Of a DNA stretch of 64,000 nucleotides, positions 1 through 64,000 are shown one piece after another. Numbering within the stretch: the first letter of the stretch is position 1; every line of letters starts with the position of its first letter. This stretch comes from Dehalococcoidia bacterium (GTDB taxonomy: Bacteria > Chloroflexota > Dehalococcoidia > GIF9 > AB-539-J10): positions 9,743 through 73,742 of the forward strand of contig JAUWQY010000003.1 in assembly GCA_030610855.1 (NCBI GenBank), given 5' to 3'. The notes under the pieces are model-generated. The model was not told the DNA's origin, did no database searches, and saw only the letters and a program-made list of their open reading frames with translations. A program made the position numbers and the translations under genes.

Positions 1-1251
1 AGTGGCTGCTTCATAATCAGATTGGAACTGATATTGTATTGAGTATGTGGGAAGGATGGCTTTGATATTTAATCTGCTTGAGAGAGCTTGGGAGCTCTCG
101 TTGGCTTCCTCCTTAAATTTGGCGAGCCACGTATTTATCGATGCCCACTCAACATCGTGAATAATCCTAGAGGGATTTGACTTCATTCCAATGTGTGAGA
201 GGAGATCATCAAGCTGATGCTGTACGAGTTCGTACCGTTCCGGCGGTACGTCGTAAGACATGGAGAAATCAAACCAAGAACCATGGTCACAGATCTGCTT
301 GATGGTTAGCCCTGTTACTTCATGAATTAAAGAGCCAATAGTGCCAGTTTCGAATAGGCCGTTTCTCGCTTCAACCGTGGCCAATTTTTTTATTAATTGC
401 GCTTTGTGGCGTAGCTGGAGATGGTTTATTAATATGACCGCCGCTGCGGCCAGGTCGCCCCAACCACCTAGGTCAGCCCACCAAATTGGAACGCTGGCAC
501 GATAGTAGTCTAGAACAGTTTTGCCACGTGGTGTAACTACAAAAGTCCGGGTTTCCTTATTTTCTTTGATAAGGCCTATTTGCTTGCACCAATCCATGAA
601 AGGCATAGTATCCCTGGCGACATTCCTCTTGTGGCTAGGTGTCAGTTTTTCGAAGTATGTCTTTGCCCATTTCGCCGAAGCGACTTTCTTCACCGTTTGA
701 GGGAACTTTGTTTGAGGTTCAGTCAAGTCGGCCGATAAATCGGAGAGAATGGCAGCAATTTGAAACAGGTTCAATTCTTTGGATTGGTCAAGACTGGCTA
801 GAATAGCCAGACATAACCGAGTTCTAAGATTCGCGTACGTTCCGCCTGCTTCCTGCAGGTAAGAAGTGTTAGCAATCTTGAAACGGCAGATTCTGTCAAC
901 AAGAATCGCTTCTTCTAGTATATCGTTAGGGCACTCCTGGCTGATTTTGTATTTTGAAAGTGCTCTGCCCCATTCGGTTGGAAAATGAGCAAACTTGGAG
1001 CCGGTTCTTTTCCGATAGACTAGACCTAAGTAACGAGCGGTTTCGAGATGGTCTCTTGCACGACGCCCAATTTGGTCTCTCACCTTAGCGATACTTGCTT
1101 TGCTCAGATGTGTTTCGATCAAGTGGTCTGCTATTGCCATGTCATCGACTGCAATGCCTTTATCAACCAGGTATGCTACACGATTAACCACAGTCCTGAT
1201 TCTGTGCAGAGTGTGTACCCTTGTGACGCTGGGGGCAGATTTCTCTTCCAT
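1..1251 (-). CDS. Partial ORF (runs off the left edge), probable restriction endonuclease partner of the adjacent methyltransferase
   Basis: Manually translated: ATG at 1251 abuts the MTase stop; frame open to position 1 (MEEKSAPSVTRVHTLHRIR...). Winged-helix-like segments ARDHLETARYLGLV..PTEWG and MDWCKQIGLI..VTPRG. Not in the ORF track. Confidence 0.55.
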   Translation of the reverse strand, partial: MEEKSAPSVTRVHTLHRIRTVVNRVAYLVDKGIAVDDMAIADHLIETHLSKASIAKVRDQIGRRARDHLETARYLGLVYRKRTGSKFAHFPTEWGRALSKYKISQECPNDILEEAILVDRICRFKIANTSYLQEAGGTYANLRTRLCLAILASLDQSKELNLFQIAAILSDLSADLTEPQTKFPQTVKKVASAKWAKTYFEKLTPSHKRNVARDTMPFMDWCKQIGLIKENKETRTFVVTPRGKTVLDYYRASVPIWWADLGGWGDLAAAAVILINHLQLRHKAQLIKKLATVEARNGLFETGTIGSLIHEVTGLTIKQICDHGSWFDFSMSYDVPPERYELVQHQLDDLLSHIGMKSNPSRIIHDVEWASINTWLAKFKEEANESSQALSSRLNIKAILPTYSIQYQFQSDYEAAT

Positions 1252-2541
1252 TTATTTGCTCACAATGACAATACTTTCTTCACTCATCGTATCTCCGGTA
1301 GGACCTGTCCATGCGATCATTTTCTTGGGAATATTTCTATAGTGCGTAGTCTCGTGTCTCATACCTGCCGCCTCAGCTAATTCTGTTGTGACTTTGCCCA
1401 TGTCTATTAGTATCCTACTCATAGAACGATGACCAATCACTATACAAGCCTTGCTGTTAGGTCGCAATACTCTTTGCATCTCCTTCAAAGTGACGAAATA
1501 ATCAGCCATGAAAGGGAGGGCCTCTGCCAGCCTTCTTTCAGAGACTTTATTCGCAGCTTCCCAAAAGGTGTTTGACGGGATTTTAGTGCTAGTAATGTTC
1601 TTTACGCTCATACCACCCAGAGACTTGATTTCGAGGGCTTTCACTTCATCTTGTGTGAAGCCTAGCCACAGCAGGAAGAGTTTACTCCAACGAATGTAAG
1701 GGATCGTGTTTCGCTCCTCCCCGTATGGAGGAGATGTGACAATCAGGTCGATTTCGCTGTCGCCAATTGGAAGCGACCGGGCGTCACCGTTCTTTACTTC
1801 AACCTTAGCTCGCTTCTTTTTTGTGTACGCTGTCAGTCTTTTTTCAATATCACCTATGTTACCCCAAAATATTGTGAAGGCATCAGGATTGTGGTCTTGT
1901 AGTTTGTATTCAGTCATTACTCTAATATACCTACTGGATTTCCAGTCAACATTCGATGATTTCATGACGGCGTGCGCGAAAGCTATCTTGAAAATACCCT
2001 TCAACTCTTCATCGGTAACAGTCTCGACTGCTTTTCGAAGGTGAGATAGTTGAGCGATGACGCCCGGTTTGAACCAGTGATTTAAGTTAGTGAACGCCGG
2101 AACGTACTCTTCCAATGCATTCCCATCGAAGGTCTGAAGAGAGCTTCGTAAATCTGCTTTGATGGCGTCAAAGGACGTTACATCAATAACGGCAGTCTTC
2201 GCCTTAGCCAGAAGTACCGCAAATGGATTTATATCTACGCCTATGCTGGGAATTCCTTGAAGAGATGACTCGACTAGGACGGTTCCGCTGCCGCAAAAGA
2301 CATCACATATCTTGCCGGATTCGCTATCGGTCCAGTACATTGCTATGAGCCTGTGGACTATTTGCGGTATTAATCTAGCTGGATATGGGAACAGCCCATG
2401 CGTCAAGTACTGAGTATCGGCGGTCGCAAATTCCCAGCCTACTTCGGAGTCTGGTCTTAGCAGAGCAAAACCCGGGAGCATTTGGTTGGTGCGCTCGTAT
2501 TGCAAATTCTTACCTCCACCAACGACTTGGGGCGCAGACAA
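1252..2541 (-). CDS. DNA methyltransferase, alpha-class, probably N4-cytosine
   Basis: THGLFPYPARLIP, motif I DVFCGSGT followed later by motif IV TSPPY. Confidence 0.9.
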   Translation of the reverse strand: MSAPQVVGGGKNLQYERTNQMLPGFALLRPDSEVGWEFATADTQYLTHGLFPYPARLIPQIVHRLIAMYWTDSESGKICDVFCGSGTVLVESSLQGIPSIGVDINPFAVLLAKAKTAVIDVTSFDAIKADLRSSLQTFDGNALEEYVPAFTNLNHWFKPGVIAQLSHLRKAVETVTDEELKGIFKIAFAHAVMKSSNVDWKSSRYIRVMTEYKLQDHNPDAFTIFWGNIGDIEKRLTAYTKKKRAKVEVKNGDARSLPIGDSEIDLIVTSPPYGEERNTIPYIRWSKLFLLWLGFTQDEVKALEIKSLGGMSVKNITSTKIPSNTFWEAANKVSERRLAEALPFMADYFVTLKEMQRVLRPNSKACIVIGHRSMSRILIDMGKVTTELAEAAGMRHETTHYRNIPKKMIAWTGPTGDTMSEESIVIVSK

Positions 2542-2911
2542 CGCCTATTGTGCGACGGGCACGCTAGTCCTATGGTAACTTGCCATAATCAAAAAGGAGT
2601 CTCTATGGTTATAGTTATGGTAATTATACATCCGATGTAAGTCATCAACAACAAATAGTCCCATTGAAGCGCGTGCTCATACAACAACATAATGGTCCGT
2701 ATGATGTGCTGAATTACCACTGCACAAAACTGACTTTTGTGTAATTCACCGAATTGCCCGATAATTCAGTTTGTTGCCCCAGGGTTCGTGGATTTGTGAA
2801 TAAACCAGTGAATTGGTCAATCGCAAAACTCGTGTGCTAATATCATTCTACCTGGGTCATGAAACCAGCAACAGGAGAGAAAGATGGCATGGATTGGAGG
2901 ATATTAGATTG

Positions 2912-3712
2912 ATGGAGGAGTATTTGAAAGCTAACCGGGAGTTATGGGACGAATTGACGCCGATTCACGCCCGCTCAGAATTCTATGATGTAGAGGGATT
3001 CATGAGCGGCAGATGTGCACTGTCATCAATTGAGCTTGAAGAAGTTGGTGACGTGTCTGGCAAATCATTACTTCATCTGCAGTGCCACTTTGGGATGGGC
3101 ACTCTTTCCTGGGCCAGACTGGGCGCAAAAGCTGTCGGGGTCGACTTCTCAGACAAAGCCATTGCCCTGGCCCGCTCATTGAGTCGGGAAACGGGAATAA
3201 GAGCCGAGTTCGTCTGCTCTGATGTATATGAACTACGTGATGTCCTGGATGAGAAATTCGATATTGTTTTCACTTCCGCCGGTGTCCTGTGCTGGCTTCC
3301 CGATCTGAAATGTTGGGCGGAGATAGTAAGTCATTTCCTTAGACCGGGTGGCTTCTTCTATATCTTTGATAGCCATCCCTTCGGTTTTATCTTCAATGAT
3401 TCAGCTGGTGTCACCGAATTGGAGATTACACAGTCATACTTCTCGGGGCCGGAACCTAAGCACTGGGAGCCGGAAGGTGATTATGCCGACCCCAATGCTG
3501 AGGTTACTCACGGATCTTACGAATGGACTCACAGTCTGGGCAGCATTGTCAACGCACTGACTGAAGCCGGGCTCAGGATTGATTTTCTCCATGAGTTCCC
3601 GGTGCTGTTCTTCTGCGGCTATCCTTTTATGGAACAGGATAAAGATGGGTGGTGGCGGTTGAGAGGCGACAAGGTGCCCCTTACCTTTTCCGTCAAAGCT
3701 TCCAGATTGTAA
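2912..3712 (+). CDS. Class I SAM-dependent methyltransferase
   Basis: LLHLQCHFG..LGAKAVGVDFS, FDIVFTS, LRPGG; start moved to ATG 2912. Confidence 0.85.
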   Translation: MEEYLKANRELWDELTPIHARSEFYDVEGFMSGRCALSSIELEEVGDVSGKSLLHLQCHFGMGTLSWARLGAKAVGVDFSDKAIALARSLSRETGIRAEFVCSDVYELRDVLDEKFDIVFTSAGVLCWLPDLKCWAEIVSHFLRPGGFFYIFDSHPFGFIFNDSAGVTELEITQSYFSGPEPKHWEPEGDYADPNAEVTHGSYEWTHSLGSIVNALTEAGLRIDFLHEFPVLFFCGYPFMEQDKDGWWRLRGDKVPLTFSVKASRL

Positions 3713-3835
3713 GAGACCTACCTGCGTAGGGCATTGCCAAAAGGGGTCATCGTTAAGCCAGCCTTATTGCACCTTTTAGCGTTTTGTGACTCATTTAGTC
3801 TTCAAATATGGGGACATCACATGAAAAGTCGTCCG

Positions 3836-3863
3836 TTGACAATAGCCTCAATAATGATATAAT
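3836..3863 (+). promoter_or_regulatory. Sigma70-type promoter
   Basis: TTGACA-N16-TATAAT with TG extended -10, upstream of the surface protein gene. Confidence 0.7.
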
Positions 3864-3950
3864 AGCAGAGGGATATTGTGGAGTTGATGGTCGGATGTTG
3901 GCGTTAGGTGACTGTTCTAATCTCTCTCAAGCTCATTTCATATTACACTT

Positions 3951-6900
3951 TTGGAAGAACCGAACTACCATAGAATGAGGAGGAAAGATATGGGAAATCG
4001 CGCGACCCACGGAATTGTTGCAGCTATTATTACTTTGAGCATACTTGTATCGATGATTGCGGTGCCATCGGGTATCGCACAAGCCGCCAGTCCCAATATA
4101 TCATACGGTGACCGTGTGGCTGTTACCTGGTACGGGGATGGAGTTGCAGTCCGAGACTGCGCATCAACATCTTGTGACCCACCGGTCTGGGAGATGCCTG
4201 CAGGTTTCGAGGGTGAGGTAAAAGGTGGCCCGCAGTACAACGGAGGTTATAAATGGTGGTATATAGAATGGGTTAATAACAAGGTAGGGTGGACAGCCGA
4301 AGCCTCGTTAGGCGGTATTGCCTACCTTCAGCCTTTGCCCGGAGGTGGTAAATATCCGAATGTAACAAACAATGGTCTAAGTTATCGCGTACGTGTTTAC
4401 GATGATATTGGCACAACCGGTCTTTGTGTTCGAACGGGGGCTGGTCTGGGGTACTACTGCGATCCTGCGAAGAAGAAGTATCCTGGTAGCAAAGGATGGA
4501 CGACAGCCGGACCAGTCGTTTCACAATCGGAGGAGTTGGTTTGGTGGTACATCGAGTGGGACAACAGCGATAAGGGCTGGAGTGCCGACTCACGTGCTTA
4601 TATAGAAGCAGGGGTGTACCTTGTGAAGGAAGGTTCAACTCCTCTTCCTTCCGCTGGAGATGTTTCCGTCACAACCTATTCAGCAACTAGTATCGGTCAG
4701 ACTCAAGCTACTCTGCGCGGCGCGATCACCGACTTCAACAACAACTCCGCAGGCTATATCAGATTTGGATATAGACCTAGTGGCGGTTCATGGTCCTATA
4801 CTTCGTGGGTGTACCGAACTACCACTACTGCTTACTCGCAAACAGTCTACGGTCTTAGCCCTAACACCAATTACGAGTTCTACGCTCAGGCATACGGAGC
4901 CGAGGACACCACGATAGATACAGGTGATACCCTCACCTTCCATACGGCCTCAACTCCTAGCGAATTACTCCCACCGACCAATCCTCGCCCTGGCGAAACT
5001 ACTAGTCCTGGGCCGGTTCTCGATAGCAGTACGGTCACCTTGCAGTGGGATGCCTCTGTCGGAGCTACTCGTTACGCGCTTGGGGTGGTTAACTGCAATA
5101 CGGGCATATTGGAGGTTGACACATGGGTCGACGGTATCTCTTATCCTGTTACCCTCCAACCAAATACACCCTACCGATGGAACGTGGCAGCCTGGAATGA
5201 TGCCGGTTATTCCTCGTTCACTGCTCTCCGGTATTTTCAGACACCGTCGGGCGGAGTCGATCTAGTTCAACTGATACAAGAGCTAACAATTGACAGTATT
5301 AGCGTAATCGTTGATGAACAGTCTTTTCGCATTCTCACTTTAGAGCATAAAATTGACGTAAGTACTAAGGAAGTTATACCAGGTTCCGGATTGACCAAAG
5401 TGTACGTGGATGCAAATGGGGAACTTGTATCTAATGTAGAAATCGCTAGAAAAATTGGGCAAATAGATCTTGCCCGCGAGGAAAGTCCAAGTCTCATGGA
5501 AACCCTGGAAACACTAGAAGCCCTGAAGCTACACAAAGCAAACCTAGAAAGCCTCGACAATCGACTAAACAATGCCTTTACAACGATTAAGGTTGTGAAA
5601 AGTGTGGACGACGCATTGAATGCAGCCCTGCAGATCATTGATATACAAATGGAGATAGTATCGGTGCAGATAGATGTTTTTGTACTAACAGGGGAAAGTT
5701 CGGAGGCGATCAGTATCTTGGGTGATGTGAAACTCGAACTAGCGTCATATCGAGAAACCATAATTGGCCTGGATAAAGCTACACTTACAGTAAAAGCAGT
5801 TCAAGCTTTTGTGCCGAAGGCCATTGCGTTTATATTCCGTCTCGTCTTCCACCCAATGGAGAATGTTAAGAACGATTTGAGTAATGAACTGAACAGTGCC
5901 ATTGATTCCTATAAGGAAGCTCGAGATGTATTGGCGATGAGCGAAGGAGAGATAGCAACTTATGCAGATGCTCATTCGTTTCGTCACGGCTACTTGTATG
6001 GGAAGCCCCATGCAGATAATGCGTTGTTCCTCGCTCGTATGATTTTTGGAAACTATGATAAGGCACTGATCGGACTCGGAGTGGATTTGCTCTTATCGGC
6101 GGTAACTGGGGGAGCGTGGGCGTTGAAGGAAATAACTGTCCCTGTACAGGAAGCAGCTAATGACTTGAAGTGGACAATGAACATTTGTTACGAGGCAGTG
6201 CTGGGACGGGGACTCGCCGCATGCAAATTGGCATACGAGCTATCCGCTAGTGCTCTGTATACTATGAGGTTAGGTGGTAACGGGGCCCAAACTAATGATC
6301 TTATAAAAAAGGCATCCGCATGTGAAACAGAGGCGCGCAATTCGGCACAAACGGTATATGACGCTGTAGTGGATTACTTCGGGCCAATCAACACAATCCT
6401 TGATTTTTGGGATTGGCTGGTTTCTGGCATCGAGGAATTCTGGAGTTATGTGATACACAGTCCTGGAGAACTGCAGATCTATAATGATGAGGGTCTAGTA
6501 ACTGGTCTAGTGAATGGGGAGGTCAGGCAGGAGATTCCAAATGCCTTGTACGATGCTGTGAGCAACGGTATTGTACTTTTCTCTCATTCTGAACCCGATT
6601 CATATCGATGCTGTGTAGTAGGAACCGCAGAAGGCAGGTATGGGTTGGGGATTGAATGGGATGATCTAGGAGAGGTGTCGGGTTTCGCAGTAGTTGACGT
6701 CGAAACATGGCCAACTGCGGTGCACAATTATACCATTGACTGGGATACACTAGCTAAAGGTGAGTCTGGGATTACGATTGAGAAGGATTACGACGGCGAT
6801 GGGGAAGTGGATGAGATCATTATCACGGGCATTCCGGAAACACCAACCTACCCTTCACCGCTACCAAATTCTGCAAATGTCCCTCCAGACAAAGTATTGA

Positions 6901-7466
6901 GCTGGACCGGGGACGACTCTGACTCTGTTACTTACAACATCTACTTGGGCAACAATGCTACTAGTTTACAGTTGGTCTCCGAGAGGCAGGTAGAAAAGGC
7001 TTATGTTCCTATGTTGGAGCCCAATACTACATATTACTGGCGTGTGGCAGCAATCAATGAACATAACATATGTAGCACAGGCTCGGTCTGGGTGTTTGCT
7101 ACAGGTGAATCAGGACTTCCTTTTCCATGTTTCATCGCCACGGCAGCCTATGGGACACCCATGGAAGAGGAGGTACAGGTTCTCCGCGAGTTTAGGGACA
7201 CGTACCTAGCGGTCAATCCAATAGGACGGGCTCTAACAGACATTTACTACAGGGTTAGCCCGCCAATGGCCAAGTTCATTATTGAGCATCCCAGCCTGAA
7301 ACCGATAGTGCGAACCGGCCTGCTGCCCGCTGTGGCTATGAGCACTGTGATTGTGAATACTACCGTGGCTGAGAAGATTGCCATATTGGGATTGTTTACA
7401 TTGGCCGCAGTGGCGGTGGCTATATTGGTAACAAGACGACGACATAGAGGCTCGCAGTGTAGCTGA
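3951..7466 (+). CDS. Large secreted surface protein: two SH3-like repeats, Fn3-like domains, helical core, C-terminal CFI-box-CTERM domain and membrane anchor
   Basis: Signal peptide; two GP..WWYIEW..GW repeats; L.PNT.Y.W Fn3 motifs; CFIATAAYG..VLREFRD..YY..SP motif then TM helix and RRR; true start probably downstream (about 3990). Confidence 0.8.
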   Translation: MEEPNYHRMRRKDMGNRATHGIVAAIITLSILVSMIAVPSGIAQAASPNISYGDRVAVTWYGDGVAVRDCASTSCDPPVWEMPAGFEGEVKGGPQYNGGYKWWYIEWVNNKVGWTAEASLGGIAYLQPLPGGGKYPNVTNNGLSYRVRVYDDIGTTGLCVRTGAGLGYYCDPAKKKYPGSKGWTTAGPVVSQSEELVWWYIEWDNSDKGWSADSRAYIEAGVYLVKEGSTPLPSAGDVSVTTYSATSIGQTQATLRGAITDFNNNSAGYIRFGYRPSGGSWSYTSWVYRTTTTAYSQTVYGLSPNTNYEFYAQAYGAEDTTIDTGDTLTFHTASTPSELLPPTNPRPGETTSPGPVLDSSTVTLQWDASVGATRYALGVVNCNTGILEVDTWVDGISYPVTLQPNTPYRWNVAAWNDAGYSSFTALRYFQTPSGGVDLVQLIQELTIDSISVIVDEQSFRILTLEHKIDVSTKEVIPGSGLTKVYVDANGELVSNVEIARKIGQIDLAREESPSLMETLETLEALKLHKANLESLDNRLNNAFTTIKVVKSVDDALNAALQIIDIQMEIVSVQIDVFVLTGESSEAISILGDVKLELASYRETIIGLDKATLTVKAVQAFVPKAIAFIFRLVFHPMENVKNDLSNELNSAIDSYKEARDVLAMSEGEIATYADAHSFRHGYLYGKPHADNALFLARMIFGNYDKALIGLGVDLLLSAVTGGAWALKEITVPVQEAANDLKWTMNICYEAVLGRGLAACKLAYELSASALYTMRLGGNGAQTNDLIKKASACETEARNSAQTVYDAVVDYFGPINTILDFWDWLVSGIEEFWSYVIHSPGELQIYNDEGLVTGLVNGEVRQEIPNALYDAVSNGIVLFSHSEPDSYRCCVVGTAEGRYGLGIEWDDLGEVSGFAVVDVETWPTAVHNYTIDWDTLAKGESGITIEKDYDGDGEVDEIIITGIPETPTYPSPLPNSANVPPDKVLSWTGDDSDSVTYNIYLGNNATSLQLVSERQVEKAYVPMLEPNTTYYWRVAAINEHNICSTGSVWVFATGESGLPFPCFIATAAYGTPMEEEVQVLREFRDTYLAVNPIGRALTDIYYRVSPPMAKFIIEHPSLKPIVRTGLLPAVAMSTVIVNTTVAEKIAILGLFTLAAVAVAILVTRRRHRGSQCS

Positions 7467-7507
7467 TTATTGATTGGTGACTAGCCACCTGTTAAAGGAG
7501 GTACAGC

Positions 7508-8995
7508 ATGAAGCCAATGCTTAAATTGAGGAAGCGTCGGTATTTGGCACCAGTTAGTATCTTTCTTATTGTCACAGCCTTAGTTGCCGGGTTTGCAGGA
7601 TGTGGAGACCGTGGTATCGTCGAGTATACACTGACTATCGCCAGTACTTCTGGAGGGTCAGTGACTTTACCTGGAGAAGGGATTTTTGTCTGTGATGAGG
7701 GAACAATAGCCAGTCTGGTGGCCGAGGCTGAGGCAGGCTACCACTTCGTCAATTGGACTGGGGATGTGGACACCATCGCCAATGTCAACTCCGCGGCAAC
7801 CACAATCATCATAAATGACAACTGTTCTATCACGGCTAATTTCGCGGGCTCAGCATCGGTTCAATATGACCTCACGGTTACCAGTACTTCTGGAGGATCC
7901 GTAGTCTTCCCTGGGGAAGGGACTTTCCCCTGTGACGAGGGAGAGGTGGTCCCTTTGTTTGCTGAGGCCGCGGAAGGCTTCTACTTTGTCAACTGGACTG
8001 GCGATGTGAGTGCCATTACCGATATCAATTCCGCCACAACCACGATCACCATGTATGAAGACTATTCCATCATGGCCAATTTTGCGGGGGCACCGTTGGT
8101 TCAGTATGAACTCACCATCTCCAGTACCTCCGGTGGGTCGGTTGTTGCACCTGGAGAAGGAACCTATATCCGCGACGAGGGAACAGCGGTCAGTCTATTG
8201 GCGGAGGCCGAGGAAGACTACCGCTTTGTGAGTTGGACGGGCGATGTGGCTACCGTTGGCGACGTCAATACAGCTTCAACAAGCATCACTATGAACGACC
8301 ATTACTCGATAAGTGCGAACTTTGAGGAAGATGAAGTACACTTCCCCGATCCCAACCTTGAGGCAGTGATCAGGAATGCGATCAGCAAGCCCACAGATCC
8401 CATCTATCCCTCAGACCTTGAGGGGCTCGCTTCGCTCGATGCTCAAGGTAGGGATATAGTTGACCTCAACGGACTCGAGCACTGCATCAATCTGGTATGG
8501 GTGGCCTTATCGAACAATCAAATAACCGACCTATCGCCACTTGCCAACCTTCCCCACGTGTATTTTCTTGCGCTTACGCAGAACCAGATAAGCAATATGG
8601 CACCACTGACCAACCTAATCAGCCTAACAACATTGTGGATTGGTTGGAATCTGATATCGGTCATCCCACCCCTAGACGACCTCACCAACCTGACAGATCT
8701 GCACCTTTACGGGAACCAGATCGACGATATCTTGCCCCTGGCGAGCCTCACCAAGCTAGAAGACCTCGCGCTTGACTATAACCAGATAAGCAATATCTTA
8801 CCCCTGGCGAGCCTCACCGGCCTAGAACACCTCTCGCTTGACTCTAACCAAATAAGCGATATCTCGCCGCTGGTGGATAACACCGGACTGGGAGAAGGAG
8901 ATTACCTTTTTTTGCAGTCGAATCCTTTGACTTCAGATTCCATCAACGTTTACATACCGGAACTTGAGGCGAGAGGCGTGACTGTCTATTACTAG
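7508..8995 (+). CDS. Lipoprotein with three divergent InlB-B/Flg_new-like repeats and internalin-type LRRs
   Basis: Lipobox FAGC; three LTI.STSGGSV..PGEG..GY.FV.WTGDV repeats; FPDPNLE cap and L.L..NQI.DL.PL repeats. Confidence 0.85.
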   Translation: MKPMLKLRKRRYLAPVSIFLIVTALVAGFAGCGDRGIVEYTLTIASTSGGSVTLPGEGIFVCDEGTIASLVAEAEAGYHFVNWTGDVDTIANVNSAATTIIINDNCSITANFAGSASVQYDLTVTSTSGGSVVFPGEGTFPCDEGEVVPLFAEAAEGFYFVNWTGDVSAITDINSATTTITMYEDYSIMANFAGAPLVQYELTISSTSGGSVVAPGEGTYIRDEGTAVSLLAEAEEDYRFVSWTGDVATVGDVNTASTSITMNDHYSISANFEEDEVHFPDPNLEAVIRNAISKPTDPIYPSDLEGLASLDAQGRDIVDLNGLEHCINLVWVALSNNQITDLSPLANLPHVYFLALTQNQISNMAPLTNLISLTTLWIGWNLISVIPPLDDLTNLTDLHLYGNQIDDILPLASLTKLEDLALDYNQISNILPLASLTGLEHLSLDSNQISDISPLVDNTGLGEGDYLFLQSNPLTSDSINVYIPELEARGVTVYY

Positions 8996-9256
8996 GATCG
9001 GGGCGTTACGAGCCGGGCCGGCGAGTGCGTAGCCGGACGGCACGGAGAACGTAACCTGCCTGATGGAAAATACCGCACGACGATGCTGTGCCTGAGAAGG
9101 GAGTGGGATCTCTCAGGGGGGGCGGTTATTTCCGGGATAATTCCCTGCAGCAAAATAGCGTTTTGTGACTTCTTAACCCTATGGTATGCCTTGGACACCG
9201 CACCATATTGATAATTCCTCCACCACTGATATAATCATTCTACAAGGCTCACACAG

Positions 9257-11374
9257 ATGAAAAGAGTAAGTATGATTCTGATTGTGGCAGTCTTGATTGC
9301 AGGGATAGTGGGCTGTGTTGATACTTATTATGACCTCACCATCTCGAGCACCGAGGGTGGCTCTGTAACCACGCCTGGTGAGGATACTTTCACCTATGAT
9401 GAAGGAACAGTGGTTGACTTGGTGGCAACTCCGGCTGCAGGCTATCGGTTTGACGAGTGGACCGGCGACGTGGACACTATTGATAATGTCCATGCTGCTT
9501 TAACCAATATCGCCATGAATGGCGACTACTCTATCACCGCCGAGTTTGTCAAGCAGTATAACCTCTCCATCAACAGCACAGCGGGAGGTAATGTAACCAC
9601 ACCCGGAGAGGGAGTGCTTACCTATGACGAGGGAACGGTGGTCGACCTGGTGGCTGAGGCTGAGGAAGGTTATTATTTCGTCGAGTGGACTGGCGATGTG
9701 GACACCTTCGGCAATATCACTGCCACTATAACCACCATCACTATGGACGGCGACCATACTATCACCGCAAACTTTGAAGAATATACACCCATGGTCACTG
9801 TAGGCGGTTGGCACATAGTAGGGCTCAAGACTAACGGCACTGTGGTCGCCGTGGGAGAAAACTACTATGGTCAGTGCAATGTCGGTGACTGGACGAACAT
9901 CGTCCAGGTCTCCACAGGCTGGCTGCACACGGTGGGGGTTAGGTCCGACGGCACCGCGGTGGCCACGGGAGACAATGGATACGGGAAGTGTGATGTTGAC
10001 GGCTGGACGGACATCATCCAGGTTGCCGGAGGCCGGCATTACACGGTGGGACTTAAGTGCGACGGCACCGTAGTCGCCGTGGGACGGAACATCTTCGGGC
10101 AATGTGATGTTGGCAACTGGACGGATATCATCCAGGTCTCCGCAGGCTTGGGGCACACGGTGGGACTTAAGTCCGATGGTACTGTGGTCGCCGTGGGAGA
10201 CAACGAGTACGGCCAGTGTGATGTCGGTGGCTGGACAGATGTCGTCCAGGTCTCAGCAGGCAGGCTGCATACGGTCGGGCTTAAGGAGAACGGCACCGTG
10301 GTCGCCGTGGGACGCAACGGCTACGGGCAATGTGATGTCAGTGGCTGGACGGACATCATCCAGGTTTCCGCAGGTGAGTGGCATACTGTGGGACTCAAAT
10401 CTGATGGCATCGTTCTCGCCTTGGGTTACAACCCTGAGGGCGAGCTCGAAGTTGAAAACTGGACGGACATCGTCCAAGTCGCGGCAGGCAGCTATCTCAC
10501 GGTTGGCCTTAAGTCTGACGGTACTGTGGTTGCTACGGGGCAGTACTTCCGCGGGCAGTGTGATGTCAGCGGCTGGGCAGATATCTCCCAGGTGGATGCG
10601 AACGGCAGGCACACTGTTGGGCTTAAGTCCGATGGAACAGTGGTAGCCGTGGGAAGTAACGATCTGGGGCAGTGTGATGTGGGCAACTGGACGGATATCA
10701 TCCAGGTCGTCGCAGGTAGCCATCACACGGTGGGGCTTAGGTCCGATGGCACCGTAGTTGCTATGGGGAACAACCAAAATGGTCAATGCAATGTTGGTAA
10801 CTGGACAGAGACCGTTCAGGTCGCTGGAGGAGGCTGTTACACGGTGGGTCTCAAGTCTGACGGCACTGTGGTCGGCGTGGGTGCCAGCGGGGATGGCCAG
10901 CTCGAAGTTCAAGACTGGACAGACGTTATCCAGGTCGCCGCAGGCGACATGCACACTATGGGGCTTAAATCCGATGGCAGAGTGGTCGCTGTAGGACGGA
11001 ATGAGTACGGCCAGTGTGATGTCGGTGGCTGGACAGATGTCGTCCAGGTCACCGCAGGCATCTATCACACCCTGGGGCTTAGGTCTGATGGCACAGTGGT
11101 CACCGCGGGAGACAACGAGTACGGCCAGTGTGATGTCGGTGGCTGGACAGATGTCGTCCAGGTCTCCACAGGCTACTATCACACGGTGGGGCTTAAGAAC
11201 GACGGCACCACGGTGGCCGTGGGATGGAACGACTGGGGCCAGTGCAATGTCGACGGTTGGACTAACATCGTCCAGGTCGCGGCAAACTGGCAACACACGG
11301 TGGGCCGTAAGTCCGATGGGACCATGGTGGCCGCGGGCCCAGAGGTTCAGCTTGCCAAATGGGATTTGTTCTAG
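9257..11374 (+). CDS. Lipoprotein with two InlB-B-like repeats and about 13-14 RCC1-like repeats
   Basis: Lipobox IVGC; 39-aa repeats HTVGLKSDGTVVAVG.N.YGQCDV..WTDI.QV. Confidence 0.9.
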   Translation: MKRVSMILIVAVLIAGIVGCVDTYYDLTISSTEGGSVTTPGEDTFTYDEGTVVDLVATPAAGYRFDEWTGDVDTIDNVHAALTNIAMNGDYSITAEFVKQYNLSINSTAGGNVTTPGEGVLTYDEGTVVDLVAEAEEGYYFVEWTGDVDTFGNITATITTITMDGDHTITANFEEYTPMVTVGGWHIVGLKTNGTVVAVGENYYGQCNVGDWTNIVQVSTGWLHTVGVRSDGTAVATGDNGYGKCDVDGWTDIIQVAGGRHYTVGLKCDGTVVAVGRNIFGQCDVGNWTDIIQVSAGLGHTVGLKSDGTVVAVGDNEYGQCDVGGWTDVVQVSAGRLHTVGLKENGTVVAVGRNGYGQCDVSGWTDIIQVSAGEWHTVGLKSDGIVLALGYNPEGELEVENWTDIVQVAAGSYLTVGLKSDGTVVATGQYFRGQCDVSGWADISQVDANGRHTVGLKSDGTVVAVGSNDLGQCDVGNWTDIIQVVAGSHHTVGLRSDGTVVAMGNNQNGQCNVGNWTETVQVAGGGCYTVGLKSDGTVVGVGASGDGQLEVQDWTDVIQVAAGDMHTMGLKSDGRVVAVGRNEYGQCDVGGWTDVVQVTAGIYHTLGLRSDGTVVTAGDNEYGQCDVGGWTDVVQVSTGYYHTVGLKNDGTTVAVGWNDWGQCNVDGWTNIVQVAANWQHTVGRKSDGTMVAAGPEVQLAKWDLF
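9811..11340 (+). repeat. 117-bp coding tandem repeats (RCC1-like units)
   Basis: Recurring ctggac..a.atc.tccaggt units; 60 bp identical at 10195-10254 and 11107-11166. Confidence 0.85.
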
Positions 11375-11540
11375 CAATGCCATAGTGATCAACAATGTTG
11401 CGGCCAAGAATACGGCTATAGTAAGCTTCTGGGCGCTGGTTTCAATGGTAGCGGCTTTATAGGTGATAAGGTGATGCTATAGAAATCCATAGCATACCTT
11501 AGGATTAGACTACACAATTACTTGTTAAGTGTGGTTCGCA

Positions 11541-11585
11541 AAACAAAAGGGCTGGATATCCCAAAACCAGGAGTGTCCAGCCCTT
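11541..11585 (-). terminator. Intrinsic terminator after the DUF5679 gene
   Basis: aagggctgga...tccagccctt stem followed on the minus strand by TTTGTTTT. Confidence 0.7.
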
Positions 11586-11616
11586 CTGGATACCGGTGCG
11601 CCTTGTAGCAGCAGTC

Positions 11617-11754
11617 CTACTTGCCGATTCTGAATACCTTCGTGCCACAGGTTAGGCAGACGCCCCGGGTTGCCGGTCTACCGTTCTTCATTGTGATTCT
11701 TCGGGGATCCTTGATCTCCTTCTTGGCACGGCACTTCATACAGTATGCTTGCAT
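11617..11754 (-). CDS. DUF5679-type small zinc-ribbon protein (45 aa)
   Basis: Manually translated MQAYCMKCRAKKEIKDPRRITMKNGRPATRGVCLTCGTKVFRIGK; AGGAGG RBS; below the ORF-track cutoff. Confidence 0.85.
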   Translation of the reverse strand: MQAYCMKCRAKKEIKDPRRITMKNGRPATRGVCLTCGTKVFRIGK

Positions 11755-11928
11755 TTGACCCTCCTATCTCTTAGTGTGGATAGTAGGCCATTTGCGTCCG
11801 CAGTGTCAATAGCCATGATCACCGGGACTGTCAACATACGCTCACCCCTTGCTCTAAGAATGATGTAGGGTGAAGCATTCACCCAAGTTGTCGATCAATA
11901 TTCCTGTGGCAGTGGACGGCCTGCAGCA

Positions 11929-12156
11929 TCATGGTGTTAGACTCGTCCATTTGCTCTTTTCATACACTCCTCCCAGCACAACTCCTATCCTGAACATCTC
12001 CATCTTGGACTTCTCTTCAGCATACCGCTTGGCAAAGGTGTCCAAGGCAGTGAAGAAGTCCGGATCGACTTCTGCTATCCACTTTGCCTGCTCGTCATCA
12101 TTGAGTATCACGTCGTCCAAGTATTCACGTATTTTGTCCCTAAGTTCGTCATTCAT
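11929..12156 (-). CDS. Hypothetical protein (75 aa)
   Basis: MNDELRDKIREYL..., AAAGGA RBS. Confidence 0.6.
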   Translation of the reverse strand: MNDELRDKIREYLDDVILNDDEQAKWIAEVDPDFFTALDTFAKRYAEEKSKMEMFRIGVVLGGVYEKSKWTSLTP

Positions 12157-12256
12157 AATTTCCTTTCTGGAGACCCTGCACACCGGGGGAAACCAGGGGA
12201 ATCGGGGGAAACCCCCAAAACCCCAGCGTGCAGGGCCACGTATTATGGTGAGGTTG

Positions 12257-13228
12257 TTATCGTTTAGCGTGGCATACCGGGCATATGCTGGCATGGTCTT
12301 GCTCAGAGGCAAAGGTGGCGCAGGCGTTGAGTGCCCGTGGTATGCGCTCGGGCTTCCTAATGACATGACTTGACGCCCAGGTAATCAAGTTCAGCAGGTC
12401 ATATGTGTTGCGTGGCGGGTTCTGAATAGCCTGGGCTCTTACAGCCTCAGCATCCGATCCCGTTATCCCCGCCTGCCGCAGCAGTGCTTCCAGCATATGA
12501 GCTCGCTGCTCGGGCGACACTCGCTCCTGTATCATCTCACGGTAGCGATCGACAATCTCTCCTAGCGATTGGTAAGCTGCCCTCACGGATTGCCTGAACC
12601 ACTGCCATATGCCATCACCTTCACCGCCCCCGGTAAACTGGGTCAGCACGGTTTTGCTTGTCGCACCGTTGGTGCAGACCAACCGCAGCACGTAGCTTTG
12701 CACTACTGGCTGTATCGTGTTGATAGGGCTGAAACTGACCAGTGCTCCGGCTCTTACCATATCGCCACGGCGGACAGGCTGCTGCTGCGTACCCACCAGC
12801 TCCAACATGGCGGAGCGGTTGGGCAGAATACTGACTCTGTGGAAGTCAATGCCCGGGACAGCCTTCTCAATCGTGAACACTACGCGGTCCACCGGCAGAT
12901 TACGCACCCCACGATACTCGCCGAAGGCTTGTACCTGCCCTTCCTCGAGGAGTAGGTTATATCTTTCCTTTCGTGACAGGAGTTCGGTAGCAACTCTGCC
13001 AAACAGGTCGGGGCTGAGGTTCTGGCATACCCCCCTGTGCAGACCGACAAAGCTCGTCATTGCCTTCACCCCGTTCTCGCTCAGCGGGACAAGCTGCCCG
13101 CCGCTGCCAGGCCTGATCATCACCTGCTCAGGCTCGACAATCACCCGTGTCCTGGGTGAGTGCTCCACCTGCCTTACCGTAGTTTGACAGATGGGCTGGA
13201 GTTTTTCCAATGCTTCTATTCTGTTCAT
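12257..13228 (-). CDS. DUF932-like phage/plasmid protein
   Basis: RLVCTNG motif and C-terminal N.YDLLNLITW..SH; AAGGGGG RBS. Confidence 0.65.
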   Translation of the reverse strand: MNRIEALEKLQPICQTTVRQVEHSPRTRVIVEPEQVMIRPGSGGQLVPLSENGVKAMTSFVGLHRGVCQNLSPDLFGRVATELLSRKERYNLLLEEGQVQAFGEYRGVRNLPVDRVVFTIEKAVPGIDFHRVSILPNRSAMLELVGTQQQPVRRGDMVRAGALVSFSPINTIQPVVQSYVLRLVCTNGATSKTVLTQFTGGGEGDGIWQWFRQSVRAAYQSLGEIVDRYREMIQERVSPEQRAHMLEALLRQAGITGSDAEAVRAQAIQNPPRNTYDLLNLITWASSHVIRKPERIPRALNACATFASEQDHASICPVCHAKR

Positions 13229-13295
13229 GTATCCCCCTTGCTTATTCTTCTCGTCCGTTCTTGTTCTTAATACCCTTTCATAGTCGCCTCCTCAC

Positions 13296-13332
13296 TAAAG
13301 CTAATCCGATGACCGGGGGGTTTCTGTGACAT
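13296..13332 (-). promoter_or_regulatory. Putative ECF-sigma promoter, copy A
   Basis: TGTCACA-N16-CGGATTAGCTTTA, matching copy B at 17858-17893. Confidence 0.6.
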
Positions 13333-13453
13333 AAGGAAAGACGGGAGAATGAATCTCCCGTCCTCTGTTTTCGGCGTTAAATCGTTTATGGCCCGAGGCA
13401 GGTTCTATCTTCAGTGGGCTTCAACCGTACCAGGTGAAGGATGTCGGCCGGCA

Positions 13454-13654
13454 CTACTCAGACTTCGCTTGCTTTTCTCTCTGTTCCTGCTCCCATTCTG
13501 CTTTCGCCTTCTCCCAATCCTTGCCGAACCATTCTTGCCAGAGCGCGTCCTGTGGGCAATCCTCGGGTGGGTGCCTCGGATTGAAGTGGGGATCATTCGG
13601 GTCATATTTCTTGCCTGACCCTGGCCGCCATCCGGCTTTCTGTTCTTCAGCCAT
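13454..13654 (-). CDS. Hypothetical protein (66 aa)
   Basis: MAEEQKAGW... with AAAGGAGGTG RBS. Confidence 0.65.
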   Translation of the reverse strand: MAEEQKAGWRPGSGKKYDPNDPHFNPRHPPEDCPQDALWQEWFGKDWEKAKAEWEQEQREKQAKSE

Positions 13655-13707
13655 TGAGGCACCTCCTTTCATTGTAAGTATTGCATGTATAACCGTCAAC
13701 CTGCCTT

Positions 13708-14454
13708 TCAGCCTTTCCCCTGGACCTGGATTTCCTTGAAGATCCGGGATAACCGGTCCGTCCACCAGGGCGGCAGCTTGTTGTTGCACTGGTAGAAGCC
13801 GAAGTTCTCCATGTCCAGCACCAGGCACGCTTTCTTCTGTGCCACCTTGCCCTTTATGCCCTTGAAGAAGTCATAGGCCTTACAGGTGAAGTCGGCCATT
13901 TCATCCCTCTCCCAAAGCTGGTGGGCGTAGGTAGGTCGCTTCCAGATGATGCGGTGGACAGAAGTGCAGACATTGAGGTCCAGTTTTCGCGAGTAGTGAC
14001 TTATGAAGAGTATGAGCTGCTCCCGCTGTCCGGCGATGGCCAGCAGTTCGTCCAGTTCCACAGCATCACCGCTCTGGCTTCTCCGGGCGTGTGCTGACTG
14101 TGCCGCCTCGTCATAGATCACCACCGCCTTGTCCTTCCATTGGCTCCTCTTAATAGTCACCTGCATCCAGGACGGCGTGATGCGCTGGAAAGATGCCCTC
14201 TGCTTTTCGTCCATCCGGGGCATGTGGAGTATGGCCGGTAGTTTACGCCGGCTGTGCACCCCGTTGGCGATCTCATGGGCCAGCGCCGTCTTGCCGGTCC
14301 TGATGTCGCCCATGATCATCACCACACCCGGATAGGGTATTGCAGAGTAGAGCGCGGTCTTCCGCGGCACTGAGAGGATGATTCGGGCATACTCCTCGCT
14401 TTTCCGCTTCCGGTAGTTGCGGAGCGTGTCAGTTTGGCTCTGCTTCGGTGTCAT
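13708..14454 (-). CDS. P-loop ATPase, Zot/pI-like
   Basis: Walker A GDIRTGKT, Walker B VVIYDEA followed by ARR, ILFISH..LD. Confidence 0.7.
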   Translation of the reverse strand: MTPKQSQTDTLRNYRKRKSEEYARIILSVPRKTALYSAIPYPGVVMIMGDIRTGKTALAHEIANGVHSRRKLPAILHMPRMDEKQRASFQRITPSWMQVTIKRSQWKDKAVVIYDEAAQSAHARRSQSGDAVELDELLAIAGQREQLILFISHYSRKLDLNVCTSVHRIIWKRPTYAHQLWERDEMADFTCKAYDFFKGIKGKVAQKKACLVLDMENFGFYQCNNKLPPWWTDRLSRIFKEIQVQGKG

Positions 14455-14707
14455 CTACACCCCCTTTCTTCCTTGCTAGCTTCACATAGTCGGAGAACGG
14501 ATTGGGCCTGCGGAACTGCCCAACCCTGTTGAGATGCACCCAGACCACCGCCCAGTACCCGAAGTTGTTGAACTTGTACCGGGCCAGGTTGCGATGGGCT
14601 TTCCCCTCGGCCTCATTGAGATCTTGTTCTAGCCGGGCCTTGATAGCAGTAGCCGCATCTACTGCGTCCCCCGATGGTAGCTTTAGTTCGCATTGCTTGT
14701 GTGTCAT
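14429..14707 (-). CDS. Hypothetical protein (92 aa)
   Basis: AGAGGGGTG RBS, operonic position. Confidence 0.65.
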   Translation of the reverse strand: MTHKQCELKLPSGDAVDAATAIKARLEQDLNEAEGKAHRNLARYKFNNFGYWAVVWVHLNRVGQFRRPNPFSDYVKLARKKGGVDDTEAEPN

Positions 14708-14722
14708 AGTTCACCCCTCTTT

Positions 14723-14968
14723 CTAGTGGATGTTTATTTCCCCATCGTAATCGCCATGGCGACCTGTAACAGACTCTGCAATCCGTATGGCCTCAACTCT
14801 CTTATCCTGCCAGGATTGCCCAAGTTTGGCATCACAATAAATATCTAGCCATCCCCAGGCTGTGCCAGTGCCATGCTTAACTCTGACATTGGTGAATCCT
14901 GCTTCTATTAAGGCATCCTTAACAGCTTTGGTTTCCTCTCGATGTGTTTTATGGTTTCTCCAGGTCAT
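14723..14968 (-). CDS. Hypothetical protein (81 aa)
   Basis: MTWRNHK...VKHGTGTAWGWL; AAGGGGGT RBS. Confidence 0.65.
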   Translation of the reverse strand: MTWRNHKTHREETKAVKDALIEAGFTNVRVKHGTGTAWGWLDIYCDAKLGQSWQDKRVEAIRIAESVTGRHGDYDGEINIH

Positions 14969-15107
14969 TTTTACCCCCTTTCTAAGGCTATTCCAGCGAG
15001 TTGGAGTTCTTGTTGCATAGCTTTTCTTGAGCTTAACTGCCCAGGGGAGGGCCGGACAGGTTATCCGGCTTGTCCGGATAGTCCGGCCCTTAGTCTGGTA
15101 AGTCAAA

Positions 15108-16157
15108 CTACCATTCCACGTTCACTGGCATAATGACGTGAATGGTCCCGTTTTGCTTGACGACTCCTGGAGATTGGGCGTTCTTTGTCCGCAGTGTTAC
15201 CGGTCCGCTTGTCCTGGCCAGCACGTCTTTGATGTAGTTGCCATCGAAGGCCATCTTGGCCTTGCCCATGGCCGGCACCGGCACCGTGATTTCGCTCTTC
15301 TCATCGGCTTTGGCAGAGACGATGAGATTCGCCTGTTTGGTCTGGAACCGCACGATGTTTCTGCTGGGCTTGGTGGCCATGACCACCTTCAAGGCGTCCT
15401 TTAAGGCCGCGCTGTCCACAGTGAGGGGCTTTCCGTTCTTGGGGATCACGTGCTTGTAGTTCGGATAGGTCCCCTCAATTAGCCGTGCCGTGAGCACCAG
15501 CCCTTCACCGACAAAGCTGATATGATGCTCGCCTTTATGAAGTGATACTTTGCCGGGCATGAGCCTCTCGATGAGCTTTATCGCCTTGCCAGGAACGATA
15601 GTCTGCTCCGACTGCCCCTTTGCCTTGACTGTCGTTTCCGCCAGTCGGAAGCCGTCGGCGGCAGCCAGCGCTATTCTGCCCTTGTCAGGAGTGAAGCAGA
15701 CGCCAGTCAGGACAGGTCTGCACTCCTCTTTCGCCATAGCATAACTAATTTGCTTCATGGCGCTTGCCAGACCTGTGATCTCGACCGCTTTCCCCTTCAC
15801 CCCCGGCACCACCGGGAAGTCCTGGGATTCCTGGCATTCAATTGTGATCGCGGCTCCAGCTTCCACCTTCAGTGAGTTTGCGCCCACCAAAGATAGGCTG
15901 ACTGTTTCCGTCTTCACTGCCCGGAGTAAGATTTCCAGGTCCCGAGGCGGGACGCAGACCGCTCCCTGCCGTGTGATATTGGCCTTGCAGCTCCCTGTTA
16001 CCGCGACTTCCAGGTCAGTGCCAGTGAGCGTGACTTGCCCACCGGCCGCCCGGATGAGGACAGACGTGCACACCGGCAGAAGATGCTTCCCCGGCACTGC
16101 GGACTTGACCTTGCCCAAGGTCTCCAGGAGTGCCATACGCTGTGTCGTCGCTCGCAT
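15108..16157 (-). CDS. dnaN: DNA polymerase III beta sliding clamp homolog (element-encoded)
   Basis: GTDLE, RPVLTGV, AADGFRLA, RLIEGTYPNY..VIP, VIMPV. Confidence 0.9.
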   Translation of the reverse strand: MRATTQRMALLETLGKVKSAVPGKHLLPVCTSVLIRAAGGQVTLTGTDLEVAVTGSCKANITRQGAVCVPPRDLEILLRAVKTETVSLSLVGANSLKVEAGAAITIECQESQDFPVVPGVKGKAVEITGLASAMKQISYAMAKEECRPVLTGVCFTPDKGRIALAAADGFRLAETTVKAKGQSEQTIVPGKAIKLIERLMPGKVSLHKGEHHISFVGEGLVLTARLIEGTYPNYKHVIPKNGKPLTVDSAALKDALKVVMATKPSRNIVRFQTKQANLIVSAKADEKSEITVPVPAMGKAKMAFDGNYIKDVLARTSGPVTLRTKNAQSPGVVKQNGTIHVIMPVNVEW

Positions 16158-16258
16158 AGAGCACCCCCTTTAGTAAGTTATTGTCCCCGTTAGCGCCACC
16201 CGGGCCGCACCACTTGGCGGTGGGGACTTTGCGGCCCTGGGGAGCTCAGCTCCCCCCT

Positions 16259-16459
16259 CTATGATTTCAGTCGAAAGTCCAGCACGGCGGACAGTACCCC
16301 TTTGGCCTCGTTAAGCTCCTGGACGATAATCTCGGAGTCGGTCATCTCCTGCACATCGGACAGTATGGCCATGACAAACAGGATGCTGCCATCCACCTGC
16401 CCTAACAGGTACCGGTAAAGCCCTAACTCCATTCTGTGCCTCTCAGATACTGACTGCAT
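16259..16459 (-). CDS. Hypothetical protein (66 aa)
   Basis: AAGGGGGTG RBS; MAILSDVQE motif. Confidence 0.6.
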   Translation of the reverse strand: MQSVSERHRMELGLYRYLLGQVDGSILFVMAILSDVQEMTDSEIIVQELNEAKGVLSAVLDFRLKS

Positions 16460-16542
16460 TTGTCACCCCCTTGCATTAGACCTGAGGCTGAACGCCCCAC
16501 CGCCGGGGGCAAAGTCGCCCTTGCCCCCGGGTGGTCGAGCGT

Positions 16543-16710
16543 TTAGCTCCGCGGCTTGATGGCATTGAGGTTCACCTTAATATCACTGCCAGGGACTTCA
16601 ACGAAGCCATTGGTAGTGGCTACCACCAGCGTCTTGCCTGTCTTGGACGGAACACCGCCGTTGATGGGACAGGTGATGACCAGGTTCCCATTCTTGATCT
16701 CGAACTTCAT
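16543..16710 (-). CDS. Small phage-type beta-rich protein (55 aa)
   Basis: Manually translated MKFEIKNGNLVITCPINGGVPSKTGKTLVVATTNGFVEVPGSDIKVNLNAIKPRS; AAGGGGGTG RBS. Confidence 0.75.
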   Translation of the reverse strand: MKFEIKNGNLVITCPINGGVPSKTGKTLVVATTNGFVEVPGSDIKVNLNAIKPRS

Positions 16711-16726
16711 GTAGCACCCCCTTATC

Positions 16727-17041
16727 TTATTTTGCCAATTCGCGCACGCAGGCCTTCATCTTCTTGACCTGCTGCCGCGTGTATCCAGGACAAAACTTGT
16801 CCAGGTTGATCGTAGTCCTGACCGGCAATTTGTCAGGACTACGACCCGATAGCTCCGGTTTGAGCGTGCCGCCGCCGTTCTTGTGGAAGGCCACCACTGC
16901 CCCCTGGTATGTAACATACCGAAAGGGCCGTGGCTTTTGCTTGCGGCGTCTTGCAGCCTCGAGCTGGGCGTTACAATTACCGCAATAGCCCTTCTCCCTC
17001 GCGGGACGACGCTCGCAAATGAGGCATTTCCTCGTCTGCAT
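16727..17041 (-). CDS. Basic protein with N-terminal zinc finger
   Basis: CLIC..CGNC; AAGGGGGTG RBS. Confidence 0.7.
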   Translation of the reverse strand: MQTRKCLICERRPAREKGYCGNCNAQLEAARRRKQKPRPFRYVTYQGAVVAFHKNGGGTLKPELSGRSPDKLPVRTTINLDKFCPGYTRQQVKKMKACVRELAK

Positions 17042-17055
17042 ACATCACCCCCTTG

Positions 17056-17850
17056 TTCAGTTCCTTGGGGCTTTTGGCCCCATCGCTGGCCGCTAACAAG
17101 CCAAAGCCGGCTAGCGGCCAGTACATGGAATCAAAAACATAACTCCCCCGACCACGAAAGCCGGGGGGCTGAGCCTCGCGCCATTCTCCCTGTGACAGTC
17201 CACCCGTCCACCACGTCACGGTAGTTCCACCTGGGACTTTTGCAGGCGGATAGACTCTCATGGCCGGTAAGGGCCTTGGGGGCTTGCTATACTGCCCCTG
17301 CTGACGGCCGAACACACGCCCCGCTTACCCCACGGAGCCTCTACCAAGTAAGGACGTGGGAAAGGCGTATGCCGGCTGATGCCAGCCGCGCCCTGTGCTC
17401 TTGGAGCTAGGGGGAGATACCCCACAGCCGTACCATGAGCTGCAACCACCGTGCCAGCAGTCCACCTTTGACGTAGGCGCACTATGGCAATTGCACCCCG
17501 GTCCTTTTACGTCAGGCGGGACGGCAACCGATTCGCTCGTCGCACGCTAGGCTGATTTAGGCCAGCCGGTCCCCGTAGCTTAACCTCGCACCACGGCTAG
17601 GGCCAGGACTCGACCTTATCCCGGGAGCTGCGTTTGGAATACCCTATGCCTGGCGGTCAGACCGCAGGCATCCCGGTGTGCTCTATGTTAAGCTATTGGC
17701 TCAGGTGCCCGCGTCCCCCACCTCTAACTTAGAGGTCAGCCCCGAAAGCCCCGAGTGTGGGCACGGGTTAGGATTCCTCGGCCGCTCATAGAGTATGGGC
17801 CGTTGCAATAGCAAAGGCGACGGGCCCGAAGGCCCGCCGCCCCCACAGAT
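17056..17850 (-). ncRNA. Candidate large structured non-coding/leader RNA
   Basis: No credible ORF; more than 12 adjacent stem-loops, a cUUCGg tetraloop, long-range stems; lies directly downstream of promoter copy B. Confidence 0.55.
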
Positions 17851-17857
17851 CGCTCAA

Positions 17858-17893
17858 TAAAGCTAATCCGACATGTAGCGGTTTTTGTTACAT
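17858..17893 (-). promoter_or_regulatory. Putative ECF-sigma promoter, copy B
   Basis: TGTAACA-N15-CGGATTAGCTTTA. Confidence 0.6.
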
Positions 17894-18586
17894 TAGCTAT
17901 GCTTTGGCTTTGAGCGGTGTTAGTTGATCAGTAGCTTATATCCCTCAGCTTTGACCCAGCGGCTAAGCCGCTGCCGCTCTGTGTTGCCCAGGCTTTGCGT
18001 TTGCTTAGGCCTGCCGCCTTTGGCGTTGCGCGGCGCTCCGAGCGGTTTGCCTTGCAGGCGCTTCAATACCAGGCCCTGAATATCCTTCGGGATTTGCTGC
18101 CATAGCCGCCGCGCATCGAGTCTGTCAATCATTTTAGCTTCAAACTCTACTTCGCCAACTAGCAATTCAGCCAGTTCTACCTCTTCTCCGTCGCTGTTTG
18201 TTATAACTTCGGATAGATAACCCTGGTGGAATTGACTGTGCAGCTTGTACTTCGCCCACCAGTTCTGCCAGTCACGCCGCGCTATGGTGTAGGCGAAGGC
18301 CGGATCTTCAGTACCGGCGGCCAGGATTGCTGTCATGAGTTCCTGGAACATATCCTGGCGCTCATTAGCCGGCACTTTGCGGCTGAAGATATATGCCGCT
18401 TCGACTGCCAGCCTGGCATTCAGTCCCAGGCCCTCGAGTGATTGCCGCGTTTGCTTCACAAGCTCAATATAATCATCATCAACGGCAAAATTAGGCCCCA
18501 GGAATGCTTTGCTCACTCTGTGGTATGTAGTATTTAACATGTTCGATCCCCCCGTTTTGTTATTTACTACATGCCGGATTAGCTTT
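17859..18586. repeat. 20-bp inverted repeat pair flanking the sigma-like gene
   Basis: aaagctaatccgacatgtag (17859-17878) versus ctacatgccggattagcttt (18567-18586), 19/20 complementary. Confidence 0.85.
17920..18540 (-). CDS. ECF-type sigma-factor-like protein
   Basis: Region 2-like ERQDMFQE...AFAYTIARRDWQNWWAK; region 4-like LWQQIPKD...ERQRLSRW; 206 aa. Confidence 0.6.
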   Translation of the reverse strand: MLNTTYHRVSKAFLGPNFAVDDDYIELVKQTRQSLEGLGLNARLAVEAAYIFSRKVPANERQDMFQELMTAILAAGTEDPAFAYTIARRDWQNWWAKYKLHSQFHQGYLSEVITNSDGEEVELAELLVGEVEFEAKMIDRLDARRLWQQIPKDIQGLVLKRLQGKPLGAPRNAKGGRPKQTQSLGNTERQRLSRWVKAEGYKLLIN

Positions 18587-18848
18587 GGCTGTATTCAGTT
18601 GTTAATGTTCAAATTCGATGATTCCATCATCACACAAAAGGACAGAAAGTGATATTTCAAAATGAACCTATATTCCCGTGATATTGGCTGGGCAGCTTCA
18701 TTTTGTCTGGATGATTGGAATTAGCTCAAATGGCGAACGCCAGTCCACCCCTAGGTAATAGAGGGACTGCTCAGGCAGAGCCGCAGGGGGCAGCGTGCTA
18801 TATTAAGGGCAAGACCAAGAGGGCTGACCTCACTAGCAAGCTGGCGAT

Positions 18849-19481
18849 TTACTCGACTTCTATGACTTTGACTCTGTGTTGTGGTTTGTTCAATTCTGTA
18901 ATCTCCAGCAGCTTCTCCTTGGACACAGGTAAACGCAGCTTTCCTGCACGAACGTCACCGACTAGCCCGTCAATCAAGAGAGAGAATGCGTCTTCACTGA
19001 AAAGGAGATAGTCATTTTCCCGTAGTTTGCTCATAATCTCGGACTGTGGTCGACGTGATTCACGGGCTAACTGAGATACAGAGATGCCCCTGACATCGTC
19101 AGGCAGCCCCCTGGGGCCGATACATACCATGACCAGCCCTAAAGGTTGTTGTTTATCAGTGGGACCCTGGAGTAGACAATCTGTGATAGCTGACAGCCTG
19201 CCTTTGGAAACTATCGCTGTCACAGCCAATTCAACCAGGGACAACATCAGCTTCGCCTCCCCGTGACCACGACTGGCTGAAGCCTCAATCTCTCTCAACT
19301 GCTGCAACTGCTCCACAATAGTACGGTATACTGCTCTCAGACTTGACGCTTCATCCTCTCGCTTCAGCCGGGTCTCTTCTCGGGCAAATAGTGCGTCCAG
19401 AGCGAGACCCGTTTCGGTCAGGTTGTTCGCCTTGGACGGCAAATCCTCCAGGCGGCTATGAAATGGTTTCAGATCTCCCAT
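18849..19481 (-). CDS. Hypothetical protein
   Basis: 210-aa ORF overlapping the upstream gene. Confidence 0.65.
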   Translation of the reverse strand: MGDLKPFHSRLEDLPSKANNLTETGLALDALFAREETRLKREDEASSLRAVYRTIVEQLQQLREIEASASRGHGEAKLMLSLVELAVTAIVSKGRLSAITDCLLQGPTDKQQPLGLVMVCIGPRGLPDDVRGISVSQLARESRRPQSEIMSKLRENDYLLFSEDAFSLLIDGLVGDVRAGKLRLPVSKEKLLEITELNKPQHRVKVIEVE

Positions 19482-20836
19482 GCTTCTAAATCGTTGATCA
19501 GCCTCTCAGCGGTAAGCGACAGTCCTGTGTATTGCAGAGAGTAGCTATGTTGGCGTTTCAGCCAGATGCCGAGGCCTCGAACAACTGGTAAGACGAGGGT
19601 CTTGACCCGGTTGCCTGCGATATCTTCCTCGCCTCTTATTAAAGCTGGCAAGTCGTTGAGCCATTCGCTAACCTGAAGAATCCCCTGGCATCGCCCGACC
19701 TCACTGCCCACTTCAAGGGCTTGGTCCCTGAGCCGCCTTATCTCCGCCAGAGCCTCCTCGTTTCCGCGTCGCAGTTCCTCGCCGAAGTTATCGATTGCCT
19801 CCTGAGCGATAGGGATGATCATGGCGATCTCTTGGCTCACGTTCTCCCTAGTTTCCTTAATGCTGGCCTCCAGATTCATCTTCTCCTGTTTGAGGCTGTC
19901 AATAACTGCCCCGGTGGCCTCTATCTCACTCTTGCTCCTGGCAATAGCTTGCTTCATCCTATCCATCTCCTGCTGTCGGCTCTGGATTAGCGTTTCGAAG
20001 GTCAGCCCTTTCTCGAGACTCCCAAGCTCGTGCAGTAACCGGCTCCTGAGTTCGGAGGACTTGATAGCGTGATGCTGGGCAATCGCTTGTAGCTTTTCCT
20101 GAAACTCACTCAATTCCTTGAGGGTGAACCCTATATCCTCAAGCTTCTGCGTCTCGCGCTTCAGAGCGGAGAGGGTTGTTTCCGCCTTCTGGGCCTTGGG
20201 CTCCATGTTAGCAATCCGGCGTGACAGTGTGCGTTCACGTCTCTCCAGGTCCTTGACCCGAGGGGTTAGCAGTTTGCTCTTCTGTTCGAGCATGGCTACT
20301 GAGCTGGCCAGTTCCTCTCTCTGCCTGGTTAGGTCGGCGAGCTGCTTTTGGCAGTGCTTCACTTTGTTTGACATAGGTTCCAGGTCGGTGGCTTTCTTCT
20401 CCAGTTCGCGAACTTTGTTATCGAGAGCCTCGAGGCTCAAGCCGCTCCTCTGCTGGACCTGCTGAATACTGTAGACCAGTTGGACGAACTCCCTGGCATC
20501 GTCCTCGTCTGGCACCGACTTAAGAATCATCGGCCAGCGGTCGATGTCGGCCGGCTCGAGCCCGAGTTCGTTGATTCGATTCAGAAGGATGAGCCCCGTA
20601 GCGCACTGCCCGGGAGTTAGTTTTGACCGTTTCAGGTCGAAGGACAACTCCCGAAGCGTTTCGATGTGTTCACCGATATCGGCCGCCTCGGGAAAGCTTC
20701 CTGCCTTCAACTCAGCGACGACGTTGGCCACTGTCCCTTTACTGATACTGCCTCTGGCGGCAATATCATCATAGGACAGGCCGGACAGGTAAAGCCTGAC
20801 AATGGTGAGTTTCTTTTTCGCTGTTAACTTCTCCAT
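19469..20836 (-). CDS. N-terminal HTH plus long coiled-coil protein (KfrA-like architecture)
   Basis: LYLSGLSYDDIAARGSISKGTVANVV; heptad-rich body; AAAGGAG RBS. Confidence 0.75.
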   Translation of the reverse strand: MEKLTAKKKLTIVRLYLSGLSYDDIAARGSISKGTVANVVAELKAGSFPEAADIGEHIETLRELSFDLKRSKLTPGQCATGLILLNRINELGLEPADIDRWPMILKSVPDEDDAREFVQLVYSIQQVQQRSGLSLEALDNKVRELEKKATDLEPMSNKVKHCQKQLADLTRQREELASSVAMLEQKSKLLTPRVKDLERRERTLSRRIANMEPKAQKAETTLSALKRETQKLEDIGFTLKELSEFQEKLQAIAQHHAIKSSELRSRLLHELGSLEKGLTFETLIQSRQQEMDRMKQAIARSKSEIEATGAVIDSLKQEKMNLEASIKETRENVSQEIAMIIPIAQEAIDNFGEELRRGNEEALAEIRRLRDQALEVGSEVGRCQGILQVSEWLNDLPALIRGEEDIAGNRVKTLVLPVVRGLGIWLKRQHSYSLQYTGLSLTAERLINDLEAWEI

Positions 20837-20884
20837 TCTCACTCTCCTTTTATAGGTGATTCTTGCACCCACAAATCCTGGATA

Positions 20885-20957
20885 TTTGAACTTGATTTGA
20901 ACGACGCGAACAGCACTTGAACGGAGTCCTGAACATTATTTGAACGCAAACTGAACA
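20885..20957. repeat. Seven phased (T)GAAC direct repeats
   Basis: GAAC at 20888, 20899, 20908, 20919, 20931, 20942, 20953. Confidence 0.75.
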
Positions 20958-21033
20958 CGAGATCCTCCTCTGATTCTCCTTGTATTTCATCAGTCAGAAA
21001 CTGTTTCCGGCTCCGCGTCCCGTCGACCGGATT

Positions 21034-21540
21034 TCAGCCGTAACAAGCGCGATGGGGGTTTCGCCAGGCAATCTCGCCCGCCTCTCTACCTGCCTTTGTG
21101 AGGCGGAAATTCCGGCGCGGCGGACCGGGCGGATAATGGTCCTGAAAAGTGGATGGCTCTTCGTGTCCGGCAGGTTGGACCCAGCCTAGCCGCCGAATCG
21201 TCGAGAAGTAAACAATGAAAGAATGGTATCTGCAGCCTCGCGATTTGTAAGGCATTCGTGACAGATATTGCTCAGCCAGCTTCTCGATGTTATCGGGCTC
21301 TATGGAACGTTGCCCTCGCCGGGCTTGCCTTTCCTCCGCTCTCGTCGCCTCGTCCACTGCTGTAGCACGCATCAACGCCCGCTTATAGTAGAAGAATATA
21401 TCGCTTTGACAAGCTCCGAGCTCAGGGTCAATTGACGGCGAGCCAAGTGGGCCGTGCCCCAAAAGAAACCTCAAGACAAACGTGCCGCAGCCGATAGCTC
21501 TCAGGAATCCGCCTCGGGCTGGTTTCAGCAGTTCAGACAC
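21034..21540 (-). CDS. Hypothetical protein, C-terminal winged-helix-like
   Basis: YFSTIRRLGWV...FRLTKAG; GAGGTG RBS. Confidence 0.6.
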   Translation of the reverse strand: MSELLKPARGGFLRAIGCGTFVLRFLLGHGPLGSPSIDPELGACQSDIFFYYKRALMRATAVDEATRAEERQARRGQRSIEPDNIEKLAEQYLSRMPYKSRGCRYHSFIVYFSTIRRLGWVQPAGHEEPSTFQDHYPPGPPRRNFRLTKAGREAGEIAWRNPHRACYG

Positions 21541-21573
21541 TTCGCTTCACCTCAGAGATGCTGGATGTGCCGA

Positions 21574-22260
21574 TCAATCTTCCTTGCTCCAGAGTTTCTG
21601 ATACCATTCTTGATGTTCTGTGCCTGATATCTTTCGATACCGGGCTGTAGTGTTGAAGCTTTGGTGGCCTAAATGCTCCTGAAGAAGCCGCAGCCCGTCG
21701 CCTGAATCATCAAGTTTTACTGCATGGACTGCGAAGGCATCGCGCAATCGGTGCGGGCTGACGTTATGAACTCTTCCGGTCTCAGGATTCACAAGCTTTG
21801 GTAGACCTGCTCTTTCAGCACAGGTACGGACTATCTGCCAACCTCGATGCCGGTTTATTCCGAAGATAAACAACTTACCGTCTCTGGATACCGGGCCGTC
21901 GCGTCCGATGTACTCCTTCAGCATGCCCAAAGTACCACTGTCTACCGGCAGCACCCTCTGCCGACGACGTTCCTGTTCCTCAGCCTGAGCCTTGTCAATC
22001 ATGCTCCCGCACTTGGGGCAAAATGCGTGGCTTCTGCCCAGTCTCTGTCCACACTCGCTACACGATAGTTTTAGGCGAGCTTTGAGGTGTTTGATTGTGA
22101 CTATGTCATGTTCAAAGTCCACATCTTCAACAGTCAAAGCTAGAGCCTCACTGATTCGGCAACCAAGATGGAATAACACGCGGATCAACAGCCTATCCCT
22201 CACAGTGGTGGCTGCCCTCTCCATCAGAGTTACCTCGTGTGGTTCAACGTAGGCTTTCAT
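21574..22260 (-). CDS. Small tyrosine recombinase (catalytic domain only) with zinc-ribbon insert
   Basis: GCRISEAL, HRLR, LGH, TTARY; CSEC..CPKC. Confidence 0.9.
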   Translation of the reverse strand: MKAYVEPHEVTLMERAATTVRDRLLIRVLFHLGCRISEALALTVEDVDFEHDIVTIKHLKARLKLSCSECGQRLGRSHAFCPKCGSMIDKAQAEEQERRRQRVLPVDSGTLGMLKEYIGRDGPVSRDGKLFIFGINRHRGWQIVRTCAERAGLPKLVNPETGRVHNVSPHRLRDAFAVHAVKLDDSGDGLRLLQEHLGHQSFNTTARYRKISGTEHQEWYQKLWSKED

Positions 22261-22515
22261 TCTTTCTTGTCTGTTACCTCTCTCCTAGGCTTGCCGGACA
22301 TTTAGCAGCTTGAGCATCTATCGCCTCACTGATTGCCTCCTGTAACCAATAGGCATCTGCCCGCCGATAATTGCCTCCAATGGCCAGTGCCAGACACATG
22401 GCAGGCCACAGCGCCGAACCTACGGGCGCTAGCAATCGCACCCCAGCTGGCGGGTGGATTTGATGCAACAGCCGATCTCTGCGAGAAACTAGTCACATAG
22501 GGTAGCCCTTTCAGG

Positions 22516-22761
22516 CTAATGTGGTTCATCCTGTCCCTCCCTCGTCACTTGGTTTTCGTTCGCCTTGCCTGCTGAAGACAAGAATTCCTCCAGCGCCTTC
22601 CGGGGGACAACGAGGCGCCGTTGTCCAATGCGAATCGCTGGAATGCCTCCGCTGTTGGCTAAGAGATACGCTGTACCACGGCTAATGCCCAGTATTTTTG
22701 CAGTTTCCTCGACAGTGAAAACTAATCGGTCAATCTTCCCGCGGTCAGTCTCCATTTTCAT
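22516..22761 (-). CDS. Excisionase-like HTH_17 protein
   Basis: FTVEETAKILGISRGTAY...IPAIRIG. Confidence 0.85.
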   Translation of the reverse strand: MKMETDRGKIDRLVFTVEETAKILGISRGTAYLLANSGGIPAIRIGQRRLVVPRKALEEFLSSAGKANENQVTREGQDEPH

Positions 22762-22874
22762 CCTCCTGGTAGTTGACTAGAGCCATCACTATGTATTATA
22801 ATTGAGACTAATAGGACTTACCAGGTTTACCATTAGGAACAACAATCACGCATTTTAGGAATTAGAGGAATAGC

Positions 22875-23831
22875 ATGCCAACTAAGGGTCTACGGGCTTG
22901 GATTGGGGATGATGAGGAACTTCAAATTTGTCGTTACACACTTGAGTTTCGTGATATGCGGCGCACCAAGCTAGCAGAGAAGATACGGGCCGAAGTGCAT
23001 TGGCCGGGCAAGCGTCCCGAAATCGAGGTGTTGGAGCGCAAAATTTCACATTACCGGAAACACGCTGTTGATCATCCTGAAGACAAGCCCTGGAGCATGG
23101 CTAGTCTAGACAGATACCCAATCTCTCCGCAGGCAATCCCGCCTGTGCTTGCGTGTTGGAAGAACGCTGTCCAAAGCGGTACCATCCTAACCATACGGGA
23201 AGCCAAATGGGCGTCGAGGCTCTACGCGCTCATGGCGGACGAAGTACACCAGAGCTTTATCTGGCATCATGGTGCCAAGTGGCTGGAGCTAGACACGTCG
23301 TGTAACAATGCAATCGTGAAGAAATCCTCTGCTCGGCAATCATCTAGGCGTAATAAAGAGACGGCCAGCGAGTTTTCACTACGGGCCGAAGAAGGTGATC
23401 ATGGAGCAATAGAATGCCCGAAATGTCGGACACCAATAGGAATAGGCCCCACAACTCGAACGGCCATATGTCTCGGCTGTGAAGGTCAGTTCGACATCGT
23501 TAGGATTCCAGCAGGGACCGAAGACCCAGGCACTCTTCGTAAAGAAACCTCCGTAGTGAAGACTATCCCGCCAATTATTGAAGGTGTTAGCTCCCTGACT
23601 TACTGCGCGAAAGGCTATGCGAACCTGGAGTTGATATATGACCTGATAGGTCAGCCTTTTGATTCAACATGTATGGATAGGCGAATTATGGGATTGGGCA
23701 GGTTGATACCTGACCTCAATGACGAGGCTTCGCTTTTGCCATATCTGGCAATGGCCATTCAAGACTTCAAAGACTTTAGAGACAAAGTGAGGAGGCTAAC
23801 CAATGAGAGGTCACATAAAAAAAAGAGGTAA
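22875..23831 (+). CDS. Hypothetical protein with zinc-ribbon insert, occupying the repressor position divergent from xis
   Basis: CPKC..CLGC; overlaps the integrase start. Confidence 0.6.
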   Translation: MPTKGLRAWIGDDEELQICRYTLEFRDMRRTKLAEKIRAEVHWPGKRPEIEVLERKISHYRKHAVDHPEDKPWSMASLDRYPISPQAIPPVLACWKNAVQSGTILTIREAKWASRLYALMADEVHQSFIWHHGAKWLELDTSCNNAIVKKSSARQSSRRNKETASEFSLRAEEGDHGAIECPKCRTPIGIGPTTRTAICLGCEGQFDIVRIPAGTEDPGTLRKETSVVKTIPPIIEGVSSLTYCAKGYANLELIYDLIGQPFDSTCMDRRIMGLGRLIPDLNDEASLLPYLAMAIQDFKDFRDKVRRLTNERSHKKKR

Positions 23832-24954
23832 GAACAGCTATTCCATCGTGGTCAGCTTGGGTAAGGATGCTACTACCGGCAAATACAAATACCAGTGGGT
23901 AAGCGTCAAGGGAACTAAAAAGGACGCCGAAAAGCGGCTTAGCGAGTTGCTGCACCAGCTCGATCACGGGGCTTTTATTAGGCCCGGTAGAACAACACTG
24001 AGGGAATACCTAGAGAAATGGCTCTCAGAGTACGTGAAACCCAACCTGTCACCGCGAGGCTTTGAAAGGTATCAAGGCATTGTCATACATTATTTTATCC
24101 CTGAAATGGGGAATATTATCCTGACGCAGCTAAAACCGGAGCACATTCAGAAGCACTATATCTCCATGTTCAATAAGGGCCTCACCGCCGGAACGGTTCG
24201 CTATCACCATGCTGTGATTCACAAGGCATTACAGACGGCTATCAAGTGGGGACTGTTAAACCATAACGCAGTTGAGGGTGCGGACGTACCCCACTCCCGT
24301 CAAAATGAGATGCAGACATGGGATGAATATGAAGTCAACCGCTTCTTGGAGACTACCAGGGGTAGTCATTACTATGCTCTATTCCACACGGCACTATTCA
24401 CCGGGATGCGACGGTCTGAATTGCTAGCATTGCAGTGGCGAGACATAGACCTCCATCAAATTCACGTTAACCGCTCACTTCACCAGCTAAGGGATGGTAG
24501 CTACGTGTTTACACCGCCGAAATCAGCCAAAAGTAGACGTACCGTAGCCCTCTCCCCTTCATCCGTTCTTACGCTAACAGAGCATAAAGAAAAGCAACAG
24601 GGAATGCGAGGCATGTTAGGGACACGGCTAAAGAACGATGACTTGGTCTTCAGCACACCGGATGGCAAGCCATTACGTCCTAACACGGTCACCCGTGCGT
24701 GGGCTACGTTGGCAGCTAAAGCAGGTGTCAAACCTATTCGCTTGCATGATGCACGCCACAGCCACGCCTCTTTGATGCTCAAGCAGGGGGTACACCCCAA
24801 GATAGTCCAAGAGAGGCTAGGCCATTCCAGTATTCAGATCACCCTTGATACTTACAGTCACGTAGCCCCTGGACTTCAGCAGGCAGCAGCGGAGAGCTTT
24901 GATAGACTGCTTAACAGCAAGAGTGAAGACCTGACTGTTGAAAATCATTATTAG
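23803..24954 (+). CDS. Tyrosine integrase (ICEBs1/phage type)
   Basis: MRGHIKKRG arm-binding N-terminus; TGMRRSE, LHDARH, LGHS, TLDTYSH. Confidence 0.95.
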   Translation: MRGHIKKRGKNSYSIVVSLGKDATTGKYKYQWVSVKGTKKDAEKRLSELLHQLDHGAFIRPGRTTLREYLEKWLSEYVKPNLSPRGFERYQGIVIHYFIPEMGNIILTQLKPEHIQKHYISMFNKGLTAGTVRYHHAVIHKALQTAIKWGLLNHNAVEGADVPHSRQNEMQTWDEYEVNRFLETTRGSHYYALFHTALFTGMRRSELLALQWRDIDLHQIHVNRSLHQLRDGSYVFTPPKSAKSRRTVALSPSSVLTLTEHKEKQQGMRGMLGTRLKNDDLVFSTPDGKPLRPNTVTRAWATLAAKAGVKPIRLHDARHSHASLMLKQGVHPKIVQERLGHSSIQITLDTYSHVAPGLQQAAAESFDRLLNSKSEDLTVENHY

Positions 24955-24967
24955 CATATTATTAGCA
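24947..24967. repeat. Tandem 10-bp direct repeat, probable integrase arm-type sites
   Basis: ATTATTAGCA-T-ATTATTAGCA between the integrase end and the tRNA. Confidence 0.55.
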
Positions 24968-25031
24968 AAACGACAAGAATAAGCCCCCTGTTCACAGAAT
25001 TTAGCTTCAAAACAGGGGGTGGCCTTATCAT

Positions 25032-25108
25032 TGGTAGCGCATACCGGATTCGAACCGGTGATCTCCTCCTTGAGAGGGAGGTGTCCTAGGCCTCTAGACG
25101 AATGCGCC
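25032..25108 (-). tRNA. tRNA-Glu(CTC)
   Basis: Cloverleaf, CCTCC-CT CTC AA-GGAGG, GTTCGAAT, encoded CCA. Confidence 0.97.
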
Positions 25109-25115
25109 GCACTAG

Positions 25116-25186
25116 CTGGGGATCCAGGATTCGAACCTGGCCTAACTGATCCAGAGTCAGTCGTCCTACCGCTAGACTAATCCCCA
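25116..25186 (-). tRNA. tRNA-Gln(CTG)
   Basis: ACTGA-CT CTG GA-TCAGT; acceptor TGGGGAT/ATCCCCA; CCA not encoded. Confidence 0.95.
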
Positions 25187-25196
25187 ACAGACCAGT

Positions 25197-25225
25197 ATTA
25201 TAGCTATTTTTGCTGTCTGGAGCAA
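25197..25225 (-). promoter_or_regulatory. Sigma70 promoter for the tRNA pair
   Basis: TTGCTC-N17-TATAAT. Confidence 0.6.
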
Positions 25226-25279
25226 CGAGAGAGAATCCGAAAGCAGCTCTACGTTGGCAGTTGATAACCTGGAGCGCAG

Positions 25280-25675
25280 CTAGCGCTTCGTGTATTGTGG
25301 TGCCTTGCGAGCTCGCTTGAGTCCGTATTTCTTGCGTTCTTTGACTCTGGCATCTCGAGTAAGCAAGCCTTCTTTGCGCAGAATGGGCTTAAAGAGCTCA
25401 TTCTCTTTCACGAGGGCTCGAGCAATGCCGTGACGGATGGCTTCAGCCTGGCTACTGAGACCGCCGCCATTCACTTTTGCTGTGACGCGAAATCTGCCCG
25501 TAGTATCCGTGGATAGAAAGGGATGCTCGATCTTGCGGCGATGCTCAAGGCGAGAGAAAGCCTCTTGATAGGGCTTATCATTGACTACGATCTCCCCCTT
25601 GCCGGAGAAAAGCCTAACCTGTGCTATGGCACATTTGCGTCTACCTGTTCCCCAAATGTAAGTTTCCTCGCTCAT
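25280..25675 (-). CDS. rpsI: 30S ribosomal protein S9
   Basis: GTGRRK...ARKAPQYTKR. Confidence 0.98.
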   Translation of the reverse strand: MSEETYIWGTGRRKCAIAQVRLFSGKGEIVVNDKPYQEAFSRLEHRRKIEHPFLSTDTTGRFRVTAKVNGGGLSSQAEAIRHGIARALVKENELFKPILRKEGLLTRDARVKERKKYGLKRARKAPQYTKR

Positions 25676-25681
25676 AAGTTA

Positions 25682-26218
25682 TCACCTTGCCTTTGGTAAT
25701 ATTTCGCTTTCATCGCGTTTATCCTCAGCGTCACAACGTTCCTTCCCTTCCCTTCGTCCAAGGTCAGAATGACAGGGGGCGAAAAGTTCAGCGCCAGGGC
25801 GGCAGAGGGAAGCCTGAGCCTGGTGGGGATGCTCGTTTCCAGCGTAAACCTTCAGTTTCTTAAACATAGCTCTGCCTAGACTATTGTGAGGCAACATGCC
25901 CTTAACCGCAAGTTCAACGACGCGGACGGGGTTTTGACTGAAAAGCTCCTTAAAGCTCGGGCTCTTCAAGCCACCGGGATATCCAGAGTGTCTATAGTAA
26001 ATCTTCTGTTCCGCTTTCCTGCCAGTCACCCTCACTTGGGCGGCATTGACCATTACAACGTAGTCACCGGTATCAATATGAGGGGCATACATTGGCTTAT
26101 GTTTTCCCATGAGTAAATGAGCTACCCGTGCCGCCATTCTTCCCAAGGTCTTGTCCGCGGCATCAATCACCCACCACTCTCGCTTGATATCTTTAGCTCT
26201 AGGGCTATAAGTCTTCAT
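25682..26218 (-). CDS. rplM: 50S ribosomal protein L13 with C-terminal extension
   Basis: [24 protein letters not shown]. Confidence 0.97.
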
Positions 26219-26220
26219 CT

Positions 26221-27006
26221 CTAGCTTCCCAAAGGTGCAGGATAGTTGACATTCATAAGGTATAAGCCACACGGAGGAGACAGAGGACCGGCCAGACCCA
26301 GACTCCTCGCCTCCATTATATCACGAAAGTCCGGAACGCCTATCTTCCCTCGGCCCAATTTGGTGAGAAGACCTACGGTGCTACGTACCTGGTGAGGCAA
26401 AAAGGAACTAGCCACGATGCGAAAAACGGTGAAGTCGCCCGTTCTTTCGACTCCCGCTTCATGAACGTTGCGAAACGTGCTCCTGCTATCATCCAGAGCA
26501 CTGGCAAAGGAGGCAAAATCATGCTCACCTTGGATAAGCTGGCAGGCCTCATTCATCGTCTCTATGTCCAGCATTCTAGGCATGAACAGAGCAAATCTCT
26601 GGCTAAACGGCGATCGCGTATTGCTATTAAGAATACGATAATGGTACTCCCGGCTCAGAGCATGACGTCGGACGTTGAAATCATCCCTAGCCCTGTAGGC
26701 TGCTTTCACCGCGATATCTCCAGGTAAATAATGGTTCAGTGCTCTAACTAGCGTCATGGTATCCAATGCAGATTTCGCCCAGAAGCTCGCCACTTGCCCT
26801 TTGGCGTGTACGCCGGTATCAGTTCTACTAGCTGCCATAACTCGGCTGCTTCGCCCACAGAATTGCCTTAGAGCTTGCTCAAGCTCACCTTGAACAGTAG
26901 GCAAGCCGACCTGCCATTGAAAGCCGTGATACTGCGTGCCGTCATATTCTACGAGCAAAATGTACTTACTTAACCAGCTCAATTTGAACCATAGGCGCAC
27001 TATCAC
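26221..27006 (-). CDS. truA: tRNA pseudouridine(38-40) synthase (start uncertain)
   Basis: [19 protein letters not shown]. Confidence 0.95.
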
Positions 27007-27319
27007 CAGGGCGAGGTCCTAGCTTTAGCAGTCTTGTATAACCTCCGTTACGATTGGCATAGCTCGGAGCAATCTCCGCAAATAGCTTGTCAACCACCCT
27101 CTTACCGGTAACAAAGGATAAGGCCTCCCGCCTGGAGGCAAGGCTCCCGTCCTTACCTAAAGTAATCATCTTCTCCGCCAAACTGCGGACCTCTTTGGCT
27201 TTGGCTTCAGTGGTGACGATTCTTTCGTGAGTCAGAAGCGCCGTAACCTGATTTCGGTATAGCGCCCACCTGTGCCCTGTGGACCTATTCAGTTTCCGTC
27301 CTGCTAACTTGTGTCTCAT
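26966..27319 (-). CDS. rplQ: 50S ribosomal protein L17
   Basis: MRHK..GRKLNR, GGYTR. Confidence 0.98.
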
Positions 27320-28236
27320 TCCTCCTTCTTCTTAAGAGCAGGAGAGCCTGGCTTTGCCAGCAGCTCCTCCACTTCTGCTCGAGACTTCTCCCCCAGACCG
27401 GGCAAAGGCGGCAAACCATCCCTGCCTTTCTCTATCAATTGTCCCAAAGTGAGAATGCCCGCCCTCTTCAAGCTATTATAGGAACGAGTCGATAGATTCA
27501 GTTCTTCCAGAGGAGTATCATATTGCTCGGGCAAAACGCCCAGATCTTCTGCCATGGGAACTTCAAGTTCCCTGATGGAGGAGAATTGGTTGATCAAGAT
27601 GGTAGCACTCTGAGTGAGCGCCTCCCAGGGGGGAATCGTGGCGTCGGTCCAGATTTCCAGGGTGAGCCTTTCCTGGCTCGCTTCTTGGCCGGGCCTGATG
27701 GATTCTACAGAGAAATTGACTTTCCGCACCGGGGTGAAGATGGCGTCTATTGCCAGAGCTCCAGCCGGCAGACCATCGGTCGACTTAGCGGGCACATAGC
27801 CTTTTCCTAACTCCACGTTAAGCTCGACGTAAAGTCTAGCCTTAGGGGAGTCAAGAGCAGCTAGATAAAGCTCAGGATTGGCAATGCGAAAGTCAGTCGA
27901 CGGCTTAATATCGCCGGCACAGACCTTGCCTTCCCCCTCTACCTCCAGGGTCAACTGTCCGGGTTGATGGGAGAGAGCGTAGAGTCTGAGCTGCCTGATA
28001 TTCATCAAGAACTCCATAGCATCCTCTTTCACATAGGGAATGGGACAGAACTCATGCTGAATTCCTTCGATCTTGACCCATGTTACCGCAGCACCATAGA
28101 GAGAACTGAGAAGCATACGTCGCAGGGCATTGCCCAAAGTGGTACCGAAACCTGGCTCCAGAGGTTCAGCAAGAAAACGACCATGATTGCTGGTACCTTC
28201 AACACAACTTACAGTGGGGATAGACAATCCGGACAT
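27316..28236 (-). CDS. rpoA: RNA polymerase alpha subunit
   Basis: [32 protein letters not shown]. Confidence 0.98.
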
Positions 28237-28239
28237 AGC

Positions 28240-28872
28240 TCACCTCGAGTAGTATTCAACGACAGCTTTCTCGTTGAATCCAGCTTCAATGTCTTCCTTG
28301 GCCGGCAGATTCACTACTCTGCCTGTCATGCTTTCTTTGTCCAGGCTTAGCCAATTAGGGATGAGTTTTCCCTCAACCTCCTCAGCTACCCTCTTATAGT
28401 ACTCGGTCTTTGTACTGGCATCCCGCCACTTTATGATGTCTCCCGCTTTCACTAGAAAGGAAGGGATATCTGTTTTCTGTCCATTGACAGTTAGGTGGCC
28501 ATGCCCGGCTATCTGTCTGGCTTGGGCCCGAGAATCAGCAAAGCCCAGGCGATAAACCACGTTATCCAATCTTCTTTCCAGCAAAATGAGAAGGTTTTCT
28601 CCGGTGGTACTTGGTCCCTTCTTCGCCTCAACAAAAAACCTGCGAAATTGTCGCTCCAGAACACCATAGCTAAAGCGAACCTTCTGCTTTTCCCGCAGTT
28701 GGAGTCCGCGATCGGAAATAACGGTGCGCCCTCGGCGCCGAGAACGCCCGCCAGGAGGAACACTTCTCTTCTCTAAAGGGCATTTAGGTGTAGCGCACCT
28801 CTCGCCCTTGAGCATCAACTTGTCTCCAAAGCGCCGACATAGGCGACAGACCGGACCTGTGTAACGCGCCAT
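28240..28872 (-). CDS. rpsD: 30S ribosomal protein S4 (zinc type)
   Basis: [25 protein letters not shown]. Confidence 0.98.
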
Positions 28873-28873
28873 T

Positions 28874-29257
28874 TTATACTCTTCTCCTCCCTCGCGGTCG
28901 GCAGCCATTATGGGGAATGGGTGTCACGTCTCTGATGGCAGTGACAATAATCCCGGAAGCCTGCAAAGCACGAATCGCTGCTTCGCGTCCGCTACCCGGG
29001 CCTTTAACGTATACTTCGACTCGGCGCATGCCATCACCCGTTGCCCGGTGTGCCGCGTCTCTGGCGGCTAACTGGGCAGCGTAAGCGGTGCCTTTCCTGG
29101 AACCCTTGAATCCGGCACTACCGGAACTCCCCCAGGCGATAACATTGCCCTGCATGTCAGTAATGGTAATGCTTGTGTTATTGAAAGTGGACTGGATATA
29201 AGCCTTGCCTTCACTAACCTTTCTATGGGCCTTGCGAATCTTCTTCTTCTTTGGCAT
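28874..29257 (-). CDS. rpsK: 30S ribosomal protein S11
   Basis: [17 protein letters not shown]. Confidence 0.98.
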
Positions 29258-29275
29258 TTTATGAAAACGCGCCCC

Positions 29276-29665
29276 TTACTTCTTAGCTATGCCACGTCGC
29301 TGCCCTCGACCGGCCACTGTCTTCCTGGGCCCTCTTTTTGTCCGGGCGTTTGTACGTGTTCTCTGCCCGTGAACTGGCAACCTCATGCGGTGTCTTGTGC
29401 CCCGATAGCAGCCAATCTCAATGAGGCGCTTTATGTCAGATTGAACATCTCTCCTGAGATCGCCCTCCACCCTATGCTCTTTATCAATGACGTCTCGGAT
29501 TCGGGCAACTTGTTCTTCACTGAGGTCCTTAACTCTAATGCCAGGATCGGTGCCGGTGGCAGCCAGAATGCGCTGACTTGATGTAATACCGATGCCGTAG
29601 ATGCGCTGAAGGGCTACCCCAACGGGCTTATCCTTAGGAAGGTCTATACTAGCAATGCGTGCCAT
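29276..29665 (-). CDS. rpsM: 30S ribosomal protein S13
   Basis: [18 protein letters not shown]. Confidence 0.98.
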
Positions 29666-29774
29666 TATCTATCCCTCAATCCTCAATGCCTGAGCCCTAA
29701 TCTCCGAATGCGAAACCCCTCCGATCATACAACAGCAGTCAGGATTTCGATTCTTATGTCTAGGGTCACTCATT

Positions 29775-29888
29775 CTATCCCTGCCTCTGTTTGTGTTTTG
29801 GATTCTCACAAATAACCCTGACCACACCTTCTCGCCTGACAACTTTGCATTTCCTGCATATGGGTTTAACCGAAGCTCTTACTTTCAT
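29775..29888 (-). CDS. rpmJ: 50S ribosomal protein L36
   Basis: Manually translated [37 protein letters not shown]. Confidence 0.97.
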
Positions 29889-29947
29889 CTTCCGTTACGA
29901 TAGAGACAAACCCTGTTATGATAAACCTTATTGCTCAGCCTGTCAAA

Positions 29948-30166
29948 CTACTTGAGTCGATAAGTCACCCTGCCCCGGCTCAGATCATAGGGGGAGAGTT
30001 CCACCAGAACTCTATCTCCGGGCAAGATCTTGATATAGTGCTTTCTCATCTTGCCGGAAATATGGGCCAGTACTTTATGTCCATTTGCCAATTCGACACG
30101 AAACATGGTGTTAGGCAAAACCGTCATCACTTTGCCTTCGACTTCTATTCTTTCCTTCTTAGCCAT
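29948..30166 (-). CDS. infA: Translation initiation factor IF-1
   Basis: [19 protein letters not shown]. Confidence 0.98.
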
Positions 30167-30180
30167 TCTCTAGCTCATAC

Positions 30181-30918
30181 TCAAACAAGTATCTCAGCTT
30201 CATTGTCGCTTATGGCAACCGTGTGTTCAAAATGCGCCGAAAGACTACCGTCGGCAGTCAGTACTGTCCAGTGGTTGGGTGCCAGTTTCGTGTGCCAGTC
30301 TCCGGCATTAACCATAGGCTCTATAGCAAGAGTCATGCCTCTGCGGAGCAAGGGACCCTCTCCCACCACGAAATTGGGTATTTGCGGCTCTTCATGAAGA
30401 TCCCGACCAACTCCGTGCCCTGTGTATTCTCTAACTACAGAGAATCCTCTCGATTCAACGTAATGTTGAATCGCAGATGCGATATCATCTACCGATGCCT
30501 CGCTTATAGCTCGAGCGATGCCTGACCTCAGACTACCTTCTGTAGCCGAGATGAGTTCCTCGGCCTTACTGTTTATCCGTCCCAGGCCTATAGTTATGGC
30601 GGCATCGGTATGAAGGCCATTAAGCCTTGCTCCTACATCGAGAGAGACGATGTCTCCTTCTTCCAGTATTCGCTCACCGGGGATACCGTGAACTATCTCA
30701 TCATTTACAGAAACACATAAACTGGCAGGGAAGCCGCGATAATTCTTGAAAGAAGGTACGACACCCCGCTTTGCGGATTCTTCGGCCATGATTTCATCTA
30801 ACCGGCTAGTCCTAATCCCGGGCCTCACTTCTGTTCTTAGTTTGTCTAAGATACCGGCGAGGATTTTGCCACACTTTCGCATGATAATTACTTCCTCATC
30901 AGATTTTATGATTATCAT
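30181..30918 (-). CDS. map: Methionine aminopeptidase type I
   Basis: SVNDEIVHGIP, GHGVG, SAHFEHT. Confidence 0.97.
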   Translation of the reverse strand: MIIIKSDEEVIIMRKCGKILAGILDKLRTEVRPGIRTSRLDEIMAEESAKRGVVPSFKNYRGFPASLCVSVNDEIVHGIPGERILEEGDIVSLDVGARLNGLHTDAAITIGLGRINSKAEELISATEGSLRSGIARAISEASVDDIASAIQHYVESRGFSVVREYTGHGVGRDLHEEPQIPNFVVGEGPLLRRGMTLAIEPMVNAGDWHTKLAPNHWTVLTADGSLSAHFEHTVAISDNEAEILV

Positions 30919-30973
30919 CTATTCTATCCTTGCTTACCTCTGATGTCATTCCGGTGAAGCACCTCGGCTTCGC

Positions 30974-31630
30974 TCAGGCCGGCAAGGACGCTTTGAGTGC
31001 AGAGATTATCTCGCTAGCTACCGCCTGTATTCCCAGGTTCCCGTTGACCCTGCTCAGCTTGTTCTGTTCCTCATAATAATCAAGGATGGGAGCAGTCTCA
31101 GTAAAGAAAACAGTCAGTCGGTCCCTTACTGTTTCCTGCCTGTCATCAGAGCGCTGATACAGTTCACCGCCGCATTTATCGCATCTGCCCGGCGTCTCAG
31201 GCGGCGAGTTTATCGCGTGATACGGCGTCTGACAGACCCGGCAAAGCCATCTGCCACTGAGGCGTTTGATCAGCTCCTCATCGGGGACTTCGATGTATAT
31301 TGCTTTATCGACACGTTTTCCTTGCTCCTCGAGGGCCCTGTCCAGAACTTCAGCCTGATGCAGGGTCCGTGGAAAGCCGTCCAAAATGCAGCCAGAGGCG
31401 CAGTCAGGCCGACCGAGTCTTTGCAGAATCATCTCTATGGTTATGTCATCGGGAGCTAGCAACCCCTTATCCATGTAGCTCTTAGCCGCGAGGCCAGGCC
31501 TGGTACCTTCCTCTAATGCCTGACGAAGCAGATCGCCCGAAGCTATGCGAGGCGAACCTATCTCCCGAGAGAGAATGTCTGCTTGAGTTCCCTTTCCTGC
31601 CCCCGGAGCGCCTAGCATGATGATGTACAT
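30974..31630 (-). CDS. adk: Adenylate kinase
   Basis: GAPGAGKGTQ, LDGFPR, zinc lid. Confidence 0.97.
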   Translation of the reverse strand: MYIIMLGAPGAGKGTQADILSREIGSPRIASGDLLRQALEEGTRPGLAAKSYMDKGLLAPDDITIEMILQRLGRPDCASGCILDGFPRTLHQAEVLDRALEEQGKRVDKAIYIEVPDEELIKRLSGRWLCRVCQTPYHAINSPPETPGRCDKCGGELYQRSDDRQETVRDRLTVFFTETAPILDYYEEQNKLSRVNGNLGIQAVASEIISALKASLPA

Positions 31631-32928
31631 TACTTCAGGAACCCCTCGTAGCGGCGCATGGTTAGCTGAGCCTCCAGTTGCTTCATGGTATCGAGAGCCA
31701 CACCAACGGCAATAAGCAGGGCGGTACTCTGGAGCACTAGCACCTCGACGCGGGTGATTTGTGCCACAACGAAGGGCATAATTGCTACCATAGCGAGGAA
31801 CAGGGCGCCACCAAAGGTAATGCGTTTTATGACCCTGTTCAGGTAATCGGCCGTTGTCTTGCCGGGCCGAACACCGGGGATGAAGCCGCTTTGCTGTTGC
31901 AGGGTCTGAGCCAGGTGCATCTGCTCAAATATGGTCAGGGTGTAGAAGAAAGCGAAACCAATCACCAGGGCGAAGTACAATCCCTGGTAGACCAGTGTAT
32001 CGGCCTGGAATATCTGAGACATTCTATTCCAGAAATTCGGATCCTGCTCTGGGCCCATGAGGAAGCTAGCGATAGTGCCGGGAAATTGCATTATGGCCAG
32101 GGCGAAGATAATAGGTATCATACCGGCGGTATTTACTCGCAGCGGTATGTAAGTTGACCCCGACTGGCGATACATGCGACCGCCGCGATAAGTGCTCCGG
32201 GCATACTGCACAGGAATGCGGCGATGGGCCTCAATGAATATGACTATAAGCACCAAGGTGGCTAAGCTGAGTATAATGAAGGCGGTGAGGCCCTCTGGGT
32301 CTCGGGCGGCTATGAAGCCGCGGCCAATCATCTCGGGCAGGCCGGCAAGGATGCCACCGAAGATTATTATCGATATTCCGTTCCCTATACCGCGCTCGGT
32401 GATCAACTCGCCTAGCCAGACAAGGAACATTGTGCCGGCGACCATTGTTATCACTATGCTGGCTGTGGTCAACGGAGCGAGCTCGATAGTAACGCCCTGG
32501 ACGCGTAGTATCGTGAGTATGCCGTAGCCTTGGAGGGCGGCCAAAGGCGCGGTCAGCAGGTGGGTGATCCGATTGATCTTCTGGCGACCAAGCTCCCCCT
32601 CTTGAGACATGGCTTGAAGCCTGGGGATTACCGGGACCAGCAATTGCATGATAATGGAAGAAGTGATATAGGGATAGATGCCCGTAGCAATGATACTGAA
32701 ACTCGACATAGCCCCGCCGCTAAAGAGGTCAATCATGCCGAAGAGGAGATTCTGCCCGAAGAATGCCTGCAATTTATCCAGATCCACTCCGGGCAAGGGA
32801 ACGTGGGCCAAGAAGCGAAAGACGACCAACATTCCGAGCGTAAAGAGGATCTTTCGCCTCAGATCAGGCAGTGTCCATATGTCCATCATTGCCTGGACGA
32901 GGCGGGGTTGGGTTCTTTTGCGCTGCAT
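31630..32928 (-). CDS. secY: Preprotein translocase SecY
   Basis: GIYPYITSSII, GIGNGIS, FIPGVRPG. Confidence 0.98.
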   Translation of the reverse strand: MQRKRTQPRLVQAMMDIWTLPDLRRKILFTLGMLVVFRFLAHVPLPGVDLDKLQAFFGQNLLFGMIDLFSGGAMSSFSIIATGIYPYITSSIIMQLLVPVIPRLQAMSQEGELGRQKINRITHLLTAPLAALQGYGILTILRVQGVTIELAPLTTASIVITMVAGTMFLVWLGELITERGIGNGISIIIFGGILAGLPEMIGRGFIAARDPEGLTAFIILSLATLVLIVIFIEAHRRIPVQYARSTYRGGRMYRQSGSTYIPLRVNTAGMIPIIFALAIMQFPGTIASFLMGPEQDPNFWNRMSQIFQADTLVYQGLYFALVIGFAFFYTLTIFEQMHLAQTLQQQSGFIPGVRPGKTTADYLNRVIKRITFGGALFLAMVAIMPFVVAQITRVEVLVLQSTALLIAVGVALDTMKQLEAQLTMRRYEGFLK

Positions 32929-32929
32929 T

Positions 32930-33373
32930 CTAAGCCTGTTCTATCTTCCCTCCGGCAGCAAGGATTTTTTTCTCCGCCGATGAGGAGAACTTGTCAGCCG
33001 TAACGACTAACGGATGCTTGATTTCGCCCTGGCCGAGGATTTTGGTCGGGCGGTCGAGAGTGCCGATCAATCCTGCCCGGAGCAATTCCTTGGGGGCTAC
33101 CTCAGTTCCCGGTGGGAAAATGGTTAACTTTCCCACGTTGACAAGGCTATATTCAATCTTGAATATGTTAGTGAATCCTCTCTTTCGCGGGAGCCGCTGT
33201 ATCAAAGGCAACTGGCCCCCTTCAAAGCCAAGGCGCACGCCACCGCCAGAGCGGGCTTTTTGTCCTTTGCAGCCTCGCCCTGAATAGGTGCCGTGCCCGC
33301 TGCCATCTCCTCGCCCTACGCGTTTTCTCTTATGCTTAGCGCCTGTAGGGGGCCTCAGTTCATTCTGTTTCAT
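32930..33373 (-). CDS. rplO: 50S ribosomal protein L15
   Basis: [16 protein letters not shown]. Confidence 0.98.
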
Positions 33374-33899
33374 CTGTCTTTTCTTCCTGAGCTTCAGCAT
33401 TCATCTGAATCGGTTCTTCGCTTTGCCTCAAGTTAGCCAGGGCAAGCATCGTTGCTTTCGCTACGTTGATCTTGCTCCGTCCACCCATTGATTTGCCAAG
33501 GATATCTTTTATGCCTGCCAGTTCAAGCAGGGCTCGAGAAGTCCTGTTGACAATTAACCCTGTGCCGGGCGCCGCTGGCTTGAAGAAGACCCTGGACGCG
33601 CCAAACTTGGCCACGATTTCATGAGGGATAGTACCGTCCCTGACCGGCACCTTGATCATCTCTTTCCTCGCCATAGCACCTGCCTTGCGAATTGCCTCAG
33701 GAACCGCAGCTGCCTTAGCTGAGCCAAATCCGACATTCCCCTGGCCATCGCCAACTACCACTGAGGCCCTGAATCGAAGGTGTCTACCACCCTTAACCAC
33801 TTTAGTTACACGGTCGATGCCCAGCAGTTTGTCCTGGAGAGTCATGTCTGAGGCGTCGACTCTGGTCTTCTTCGTTCTTACTTTAGTAACTGCTTTCAT
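33360..33899 (-). CDS. rpsE: 30S ribosomal protein S5
   Basis: [17 protein letters not shown]. Confidence 0.98.
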
Positions 33900-33909
33900 T
33901 AGCTCGCTC

Positions 33910-34284
33910 TCAAAACTCCAATCCGGCTTTCCTAGCAGCCTCGGCTAAAGCCTTAACTCTGCCGTGGTATTTGTGGCCGCCACGGTCAAAAACCACCTCT
34001 TTGATTCCTCTATTCAGCGCTTCCTCCGCAAGCAGGGTTCCCACTATTTCCGCCTTTCTGCTTTTTCCCGCTGTATCGGTCTGGCCTCTCACTTGAGAGT
34101 CAAGAGTGCTCATTGAGACCAGAGTCCGGGCCGCAGAATCATCAATGAGTTGGGCGTAGATGTGATTCAAGCTGCGGAAGACACATAATCGAGGTCGCGA
34201 CGCTGCGCCCATCACCTTTCGCCTCACCCGTCTGTGGCGGATCATTCTGATTGTCTTTGAATCTTTTCTGCTCATTACGATCAC
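33910..34284 (-). CDS. rplR: 50S ribosomal protein L18
   Basis: [20 protein letters not shown]. Confidence 0.98.
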
Positions 34285-34832
34285 TACTTCTTGGTTCTCT
34301 TGCCCGCCTTGCCGGGCTTAAGATGTAGCTCCTCTTCAGAGTATTTGATGCCCTTTCCTTTGTAAGAATCGGCAGGGCGTATCGCTCGAATTCTAGCGGC
34401 TACTTCCCCGACTGCTTCTTTGTCAATACCGGCGACGCGAATCCGATTTGTCCCTTCAATGCTTATGTTAATGCCGGAAGGAGGCGAAAACTCTACGGTA
34501 TTGGCGTATCCTACCTGAAGCAGAAGCTTATCGCCACTCTTCTGTGCCCTGTAGCCTACGCCATTCACCTCCAGGATCTTCTCAAAACCTTCGTTCACCC
34601 CTCTAACCATGTTCGCCAGGAGGCTACGAGTCAGCCCATGTAAAGAACGATGAATCTTGCTGTCGGTTGGTCGAGTTACAATCAAGTGCCCGTTCTTTAA
34701 AGCGATAGAAATGTCGGGGTGAAACCGACGGTGGAGTTCTCCCTTACTACCTTTGACCGCAACTTCGCTCCCGTTAATCCTCACCTCGGTACCTTGAGGC
34801 ACAGCAATGGGAAGTAAGCCAATACGAGACAT
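34284..34832 (-). CDS. rplF: 50S ribosomal protein L6
   Basis: [19 protein letters not shown]. Confidence 0.98.
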
Positions 34833-34854
34833 AATCTATAGCTCCTCAGTCAAC

Positions 34855-35250
34855 TCACCACACATAACACAGAATCTCACCGCCGAGATGTTGCCGCCAC
34901 GCCTCCTGGCCGGTCATGATGCCTTTAGGTGTAGATAGAATTGCAGTGCCTAAGCCACCATAGACGCGAGGAATCCTGCGCCTTTCCACATACACGCGTA
35001 GTCCCGGCTTACTCACCCTTTCCAAACCCAAGATTGCAGGCTGGTTATCCGTGTATTTGAGGTGGATCTTTATCATCGACTCCGGTTTTCCTTTCAGTAC
35101 TTCATAACGGTCGACAAAACCCTCTTCCTTAAGTATTTTTGCGAGAGAGAGCTTCATCTGAGAAGAAGGTACAAGCACACCGTCATGACCTGCCATGAGG
35201 GCATTCCGTATCCGGGTCAACATATCAGCAATCGGATCGGTAACTGTCAT
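34855..35250 (-). CDS. rpsH: 30S ribosomal protein S8
   Basis: [13 protein letters not shown]. Confidence 0.98.
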
Positions 35251-35255
35251 TTATC

Positions 35256-35441
35256 TCACCAACTTGACTTTCTTACCCCGGGGATTACGCCCGTTACAGC
35301 GAGTTCCCGGAAGCAGATGCGGCACATGCCGAATCTACGCATATAGGCACGCGGTCTACCGCATAACTGGCAACGATTACGTTGCTGTACCTTGTACTTC
35401 GGCGGTCGTCTTGACTTAACAATCCTGGATAACTTCGCCAT
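35256..35441 (-). CDS. rpsN: 30S ribosomal protein S14 type Z
   Basis: [16 protein letters not shown]. Confidence 0.97.
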
Positions 35442-35442
35442 A

Positions 35443-35994
35443 TCAAGTTCTCCTGAAAGGCATACCCATTAGTTCCAACATGGTCATCGCTTCATTATCG
35501 TTCTTGGCCGTAGTAACAATGGTTACCTCGAGTCCGCGAACCTTATCTATTTTGTCGTAGTCGATCTCAGTGAAGACAGCCTGTTCTTTGATACCCAGAC
35601 TGTAATTTCCTCGACCATCGAAAGAATCCCGTGATACTCCGCGGAAATCTCGAAACCTGGGTAGAACGACACTAACGAGTTTGTCAAAGAAATCGTACAT
35701 CCGTCTACCTCGCAATGTAACCATCATCCCGATAGGCATGCCAGCCCTCAGCTTAAAAGAGGCGATAGGCTTTTTCGCCTTTGTCGTCACCGGATGTTGC
35801 CCCGAGATTGCAGCCAAATCCCTCTCGGCTGCTTCAAGAGCCTTGGCATCCTGTATGGCTTCGCCCAGGCCAATGCTAAGCACGATTTTTCTCAACTTGG
35901 GCAGCTGCATTATGTTGTCATAGCCCAGTCTAGCTTTGAGCTGGGGAGCTACCTCGGTCGAGTATTTCTCTGCCAAACGAGATTTCATAATCAA
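35443..35994 (-). CDS. rplE: 50S ribosomal protein L5
   Basis: [15 protein letters not shown]. Confidence 0.98.
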
Positions 35995-35999
35995 AACTC

Positions 36000-36311
36000 T
36001 TAGTCAATCACTTCTTGACATGAATTGCAAATCCGCACCTTTTTGCCATCGGCCAGAAAACGGTAACCGACTCGAGTACGTTTGCTGCATTTGTTGCATA
36101 ACAGCATTACGTTGGACAGCTGGATTGGAGCTTCAAGCTCAATTATACCCGCCTGGCGGGCAGCTCTGCGGGCTCGAGAATGTCGCTTAATCATATTGAG
36201 CCCTTCCACTATCACCTTGTCGTCCCTGGGGAAGGCACGGCGCACCTTTCCGCTCTTTCCCCTGTCCTTGCCGGCGATTATGATCACAGTATCATTTCTT
36301 CTGATTTTCAT
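36000..36311 (-). CDS. rplX: 50S ribosomal protein L24
   Basis: [18 protein letters not shown]. Confidence 0.98.
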
Positions 36312-36312
36312 C

Positions 36313-36678
36313 TTAAAGAACCTCCGGGGCCAGGGATATTATCTTGGTGAAGTTCTTGTCTCTAAGTTCTCGGGCCACAGGACCAAAGATGCGACTGCCT
36401 TTGGGGTTATTCTTGTCGCCGAGAAGGACCGCGGCATTCTCATCGAATCTGATATAGGAACCATCAGGACGGCGATAGGGCTTAGCCACACGTACAATCA
36501 CAGCCCGCACTACCTCTCCCTTCTTTACCATTCCATTGGGCATGGCCCGCTTCACCGTAGCCACAATAATGTCGCCTATGCGGGCATATTTCCTTGCCCC
36601 AACAAGCACATTAATGCACATAACCTGCTTGGCCCCGGTGTTATCGGCTATCTTGAGTCTGGTTTGAGCCTGAATCAT
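36313..36678 (-). CDS. rplN: 50S ribosomal protein L14
   Basis: ADNTGAK, SLAPEVL. Confidence 0.98.
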
Positions 36679-36962
36679 TCCTTCTGCTCTGGTCCGGTTT
36701 CAACCATTTCCTTCTTAGGCACTATCTCTGTTACTCGCCATCTCTTATCCCTGGACAAGGGACGAGTTTCGACAATCTTAACTTTATCTCCCATCTTGCA
36801 GGCATTCTTAGCGTCATGGACCTTATACTTCTTAGTAACTCTGATGGCTTTCTTGTAGAGCGGGTGGACTTTCCTGGTTTCTACAGTCACCACCACGGTC
36901 TTGTCCATCTTGTCACTGACCACTAGACCTTCTCTAACCTTTCTCTTCCCGGGATAACTCAT
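36675..36962 (-). CDS. rpsQ: 30S ribosomal protein S17
   Basis: [15 protein letters not shown]. Confidence 0.98.
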
Positions 36963-37159
36963 CTTATTATGTCAAGCTCTCTTTCTCTTAAAATAGTCTC
37001 TATTCTGGCAATCCTTCTCTTCACTCTCGGAATCTCCCGATGATTCTCCAATTGCCTGGTGGCCAGGCGAAAACGGAGGTTAAAGAGCTCCTCATGAGCC
37101 TCTTCGAGCTTCGTTACTAGCTCTTCGTTGGTCAAAACGCGAATCTCGCTAGCCTTCAA
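36959..37159 (-). CDS. rpmC: 50S ribosomal protein L29
   Basis: [15 protein letters not shown]; TTG start. Confidence 0.96.
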
Positions 37160-37574
37160 CTTTCTGCCTTTCCCTCGTGACAAAACTGATGGCTATAGGA
37201 AGCTTGTAGGAGGCGGAATGAGCCGCCTCTGAAGCCGCGTCTTCTTTTACGCCAGCCAATTCAAACAAGATTCTGCCGCGCTTAACTACGGATACCCAGT
37301 GATCCGGAGCGCCTTTCCCGCCGCCCATCCTCGTTTCCGCAGGCTTCCTGGTCACTACTTTGTCCGGGAAGACTCTTATCCACAGCTTACCACCGCGATG
37401 CAGATGGCGCACAAGCACGCGGCGGGTTGCTTCAATCTGTCGCGCTGTTACCCAAGCGGATTCCTCAGCCCTCAGTCCGAAGTCACCAAAGGCAATTGTA
37501 TCCCCACTTTGGGCACTGCCTTTCAGTCTTCCTTTATGCACTTTGCGATACTTCGTTCGTTTCGGCTGTAGCAC
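37149..37574 (-). CDS. rplP: 50S ribosomal protein L16
   Basis: [17 protein letters not shown]. Confidence 0.98.
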
Positions 37575-38214
37575 TTGTCTCCTTCACTTCAGGCACAATA
37601 TCTCCCTTATAGATCCACACCTTGACTCCGATACGTCCCATCAATGTATGGGCCTCAGCAAAGCCGTAGTCGATATTGGCACGCAGCTTATGCAGCGGCA
37701 TCTGGCCTTGCCGGACGGTCTCAGTTCTGGCGATTTCGAGCCCGCCAAGTCTTCCTTTGCACCTTATCTTTATTCCCTTAGCACCGACTTGCATAGTTCG
37801 GAAAGCTGCTTGCCTCATCGCCCGCCGGAACGGAATTCTCTCTTCAAGACGGCCGGCTATGTTGCGAGCCACCAGAAGAGCTTCGAGCTCGGGGCGCTCG
37901 ACCTCCCTGATGGTCAACCTAATCTTATCTCCACTGGCTTTCTCCAGATCCGATTTGAGTGCCTCCACATTCTGCCCTCCCCTGCCAATCAAGATGCCGG
38001 GGCGAGCCGAGTAAAGAGTTAAATATACCTCGTCTCCCGAGCGTTCGATTATTACTTTAGCAACTGCTCCTCCAACACACTCTTGTTCCACGACCCTGCG
38101 TAGCGTCAAATCATCTAACAGAAACTGAGTATAGTGCTTCCCGGCATACCACTTAGCTCGCCAATCCTGGTTGACACCCAGCCTGAAACCGTACGGATGA
38201 ACTTTGTGTCCCAA
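37534..38214 (-). CDS. rpsC: 30S ribosomal protein S3
   Basis: [21 protein letters not shown]. Confidence 0.98.
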
Positions 38215-38215
38215 A

Positions 38216-38554
38216 CTACTCCTCCCTTTCAGCAACGAAAACTGTAATTCTACTAGATCGCTTCAAGATAGGGCTTATTCTCCCCCTTGACTGAGGGCGG
38301 AATCTCTTCAGGGTATGCCCTTGATCAGCGAATATCTCAGTGATTCTAAGCTCGGCGGGCGGCATTTGGAAGTTATTCTCAGCATTCGCTGCTGCCGATC
38401 TGATCACTTTTGCTACGGCCTTGGCTGTCGGGGTAGGCAGAAACCTCAGGATCCTCAGTGCCTCGTCAACTTTCTTGCCTCTGACCATGTTTATCGTCAA
38501 ACGAACCTTCTGAGGCGAAATGCCCACGTCCTTAGCCATAGCTCTTACCTTCAT
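38216..38554 (-). CDS. rplV: 50S ribosomal protein L22
   Basis: SPQKVRL, SAAANAENN. Confidence 0.98.
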   Translation of the reverse strand: MKVRAMAKDVGISPQKVRLTINMVRGKKVDEALRILRFLPTPTAKAVAKVIRSAAANAENNFQMPPAELRITEIFADQGHTLKRFRPQSRGRISPILKRSSRITVFVAEREE

Positions 38555-38560
38555 CGTTCT

Positions 38561-38848
38561 CTATTTCCTTGCCTGTACGGGCGCTTTAGCTTTGGCGGTG
38601 TGACCTCTGTATGTCCTGGTAGCAGCAAATTCTGCCAGTTTGTGCCCCACCATGTTCTCAGTCATGAAAATGGGTACGTGCCTCCTGCCGTTATGCACCG
38701 CAATAGTATGACCTATCATCTGCGGCAAAATGGTAGAGCAGCGAGACCACGTCTTTATCACTGTCTTCTCGCCGGAATCATTGAGCGTTTCTATCTTCCT
38801 GAGCAATTTAGCATCGCAAAAGGGCCCTTTCTTAAGCGATCGTGACAT
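38561..38848 (-). CDS. rpsS: 30S ribosomal protein S19
   Basis: [18 protein letters not shown]. Confidence 0.98.
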
Positions 38849-39671
38849 CCTGCTTCCTCCCTCTAAGTATCACTTTGTCGGACGTCTTGCGCCGACGCGT
38901 CTTAGCTCCCAAAGCTGGCTTTCCCCACGGAGTTTTCGGGTGCATCCCTCTCGGGGCTCTGCCCTCCCCACCCCCATGCGGATGGTCGCGGGGAGTCATA
39001 GCGGCGCCTCTGACGGAAGGTCGTTTACCTAACCATCTGTTACTCCCGGCTTTGCCTAGCTTGATATTGCCGTGATCAACATTGCCTATCTGACCAACAG
39101 TAGCCCAGCACCTGTGGTGAAACTTGCGCAGTTCGCCAGAGGGCAGTTTGAGCACGACATATTTGCCCTCCTTGCTCACGATTCGAGCAGAGCTTCCTGC
39201 GCTGTGAACCAGCTTTCCTCCCTTGCCGGGCTCAAACTCGACATTGTGTACCAAAGCCCCCACAGGAATGGAAGCCAACGGCAGGGCGTTGCCGAGTCTT
39301 ACGTCCACATCGTCGCCTGCCTGTATAGTATCACCCAGCTTTATGCCCAAAGGAGCGAGTATGTAGCGCTTTTCTCCGTCAGCATAATGAATGAGGGTGA
39401 TACGAGCCGACCGGTTAGGGTCATATTCAATGGAAGCTACTTTTCCGGGGACGGCGATCTTGTCCCTCTTGAAGTCCAGGAGGCGAAGCTTGCGCTTGCT
39501 TCCGCCACCTCTGTGACGCACTGTCAAAACGCCCCGGCTATTACGTCCTCCCTTCTTCTTTAGTGGCGCCAGCAAAGACTTCTCAGGAGCAACCTTGGTT
39601 AGCTCTTCAAAAGTAGCGCCAGACATGAATCTCCTGCCTGGAGAAGTCGGATTATATGTCTTCAATCCCAC
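38832..39671 (-). CDS. rplB: 50S ribosomal protein L2
   Basis: [17 protein letters not shown]. Confidence 0.98.
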
Positions 39672-39776
39672 AAATCGCTCCCTATTTATGTGTCCTTTGC
39701 CAGCGCGTCTTCTTCAGCAGCTTCTTGTGCTGGTGCTTGGACATCTTCTTTCTTCTCCACTTAGTGACTGAACCCA

Positions 39777-40061
39777 TTAGACACCCTCAAAGAAAGTAAT
39801 TTTGTCTCCCGGCGCCAGGCTGACTATTGCCTTCTTCCAGGAGGAGCCAGTTACCTGTCTCCTGCCTACCCTTCTTGTCTTTCCGGGCACCGTTATGACG
39901 TTGACCTTGTTCACCCTTACCTTGAAAGCTCGTTCCACTGCCTGTTTGATCTGACACTTGTTCGCTTTGCTCGCTACCTCAAAGGCGTACTTATCTCCCT
40001 GCTTGAGCAAGGTAGCCTTCTCTGTAATCAGAGGACGCCGCAGGACTTCGTAAAGATGCAA
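39777..40061 (-). CDS. rplW: 50S ribosomal protein L23
   Basis: PLITEKA, WKKAIVSL. Confidence 0.97.
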   Translation of the reverse strand: MHLYEVLRRPLITEKATLLKQGDKYAFEVASKANKCQIKQAVERAFKVRVNKVNVITVPGKTRRVGRRQVTGSSWKKAIVSLAPGDKITFFEGV

Positions 40062-40062
40062 T

Positions 40063-40686
40063 TCATTCACCCCAAATCTGCTCAATGTTGCGTATCGCCG
40101 GTACAGTGGCTATCAGCATTTTGTAGGAAAGCAGGTCCAGCACATTGATAAGAGCCGAAGGCAGGACTTTGACTTCAGGCAAGTTAGCCGCTGATTTGAC
40201 AACCCCGGGAGTCGACTGAGCAGTAAGAATCAATGTAGAAGAATCGCTCCCGAGCGAAGACAGAACCCTCATCATGTCTCTTGTCCTTGGTTCATCGAAA
40301 TCGAGTTCCTGTACCAGTCTCATATTTCCCTCTCTGACTTTGGCAGAGAGGAGGCATTTCAACGCCAATCTTCTCATCTTCTTGGGCATCGATTGGCGAT
40401 ACGTGCGTGGCTTAGGGCCGAAAACAACTCCACCTCCCCTTAGCAGGGGTGATTTTACGCTTCCCCTTCGCGCCCTACCAGTGTGCTTTTGGGCATAGAG
40501 TTTCCTTGTGCTCCCTGTGACTTCGCTCCTCGTCTTGGCAGATGCAGTACCTTGGCGTCTATTGGCCAATTGCCTGGTCATTGCCTGGTGAACTACTGCC
40601 TCATTGAAGGGAAGACCAAAAACGCCCTGGCTCAGGTGTATTTGGTCGACAACCTCACCATTTAGACTATAAACTGGCACTTCCAC
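40063..40686 (-). CDS. rplD: 50S ribosomal protein L4
   Basis: RQGTASAKTRSEV, GGGVVFGPKPR. Confidence 0.98.
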   Translation of the reverse strand: MEVPVYSLNGEVVDQIHLSQGVFGLPFNEAVVHQAMTRQLANRRQGTASAKTRSEVTGSTRKLYAQKHTGRARRGSVKSPLLRGGGVVFGPKPRTYRQSMPKKMRRLALKCLLSAKVREGNMRLVQELDFDEPRTRDMMRVLSSLGSDSSTLILTAQSTPGVVKSAANLPEVKVLPSALINVLDLLSYKMLIATVPAIRNIEQIWGE

Positions 40687-40692
40687 GTCCTG

Positions 40693-41319
40693 TTACCTTA
40701 CCTTCTCAACTATCAATAGGCCGCCGTTGGCTCCGGGTACTGCACCCTTCACCAGAAGCAGACTACGCTCCGGATCAGTTTGGACCACCTCGAGACTAAG
40801 GGCTTTGACTCTCCTATTTCCCATATGTCCTGCCATGCGTTTTCCTTTCAATACCCGACCTGGAGACGTGGTGGCACCAATCGAACCAGGGGCGCGATGC
40901 CGGTCGCTCTGGCCGTGGGTCTTTGGTCCACCCGAAAAACCGTGTCGCTTCACCACGCCGGCAAAGCCCTTGCCCTTAGAAAAGCCTGTTATGTTCACGG
41001 AGTCGCCGGCCTTCAGGAAGCCAATATCCACCTTGTCACCCCGCTTGACTGTGCTGATATCATCAGTTCTCAGTTCGCGAAGATGGCAGACCGGTTCTAT
41101 CCCTCGAAGATGCCCCTTCTGCGGGGAGTTCAGCCGAGACTGTTTCACTCCACCTACCATAAGGCCTAACTGGATAGCATTGTAGCCATCCTTGCCCTGG
41201 CTCTTCACCTGAGTTACCACCGAAGGCCCAGCCCGGATAACCGTCACTGCTATCGCCTCTCCGTTTTCCTGAAAGAGCTGCGTCATGCCTATTTTCTTAC
41301 CAATAATGCCTGGAAACAT
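40693..41319 (-). CDS. rplC: 50S ribosomal protein L3
   Basis: GKKIGMTQ, KGKGFAGVVKRH. Confidence 0.98.
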   Translation of the reverse strand: MFPGIIGKKIGMTQLFQENGEAIAVTVIRAGPSVVTQVKSQGKDGYNAIQLGLMVGGVKQSRLNSPQKGHLRGIEPVCHLRELRTDDISTVKRGDKVDIGFLKAGDSVNITGFSKGKGFAGVVKRHGFSGGPKTHGQSDRHRAPGSIGATTSPGRVLKGKRMAGHMGNRRVKALSLEVVQTDPERSLLLVKGAVPGANGGLLIVEKVR

Positions 41320-41327
41320 AGTCCTAA

Positions 41328-41636
41328 CTATAACCTAATGTCAATCTCGACTCCGGATGCCAGATTAAGCTGACTCAGGGCATCTATAGTCTTGGAACTC
41401 GGCTGCAAGATATCAATCAACCTCTTATGAGTCCTGATCTCGAACTGCTCCCTGGAATCTTTGTCGATGTTGGACGAACGAATAACGCAGAACTTCTCAA
41501 TATGTGTGGGCAAAGGTACCGGGCCAACTACTATAGCCCCGGTACGTGCAACTGTTTCCACTATTTGTCTTACCGCTTGATCAGCCAACCTGTGATCGAA
41601 GCTCTTTATTTTGATACGAACTTTCTGCTCAGTCAT
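41328..41636 (-). CDS. rpsJ: 30S ribosomal protein S10
   Basis: [19 protein letters not shown]. Confidence 0.98.
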
Positions 41637-43702
41637 CTGCTTCTTCCCGCTTTGGCAACGATCTGCTCAGCCAAGCCTTGAGGCAATTCCTCATGGTGAT
41701 GAAACTGCATGGTATGACTTGCTCTCCCTTGACTGAGCGACCTCAAATCGCCGGCGAAACCGAATGTCTCCGCCAGAGGAACAAGGCAACGGATGGTGGA
41801 AGACTCATCACGACTCTCAATGCCTTCTATATGAGCTCTTCGAGAGTGCAAATCGCCGATAGCGTCTCCCAGGAACTGATCCGGAGTTGTTATTTCCACC
41901 TCCATGATTGGCTCGAGGATAATAGGCTTAGCTTTGTTTATCCCATCGCGCATAGCCATGAAAGCTGCCATCCTGAAAGCCACGTCCGAAGAATCGACCT
42001 CGTGAAAACTGCCGTCATACAAAGTTACCTTCACATCCACTACGGGATAACCGGATAATCCCCCGCTCTGCAAGACTCCTTTAACACCGGCTTCTACTGA
42101 TGAAATGAATTCCTTGGGTATAGCTCCACTTCGAATCTGGTCGCGAAACTCAAATCCACTGCCACGGTCGCCCGGTTCAATTCTAAGCCAAACATGCCCG
42201 AATTGCCCTCTGCCGCCGGATTGACGTACAAATCTTCCTTCCGACTCCACAGGAACGGTGATTGTTCCCTTATAAGCGACTTGAGGCTTGCCGGCGTTGA
42301 CCCTTATGCCATATTCGCGAAATACGCGCTCCATTAATACCTCGAGATGGAGTTCACCCATACCCGAGATCAGGGTTTGGCCTGTCTCCTGGTCATGATT
42401 AATCTTGAAGGTAGGATCCTCGATAGCGAGTTTCGCCAGGGTATCGTCCAACTTGTCCTGGTCAGCCCTACTCTTGGGCTCAACAGCCATGGAGAGTACA
42501 GGCTCAGCAAACCGTATAGCCTCAAAAAGCACCGGTCGCGTGGGCTCACAAAGAGTCTCACCTGTCGAGGTCATCTTGAGCCCCAGCGTAGCTACAATGG
42601 TCCCGGCCTCAGCATGGTCGACTTCCTCGCGGTGATCGGCATGCATGACATACAGTTTCCCCAACCTCTCCTTCTTATCTATGCTGGAGTTCAGGACTTG
42701 CGCCCCAGCTTTTGTGCTTCCTGAGTATACGCGCATGTAGACCAATCTGCCCATAAACGGGTCGGAGACGGTTTTGAACGCCAATGCGGAAAAAGGCTCA
42801 TCATCACTCGTCAGACGAAGGATTTCCTCTCCAGTTCTGGGGTTAGTAGCCAGAACGGGAGGGATGTCCAGCGGCGAGGGGAGATAATCAACAATAGCAT
42901 CGAGCAATGACTGGATGCCTTTGTCTCTCAAGGCGCTGCCACAAAGGACAGGCACTATGCGGTTAGAAATGGTCAACCTTCTTATGGCTGCCTTGATCTC
43001 AGAGGCAGCGATGTCTTGCCCGTCCAGATAGGGCAGCATAATCTGTTCATCGAGCTCAGCCAGGCTCTCTATCAGTGCTTGACGGTGCTTGGCCTGCAAA
43101 GCCTCAATGCCTTCCGTGATCGAATCTGAATTGGAATCGACGGCAAAAGGAATGACCTTGTTCTCCACAAGGTCGATGACGCCACGAAAGAGCTTTTCAC
43201 TGCCTACGGGGAGTTGTACGGGTAACGCCTTGCTGCGCAACCTTTCGTTAATCATGACCACTGTGTGATTGAAATCAGCGCCCAGCCTGTCCATCTTGTT
43301 GATAAAACAGATCCTTGCCACGCCGTATTTATTGGCCTGGCGCCAGACAGCCTCTGACTGAGCTTCCACTCCGGCCACACCATCGAAAATCACAACACCA
43401 CCATCTAATACGCGGAGGCTACGCTCTACTTCGGCCGTGAAATCTACGTGCCCGGGTGTATCGATGATGTTTATCCAGTGTTCGTGCCAGTGACATGTAG
43501 TAGCTGCTGCAGAGATGGTAATACCTCGTTCTCTTTCCTGCTCCATCCAGTCCATCACTGCAGTGCCTGCATCCACGCTTCCAACCTTGTAAGTGCGCCC
43601 GGCATGGTGCAGGATCATCTCAGTAGCTGTGGTCTTGCCAGCATCTATGTGAGCAATGATTCCTATATTCCGTATTTTTTCCAAAGGGAAAGTCCGCGAC
43701 AT
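41633..43702 (-). CDS. fusA: Elongation factor G
   Basis: [28 protein letters not shown]. Confidence 0.98.
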
Positions 43703-43744
43703 GAGTTTGTCCTTTACCTCAAGTACTGCTTTCAACACTGCTCT

Positions 43745-44218
43745 TCACCAGCGGTAGTGAGCATAGGCTTTGTTCGCCTCTGCCATCCTGTGAATATCCT
43801 CCCGTTTCTTGATTGTGACCCCACGACCTTGGATCGCGTCAATTAGCTCTGAGGCCAACTTGGCTTCCATTGATTTGCCACTACGAGCCCGCGCCGAAGC
43901 TATGAGCCACCTCATGGCAAGAGCACGCCCTCGATCCTCCTGGATCTCCATGGGCACCTGATAGGTGGCCCCGCCGACACGGCGCGACTTGACCATGACA
44001 AGCGGCGCCGCATTTCGTATCGCTCGCTCTAAGGCTTCGTCGGGATTGCTATTCACCTGCTCGGCAGCGAACTGCAAGGCATTGTAGACAATGCGCTCGG
44101 CTGTGTTCTTCTGCCCTCGAATCATGAGCCTATTGATAAACTTGGCCACGGTGACGCTGTTGTATTTAGCATCGGGTGGCGGCGTTCTCTTCACTACTCT
44201 TCTAGGGTCTCTTGGCAT
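43745..44218 (-). CDS. rpsG: 30S ribosomal protein S7
   Basis: RRVGGATYQVP, MAEANKA. Confidence 0.98.
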   Translation of the reverse strand: MPRDPRRVVKRTPPPDAKYNSVTVAKFINRLMIRGQKNTAERIVYNALQFAAEQVNSNPDEALERAIRNAAPLVMVKSRRVGGATYQVPMEIQEDRGRALAMRWLIASARARSGKSMEAKLASELIDAIQGRGVTIKKREDIHRMAEANKAYAHYRW

Positions 44219-44230
44219 TTGACATCCCTG

Positions 44231-44644
44231 CTATTTCGGGGCCTTGGCCCCATACCTGCTGCGACTTCGTTTGCGATTGGCTACTCCTTCAGTGTCCAGA
44301 GTGCCACGGATAATGTGATAGCGGATACCGGGCACATCCTTGACCCTGCCGCCACGAAGCAAGACTACCGAGTGCTCTTGCAGATTATGTCCTTCACCGG
44401 GAATATAGGCAGTCACTTCCATGCCGTTGGTCAGCCGGACACGGGCAACTTTACGCAGAGCCGAGTTAGGTTTCTTGGGTGTAACCGTCTTGACCAGGAT
44501 ACATACTCCTCTTTTTTGAGGCGCCCCTTGACCCCAGGTAACTCTTGCTTTCATCGTATTTCGGACGTAATGCAATGCTGGGACATCGCTTTTCTTTCTC
44601 AGCTTCTGTCTGCCTTTCCGAACAAGTTGATTCACTGTTGGCAT
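44231..44644 (-). CDS. rpsL: 30S ribosomal protein S12
   Basis: [16 protein letters not shown]. Confidence 0.98.
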
Positions 44645-44971
44645 TCTTATTCTCCCCTATTTCGGGCAACTGAAAAGCCGCCTGGTTATATGCCGGTCTA
44701 CTCCAAGAAAAACCTGCTCGGCTTTAGCCAGCCGGCTTTTGCAGTTCTCTAAGCCCTTACCTTCTAGTAGACGCCAATTCCCCAATTTAACACAAGATAA
44801 TTGGCATGTCAACTACAGTGTCTCAAATCCTGCCAATTATTGAGAACTGGGCGATTGATGCTTCAGAACTGGAGTGGGGTATTGCCTCATTCTGAGGGAA
44901 AATGTGTTAATCTATGTGCCATACTGCGCACCAGACCTCCGTCTTTGCCCCACGGGGATCGAGTTGAGAGT

Positions 44972-45622
44972 ATGAAGACCTTAGTTCAATGTGATTTCGA
45001 CGGTACAATCACCGAGGAAGATGCCAGTTTCTTTATTCTGGATGCCTACGCCGAGGGAGATTGGCGACGATTGCTGCAAGAGTACAGGGAGCGCAGGATA
45101 TCGGTATGTGGGTTCAATACCGTGGCCTTCTCCATGGTTAAGGCCGACAAACCTGCGCTGCTTCAGACGCTGAAAGGCAAGGTCAAGGTGCGGGCCGGGT
45201 TTCATGAACTGGTGGACTACTGCCTGAGAAAGGGCTTCAAATTCGTGATCGTGAGCAATGGCCTGGATTTCTACATAGAGGCCGTTCTGAAAGACCTGAG
45301 CCTGGAAAACCTCGAAGTCTACTCAGCACAGACTTCGTTTCACCCTGAAGGGATGAGAGTTCAGTATGTGGGGCCCGACGGCAGGCGATTAAGGGATGGC
45401 TTCAAAGAGGCGTACATCCGGTCATTTCTGAAGCTGGGGTACAGGGTAATATATATGGGAAACGGCGACTCCGATTTTGCCCCGGCAAGACACGCCCATC
45501 ACGTCTTTGCCACGGGCGAACTGCAAAAACGTTGCAGGGAGAACGGCCTGAATTGCAGACCTCTTGAGAGTTTTATTGATGCCGTCAGAGATATGGAAGC
45601 GATATCACAGGTCCAGCTCTGA
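44972..45622 (+). CDS. MtnX-like HAD-IB phosphatase
   Basis: DFDGTIT, VSNG, GNGDSD. Confidence 0.85.
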   Translation: MKTLVQCDFDGTITEEDASFFILDAYAEGDWRRLLQEYRERRISVCGFNTVAFSMVKADKPALLQTLKGKVKVRAGFHELVDYCLRKGFKFVIVSNGLDFYIEAVLKDLSLENLEVYSAQTSFHPEGMRVQYVGPDGRRLRDGFKEAYIRSFLKLGYRVIYMGNGDSDFAPARHAHHVFATGELQKRCRENGLNCRPLESFIDAVRDMEAISQVQL

Positions 45623-46165
45623 AGCAATTCCCTGCATCGCTTCGATTCCCAGGCTTATGAACTCTTCCAGCTCCAGTCCGATTTCCCGGCACTCCGCCAC
45701 TTGTTCTCGGCTAACTCCGGCAGCAAAGCTCTTTTCTCGAAAGCGCTTCATCACCGATTTGCTCGCCAGTCCGCTCAGTTTGTCGGGGCGAACCAATGCG
45801 GCAGCAGTAATGAGTCCGCTGAGTGGGTCAGCGCAAAAGAGGGCCTTATCCAACTCGGTTTCCCGAGAAACATCGTGAGCTTCGTTATGGCACAGAACTG
45901 CATGGGTCATAGTCTCATTGGCCCCCAGTTCCCGTGCTATGTCAGCACCCAATATGCTATGGCTGCTCATATCATGCTTAACCAATTCTACGTCTATGTC
46001 GTGAACGAGACCGGTAAGCCCCCACTCTTCTTCGTCCTTCCCGAGCTTTCTGGCCAGGATGCGCATGATCGCCTCGGTGGCCAGCATATGCTTTATCATA
46101 TTCCTATCATGGACATTCTCGTAGATGGAATCAAGAATCCTTTCCCTGTCGAGTTCAGAGCTCAT
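45605..46165 (-). CDS. HD/HDIG-domain protein
   Basis: KHML, GLVHDID, CADPLSG, KSFAAGV. Confidence 0.85.
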
Positions 46166-49017
46166 ACCAATGCCTTCTCCCGCTGCCTCAATAATATACC
46201 ACGTAGATACCGCCCTGTGGAAGAGGCGTCGTTTTCTGCCAATTGCTCAGGCGTCCCGGCAGCCACAAGATCGCCACCTTCATCGCCGGCACCAGGACCA
46301 AGGTCGATAACCCAGTCGGCGTTCTTTATCACATCGAGATGGTGCTCAATGACAACTACCGTGTTCCCATGGTCCACGAGGCGCTGCAGCACTGTCAGCA
46401 GGCAAGCAATATCTGAGAAAGACAGACCGGTAGTTGGTTCATCCAGTATGTAAAGCGTCTTACCTGTGGAGCGACGTGACAGCTCAGCCGCCAGTTTTAT
46501 TCGCTGGGCTTCTCCCCCGGAAAGGGTCGGCGCTGGCTGCCCCAGGCGAATATACCCCAGGCCTACGTCTCGCAGGGTCTCGAGCTTGTTCCTCACTTTG
46601 GGGAAATGGTCAAAGAAGAGCAAAGCTTCGTCCACCGTCATATCGAGGATTTCGGCGATGTTCTCTCCCTTGAAGTGGATCTCCAGCGCTTCGCGGTTGT
46701 ACCTTTTCCCTTTGCATACCTCGCAAGGAACGGTGACATTGGCCAGGAACTGCATCTCTATCTGCACGTAGCCCGCTCCCTGACAGGCTTCGCACCTTCC
46801 CCCTCTCACGTTGAAGGAGAAGCGTCCCTGGAGATAACCGCGCATTCTGGCTTCGGGAACAGCGGCGAAAAGCTCACGAATAGGAGTAAATGTTCCCGTA
46901 TAAGTAGCTGCATTACTCCGCGGTGTGCGACCAATCGGTGACTGGTCAATGTTGACCACCTTATCAATGTGCTCGACGCCCACGATATCGTCGCATTCGC
47001 CGGGCCTTTCCTTGGCTCGATATAGGAGGCGTGCCAGCCTCCTATACAGGACCTCGTTGATGAGAGAGCTTTTGCCGCTTCCAGAGACGCCGGTAATGCA
47101 CACGAACTTGCCGAGCGGGATGTGGCCGTCGATGTTCTTCAGGTTATTTTCCCTGGCACCTTTGATTACCAGTTCTCTTCCTGAACCCGGGCGACGCTCG
47201 TGCGGCAGGGGGATTTGCTTGATCCCGCTGAGGTACTGGCCCGTTACTGAGTGAGGACAGCTCATCACATCTTGCAGTGTCCCTGTGGCGACAACTTGTC
47301 CCCCGTGTCTACCGGCCCCGGGCCCCATATCGATAACGTGGTCAGCGGCTCTCATTACAGCTTCATCGTGCTCGACGATGATTATGGTGTTGTCCAGGTC
47401 TCTCAGGTGCTTCAGCGTTGTTATGAGCCGGGAGCCGTCGGCAGGGTGCAAGCCCACCGTGGGCTCGTCACAAATGTAAAGAACGCCGGTCAGCCCACTG
47501 CCAATCTGGGTAGCCAGGCGGATTCTCTGAGCCTCACCACCGCTCAATGTTGCCGAAGGGCGGTCCAGAGTTAGATAGCCCAGACCTATATCTTTCAGAA
47601 AGCCCAACCGCGCATGAATCTCTCTGATGATCTGCTTAGCTATTGTGAGTTCGCGAGGACTGATCTCATCGCCCAGTTGTGCCGCCCAGTTCAGAGCCCT
47701 CGTAACGGGTAGCGTGGTAACATCCATTATACTCTTGCCCGTAATAGTGACGGCCAGGGATTCCGGTTTCAGCCTCTTACTCCGGCAGACAGAGCAAGGA
47801 TTGGATCCCATATAGCGCTCAATATCGGTCCTGATGCTATCGGACTCCGTCTCCCGGTAGCGGCGTTCCAGGCGTGGTATGACACCTTCGAAATTGGCGT
47901 AGTACTGCCGCAGTCTGCCATGGCGGTCCTCATATGTGACGGGAAATGGTTCACCCCCATCCCCATATAGAATAATATGCAGGAATTCCTCGCTCAGTTC
48001 CGTGATCGGCGTGGTTAGAGAAAAACCGTGGCGGCCACTCAGCGACCGCAGCATGCTATCGTACCAGGGTTTGAGTTGCCCGTTTGTGGTCCAGGGTTGG
48101 ATAGCTCCTTCAGCGAGGCTCAGTCTCCTGTCAGGGACGACCAGGTTAGGGTCGATTTCCAGGTTGTATCCCAGTCCCGTGCAGGCAGGGCAAGCTCCGT
48201 AAGGGCTGTTAAAACTGAAGGTTCTGGGAGCTATTTCTCCCAGGCTTATACCGCAGTAGACGCAGGCAAAATGCTCCGAGAACAGCGATTCCTCGCCATC
48301 AAGGACTTTGATGAGCACTACGCCCGACCCCAGTTTCAGTGCTGTCTCAACAGAGTCGGCAAGCCGGGCGGCGCTCTCACCTTTCTCCATCTGTAGTCTA
48401 TCGACCACCACTTCCACGGTGTGCTTCTTGTTCTTATCTAACTGCAACTCCTCAGACAGGTCATAGATTTGTCCGTCGACTCGAGCCCTGACGAACCCTG
48501 CCTTCTGCAAATCCTTGAATATTGTCTGATGTTCGCCTTTGCGGTCTCTGACCAGAGGCGCCAAGATCATGATGCGACTGCCTTCGGGAATCTCCTGAAC
48601 GGAGTCGACGATCTGCTGCACTGTCTGCTGTGAGATCGCCCTTCCGCATTCAGGGCAATGCGGGTGTCCGGTGCGGGCGAAGAGAAGCCGCAAATAGTCG
48701 TATATCTCGGTCAGGGTGCCTACAGTAGACCTCGGGTTATGAGACGGTCCTTTCTGGTCAATGGATATGGCCGGACTGAGCCCTTCAATGTAATCGACGT
48801 CCGGCTTCTCCATCTGCCCGAGGAACTGGCGGGCATAGGCAGAAAGGGACTCCATGTAACGGCGCTGCCCCTCGGCATATATGGTATCGAAAGCCAGAGA
48901 ACTCTTTCCTGAGCCGGAAACGCCGGTGATAACCACCAGTTTGTTCCGGGGGATGACGACGTCTATATTCTTAAGGTTGTGTTCTCTGGCGCCCTTAACA
49001 GATATGACATCCGGCAT
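46162..49017 (-). CDS. uvrA: Excinuclease ABC subunit A
   Basis: GAREHNLKN, two [17 protein letters not shown]. Confidence 0.98.
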
Positions 49018-49087
49018 GGTTCCTATTGTAACACTGGCACGCGTGCTTCTCAAAGGGGAATCGACGAGATTGTCCGGCCACGCGAAT

Positions 49088-49224
49088 CGCTATTGTGAGC
49101 CCCGACCTGGCGGGGCATGGCAATCCAATACAACGTCCCGAGACTGCCTCGGCTGGCTAGGCCAGCCTCGCAATGACAGGGTGAGAGTGTCATTGCGAGC
49201 ACCTGAAAGGTGCGCGGCAATCTC
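49088..49224. repeat. RPE/REP-like palindromic repeat, one full unit plus a half
   Basis: ...ggcaatc...gagactgcc...ctcgcaatgaca then tgtcattgcgag...ggcaatctc. Confidence 0.65.
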
Positions 49225-49229
49225 TTCGG

Positions 49230-51335
49230 CTAAATCAGGCCTTCAAAATGCGTCAGTACCGGGGCCAGCATGAGCGCGATCACGGACATCAGCTTGAGCA
49301 TTATGTTCAACGACGGTCCGGCAGTATCCTTCATGGGATCGCCCACTGTATCCCCACAGACACTGGCTTTATGAGCCGCTGAGCCCTTGCCGCCGAATTT
49401 CCCCGCCTCAATCCATTTCTTGGCATTGTCCCACGCGCCACCGGCGTTGTTCAGTGTGACGGCAAGTATAAAACCGGTAACCAGCGCGCCGATAAGAAAG
49501 CCGGCGAGGGCGTATTTGCCCAGAACTATTCCTACAATCACGGGCGCGATTATCGCCATTAGAGAAGGAAGCAGCATTTGCCTCAATGCTATTCTGGTGG
49601 CAATATCCACGCACTTGCCGTATTCGGGCCTGACCGTCCCCTCCATCAAGCCCTTTATCTCGCGCCACTGCCGGCGGACTTCATCTATGATTGCCGCCGT
49701 GGTTACACCCACTGCCTTCATGGTCATGGCACAGAAGACGGGAGGCATAAGGGCGCCTAGAAACAAGCCGACGATAACAGGCACACTTAACAGGCTCAGT
49801 GCCGGAGGCAGTATCAACTCGCCCGCGGATGAGACTGTCACTATGCCGACAGCCATAGAGAAGGCCAGAATCAAGCCCAGTGAGTTCATGGCAGCAGCAC
49901 CGATGGCGAATCCCTTACCTGTGGCTGCCGTCGTATTGCCCAGAGAATCTAAAGCATCGGTCCGCTCGCGCACCTCGTCCGGCAATCCCGCCTGGGTCGC
50001 TATACCTCCGGCGTTGTCAGCTATAGGTCCGTAAGCGTCGGTAGCCAGCGTCACGCCCAGGGTAGACAACATGCCGACACAGGCCAGGGCCACACCGTAA
50101 AAACTGCCGAACTGGAAGGCTACGGCAATCGCTGTGGCTATCAAGAGCACCGGTGGCCATGTGCTCATCAGGCCGGTGGCAAAGCCTCGAATTACGGTAG
50201 CACCGGCACCGGTAGTGGAGGCTTCGGAGATTTCTTGCGTTGGCTTGAAGGCGTAAGAGGTGAAGTAGTTCGTGCTTTCCCCTATCAAGGCACCGGCTAC
50301 AAGGCCGGCGAGCATGGCCCAGAAGAGACCCAGACTGGCATCCATGAAATGAATCACGAGAAAGCCAAAGACTGCTGCCAGTATCGTGGCGCCAAGAGTG
50401 CCACGGCGCAAAGCGCCCAGGAGGGCCGCCATTTCCACTTTCTCTCCTATTCTGACCAGGAAACAGCCGATCACGGAGGCCAGAATCCCCCCCGCCATGA
50501 TTAGAAGAGGCAGCCACCAGGCACGTTGCAGGGCAACCTGCTCTGACACTGCCGGACTGGGAAACAGTATTCCCTTAACCCACGGCGCTACCATAACGCC
50601 AACGGTGGTGAGCGCCATGGTGGCAATAATGGTTTGCACATAGGATTCAAAGAGGTCGCCGCCCATGCCGCACACATCGCCGACGTTATCGCCCACATTG
50701 TCAGCTATGACGGCCGCATTCCTGGGGTCGTCCTCCGGTATCCCGGCCTCCACCTTGCCCACCAGATCGGAACCGGCATCCGCCCCTTTAGTGAAGATCC
50801 CGCCGCCGACCCTGGCAAAAAGAGCTACCAGTGAAGCACCGGTGCCGTAGGCGGGAATGATAAACAGGAATTGGAAGTCAGGGAGATCATGCCACACGAA
50901 GTAGAGTATGGATAACCCTATGAGACCCACGCTCACCACTGTCAGTCCCATAACTGCCCCGCCCCTGAACGAAACCCTCAGTCCCTGGTTGAGGCTCTTC
51001 TGTGCTGCGGCGCAAGTCCGGCCATTGGTCCTGAGCGCCATATTCATGCCGGCATATCCGGCACCCATAGAGCATATGGCGCCAAAGATGAACGCTACCG
51101 ATACTCTCCAGCCCAAAGCCGGGACAACTGCCAGAACAACGGCTATTACGGCCACCACAATGCCTAATGTGCGATACTCCCTGTGGATAAAGGCAAGCCC
51201 CCCCTCTTTGATGGCACCAGAGATCTCCTTAATCCTCTCCGACCCCGGGTCCTGGCGCAGAACGTAGCGTGCGAAGTATGCGACCACACCTGCACTCACA
51301 AGCCCCGCGATTATACAGATCCAGACTAAGTCCAT
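49230..51335 (-). CDS. hppA: Membrane pyrophosphatase, K+-dependent, probably Na+-pumping
   Basis: GGGIFTK, DNVGDNVGD, DLFESY, GNTTAA, GDTVGDP.KDT. Confidence 0.93.
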   Translation of the reverse strand: MDLVWICIIAGLVSAGVVAYFARYVLRQDPGSERIKEISGAIKEGGLAFIHREYRTLGIVVAVIAVVLAVVPALGWRVSVAFIFGAICSMGAGYAGMNMALRTNGRTCAAAQKSLNQGLRVSFRGGAVMGLTVVSVGLIGLSILYFVWHDLPDFQFLFIIPAYGTGASLVALFARVGGGIFTKGADAGSDLVGKVEAGIPEDDPRNAAVIADNVGDNVGDVCGMGGDLFESYVQTIIATMALTTVGVMVAPWVKGILFPSPAVSEQVALQRAWWLPLLIMAGGILASVIGCFLVRIGEKVEMAALLGALRRGTLGATILAAVFGFLVIHFMDASLGLFWAMLAGLVAGALIGESTNYFTSYAFKPTQEISEASTTGAGATVIRGFATGLMSTWPPVLLIATAIAVAFQFGSFYGVALACVGMLSTLGVTLATDAYGPIADNAGGIATQAGLPDEVRERTDALDSLGNTTAATGKGFAIGAAAMNSLGLILAFSMAVGIVTVSSAGELILPPALSLLSVPVIVGLFLGALMPPVFCAMTMKAVGVTTAAIIDEVRRQWREIKGLMEGTVRPEYGKCVDIATRIALRQMLLPSLMAIIAPVIVGIVLGKYALAGFLIGALVTGFILAVTLNNAGGAWDNAKKWIEAGKFGGKGSAAHKASVCGDTVGDPMKDTAGPSLNIMLKLMSVIALMLAPVLTHFEGLI

Positions 51336-51470
51336 AGCTCTCCTTCCTATGCGGGCATAGAATTAGGGCACTCAAGTAGAGTCCGGGTGCCCCTGTTTCG
51401 GTCTGCCGCAATATGCATGCTGGAGGTCTAAGTGTAATACAGAAGGCTCTACCCGTCAACGAAAGCGTTA

Positions 51471-51500
51471 TTGACCCCTGGTCGGGGTGCGATGTAAAAT
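51471..51500 (+). promoter_or_regulatory. Putative sigma70 promoter
   Basis: TTGACC-N18-TAAAAT. Confidence 0.45.
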
Positions 51501-51642
51501 CAGGCGTGAAAGTGAAGAGAGACAGCCCGAAGCTCGCGGTAGACTTCAGGAAGCAACGGTCGGAAGATGCCGGAGATAATCAATGGTGGTTGGTTGTCCT
51601 CCTGCGAGTGTCGGTTCCTAGATAGCTGATAAAGGAGGCGAA

Positions 51643-52785
51643 ATGGATTTTGGATTCACCGAGGAACAGAAGATGTTCCAGACGATGGTGCGGGATTTCT
51701 GTGCCCGCGAAATCGAACCCTACGCTGCCAAATGGGATGAGACCGACAAGTTCCCACACGAGACTTACAGGAGAATGGCCGAGGCAGGGCTATGCGGTGT
51801 TCACTTCCCTGAGAAATATGGAGGAAGCGGCGATGAGGTAACCTTCACTATAGCCAGCGAGGAGATTTCGCGCGCCTCTGCCGGGTTGGGTGTGGCATAT
51901 CTTGTCAGCCTCGGCCTGGGCATGTATCCCGTGGTCATGCACGGAAGTGAGCAGCACAAGAGTCACTACATTCCCCGTGTAATCAACGGGTCGGTAGTGG
52001 CTTTCGGCTTGACAGAGGCCATGGCCGGCAGTGATGTTGCTGCTCTGGAGACCAAATATGGCCGGCAGGGAGATTACTATGTGCTTAACGGCACCAAGAT
52101 TTTCATAAGCAATGCTGCTGAAGCCGATTTCGTAACTACCTTTGCTACCAAAGACAAATCCCTGGGCTACCGCGGCATCAGTGCCTTCGTCGTAGATAAA
52201 GGTGCTAAAGGCTTCTCCGTAGGCAAGATAGAGAAGAAGATGGGACTGCACCCCGCTTCGGTAGCTGAGCTTATCTTCGACGATTGTAAGATACCCGTCG
52301 CCAACATGCTGGGCGAGGAGGGGAGAGGCTTCAAGATAGCTCTGGAAGGCATAGACGCCAGCAGGGTCAGCATAGCCTCTCAGGCGCTGGGGATTGCTCA
52401 AGCTGCCTATGATGCGGCCGTGGCCTATGCTAAGGAAAGGAAGCAGTTCGGTGCCGAACTCGCGCGCCTGCAAGCAATCCAGTGGATGATTGCCGATATG
52501 GCTACGGAGATAGACGCGGCGCGGTTGCTGACCTACAGGGCTGCCTGGCTAACCAAGAAAGAAGGGCACGCTCCTCCCAAGGAAGCAGCAATGGCCAAGC
52601 TTTTTGCCTCTGAGGCGGCTCACAGGGTCTGCCACAAAGCTGTTCAGATATTCGGCGGCTATGGCTATACCAGGGACTTTCCCGTCGAGCGCTACTACCG
52701 TGACCAGAGAATAACCGAGATTTACGAAGGGACATCGGAGATGCAGAGGTGGACGATTGCCCGCCAGGTGTTGGGCACAAAGTAG
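51643..52785 (+). CDS. Acyl-CoA dehydrogenase (short/branched-chain type)
   Basis: FGLTE..AGSD, NGTKIFISN, QIFGGYGY, IYEGTSE. Confidence 0.95.
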   Translation: MDFGFTEEQKMFQTMVRDFCAREIEPYAAKWDETDKFPHETYRRMAEAGLCGVHFPEKYGGSGDEVTFTIASEEISRASAGLGVAYLVSLGLGMYPVVMHGSEQHKSHYIPRVINGSVVAFGLTEAMAGSDVAALETKYGRQGDYYVLNGTKIFISNAAEADFVTTFATKDKSLGYRGISAFVVDKGAKGFSVGKIEKKMGLHPASVAELIFDDCKIPVANMLGEEGRGFKIALEGIDASRVSIASQALGIAQAAYDAAVAYAKERKQFGAELARLQAIQWMIADMATEIDAARLLTYRAAWLTKKEGHAPPKEAAMAKLFASEAAHRVCHKAVQIFGGYGYTRDFPVERYYRDQRITEIYEGTSEMQRWTIARQVLGTK

Positions 52786-52799
52786 AGGAGTTGACGACC

Positions 52800-54479
52800 A
52801 TGTTTACGGAGAAAACTCTGCAAGAGGTGCGGGAGGGTAAGAAGCGGTGGGAGAAAGAAGTAGAGAAGGCTAGACGGCAGAAGCCTGAGAGGAAACAACG
52901 GTTCTCCACCGGTTCCGATTCTGAGATAAAGGGGATTTACACCCCGGACGATATCAAGGAGCTTGATTTTGCCAGAGATATTGGCTATCCCGGTATCTTC
53001 CCGTTTACCAGGGGATGCCAGCCCACAATGTACCGGGGACGAGAGTGGACTTTCCGCATGTTTTCCGGAATGGGCAGTGCCGAGGATACTAACAGAAGAT
53101 GGCATCACCTGCTTAAGGAAGGCGAGACGGGGCTGAGCACTGCCTTCGACTTCCCGACGCTGATGGGGTACGATACCGATTCGCCTCGAGCCCGCGGTGA
53201 ATGTGGGAGATGCGGCGTGGCGATCGACACTCTCAGGGATTTCGAGATTCTGACTCACGGCATTCCCCTGGACGGTGTCACTACCTCTATGACCATTAAT
53301 CCCCCTGCCCTCGTACTATGGGCAATGTACCTGGGTGTTGCCGACAAATCGGGCATAAACTGGGATAGAATCGGGGGCACGATTCAGAACGATATGCTAA
53401 AGGAATTCATCGCCCAGAAGACGTTCATGCTCCCGCCTGAGCCGTCGATCAGACTGATAAGCGACGCCGTCGAGTTCGGCACCGAGCATGTTCCCCTGTG
53501 GAATACCATAAGCATCAGCGGCTACCACATTCGGGAGGCAGGCTCCACCGCTATCCAGGAGTTGGCTTTTACCCTGGCCGACGGGATAGCCTATGTCCAG
53601 GACGTCATCGAAAGAAAGAAGCTGGATGTTGACTCTTTTGCCCCTCGTCTTTCCTTCTTCTTCAACTCTCATCTCGATTTCTTTGAGGAGATTGCCAAGT
53701 TCAGAGCAGCGAGAAGGATGTGGGCCAGGATCATGAGAGACAGGTTCAAGGCCAAGAATCCTCGGTCCTGGTGGATGAGGTTCCATACTCAGACGGCAGG
53801 TTGTTCTCTAACCGCCCAGCAGCCCTACAATAATATTATAAGGACTACCACTGAAGCCCTGGCCGCGGTCCTGGGCGGAACGCAGTCTCTCCACACCAAC
53901 GCTCTCGATGAGACGCTGGCTCTGCCCTCTGAATTCGCCGCCACCATTGCGCTGCGCACCCAGCAAGTTATCGCCGATGAAATAGGCGTCACCAACGCCA
54001 TCGACCCCCTGGCGGGCTCCTATTTTGTGGAGTCGTTGACGAGTCAGCTAGAGGAGAAGGCCTGGGAGTACATCAACAAGATAGATGACATGGGCGGCAT
54101 GCTTGCTGCCATTGACAGAGGTTTCCCCCAAATGGAGATTGCCGATGCGGCCTATCATTATCAGAAGCAGATAGATGACGCAGAGAAGGTCGTGGTCGGG
54201 GTGAACAAATATGTTACTAAGAAAGAGGCTCCTGCCGAGATACTGAAGGTTGATGAAGGGGTTGAGGAAAGGCAGAGTGCCCGGCTGAAGGAAGTAAAAG
54301 CGGCGAGGGATAACCGCAAGGTGGCTCAAATCCTGAGCGACCTTCGCGCTGCTTCCAGGACGGACAAGAACCTGATGCCTTACGTGATAGCGGCGGTCAA
54401 GGAGTACGCTACTGAGCAGGAGATCTGTGATGTGTGGAGAGACATCTTCGGGGTGTATCGAGACCCGGGATACTATTAG
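52800..54479 (+). CDS. B12-dependent acyl-CoA mutase large subunit, isobutyryl-CoA-mutase-like
   Basis: PFTRG, WTFRMFSG, QNDMLKEFIAQ, SISGYHIRE, SLHTN. Confidence 0.9.
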   Translation: MFTEKTLQEVREGKKRWEKEVEKARRQKPERKQRFSTGSDSEIKGIYTPDDIKELDFARDIGYPGIFPFTRGCQPTMYRGREWTFRMFSGMGSAEDTNRRWHHLLKEGETGLSTAFDFPTLMGYDTDSPRARGECGRCGVAIDTLRDFEILTHGIPLDGVTTSMTINPPALVLWAMYLGVADKSGINWDRIGGTIQNDMLKEFIAQKTFMLPPEPSIRLISDAVEFGTEHVPLWNTISISGYHIREAGSTAIQELAFTLADGIAYVQDVIERKKLDVDSFAPRLSFFFNSHLDFFEEIAKFRAARRMWARIMRDRFKAKNPRSWWMRFHTQTAGCSLTAQQPYNNIIRTTTEALAAVLGGTQSLHTNALDETLALPSEFAATIALRTQQVIADEIGVTNAIDPLAGSYFVESLTSQLEEKAWEYINKIDDMGGMLAAIDRGFPQMEIADAAYHYQKQIDDAEKVVVGVNKYVTKKEAPAEILKVDEGVEERQSARLKEVKAARDNRKVAQILSDLRAASRTDKNLMPYVIAAVKEYATEQEICDVWRDIFGVYRDPGYY

Positions 54480-54574
54480 ATCTTAGCTCAAATGGCTTCC
54501 CTCTCCCACGACGGGAGAGGGCGAGGTCAGGACGCGATTAACAGAAAGGGCGACTAAGCGAAGGTGAAGACATT

Positions 54575-54985
54575 ATGGCAAACTCAGGAAGAAAGATAAG
54601 GATTCTGGTGGCCAAGCCCGGCCTGGATGGGCATGACCGCGGGGCGAGGGTCATAGCCAGGGCATTCCGGGATGCCGGGTTTGAGGTGGTGTATACCGGC
54701 CTGCATCAGACGCCGGAGCAGATTGTCGCTGCCGCTCTGCAAGAGGACGTTGACCTCATCGGGTTGAGCTGTCTCTCCGGAGCTCATATGCACTTGTTTG
54801 GGCGGGTGATCGAGTTGCTCAAGGAAAACAAAGTAGACGATGTGAAGGTTATCGTCGGCGGCATCATTCCTGAAGAAGACATCCCCAAACTCAAGAAACT
54901 CGGAATCAAAGAAGTATTCTTGCCCGGGACGGCGCTTGAGAAGATAGTAGGCTGGGTGAGAGACAACGTAAGTCCGCGTTGCTAA
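54575..54985 (+). CDS. Acyl-CoA mutase cobalamin-binding small subunit
   Basis: [23 protein letters not shown]. Confidence 0.95.
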
Positions 54986-55031
54986 AGCTGAACTCATAGC
55001 GCAACCCGTTTTCCTGTCTACCACCTGATAC

Positions 55032-55087
55032 CGGGGATGGAGCACCCAATTAGTAGCAGGCGTAATTGGTATGGTGTCCCTAGAATT
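55032..55087. repeat. REP-like palindrome, left edge of the island
   Basis: gggga..ccaatta-N-taattggtatggtgtccc. Confidence 0.6.
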
Positions 55088-55156
55088 GGAAGTTATAATG
55101 GGAGATTATTTGATTATTGTATTACTCTATTTATAGCTATGTACTTGCTTTACGAC

Positions 55157-55185
55157 TTGACTTATGAATTAGAATGGATTATCAT
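55157..55185 (+). promoter_or_regulatory. Sigma70 promoter of the island operon
   Basis: TTGACT-N17-TATCAT. Confidence 0.55.
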
Positions 55186-55220
55186 ATTACTTAGATTATA
55201 ATTAGAGGGGGACTCAATGA

Positions 55221-55673
55221 ATGGAGAATAGAATGGTAGGTAATCTCAAGCAAAAAATTATTGAGGAAATGACGGTTGACTATGCTAACGCTCTTGAGAA
55301 GAACTTTAGTTTAGCAAAGCAACTGACTCGAATCACCAAAGACGGCAAGGTTGATGTTATTGTGAAGGATAAACTGACTGGGAAAGAGAACATACTTTTG
55401 TATCTCATAGGTAAACTGTACGCTAAAGAAGCTGAATTGACTGCGACGAACGATGTTGGAAACCAAGAATTGATGGATGAGTTGGGAGTTCCTAAAGGTT
55501 CTCTATTTCCCTGGCTTAAAGACCTTCGAGAAGAGAACAAGATAAATCCGATTACTAGAGGCAAATACACTTATCATGCTATCGCTCTGAATGTTCTAGA
55601 AAAGACACTGAAGGAAATAATCAAGAAAGTGAATAAGGAGGGCAAAGAGGATGTCAGTCGAAGAAATGCTTGA
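55221..55673 (+). CDS. Hypothetical winged-helix-like protein
   Basis: ELMDELGVPKGSLFPWLKDL...RGKY. Confidence 0.7.
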   Translation: MENRMVGNLKQKIIEEMTVDYANALEKNFSLAKQLTRITKDGKVDVIVKDKLTGKENILLYLIGKLYAKEAELTATNDVGNQELMDELGVPKGSLFPWLKDLREENKINPITRGKYTYHAIALNVLEKTLKEIIKKVNKEGKEDVSRRNA

Positions 55674-56061
55674 CGCTATAAAAAGTCAATTAGAGAACCA
55701 CGAGAAGAGAATAGCCTATTTAGAAACGAGACCTGAGGATAAGGGGGGGACTACAACCAAGAAACTTTCAATCAGGGAAATTTTCATATCCAAGAAACCA
55801 AAAACAGATGTAGACAAAACACTTGTGGTTGGTTACTATCTTGAAAACTTCCAAAACTGCACTTCGTTTAATATTTCTGATATTGAAGTTGGATTTAGGT
55901 CAGCAAAAGAACCTCCTCCTATAAATATCAATGATGCAGTCAACAAGAACATCCGTAAGGGATTCATTATGAGTGCCTATGAGAAAAAGAACAATAAGCA
56001 AGCATGGGTTTTAACCAATTTGGGTATACAATACGTAGATAATGATTTGAAGAAGCAGTAA
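55651..56061 (+). CDS. Hypothetical protein, coiled coil plus winged-helix-like domain
   Basis: NINDAVNKNIRKGFI...WVLTNLGIQYV; AAGGAGG upstream. Confidence 0.7.
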   Translation: MSVEEMLDAIKSQLENHEKRIAYLETRPEDKGGTTTKKLSIREIFISKKPKTDVDKTLVVGYYLENFQNCTSFNISDIEVGFRSAKEPPPININDAVNKNIRKGFIMSAYEKKNNKQAWVLTNLGIQYVDNDLKKQ

Positions 56062-56065
56062 CATT

Positions 56066-56848
56066 ATGGAATCTAGCATTCTGAGAAGATTCGCAAGAGC
56101 AGATGCCAGCGACCTTCCTCCGTTTGAGGATTGTCAAAGCATTATCCAACAAACGCTTTGGGTGTTATGGGTAGGAAAAGATAAACTGAAACAGAGAAGG
56201 ATGAGCACTGAACAAGTATCTTCAATACTCAGAGAAGTCAAAGAGGTTAGTATAAGACCAGCAAGTATAACTCAGGCTCTTAATAGAGCGGGTGACAAGA
56301 TTCATTGTTATCGGGATGGCGTGCAGATTTTTTACGAAATAATGAAATCTGGCAAAGACTACTTAATGCCCCTGAAACCACAAGGTACGTTGGAAGTATT
56401 TTACTTTGAACCTGGACAAAGATATTCAAGTAAAAGGATTTTAGTAACAGGAATCTTAGAGTCACTTACAGGTGAACTAAGAATTGTAGACCCTTATTGT
56501 GGGGAGAGAACTCTTGATGTCATCAAGGACGTGAAAGCCAGACCAATCAAATTCTTAACTAAGCTAGTAAACATTACAAACGTGAATGCGAGAAAAAGGC
56601 TATTGCGTGAACTTGAGGATTTCAAGACTGAGAATGCGGATATTGAATTTAGAGATTATCCACACAAAGACCTACATGATAGGTATATCATTTCCCCCAC
56701 CTCCCTTGTCTTGTTAGGACATAGTATGAAGAACTTGGGAGCGAAAGAGTCTTTTGCTATTGTATTGAATGAAGCCAGCAGTAAAAATATTTACGAAGCA
56801 TTAAGTGAGAATTTTGATAGAAGGTGGAAGCAGTCAAATACGTTCTAG
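56066..56848 (+). CDS. Winged-helix-like plus PLD-like (MIT_C-type, HDR motif) protein
   Basis: IVDPY...LHDRYII...LGHSMKNLG. Confidence 0.65.
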   Translation: MESSILRRFARADASDLPPFEDCQSIIQQTLWVLWVGKDKLKQRRMSTEQVSSILREVKEVSIRPASITQALNRAGDKIHCYRDGVQIFYEIMKSGKDYLMPLKPQGTLEVFYFEPGQRYSSKRILVTGILESLTGELRIVDPYCGERTLDVIKDVKARPIKFLTKLVNITNVNARKRLLRELEDFKTENADIEFRDYPHKDLHDRYIISPTSLVLLGHSMKNLGAKESFAIVLNEASSKNIYEALSENFDRRWKQSNTF

Positions 56849-56857
56849 CGGATGATA

Positions 56858-57049
56858 ATGGATACCAATGTTCTTTACTATAGCGATAACCTAGAAATCC
56901 TGCGGAAATATAGCACTGACAGTTCAATTGACCTGATTTACCTTGACCCACCGTTCAACAGCAAGGCAACCTACAATGTGCTTTTCAAAGAACCAACAGG
57001 TGAACCATCTCAAGCACAAATAACCGCTTTTGAAGACACTTGGCATTGA
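56858..57049 (+). pseudogene. N-terminal fragment of a beta-class adenine DNA methyltransferase
   Basis: LYYSDNLEIL, IDLIYLDPPFNS, AFEDTWH then stop; motif I half absent. Confidence 0.85.
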
Positions 57050-57072
57050 AGTGAAGAGGCTGGTCACTATAG

Positions 57073-58041
57073 TCACCTTCTAGCCACGATTCGAGCTTCG
57101 GCTTCCTTCAGAGCTTTTTCGTAATCCTCTCGCAGAAGCTTCCTCATCATTTTCTCCATCATCTTGACAGGTATAGGCGTCTGTGCAGCCATACTCATTA
57201 CAAAACTGTCAGGCCAGGGGTGATTTACCATAGGATGACTGAGCCATTTATTTATTTCGTTCTCATCTACCGTCTCCATAACTCGAAATGCTCCAGAGTA
57301 GAATGGGTAGGCTTTGTATCGAAGCATGTTGATTTCAGCCTGAGAGAGTCCCTTTCCACGTGCAAGGCGAGTGACCATGAAGCTACTTTGCATCTTGCAC
57401 ATTTCATCTAGGATTTCAGCATCAGAGATGTCAGGCTTAGGCTTATCTTCAATTGCTGTGTTGAGTTCAAATGTCATTAAATCGGACTTGCAGTAGGGGC
57501 ATATATTTCTGTGCGTTTCCCAAACATACAAGCGCCGTCCGCAACATTGGCAGTACAATTCCATTAGGCCTGACCATTCTCGTGTTTGATTGAAGTGCGC
57601 TACTACCTGCTTGACTAAGGTTATCATGTTTCGGTTTAGTTCCCGAAAAGTGGCATCATCAAGCTCACTCAGTCTAGCTAGGTCACCACTAGGTGGTATG
57701 ATGCGTGTACTCCCTAAAACAGGTCCACCCACATAAAGAGCAAGGTCATATGTCGGCCAGACCAAGTGTGAAAAGCGTTCATACCAAATCTTACGGTTGT
57801 AACTTCGCACATCCCATTGGGTTATTGCCTGTCCTTCCCTACCCCAAGCATCAAAGTAGCTTCTATGTATGCCCCCTGCTTGTAGACGTCCTTGTCCTCC
57901 TGCGTAGTGTAATTGAACATACAATCCAAGTTCGTTTAACCAACTGCGTGTAACTAGAGGGAGGTTCAGTTTAATAGTCCCGGCCCATCCTAGTAAATCT
58001 AGCAGTAATTCAGTGTCTTCTACTTTAGGTACTTGAGCCAT
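57073..58041 (-). CDS. Hypothetical protein with internal zinc ribbon
   Basis: 322-aa ORF; CQCC..CPYC. Confidence 0.65.
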   Translation of the reverse strand: MAQVPKVEDTELLLDLLGWAGTIKLNLPLVTRSWLNELGLYVQLHYAGGQGRLQAGGIHRSYFDAWGREGQAITQWDVRSYNRKIWYERFSHLVWPTYDLALYVGGPVLGSTRIIPPSGDLARLSELDDATFRELNRNMITLVKQVVAHFNQTREWSGLMELYCQCCGRRLYVWETHRNICPYCKSDLMTFELNTAIEDKPKPDISDAEILDEMCKMQSSFMVTRLARGKGLSQAEINMLRYKAYPFYSGAFRVMETVDENEINKWLSHPMVNHPWPDSFVMSMAAQTPIPVKMMEKMMRKLLREDYEKALKEAEARIVARR

Positions 58042-58099
58042 TATTCTTAAGAGATAAGTGTAGGTCTTACCATGTGTGCTGTCAATATTGTCTAGGGAT

Positions 58100-58161
58100 T
58101 ATTCTGGGGACATAATACCTGATTTATGTTAGGCCTAATTGATATGGTGTCCCTGGGATTT
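58100..58161. repeat. REP-like palindrome, right edge of the island
   Basis: ctggggaca...taattgatatggtgtccctgg; 26/30 identical to the left copy. Confidence 0.65.
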
Positions 58162-58253
58162 CACTAGCCATCGCCGTTGAGGCTGACGTCACGGCGCGGA
58201 ACCCTCTTCTTGTTTACCAAGCATGATATTTGAGGTAAAATAGATTTGGTTTT

Positions 58254-58328
58254 GCGGGAGTAACTCAGTGGTAGAGTTCCTGCCTTCCAAGCAGGGTGTC
58301 GCGGGTTCGAGTCCCGTCTCCCGCTCCA
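58254..58328 (+). tRNA. tRNA-Gly(TCC)
   Basis: CCTGC-CT TCC AA-GCAGG, encoded CCA. Confidence 0.97.
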
Positions 58329-58376
58329 CGTAAGTCTGGCTGCCATGACAATGAACCCCGTCACGGGCGGAAGAAC

Positions 58377-58448
58377 GGGCTCGTAGCTCAGTGGCAGAGC
58401 GGCCGGCTCATAACCGGTTGGTCGCAGGTTCGAACCCTGCCGAGCCCA
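58377..58448 (+). tRNA. tRNA with CAT anticodon, probably Ile2 (lysidine) rather than Met
   Basis: GCCGG-CT CAT AA-CCGGT; paired 1:72 and no GGG/CCC initiator stem; CCA not encoded. Confidence 0.9.
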
Positions 58449-58541
58449 CTGCTCAGCAAGGTGGCCACCGGCAGCTGAAGGAACTCCCGGCGCCACCGGC
58501 TTCTTCCCGCGAGAGAGTGCAGATTCGCTCAGGACGGAGAT

Positions 58542-58569
58542 TTGACAATAGCCCGAGCTAGTGTATAAT
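58542..58569 (+). promoter_or_regulatory. Sigma70 promoter of the fatty-acid cluster
   Basis: TTGACA-N16-TATAAT. Confidence 0.7.
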
Positions 58570-58609
58570 TTACTATACATAGTTATCCGATGTACTGAGA
58601 GCCGGTCAA

Positions 58610-59005
58610 ATGCAGGGCAACACCGTGAACTACGAGGAACTGGTACCTGGTTACGAATTCCCCCTTGCCAGCTATGAGTTGAGCGCCTCGCTCGTGTCTA
58701 AGTATGTGCAAGCTGTGGACGGCGCGGGCGACGGCTTTGTCCCACCGCTGGCCATCACAGCCTGTGCCATTGCGACCATGGCAGGGTCTATTTCGCTACC
58801 GCCCGGCACAGTCGCCATACATGCCTCACAGGACCTGGAGTTCTTCAAGCCGGTGCCCATCGGCACTACTGTAGAATGTCACATCAGGGTGGTGCAGAAG
58901 ATAGCCCGCGGCAAAATGGGCATGTTGATCCTGGAGTTGGGGATTTTCGACCAGGGCAAGGAAAAGGTGCAGTCAGGAAAGGCAACTATAGCGTTGCCCG
59001 CTTAG
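58610..59005 (+). CDS. MaoC/hotdog dehydratase, N-half type subunit
   Basis: VPPLA, IHASQDLEFFKPV. Confidence 0.8.
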   Translation: MQGNTVNYEELVPGYEFPLASYELSASLVSKYVQAVDGAGDGFVPPLAITACAIATMAGSISLPPGTVAIHASQDLEFFKPVPIGTTVECHIRVVQKIARGKMGMLILELGIFDQGKEKVQSGKATIALPA

Positions 59006-59012
59006 AAGACGA

Positions 59013-59435
59013 ATGCTTACAGATATTCACGAAGGAAAGACTCTTCCTCCGGTGGTGAAACATGTCACCCAGGAGAAGATCAACCTCTATGCCGAGGCTT
59101 CGGGTGATTATAACCCCATACATGTGGACGAGTCCTTCGCTGTTAAGACTCCTTTTGGCGGCACTATTGCTCATGGCATGCTTAACCTGGCTTATGTGTC
59201 AGAGATGATGACAGCGGCTTTTGGCCGAAACTGGCTGTCGGGCGGTAGGCTTCGCGCCAAGTTCAAGGAGGTGGCACGTCCGGGAGATACTTTGACCATC
59301 AATTCCACAGTGAATTCCATCGAAAAGAGAGATGGTGTATCATATGCCAATTGCAGTTTTGAGGTCCGCAATCAGAAGGGCGAAGTAGTAGTGGCAGGGG
59401 AGGCAACAGCGAAGTTCTCACGTGGTCAGGAGTAG
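59013..59435 (+). CDS. MaoC (R)-hydratase/dehydratase, catalytic subunit
   Basis: YAEASGDYNPIH...IAHGM. Confidence 0.9.
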   Translation: MLTDIHEGKTLPPVVKHVTQEKINLYAEASGDYNPIHVDESFAVKTPFGGTIAHGMLNLAYVSEMMTAAFGRNWLSGGRLRAKFKEVARPGDTLTINSTVNSIEKRDGVSYANCSFEVRNQKGEVVVAGEATAKFSRGQE

Positions 59436-60465
59436 AAGTATAGTTCAAAACAGCAGAGTAAGGGTGGCGGTCGACGCCATGGGTGGTGATTATGCCCCTG
59501 AGGAGATAGTCAAAGGCGCCGTGCTCGCTGCTCAGCAAGATGATGTGGAAATATTCCTGGTTGGGTCGGCAAGCATTCTGGAGAATCAACTAGCCAGGTA
59601 CGGGTCTGCTGAGAATTCGTCTATCCATGTGGCGGCAGCGAGCGAGTTCATCGGGGAGAATGAGTCGCCTGTGGCGGCAATCCGTCGCAAGCCTGATTGC
59701 TCCGTAGCCGTAGCGGCAAAGATGGTGAAATCAGGCGAGGCAGACGCATTTGTCAGCGCCGGATCCAGTGCCGCCGCTGCGGTAAGCGCCATTCAATACA
59801 TGGGTATGCTTGGGGGGATATACCGCCCGGCGATCGTTGGCTCTCTGGGTACCTTTGCCCCGAATACCGTGATGGTGGACCTGGGAGCGAACGTGGATTG
59901 TAAGCCGCACCAGTTCCTGGATTTTGCCATTGTTGGCTCGGTTTACGCTAAGAAGTTCCTTAATATTGCCGACCCCAAGATAGCTTTACTAAGCACCGGC
60001 GTTGAAGAGGGCAAAGGGAATGAAGCGGTGCGCGAAGCTTATTCTCTTCTCAAGAAGAGTGGCTTAAACTTCGTCGGCAATGTGGAGGGCAATGAGGTCT
60101 TAAACGGCAAAGCCAATGTCATCGTCTGCGACGGATTTGCGGGCAACGTGCTTCTGAAGTTCTATGAGAGCATCGGGGGGCACGCCCGGGACTGGACGGA
60201 GCAAAAGGTTCAAAAGTACCCATTTCTGGGAATTTTGGTTAAACTATTATTCAACAAACTGTTTCAGGCAACCAGGATATCCAGTGAAACTGAGAAGGGA
60301 GGGGGTGGTATTCTGTGGGGCATTGACGGGGTTGTCAAGATAGCTCACGGAGCTAGCCGGGCGCCCCGTATAGCTAATGCCATAGAGAGCGCCAAGAATG
60401 CAGTAAAAGCCAGGACCACTGAGAGCCTGAAGTTGGAGTTAGCAAAATTTGACCAAGGGGGGTAA
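59422..60465 (+). CDS. plsX: Phosphate acyltransferase
   Basis: AVDAMGGDYAP, DLGANVD, VCDGF.GNVLLK. Confidence 0.95.
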   Translation: MVRSRSIVQNSRVRVAVDAMGGDYAPEEIVKGAVLAAQQDDVEIFLVGSASILENQLARYGSAENSSIHVAAASEFIGENESPVAAIRRKPDCSVAVAAKMVKSGEADAFVSAGSSAAAAVSAIQYMGMLGGIYRPAIVGSLGTFAPNTVMVDLGANVDCKPHQFLDFAIVGSVYAKKFLNIADPKIALLSTGVEEGKGNEAVREAYSLLKKSGLNFVGNVEGNEVLNGKANVIVCDGFAGNVLLKFYESIGGHARDWTEQKVQKYPFLGILVKLLFNKLFQATRISSETEKGGGGILWGIDGVVKIAHGASRAPRIANAIESAKNAVKARTTESLKLELAKFDQGG

Positions 60466-60468
60466 GTT

Positions 60469-60714
60469 ATGACTATTGAAGAGCAAATAAGAGACATCGT
60501 GGCCAGGATCAGCCGTGTCGACAAGAGCATTATCACGCGGGAAAGCACATTCAAGGATATCAAGGCGGACTCCCTGGATGTAGTGCAGGCATTGGTGGCG
60601 GTGGAAGAGCTCTTTGAGATCGAAATCCCAGACGAGGTAGCCCAGAAGTTCCAGAACTTCGGCGATTTTGTCTCTTATGTCGAGAGCAAAGTAGCAAAGG
60701 CGGAGAAGGTTTGA
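60469..60714 (+). CDS. acpP: Acyl carrier protein
   Basis: ADSLD, EELFEIEIPDE. Confidence 0.93.
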   Translation: MTIEEQIRDIVARISRVDKSIITRESTFKDIKADSLDVVQALVAVEELFEIEIPDEVAQKFQNFGDFVSYVESKVAKAEKV

Positions 60715-60716
60715 CC

Positions 60717-61493
60717 ATGTCCCTCGAAGGGAAGCTGGCTCTGGTGACAGGGGGTGGGCGGGGCATCGGTAAGGCGATCGGCTTGAAGCTTGCCTCGCAG
60801 GGTGCCGATGTTATCGTCAATTTTTTCCGCCACCGCGATGCGGCGCTGGAGACGGCTAAGGAGATCGAGGCCCTGGGGGTGAAGGCTGAGATTATCCGGG
60901 CTAATGTGGGAGACGCGGCAAAAATCGACGAGATGTTCGACACGATTGGCAGCAAATTCGGACGCTTGGATATCTTCATTAACAACGCTGCTTCAGGCGT
61001 AGGCCGCCCCGCATTGGAGCTGGATAGTAAGGCCTGGGAATGGACGATGAACATCAACGCCAGAGCCCTTTTGCTCTGTGCCCAGAGGGCAGCCAGGCTA
61101 ATGGAGGGACGGGGTGGTAAGGTAGTCAGCATCTCCAGCCTGGGTTCGTCGTTTGTCTTACCCAATTACACCGTCGTGGGAGTCTCCAAGGCGGCCCTGG
61201 AAGCGCTGACCCGCTACCTGGCAATAGAGCTGGCAGCTCAAAACATATGCGTCAATACTGTAGCTGCTTCCGCTGTGGAAACAGAAGCCCTGAAGTTCTA
61301 CTTCAAAGAAGGGTTGGCAAAAGATAGTCATTACGTAACGCCGGTGGGAAGGATGGTGACTCCCGAAGACGTCGCTAACGTAGTTGCTTTTCTGTGTAGT
61401 GAAGAGGCCTTCATGATAAGAGGACAGATCATCGTCGTTGATGGGGGCACCTCCGTAGGACTCTTCGCCACTGCTGGAAAGGGAGGAGAATGA
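60717..61493 (+). CDS. SDR reductase, FabL-like enoyl-ACP reductase
   Basis: TGGGRGIG, NNAASGV.RP, SSLGS, Y..VGVSKAALEALTRYLA. Confidence 0.8.
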   Translation: MSLEGKLALVTGGGRGIGKAIGLKLASQGADVIVNFFRHRDAALETAKEIEALGVKAEIIRANVGDAAKIDEMFDTIGSKFGRLDIFINNAASGVGRPALELDSKAWEWTMNINARALLLCAQRAARLMEGRGGKVVSISSLGSSFVLPNYTVVGVSKAALEALTRYLAIELAAQNICVNTVAASAVETEALKFYFKEGLAKDSHYVTPVGRMVTPEDVANVVAFLCSEEAFMIRGQIIVVDGGTSVGLFATAGKGGE

Positions 61494-62770
61494 ACACGCC
61501 TGGAGGTTCTGACAACTCGAAGAATTTCTGGGGCACAATGAATATACCGCGGGTGGTAGTTACCGGCATGGGCACCATTAACCCCCTGGGCTTAAGTGTA
61601 GATGAGTTCTGGCAGGGACTAGTCGCGGGGAAAATGGCATTCGGTCCCATCACCCGCTTTGATACGAGCAACTTCCGGGTAAAAGTGAATGCCGAGGTCA
61701 AAGGCTTTGACCCGACTAAGTATATGGACTTAAAGGTAGTTGACCGGACTTCAAGGACCATCCAGTTTGCCATTGCGGCTGCCAAAGAAGCAATACCGTC
61801 AGCCGGATTGGACATGACCCAGGAAAACGCTGAGCGAGTAGGTGTTGTTATTTCTACTATGACGGAGCAAGGCTACGTCGTCAGGGGATGGGAACTGTAT
61901 CAGAAAGTGGGTCCCAGAAGAGCCGACCCGCTCTTCATCACCAAGTCGACCCCCAGCGCAGCGTCAATGCAGGTAGGGATGATGCTGGGGGCCAAGGGCC
62001 CTAATAACGCCGTGAATAGTCTTTGTGCCAGCGGTACTGATGCCATAGGCACGGCGACGAATTTCATCCGCCTTGGTTACGCCGATGTGATGATAGCCGG
62101 AGCATCCGATGCCAGCCTGGAGCCCGTTAGTATTGCCGGGTTAGATGTCCTGAGGGCCGTCACCCGTGAGCCGGATCCGTCCAAAGCGTGTCGCCCGTTC
62201 GACCTCAATCGCAATGGTTTCGTCTATGGCGAGGGTGCCGGACTGATTGTTCTGGAAACTTATGAGCATGCCAAAAGACGGGGCGCAGCCATCCTGGCTG
62301 AGATTGGCGGCGCAGGATGGTCTTTCGACGCCCACGACGCAACTGCGCCCGCCCCTGAGTCGGAGGCCTACGCCATTCGCACTGCTCTGCAACATGCCGG
62401 GGCGAAGATTGAGGATGTCGATTATATCAACGCTCACGGGACCAGTACCAAGCTGAATGATGCCTGTGAAACGAAAGCCATCAAGATGGTGTTCGGAGAA
62501 CACGCTTACAAGATTCCCATAAGCTCCACCAAGTCCATGATTGGGCACATCATCACCGCTGCCGGCGTTGTTGAGACCATCGCCGCCATATTGGTCATCA
62601 ACAAGGGGATTATTCACGCGACTGTGAACTACGAGACCCCCGATCCGGATTGCGACCTGGACTACGTCCCGAATGTAGCCCGCAAGGCCCAGGTGAATGT
62701 TTGTCTGAAGAATAGCTTTGGCTTAGGTGGTGAGAACTGCTGCCTGGTGCTGAAACGCGTCAGCGACTGA
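61490..62770 (+). CDS. fabF: Beta-ketoacyl-ACP synthase II-like (divergent)
   Basis: Cys-His-His triad in LCASG, NAHGTST, KSMIGH. Confidence 0.88.
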   Translation: MNTPGGSDNSKNFWGTMNIPRVVVTGMGTINPLGLSVDEFWQGLVAGKMAFGPITRFDTSNFRVKVNAEVKGFDPTKYMDLKVVDRTSRTIQFAIAAAKEAIPSAGLDMTQENAERVGVVISTMTEQGYVVRGWELYQKVGPRRADPLFITKSTPSAASMQVGMMLGAKGPNNAVNSLCASGTDAIGTATNFIRLGYADVMIAGASDASLEPVSIAGLDVLRAVTREPDPSKACRPFDLNRNGFVYGEGAGLIVLETYEHAKRRGAAILAEIGGAGWSFDAHDATAPAPESEAYAIRTALQHAGAKIEDVDYINAHGTSTKLNDACETKAIKMVFGEHAYKIPISSTKSMIGHIITAAGVVETIAAILVINKGIIHATVNYETPDPDCDLDYVPNVARKAQVNVCLKNSFGLGGENCCLVLKRVSD

Positions 62771-62779
62771 AGGCGAGTC

Positions 62780-63535
62780 ATGGAACTAGAAGAGAAGGTA
62801 TCTCTCGTAACCGGTGCCTCTCGTGGCATAGGCAGAGCCATCGCCCTCAAGCTTGCCAGCCTTGGTTCCAGGGTGGCCGTCAACTATGTGGCGATTGAGG
62901 CCAGCAACAAGACTGATGCTGATGATGTCGTGGAGAGCATAGCCCGTACGGGTGGGGAAGCCATGGCCGTTGAGGCTGATGTTCGGAACAGTGAAGCTGT
63001 GAAGGCCATGGTGGAGCAGGTAGTTGAGAAATGGGGCAAAATCGATATTCTGGTAAACAATGCCGGCATCAACAGGGATGCCCTTCTTCTGAGAATGTCT
63101 GATGACGCCTGGGACGCTGTAATCGACACCAATCTGCGCGGAGCCTTCCTGTGCACCAAGTTTGCCGTGAGGCATATGATGAGGCAGGAATGGGGACGCG
63201 TCATAAGTCTTTCCTCTGTTGTCGGTAGAGTGGGGAACGCAGGGCAATGCAACTATGCCGCTTCTAAAGGGGGAATCATCGCCTTCACCAAGAGCGTCGC
63301 CCGAGAGATGGGTTCCCGCAATATAACCGTCAACGCCGTAGCCCCTGGCTTCATCGTTACCGGGATGACAAACAAGCTGCCTCCGGAGACGAGAGATAGC
63401 TTGCTGGCTATGATTCCGCTGCAGCGACTGGGTCAGCCCGAGGATGTGGCTGAACTGGTAGCCTTTCTGGCCGGCGAAAGAGCTGGCTATATCACGGGAC
63501 AGGTCATCACCATCGATGGCGGAGCATTCCCCTAA
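62780..63535 (+). CDS. fabG: 3-oxoacyl-ACP reductase
   Basis: TGASRGIG, NNAGI.RD, NYAASK, VAPGFI. Confidence 0.93.
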   Translation: MELEEKVSLVTGASRGIGRAIALKLASLGSRVAVNYVAIEASNKTDADDVVESIARTGGEAMAVEADVRNSEAVKAMVEQVVEKWGKIDILVNNAGINRDALLLRMSDDAWDAVIDTNLRGAFLCTKFAVRHMMRQEWGRVISLSSVVGRVGNAGQCNYAASKGGIIAFTKSVAREMGSRNITVNAVAPGFIVTGMTNKLPPETRDSLLAMIPLQRLGQPEDVAELVAFLAGERAGYITGQVITIDGGAFP

Positions 63536-63779
63536 ACGGCAGCCCTCACAACAACCTGTTCTGATGCTACGGTGTATTGCCTCTATCCGACTGCATGCCG
63601 ATGCCGAGGGGACGCACGGCATCATCTTGCGGTTCGAAAATGTTGACAAAGAGCTTCGCTGCGTTCATAATGCATCGCAATACGATATACAAGATGTTCT
63701 GGCTAGTCACGAAGGAAGGCGTCTGGGAGGGCATGGATACACGGCGTCCTGCGGGCGTTCTCCGGCACAGTGAGGTAAC

Positions 63780-64000
63780 ATGCGGCTGCTAGTGCCAACG
63801 AATTGGGATCCGGCTTTGATAGAGCCATTGAGCAGGCTGGAAGCCGGCATAGAGCTATATGGCGTATTGGCCACCTCACTTATCGGCACCGGAGGGTCAA
63901 GTCCCGACAACGTCGACATGGTGCAAGGTCAGGCGGAGGAGTATGTCAAACGGGCCCATGCAGCAGGTCTGAGGTTTGATTACCTCCTGAACGCTCCCAG
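63780..64000 (+). CDS. Partial U32-family-like protein (runs off the right edge)
   Basis: Manually translated MRLLVPTNWDPALIE...YVKRAHAAGLRFDYLLNAP; GAGGT RBS. Confidence 0.65.
   Translation, partial: MRLLVPTNWDPALIEPLSRLEAGIELYGVLATSLIGTGGSSPDNVDMVQGQAEEYVKRAHAAGLRFDYLLNAP

What the first reader, a model, noticed from the sequence alone, without database searches (positions are those of the whole stretch)
17056..17850. About 800-nt densely base-paired non-coding leader: candidate new large structured RNA
Seen: no ORF with a credible RBS between promoter copy B and the ATG at 17041. Stems on the minus strand include GGCGGCGGGCC-TTCG-GGCCCGTCGCC (17816-17841, cUUCGg loop), ACCTCTA/TAGAGGT, ATGCCTG/CAGGCAT, TGACGTA/TACGTCA, CGGCTG/CAGCCG, TACGCC..CCCACG/CGTGGG..GGCGTG, TCCGCCTG/CAGGTGGA, CCCCCG/CGGGGG and CTGGCCGCTAGC/GTTAGCGGCCAG, plus a 9-bp long-range stem TAGCTTAAC/GTTAAGCTA (17576-17584 with 17687-17695). 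Most mismatches I checked are A.C on plus, hence G.U on the transcribed minus strand; a few favour plus. Inference: a folded RNA, possibly an antitermination RNA (put- or conAn2-like), a large phage-type ncRNA or a ribozyme. I do not recognise a known family.
Basis: partly seen in the sequence, partly recalled or inferred. Interest (0 to 1): 0.85.

Follow-up and report, generated by a model that had tools for sequence, protein, structure and literature searches.

The report
New large structured RNA, mobile element
The gap holds a previously undescribed, roughly 800-base, intricately folded RNA that travels with a sigma-factor gene and a zinc-ribbon gene in small integrated elements of Dehalococcoidia bacteria, adding one more to the very few giant bacterial RNAs known.

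Summary
Window 17042-17920 (minus strand) is a conserved, non-coding, structured RNA. No Rfam family matches it. Homologs occur in 8 of 52 genomes of the same genus and in 45 of 52 metagenome contigs fetched with a 20-mer. One divergent copy lies in another family of the same order. On 38 full-length sequences the consensus fold has 203 pairs. 98.4% of cells are paired, and 80 pairs change on both sides, against 45 in shuffles and 8-23 in slid controls. The sense strand folds far better than its complement. No conserved ORF or codon periodicity was found. The RNA always lies between an ECF-like sigma gene and a basic zinc-ribbon gene, inside a roughly 13-kb integrative element with a sliding clamp and an AAA ATPase. 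A repeated promoter-like motif precedes it, and no clean terminator separates it from the next gene. A strong terminator-like hairpin competes with a covarying helix near its 3' end. Function is unknown. My best guess is a large sensor or leader RNA gating read-through into the replication genes. The main rival is a stand-alone RNP or ornate RNA.

The parts
17861..17894 (-). Promoter-like motif (AATGTAACA, 12 nt, TGTCGGATTAGCT). Its geometry is AAC, 16 nt, CGG.
   Evidence: A weight matrix built from the 38 homologs scores 40 here, with 0 hits in each of 5 shuffles. The -10-like part and what follows it recur at 13291-13309, upstream of the 323-aa gene (repeat D7). In 24 long homologous loci a degenerate form of the motif hits the sense strand 30 times and the antisense strand 7 times. 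Besides the 16 hits before the RNA, it lies 43-137 nt before other genes of the module. The resemblance to ECF sigma promoters is from my recall. No transcription start was measured.
17814..17845 (-). 5' hairpin followed by the conserved sequence CTTTGCTATTG. It is terminator-like and lies between the promoter motif and the RNA core.
   Evidence: These are helices H1/H2; 6 of 9 pairs change on both sides. In 8 of 38 homologs a second copy of the promoter motif lies after this hairpin (columns 160-195). In the distant homolog L151 the equivalent hairpin has a T5 tail.
17612..17801 (-). Domain A. The closing helix is GGCC/GGCC (H3). It holds H4-H7, the ACCUC/GAGGU hairpin, a variable insertion site and H9/H10.
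   Evidence: H4, H6, H7, H9 and H10 carry doubly changed pairs. In L151 pair 201-425 of H3 changes from C-G to U-A.
17145..17602 (-). Domain B, with helices H15-H32. It includes the most conserved core, 17216-17493, which is model R1.
   Evidence: The core alignment A3 has 84% mean column identity. Model R1 (273 positions, 82 pairs) scores 285 bits here. The closing helix H14 (CCCU with GGGG) shows no covariation.
17150..17182 (-). Helix H32, a candidate antiterminator strand pairing.
   Evidence: 5 of 11 pairs change on both sides, in 6 to 21 of the 38 sequences per pair.
17145..17167 (-). Hairpin T (CCCCCG...CGGGGG). It is terminator-like, cannot coexist with H32 or H14, and is followed by a U-rich run.
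   Evidence: The terminator scan flags it. Its 5-bp core is paired in 37-38 of 38 sequences, and the outer pairs are paired in 24-38 of 38. It is more stable than H32 in 38 of 38 sequences, by 12.3 kcal/mol on average. By eye, two positions are compensated in L151.
17070..17138 (-). Domain C, a long irregular hairpin (H33-H35) that includes the U-rich run.
   Evidence: 12 of 22 pairs in H34 and H35 change on both sides. One search confirms H34 over a small alternative hairpin.
17046..17054 (-). Shine-Dalgarno sequence AAGGGGGTG of the downstream gene. The ATG is at 17041.
   Evidence: It is invariant in the 38 sequences. The same RBS recurs before other genes of the element (repeats D3, D8, D9). 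In L083 an extra 57-aa ORF with its own copy of the RBS sits between the RNA and the zinc-ribbon gene.
17920..18540 (-). 206-aa ECF-like sigma factor gene, always directly upstream of the RNA.
   Evidence: Present in 42 of 47 unique loci; the other 5 are cut by a contig end. 8 of the 120 listed homologs are named 'sigma24 family' by JGI. The best Atlas hit (0.96) is a 'sigma-70 region 2' cluster. Foldseek ranks 1-10 are all ECF sigma factors, but only at E 0.12-0.79, on a model of pLDDT 61.7. Pfam and PHROGs give no hit.
16727..17041 (-). 104-aa basic zinc-ribbon protein gene, always directly downstream of the RNA.
   Evidence: Present in 41 of 47 unique loci; the other 6 are cut by a contig end. 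There is a weak Pfam DZR_2 match. C6, C9, C20 and C23 are invariant. The model has pLDDT 83, with no clear structural relative.

Best explanation
This is a new family of large (about 750-800 nt), multi-domain structured RNA. It is encoded on the minus strand of a roughly 13-kb integrative element that lies beside tRNA-Glu and tRNA-Gln. Shown: the structure is conserved and covaries, the region does not code for protein, and the RNA is locked in a sigma - RNA - zinc-ribbon gene module. Inferred: it is transcribed from the element's own sigma-type promoter motif. It forms the 5' part of the transcript that continues into the zinc-ribbon gene and the replication genes (sliding clamp, AAA ATPase, 323-aa protein). 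Proposed mechanism, a hypothesis: the RNA acts in cis as a very large sensor or leader. Correct folding of domain B forms H32 and H14, which withholds the strands of a strong terminator-like hairpin (T). RNA polymerase then reads on into the replication module. If T forms, transcription stops and releases a discrete RNA of about 730 nt. The signal that tips the balance is unknown; the element's sigma holoenzyme or the zinc-ribbon protein are the obvious candidates.
For: Structured RNA: 203 consensus pairs, and 98.4% of 7707 cells are paired. 80 pairs change on both sides, against 45.1 +/- 3.1 in 500 shuffles (0 of 500 reach the observed value) and 8-23 in six slid controls. The sense fold scores -237.8 and the antisense fold -137.2. 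A homolog not used to derive the fold (L151, 52% identical to the consensus) keeps 104 of 142 scorable pairs (73%), against 34-45% when the partners are slid, and 28 of its pairs change on both sides. New family: no Rfam match, no blastn match in the phage or plasmid collections, and nothing in four literature searches. Leader anatomy: the promoter-like motif recurs before other genes of the module. The last covarying helix ends about 25 nt before an invariant RBS. The RNA-RBS junction is kept even where another ORF is inserted. The module is conserved down to 32% sigma identity and 46% zinc-ribbon identity. Switch: H32 covaries (5 of 11 pairs). The overlapping hairpin T is kept in all 38 sequences and is 12.3 kcal/mol more stable on average (38 of 38). 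The scanner flags it as terminator-like, and a U-rich run follows it directly in about 26 of 38 sequences.
Against: There are no expression data, so start, end and strand of the transcript are all inferred. No known cis-regulatory leader approaches this size or this conservation. The core has 84% column identity, higher than either flanking protein; that profile fits stand-alone ornate RNAs better. Hairpin T shows no covariation within the 38 sequences. Its two compensated positions in L151 were read by eye, because the automatic alignment is out of register there. In 12 of 38 sequences, insertions or substitutions separate T from the U run. The U run itself is paired in covarying helix H34, and changes in it are compensated there. 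Selection therefore seems to act on pairing, not on U-richness. H14, the proposed competitor of T, has no covariation. A terminator-like hairpin also lies upstream of the RNA core, which the model does not explain. No canonical terminators were found further down the operon.
Confidence: 0.4

Rival explanations
1. It is a stand-alone, trans-acting or structural large RNA, in the manner of OLE, GOLLD or ROOL. It would be co-transcribed with, or processed from, the operon. It might work as an RNP with the adjacent basic zinc-ribbon protein, or as a self-assembling or catalytic RNA needed for the element's replication or spread.
For: Its size (about 35 helices), its modular variable insertions at helix tips and a core more conserved than the neighbouring proteins (84% column identity, against about 70% and about 50% protein identity) are the hallmarks of ornate large RNAs. 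Hairpin T plus the U run could simply be its own terminator. The zinc-ribbon gene is adjacent wherever the contig allows (41 of 47 loci), as oapA is beside OLE (my recall). Precedents in mobile elements: GOLLD and ROOL, from the abstract of PMC12286853 as listed.
Against: If T were the mature 3' end, the covarying helix H32 could not form in the mature RNA. Covarying helices H34 and H35 lie beyond T and run up to the RBS, so selection on structure continues into the 5' UTR of the mRNA. No self-complementary loop is conserved (inspection). There is no evidence of binding to any protein.
Confidence: 0.35
2. It is a processive antitermination RNA. Like put, EAR or conAn2, it would modify the transcribing RNA polymerase in cis so that it ignores terminators throughout the downstream operon.
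For: The position matches: the RNA lies at the head of a long operon of a mobile element, just after a small regulator gene. conAn2 likewise lies after conAn1 and is 260-600 bp long (passages of PMC8191782 read). Structured GC-rich hairpins sit between downstream genes.
Against: No canonical intrinsic terminators were found downstream in the operon. conAn2 regions share only 30-40% sequence identity, whereas this RNA is highly conserved. The first terminator-like hairpin lies upstream of the RNA core, where the RNA could not act on it. Known RNAs of this kind are much smaller.
Confidence: 0.12
3. It is a replication primer or origin-associated RNA, in the manner of ColE1 RNA II. It would fold so as to form a persistent hybrid at an origin next to the element's replication genes.
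For: It lies directly upstream of the replication module (clamp, AAA ATPase). Conserved G and C runs are present. RNA II is likewise several hundred nt long and structured (my recall).
Against: No iterons or AT-rich unwinding region lie in or after the RNA. A protein gene starts about 25 nt after the last helix. The extent of covariation far exceeds what a primer needs.
Confidence: 0.06
4. It is not a functional RNA. The conservation would reflect DNA-level signals or recent common descent of the elements.
For: Most copies come from one genus-level group, so the sequences are related, and shuffle tests overstate significance for related sequences (caveat printed).
Against: The slid-partner controls keep relatedness and still give 8-23 doubly changed pairs against 80. 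The asymmetry between strands and the 28 compensated pairs in a homolog 52% identical to the consensus are not expected of a DNA signal.
Confidence: 0.02

Closest known systems
GOLLD and ROOL RNAs (large ornate RNAs of prophages and bacteria)
   Same: They are hundreds of nt long, have many covarying helices, are carried by mobile elements or prophages, and have no known biochemical function.
   Different: There is no sequence or structure match (Rfam models). Those RNAs are typically free-standing genes, often near tRNAs. This one is locked between a sigma gene and a zinc-ribbon gene and runs into a downstream RBS. It is confined to Dehalococcoidia elements in the genomes sampled.
OLE RNA
   Same: It is about 600 nt, highly conserved, embedded in an operon, and adjacent to the gene of a protein partner (partly my recall; size and RNP from abstracts listed).
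   Different: There is no Rfam match. The phylum differs (OLE is in Bacillota). OLE is chromosomal, not on a mobile element.
conAn2 / put / EAR processive antitermination RNAs
   Same: They are cis-acting RNAs near the start of long operons, in mobile elements for conAn2 and put. conAn2 follows a small protein gene and can reach 600 bp (PMC8191782, passages read).
   Different: They are much smaller or poorly conserved, and conAn2 has no defined covarying architecture. They occur in Gram-positive plasmids or lambdoid phages. Antitermination was not tested here.
Riboswitch and T-box type terminator/antiterminator leaders
   Same: A strong terminator-like hairpin overlaps a covarying alternative helix just before the regulated genes.
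   Different: The putative sensor is three to eight times larger than any such leader I know of (my recall). No ligand or tRNA-binding motif was recognised. The U tract is not placed canonically in 12 of 38 sequences.
dCas12f-sigmaE RNA-guided transcription
   Same: An ECF-type sigma factor is genetically coupled to a non-coding RNA (titles and abstracts listed; PDB entry 9n9q at rank 34).
   Different: No Cas12f- or TnpB-like gene was seen among the element's genes scanned. The guide RNA there is bound by dCas12f. This is a remote analogy only.

Membership tests
Any Rfam 15 family (including GOLLD, ROOL, OLE, HEARO, raiA, RNase P, tmRNA, 6S, group I and II introns) | The covariance model scores at or above the family's gathering threshold. 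| tested here: not met
   the only hits in the window are 4 tRNAs; on 16900-18000 at E up to 10 there are five matches, all far below threshold (best 18 bits against a gathering score of 50, on the opposite strand).
Large ornate structured ncRNA (descriptive class) | More than 500 nt, many helices supported by covariation, conserved unpaired nucleotides, no coding potential. | tested here: met
   203 pairs, 80 with double changes; 84% column identity in the core; no conserved ORF.
Large ornate structured ncRNA (descriptive class) | Expressed as a discrete stable RNA. | not testable with these tools
   No RNA run holds the stretch.
conAn2-type antitermination RNA | Lies directly downstream of a conAn1 gene at the start of a conjugation operon. 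| tested here: not met
   The upstream gene is sigma-like, not a conAn1 homolog by name or family. The element's scanned genes show no conjugation function.
conAn2-type antitermination RNA | Confers read-through of heterologous terminators in cis. | not testable with these tools
   This needs a reporter assay.
Terminator/antiterminator leader (riboswitch-like attenuator) | An intrinsic terminator hairpin with a U tract directly upstream of the regulated gene. | tested here: inconclusive
   Hairpin T is flagged and is very stable. The U run follows directly in only about 26 of 38 sequences and is itself paired in covarying helix H34.
Terminator/antiterminator leader (riboswitch-like attenuator) | A mutually exclusive alternative helix that is under selection. 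| tested here: met
   H32 overlaps T and has 5 of 11 doubly changed pairs. T is kept in 38 of 38 sequences.
ECF sigma factor (the upstream 206-aa protein) | Sigma-70 region 2 and region 4 domains. | tested here: inconclusive
   Pfam gives no hit at E up to 0.01. Supporting hints: JGI names for 8 of 120 listed homologs, Atlas feature hits, and Foldseek ranks 1-10 all ECF sigma factors, though at E 0.12-0.79.

The most novel reading that the evidence does not exclude
This is a new class of giant bacterial RNA that works together with an element-encoded ECF sigma factor. It would be either the largest cis-acting transcription switch yet seen, reading the state of the sigma holoenzyme or of the zinc-ribbon protein to license replication of a mobile element, or an RNA subunit of a sigma- or zinc-ribbon-containing RNP. 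In either case it is a sigma - RNA - zinc-ribbon module with no described counterpart.
Probability: 0.3. Interest if true: 0.9.

Novelty: categorically new. Interest (0 to 1): 0.8.

Why it matters
Bacterial RNAs above 500 nt with dense covariation are very rare. The classes found so far (ribosomal RNAs, RNase P, group I and II introns, OLE, GOLLD, ROOL, HEARO/omega RNA) each turned out to be a ribozyme, a guide, an RNP scaffold or a self-assembling cage. This candidate is ready to test. It has 47 unique sequences, a covariation-backed fold, a defined genetic module and a specific switch hypothesis. It comes from Dehalococcoidia, a poorly studied group with no genetic system, where mobile-element biology is almost unknown. 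The tight coupling to a sigma factor gene gives a direct experimental handle. Caveat: the distribution found so far is narrow, one genus-level group plus one genome of a sister family, so its general importance may be limited.

Tried and rejected
Known families: Rfam at gathering score and at E up to 10 gave nothing. I noticed likenesses to RNase P (AAAGUCC, GGUAAG), to the tmRNA 5' end (GGGGCUGA) and to group I R/S elements. I rejected them because they rest on my recall and no covariance model matches.

Phage and plasmid collections: blastn in 'distant' mode found no match.

IMG/VR: two DNA patterns gave 0 hits and 74 hits. None of the 74 was confirmed by blastn. Protein-seeded scans with the sigma and the zinc-ribbon protein gave 0 relatives and 1 short 14-residue match, which I did not follow.

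Distant homologs: the class-level hit in G302 (20.5 bits) was rejected, because both strands match and the conserved blocks are missing. Seven metagenome loci and five genome loci that hold the search word were not confirmed by blastn. On those twelve, model R1 gave only two fragments, at E 0.06 and 0.57.

Expression: no RNA holder was listed. Four metatranscriptome runs laid at 80% likeness placed no contig on the stretch. This is no evidence either way.

Sigma and zinc-ribbon binding (the anti-sigma idea): the complex-prediction job returned 'no answer'. It is no evidence either way.

RBS sequestration: a long-range helix to the Shine-Dalgarno sequence (consensus-fold helices H12/H13) has no covariation, and by eye the distant homolog has no counterpart. 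I set it aside.

Pseudoknots: a scan for extra covarying helices found only three short candidates outside the consensus fold (624-627 with 994-997, 729-733 with 756-761, 785-790 with 1027-1032). I judged them to be chance or register shifts.

A second GCAAAGTCCC motif at about 16225 looked like a repeated protein site, but it occurs only in this element (1 of 47 loci).

Attachment sites: no direct repeat of 14 nt or more links the tRNA end to the far end of the element.

Supplementary files of papers were not consulted. Supplements of PMC8191782, PMC11109978 and the Weinberg-type motif surveys could list motifs that I did not see.
Full report
WHAT IS THERE. Window 17042-17920 is a gap without a credible ORF. 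It lies between a 206-aa ORF (17920-18540, minus strand) and a 104-aa ORF (16727-17041, minus strand). The minus strand of the gap folds to -410.5 kcal/mol, with z -4.2 and 0 of 20 dinucleotide shuffles as good. The plus strand gives z -2.4, with 1 of 20 as good. For the 278-nt core (17216-17493), z is -3.7 on minus (0 of 200) and -0.9 on plus (35 of 200). Rfam 15 gives only four tRNAs in the whole window at gathering score. At E up to 10 on 16900-18000 it gives only far-sub-threshold noise.

RELATIVES. The stretch is single-copy in its own genome, which has 1.63 Mb in 76 contigs. blastn-type genome searches found it in 5 of 41 relatives and in 8 of 52 genomes of the genus, both counts including the window's own genome, at 73-81% identity. 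A 20-letter word from the core fetched 52 metagenome contigs, and blastn confirmed 45 of them. A second word fetched 12 genome contigs, of which 7 were confirmed. Their record titles name Dehalococcoidia, Dehalococcoidales, Chloroflexota, Chloroflexia or Chloroflexi MAGs. IMG/VR, the phage collection and the plasmid collection gave nothing real. After removing duplicates there are 47 unique sequences, 38 of them full-length.

I built a covariance model of the core, R1 (273 positions, 82 pairs). It found the RNA in 5 of 151 genomes sampled from the order. One of these is a divergent copy in another family (G080, locus L151; 56 bits, E 3e-15). It found nothing credible in 151 genomes sampled from the class: the one 20.5-bit hit matches on both strands and lacks the conserved blocks. 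Within G080's family only G080 itself has a match, 1 of 77. The zinc-ribbon protein was found in 2 of 401 class-level genomes, both in the window's own genus. These are samples, so I can only say 'not found in those searched'.

STRUCTURE. On the 38-sequence alignment A2 (1106 columns, 73% mean column identity), RNAalifold predicts 203 pairs in 35 helices, and 80 pairs change on both sides. The independent count gives 98.4% of 7707 cells paired, 80 doubly changed pairs and 570 doubly changed cells. In 500 shuffles the means are 45.1 +/- 3.1 pairs and 160 cells, and 0 of 500 reach the observed values. With the partners slid by 1-3 columns the figures are 8-23 pairs and 13-61 cells. The reverse-complement alignment folds to -137.2, against -237.8 for the sense strand.

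L151 was not used to derive the fold and is 52% identical to the consensus. It was added by plain sequence alignment. It keeps 104 of 142 scorable pairs (73%), against 34-45% for slid partners. 28 of its pairs change on both sides, 17 of them with pair types not seen in the 38. These include pairs that never vary in the main family, in H3, H7, H15, H24 and H34.

The anatomy in window coordinates is as follows:
- a 5' hairpin at 17814-17845;
- domain A at 17612-17801;
- domain B at 17145-17602, with the most conserved core at 17216-17493 (84% column identity);
- domain C, a long hairpin, at 17070-17138;
- the Shine-Dalgarno sequence at 17046-17054.

Variable hairpin modules are inserted at fixed helix tips: columns 328-370, and columns 458-493 in about 20 of 38 sequences. 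This is typical of large functional RNAs.

NOT CODING. The longest ORF in the RNA body ranges from 51 to 128 aa over both strands. ORFs of 60 aa or more cover the conserved centre in up to 30 of 38 sequences, but with at least eight different starts and many different ends and frames. Single-base indels are frequent. Variable sites show no codon phase.

Five are supported by covariation: the 5' hairpin (through H1/H2), CCCACG/CGTGGG, TACGCC/GGCGTG, TCCGCCTG/CAGGTGGA and the 12-bp CTGGCCGCTAGC hairpin. Two are invariant and so untested within the family: ACCTC/GAGGT and CCCCCG/CGGGGG. Four are peculiar to this sequence: ATGCCTG/CAGGCAT, TGACGTA/TACGTCA, CGGCTG/CAGCCG and the 9-bp long-range stem.

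CONTEXT. The RNA lies in an integrated element of roughly 13 kb. On one side are tRNA-Glu and tRNA-Gln (25032-25186) and the host ribosomal genes S9 and L13. On the other side are RCC1/LRR surface-protein genes. The element carries, in order:
- a tyrosine integrase (23803-24954);
- a second, short integrase-like gene with a zinc-ribbon insert (21574-22260);
- a 467-aa HTH and coiled-coil protein;
- the 206-aa gene, the RNA and the 104-aa zinc-ribbon gene;
- two small ORFs;
- a DNA polymerase III beta clamp (phrog_947, 1e-64);
- an Smr-like ORF;
- an AAA ATPase;
- a 323-aa protein of unknown function.

No capsid, tail or conjugation genes were recognised among the ORFs scanned.

In the homologous loci the order integrase-like gene, 168-aa gene, 206-aa gene, RNA, zinc-ribbon gene, clamp, AAA ATPase, 323-aa gene recurs. 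The 206-aa gene is present in 42 of 47 loci and the zinc-ribbon gene in 41 of 47. Every locus that lacks one is cut by a contig end. L151 keeps the same trio at 32% and 46% protein identity.

The 206-aa protein is probably an ECF-type sigma factor. JGI names 8 of the 120 listed homologs 'sigma24 family'. Its Atlas feature neighbours are 'sigma-70 region 2' clusters. Foldseek ranks 1-10 are all ECF sigma factors, though only at E 0.12-0.79 and on a model of pLDDT 61.7. Pfam and PHROGs are silent. The zinc-ribbon protein (model pLDDT 83) has four invariant cysteines and a basic linker, and no clear structural relative.

TRANSCRIPTION SIGNALS (inferred). A conserved motif, TGTAACA, 12 nt, TATCGGAAT, lies 20-30 nt after the sigma stop codon; here it is at 17861-17894. 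Its -10-like half and the bases after it recur at 13291-13331, before the 323-aa gene, and a weaker copy lies at 14986-15019. In 24 long loci a degenerate form hits the sense strand 30 times and the antisense strand 7 times. Besides the 16 hits before the RNA, it lies 43-137 nt before the AAA, clamp, 66-aa, 92-aa and 323-aa genes. I read it as the promoter of the element's own sigma factor. The AAC, 16 nt, CG geometry of ECF promoters is from my recall.

Between this motif and the RNA core lies the covarying 5' hairpin, followed by CTTTGCTATTG. In L151 the equivalent hairpin has a T5 tail. In 8 of 38 sequences a second copy of the motif follows the hairpin. This suggests that the functional core starts at helix H3. 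No terminator separates the RNA from the next gene. The last covarying helix (H34, confirmed) ends about 25 nt before the invariant RBS. In L083 an extra 57-aa ORF with a duplicated RBS sits between the RNA and the zinc-ribbon gene, and the RNA-RBS junction is left intact.

A POSSIBLE SWITCH. Helix H32 (17150-17182) has 5 of 11 doubly changed pairs. It overlaps a local hairpin T (core CCCCC/GGGGG, 17145-17167), which the terminator scan flags. Its 5-bp core is paired in 37-38 of 38 sequences, and the outer pairs in 24-38 of 38. T is more stable than H32 in 38 of 38 sequences, by 12.3 kcal/mol on average. By eye, two of its positions are compensated in L151. The two structures cannot coexist. 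The 3' strand of T is also the partner of H14, the non-covarying helix that closes domain B. A U-rich run follows T directly in about 26 of 38 sequences.

This is the layout of a terminator/antiterminator pair, and it is the basis of my preferred mechanism. Against it, 12 of 38 sequences have insertions or changes between T and the U run. The U run is itself paired in covarying H34, with compensated changes. T does not covary within the family.

VERDICT. That this is a genuine, conserved, structured RNA of a family not in Rfam 15 is close to certain. I found no description of it in four literature searches: as listings and abstracts, plus passages of PMC11109978 and PMC8191782. What it does is open.
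- I put 0.40 on a very large cis-acting leader or switch that gates read-through into the replication module.
- I put 0.35 on a stand-alone ornate RNA or RNP.
- I put 0.12 on processive antitermination.
- I put 0.06 on a primer or origin RNA.

No expression data could be obtained.

Noticed in passing
window 21574-22260 (-): A short (228 aa) tyrosine-recombinase-like ORF has a zinc-ribbon segment inserted at residues 60-93. It is conserved in the element family at 67-81% identity. The element also has a separate full-length integrase at 23803-24954.
   Followed up: partly
window 7508-11374 (+): Two large predicted surface proteins carry InlB B-repeat, LRR and twelve RCC1 repeats. A 114-nt tandem DNA repeat lies at 10801-11256. 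They sit just outside the element.
   Followed up: no
window 16150-16560 (-): The intergenic regions between the small ORFs and the clamp gene hold strong GC-rich hairpins without U tails, for example CCACCCGGGGGCAA...TTGCCCCCGGCGGTGG. One contains GCAAAGTCCC, which resembles the invariant H30 loop of the RNA, but that copy occurs in only 1 of 47 loci.
   Followed up: yes
window 14450-17055 (-), repeats D3, D8, D9: Nearly every gene of the element starts with the same extended ribosome-binding site, AAGGGGGTG(A) followed by 4-6 nt and the start codon. The RNA itself contains several conserved G5 and C5-6 runs that are complementary to, or mimic, this site. I did not test whether that matters.
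   Followed up: no
window 14986-15019 (-): A weaker copy of the promoter-like motif lies inside the annotated 5' end of the Smr-like ORF (14723-15106, TTG start). The true start of that gene is probably the ATG near 14968, which follows a consensus RBS.
   Followed up: partly
L083 7273-7446 (-), also L118: An extra 57-aa cysteine-rich ORF, with its own copy of the RBS, is inserted between the RNA and the zinc-ribbon gene in two metagenome copies of the element.
   Followed up: partly
window 19469-20872 and 18849-19481 (-): The 467-aa HTH (sigma-70 region 4-like) and coiled-coil protein and the 210-aa ORF are an optional cassette. Among the loci that cover this region, only L120 and L127 also carry them.
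   Followed up: no
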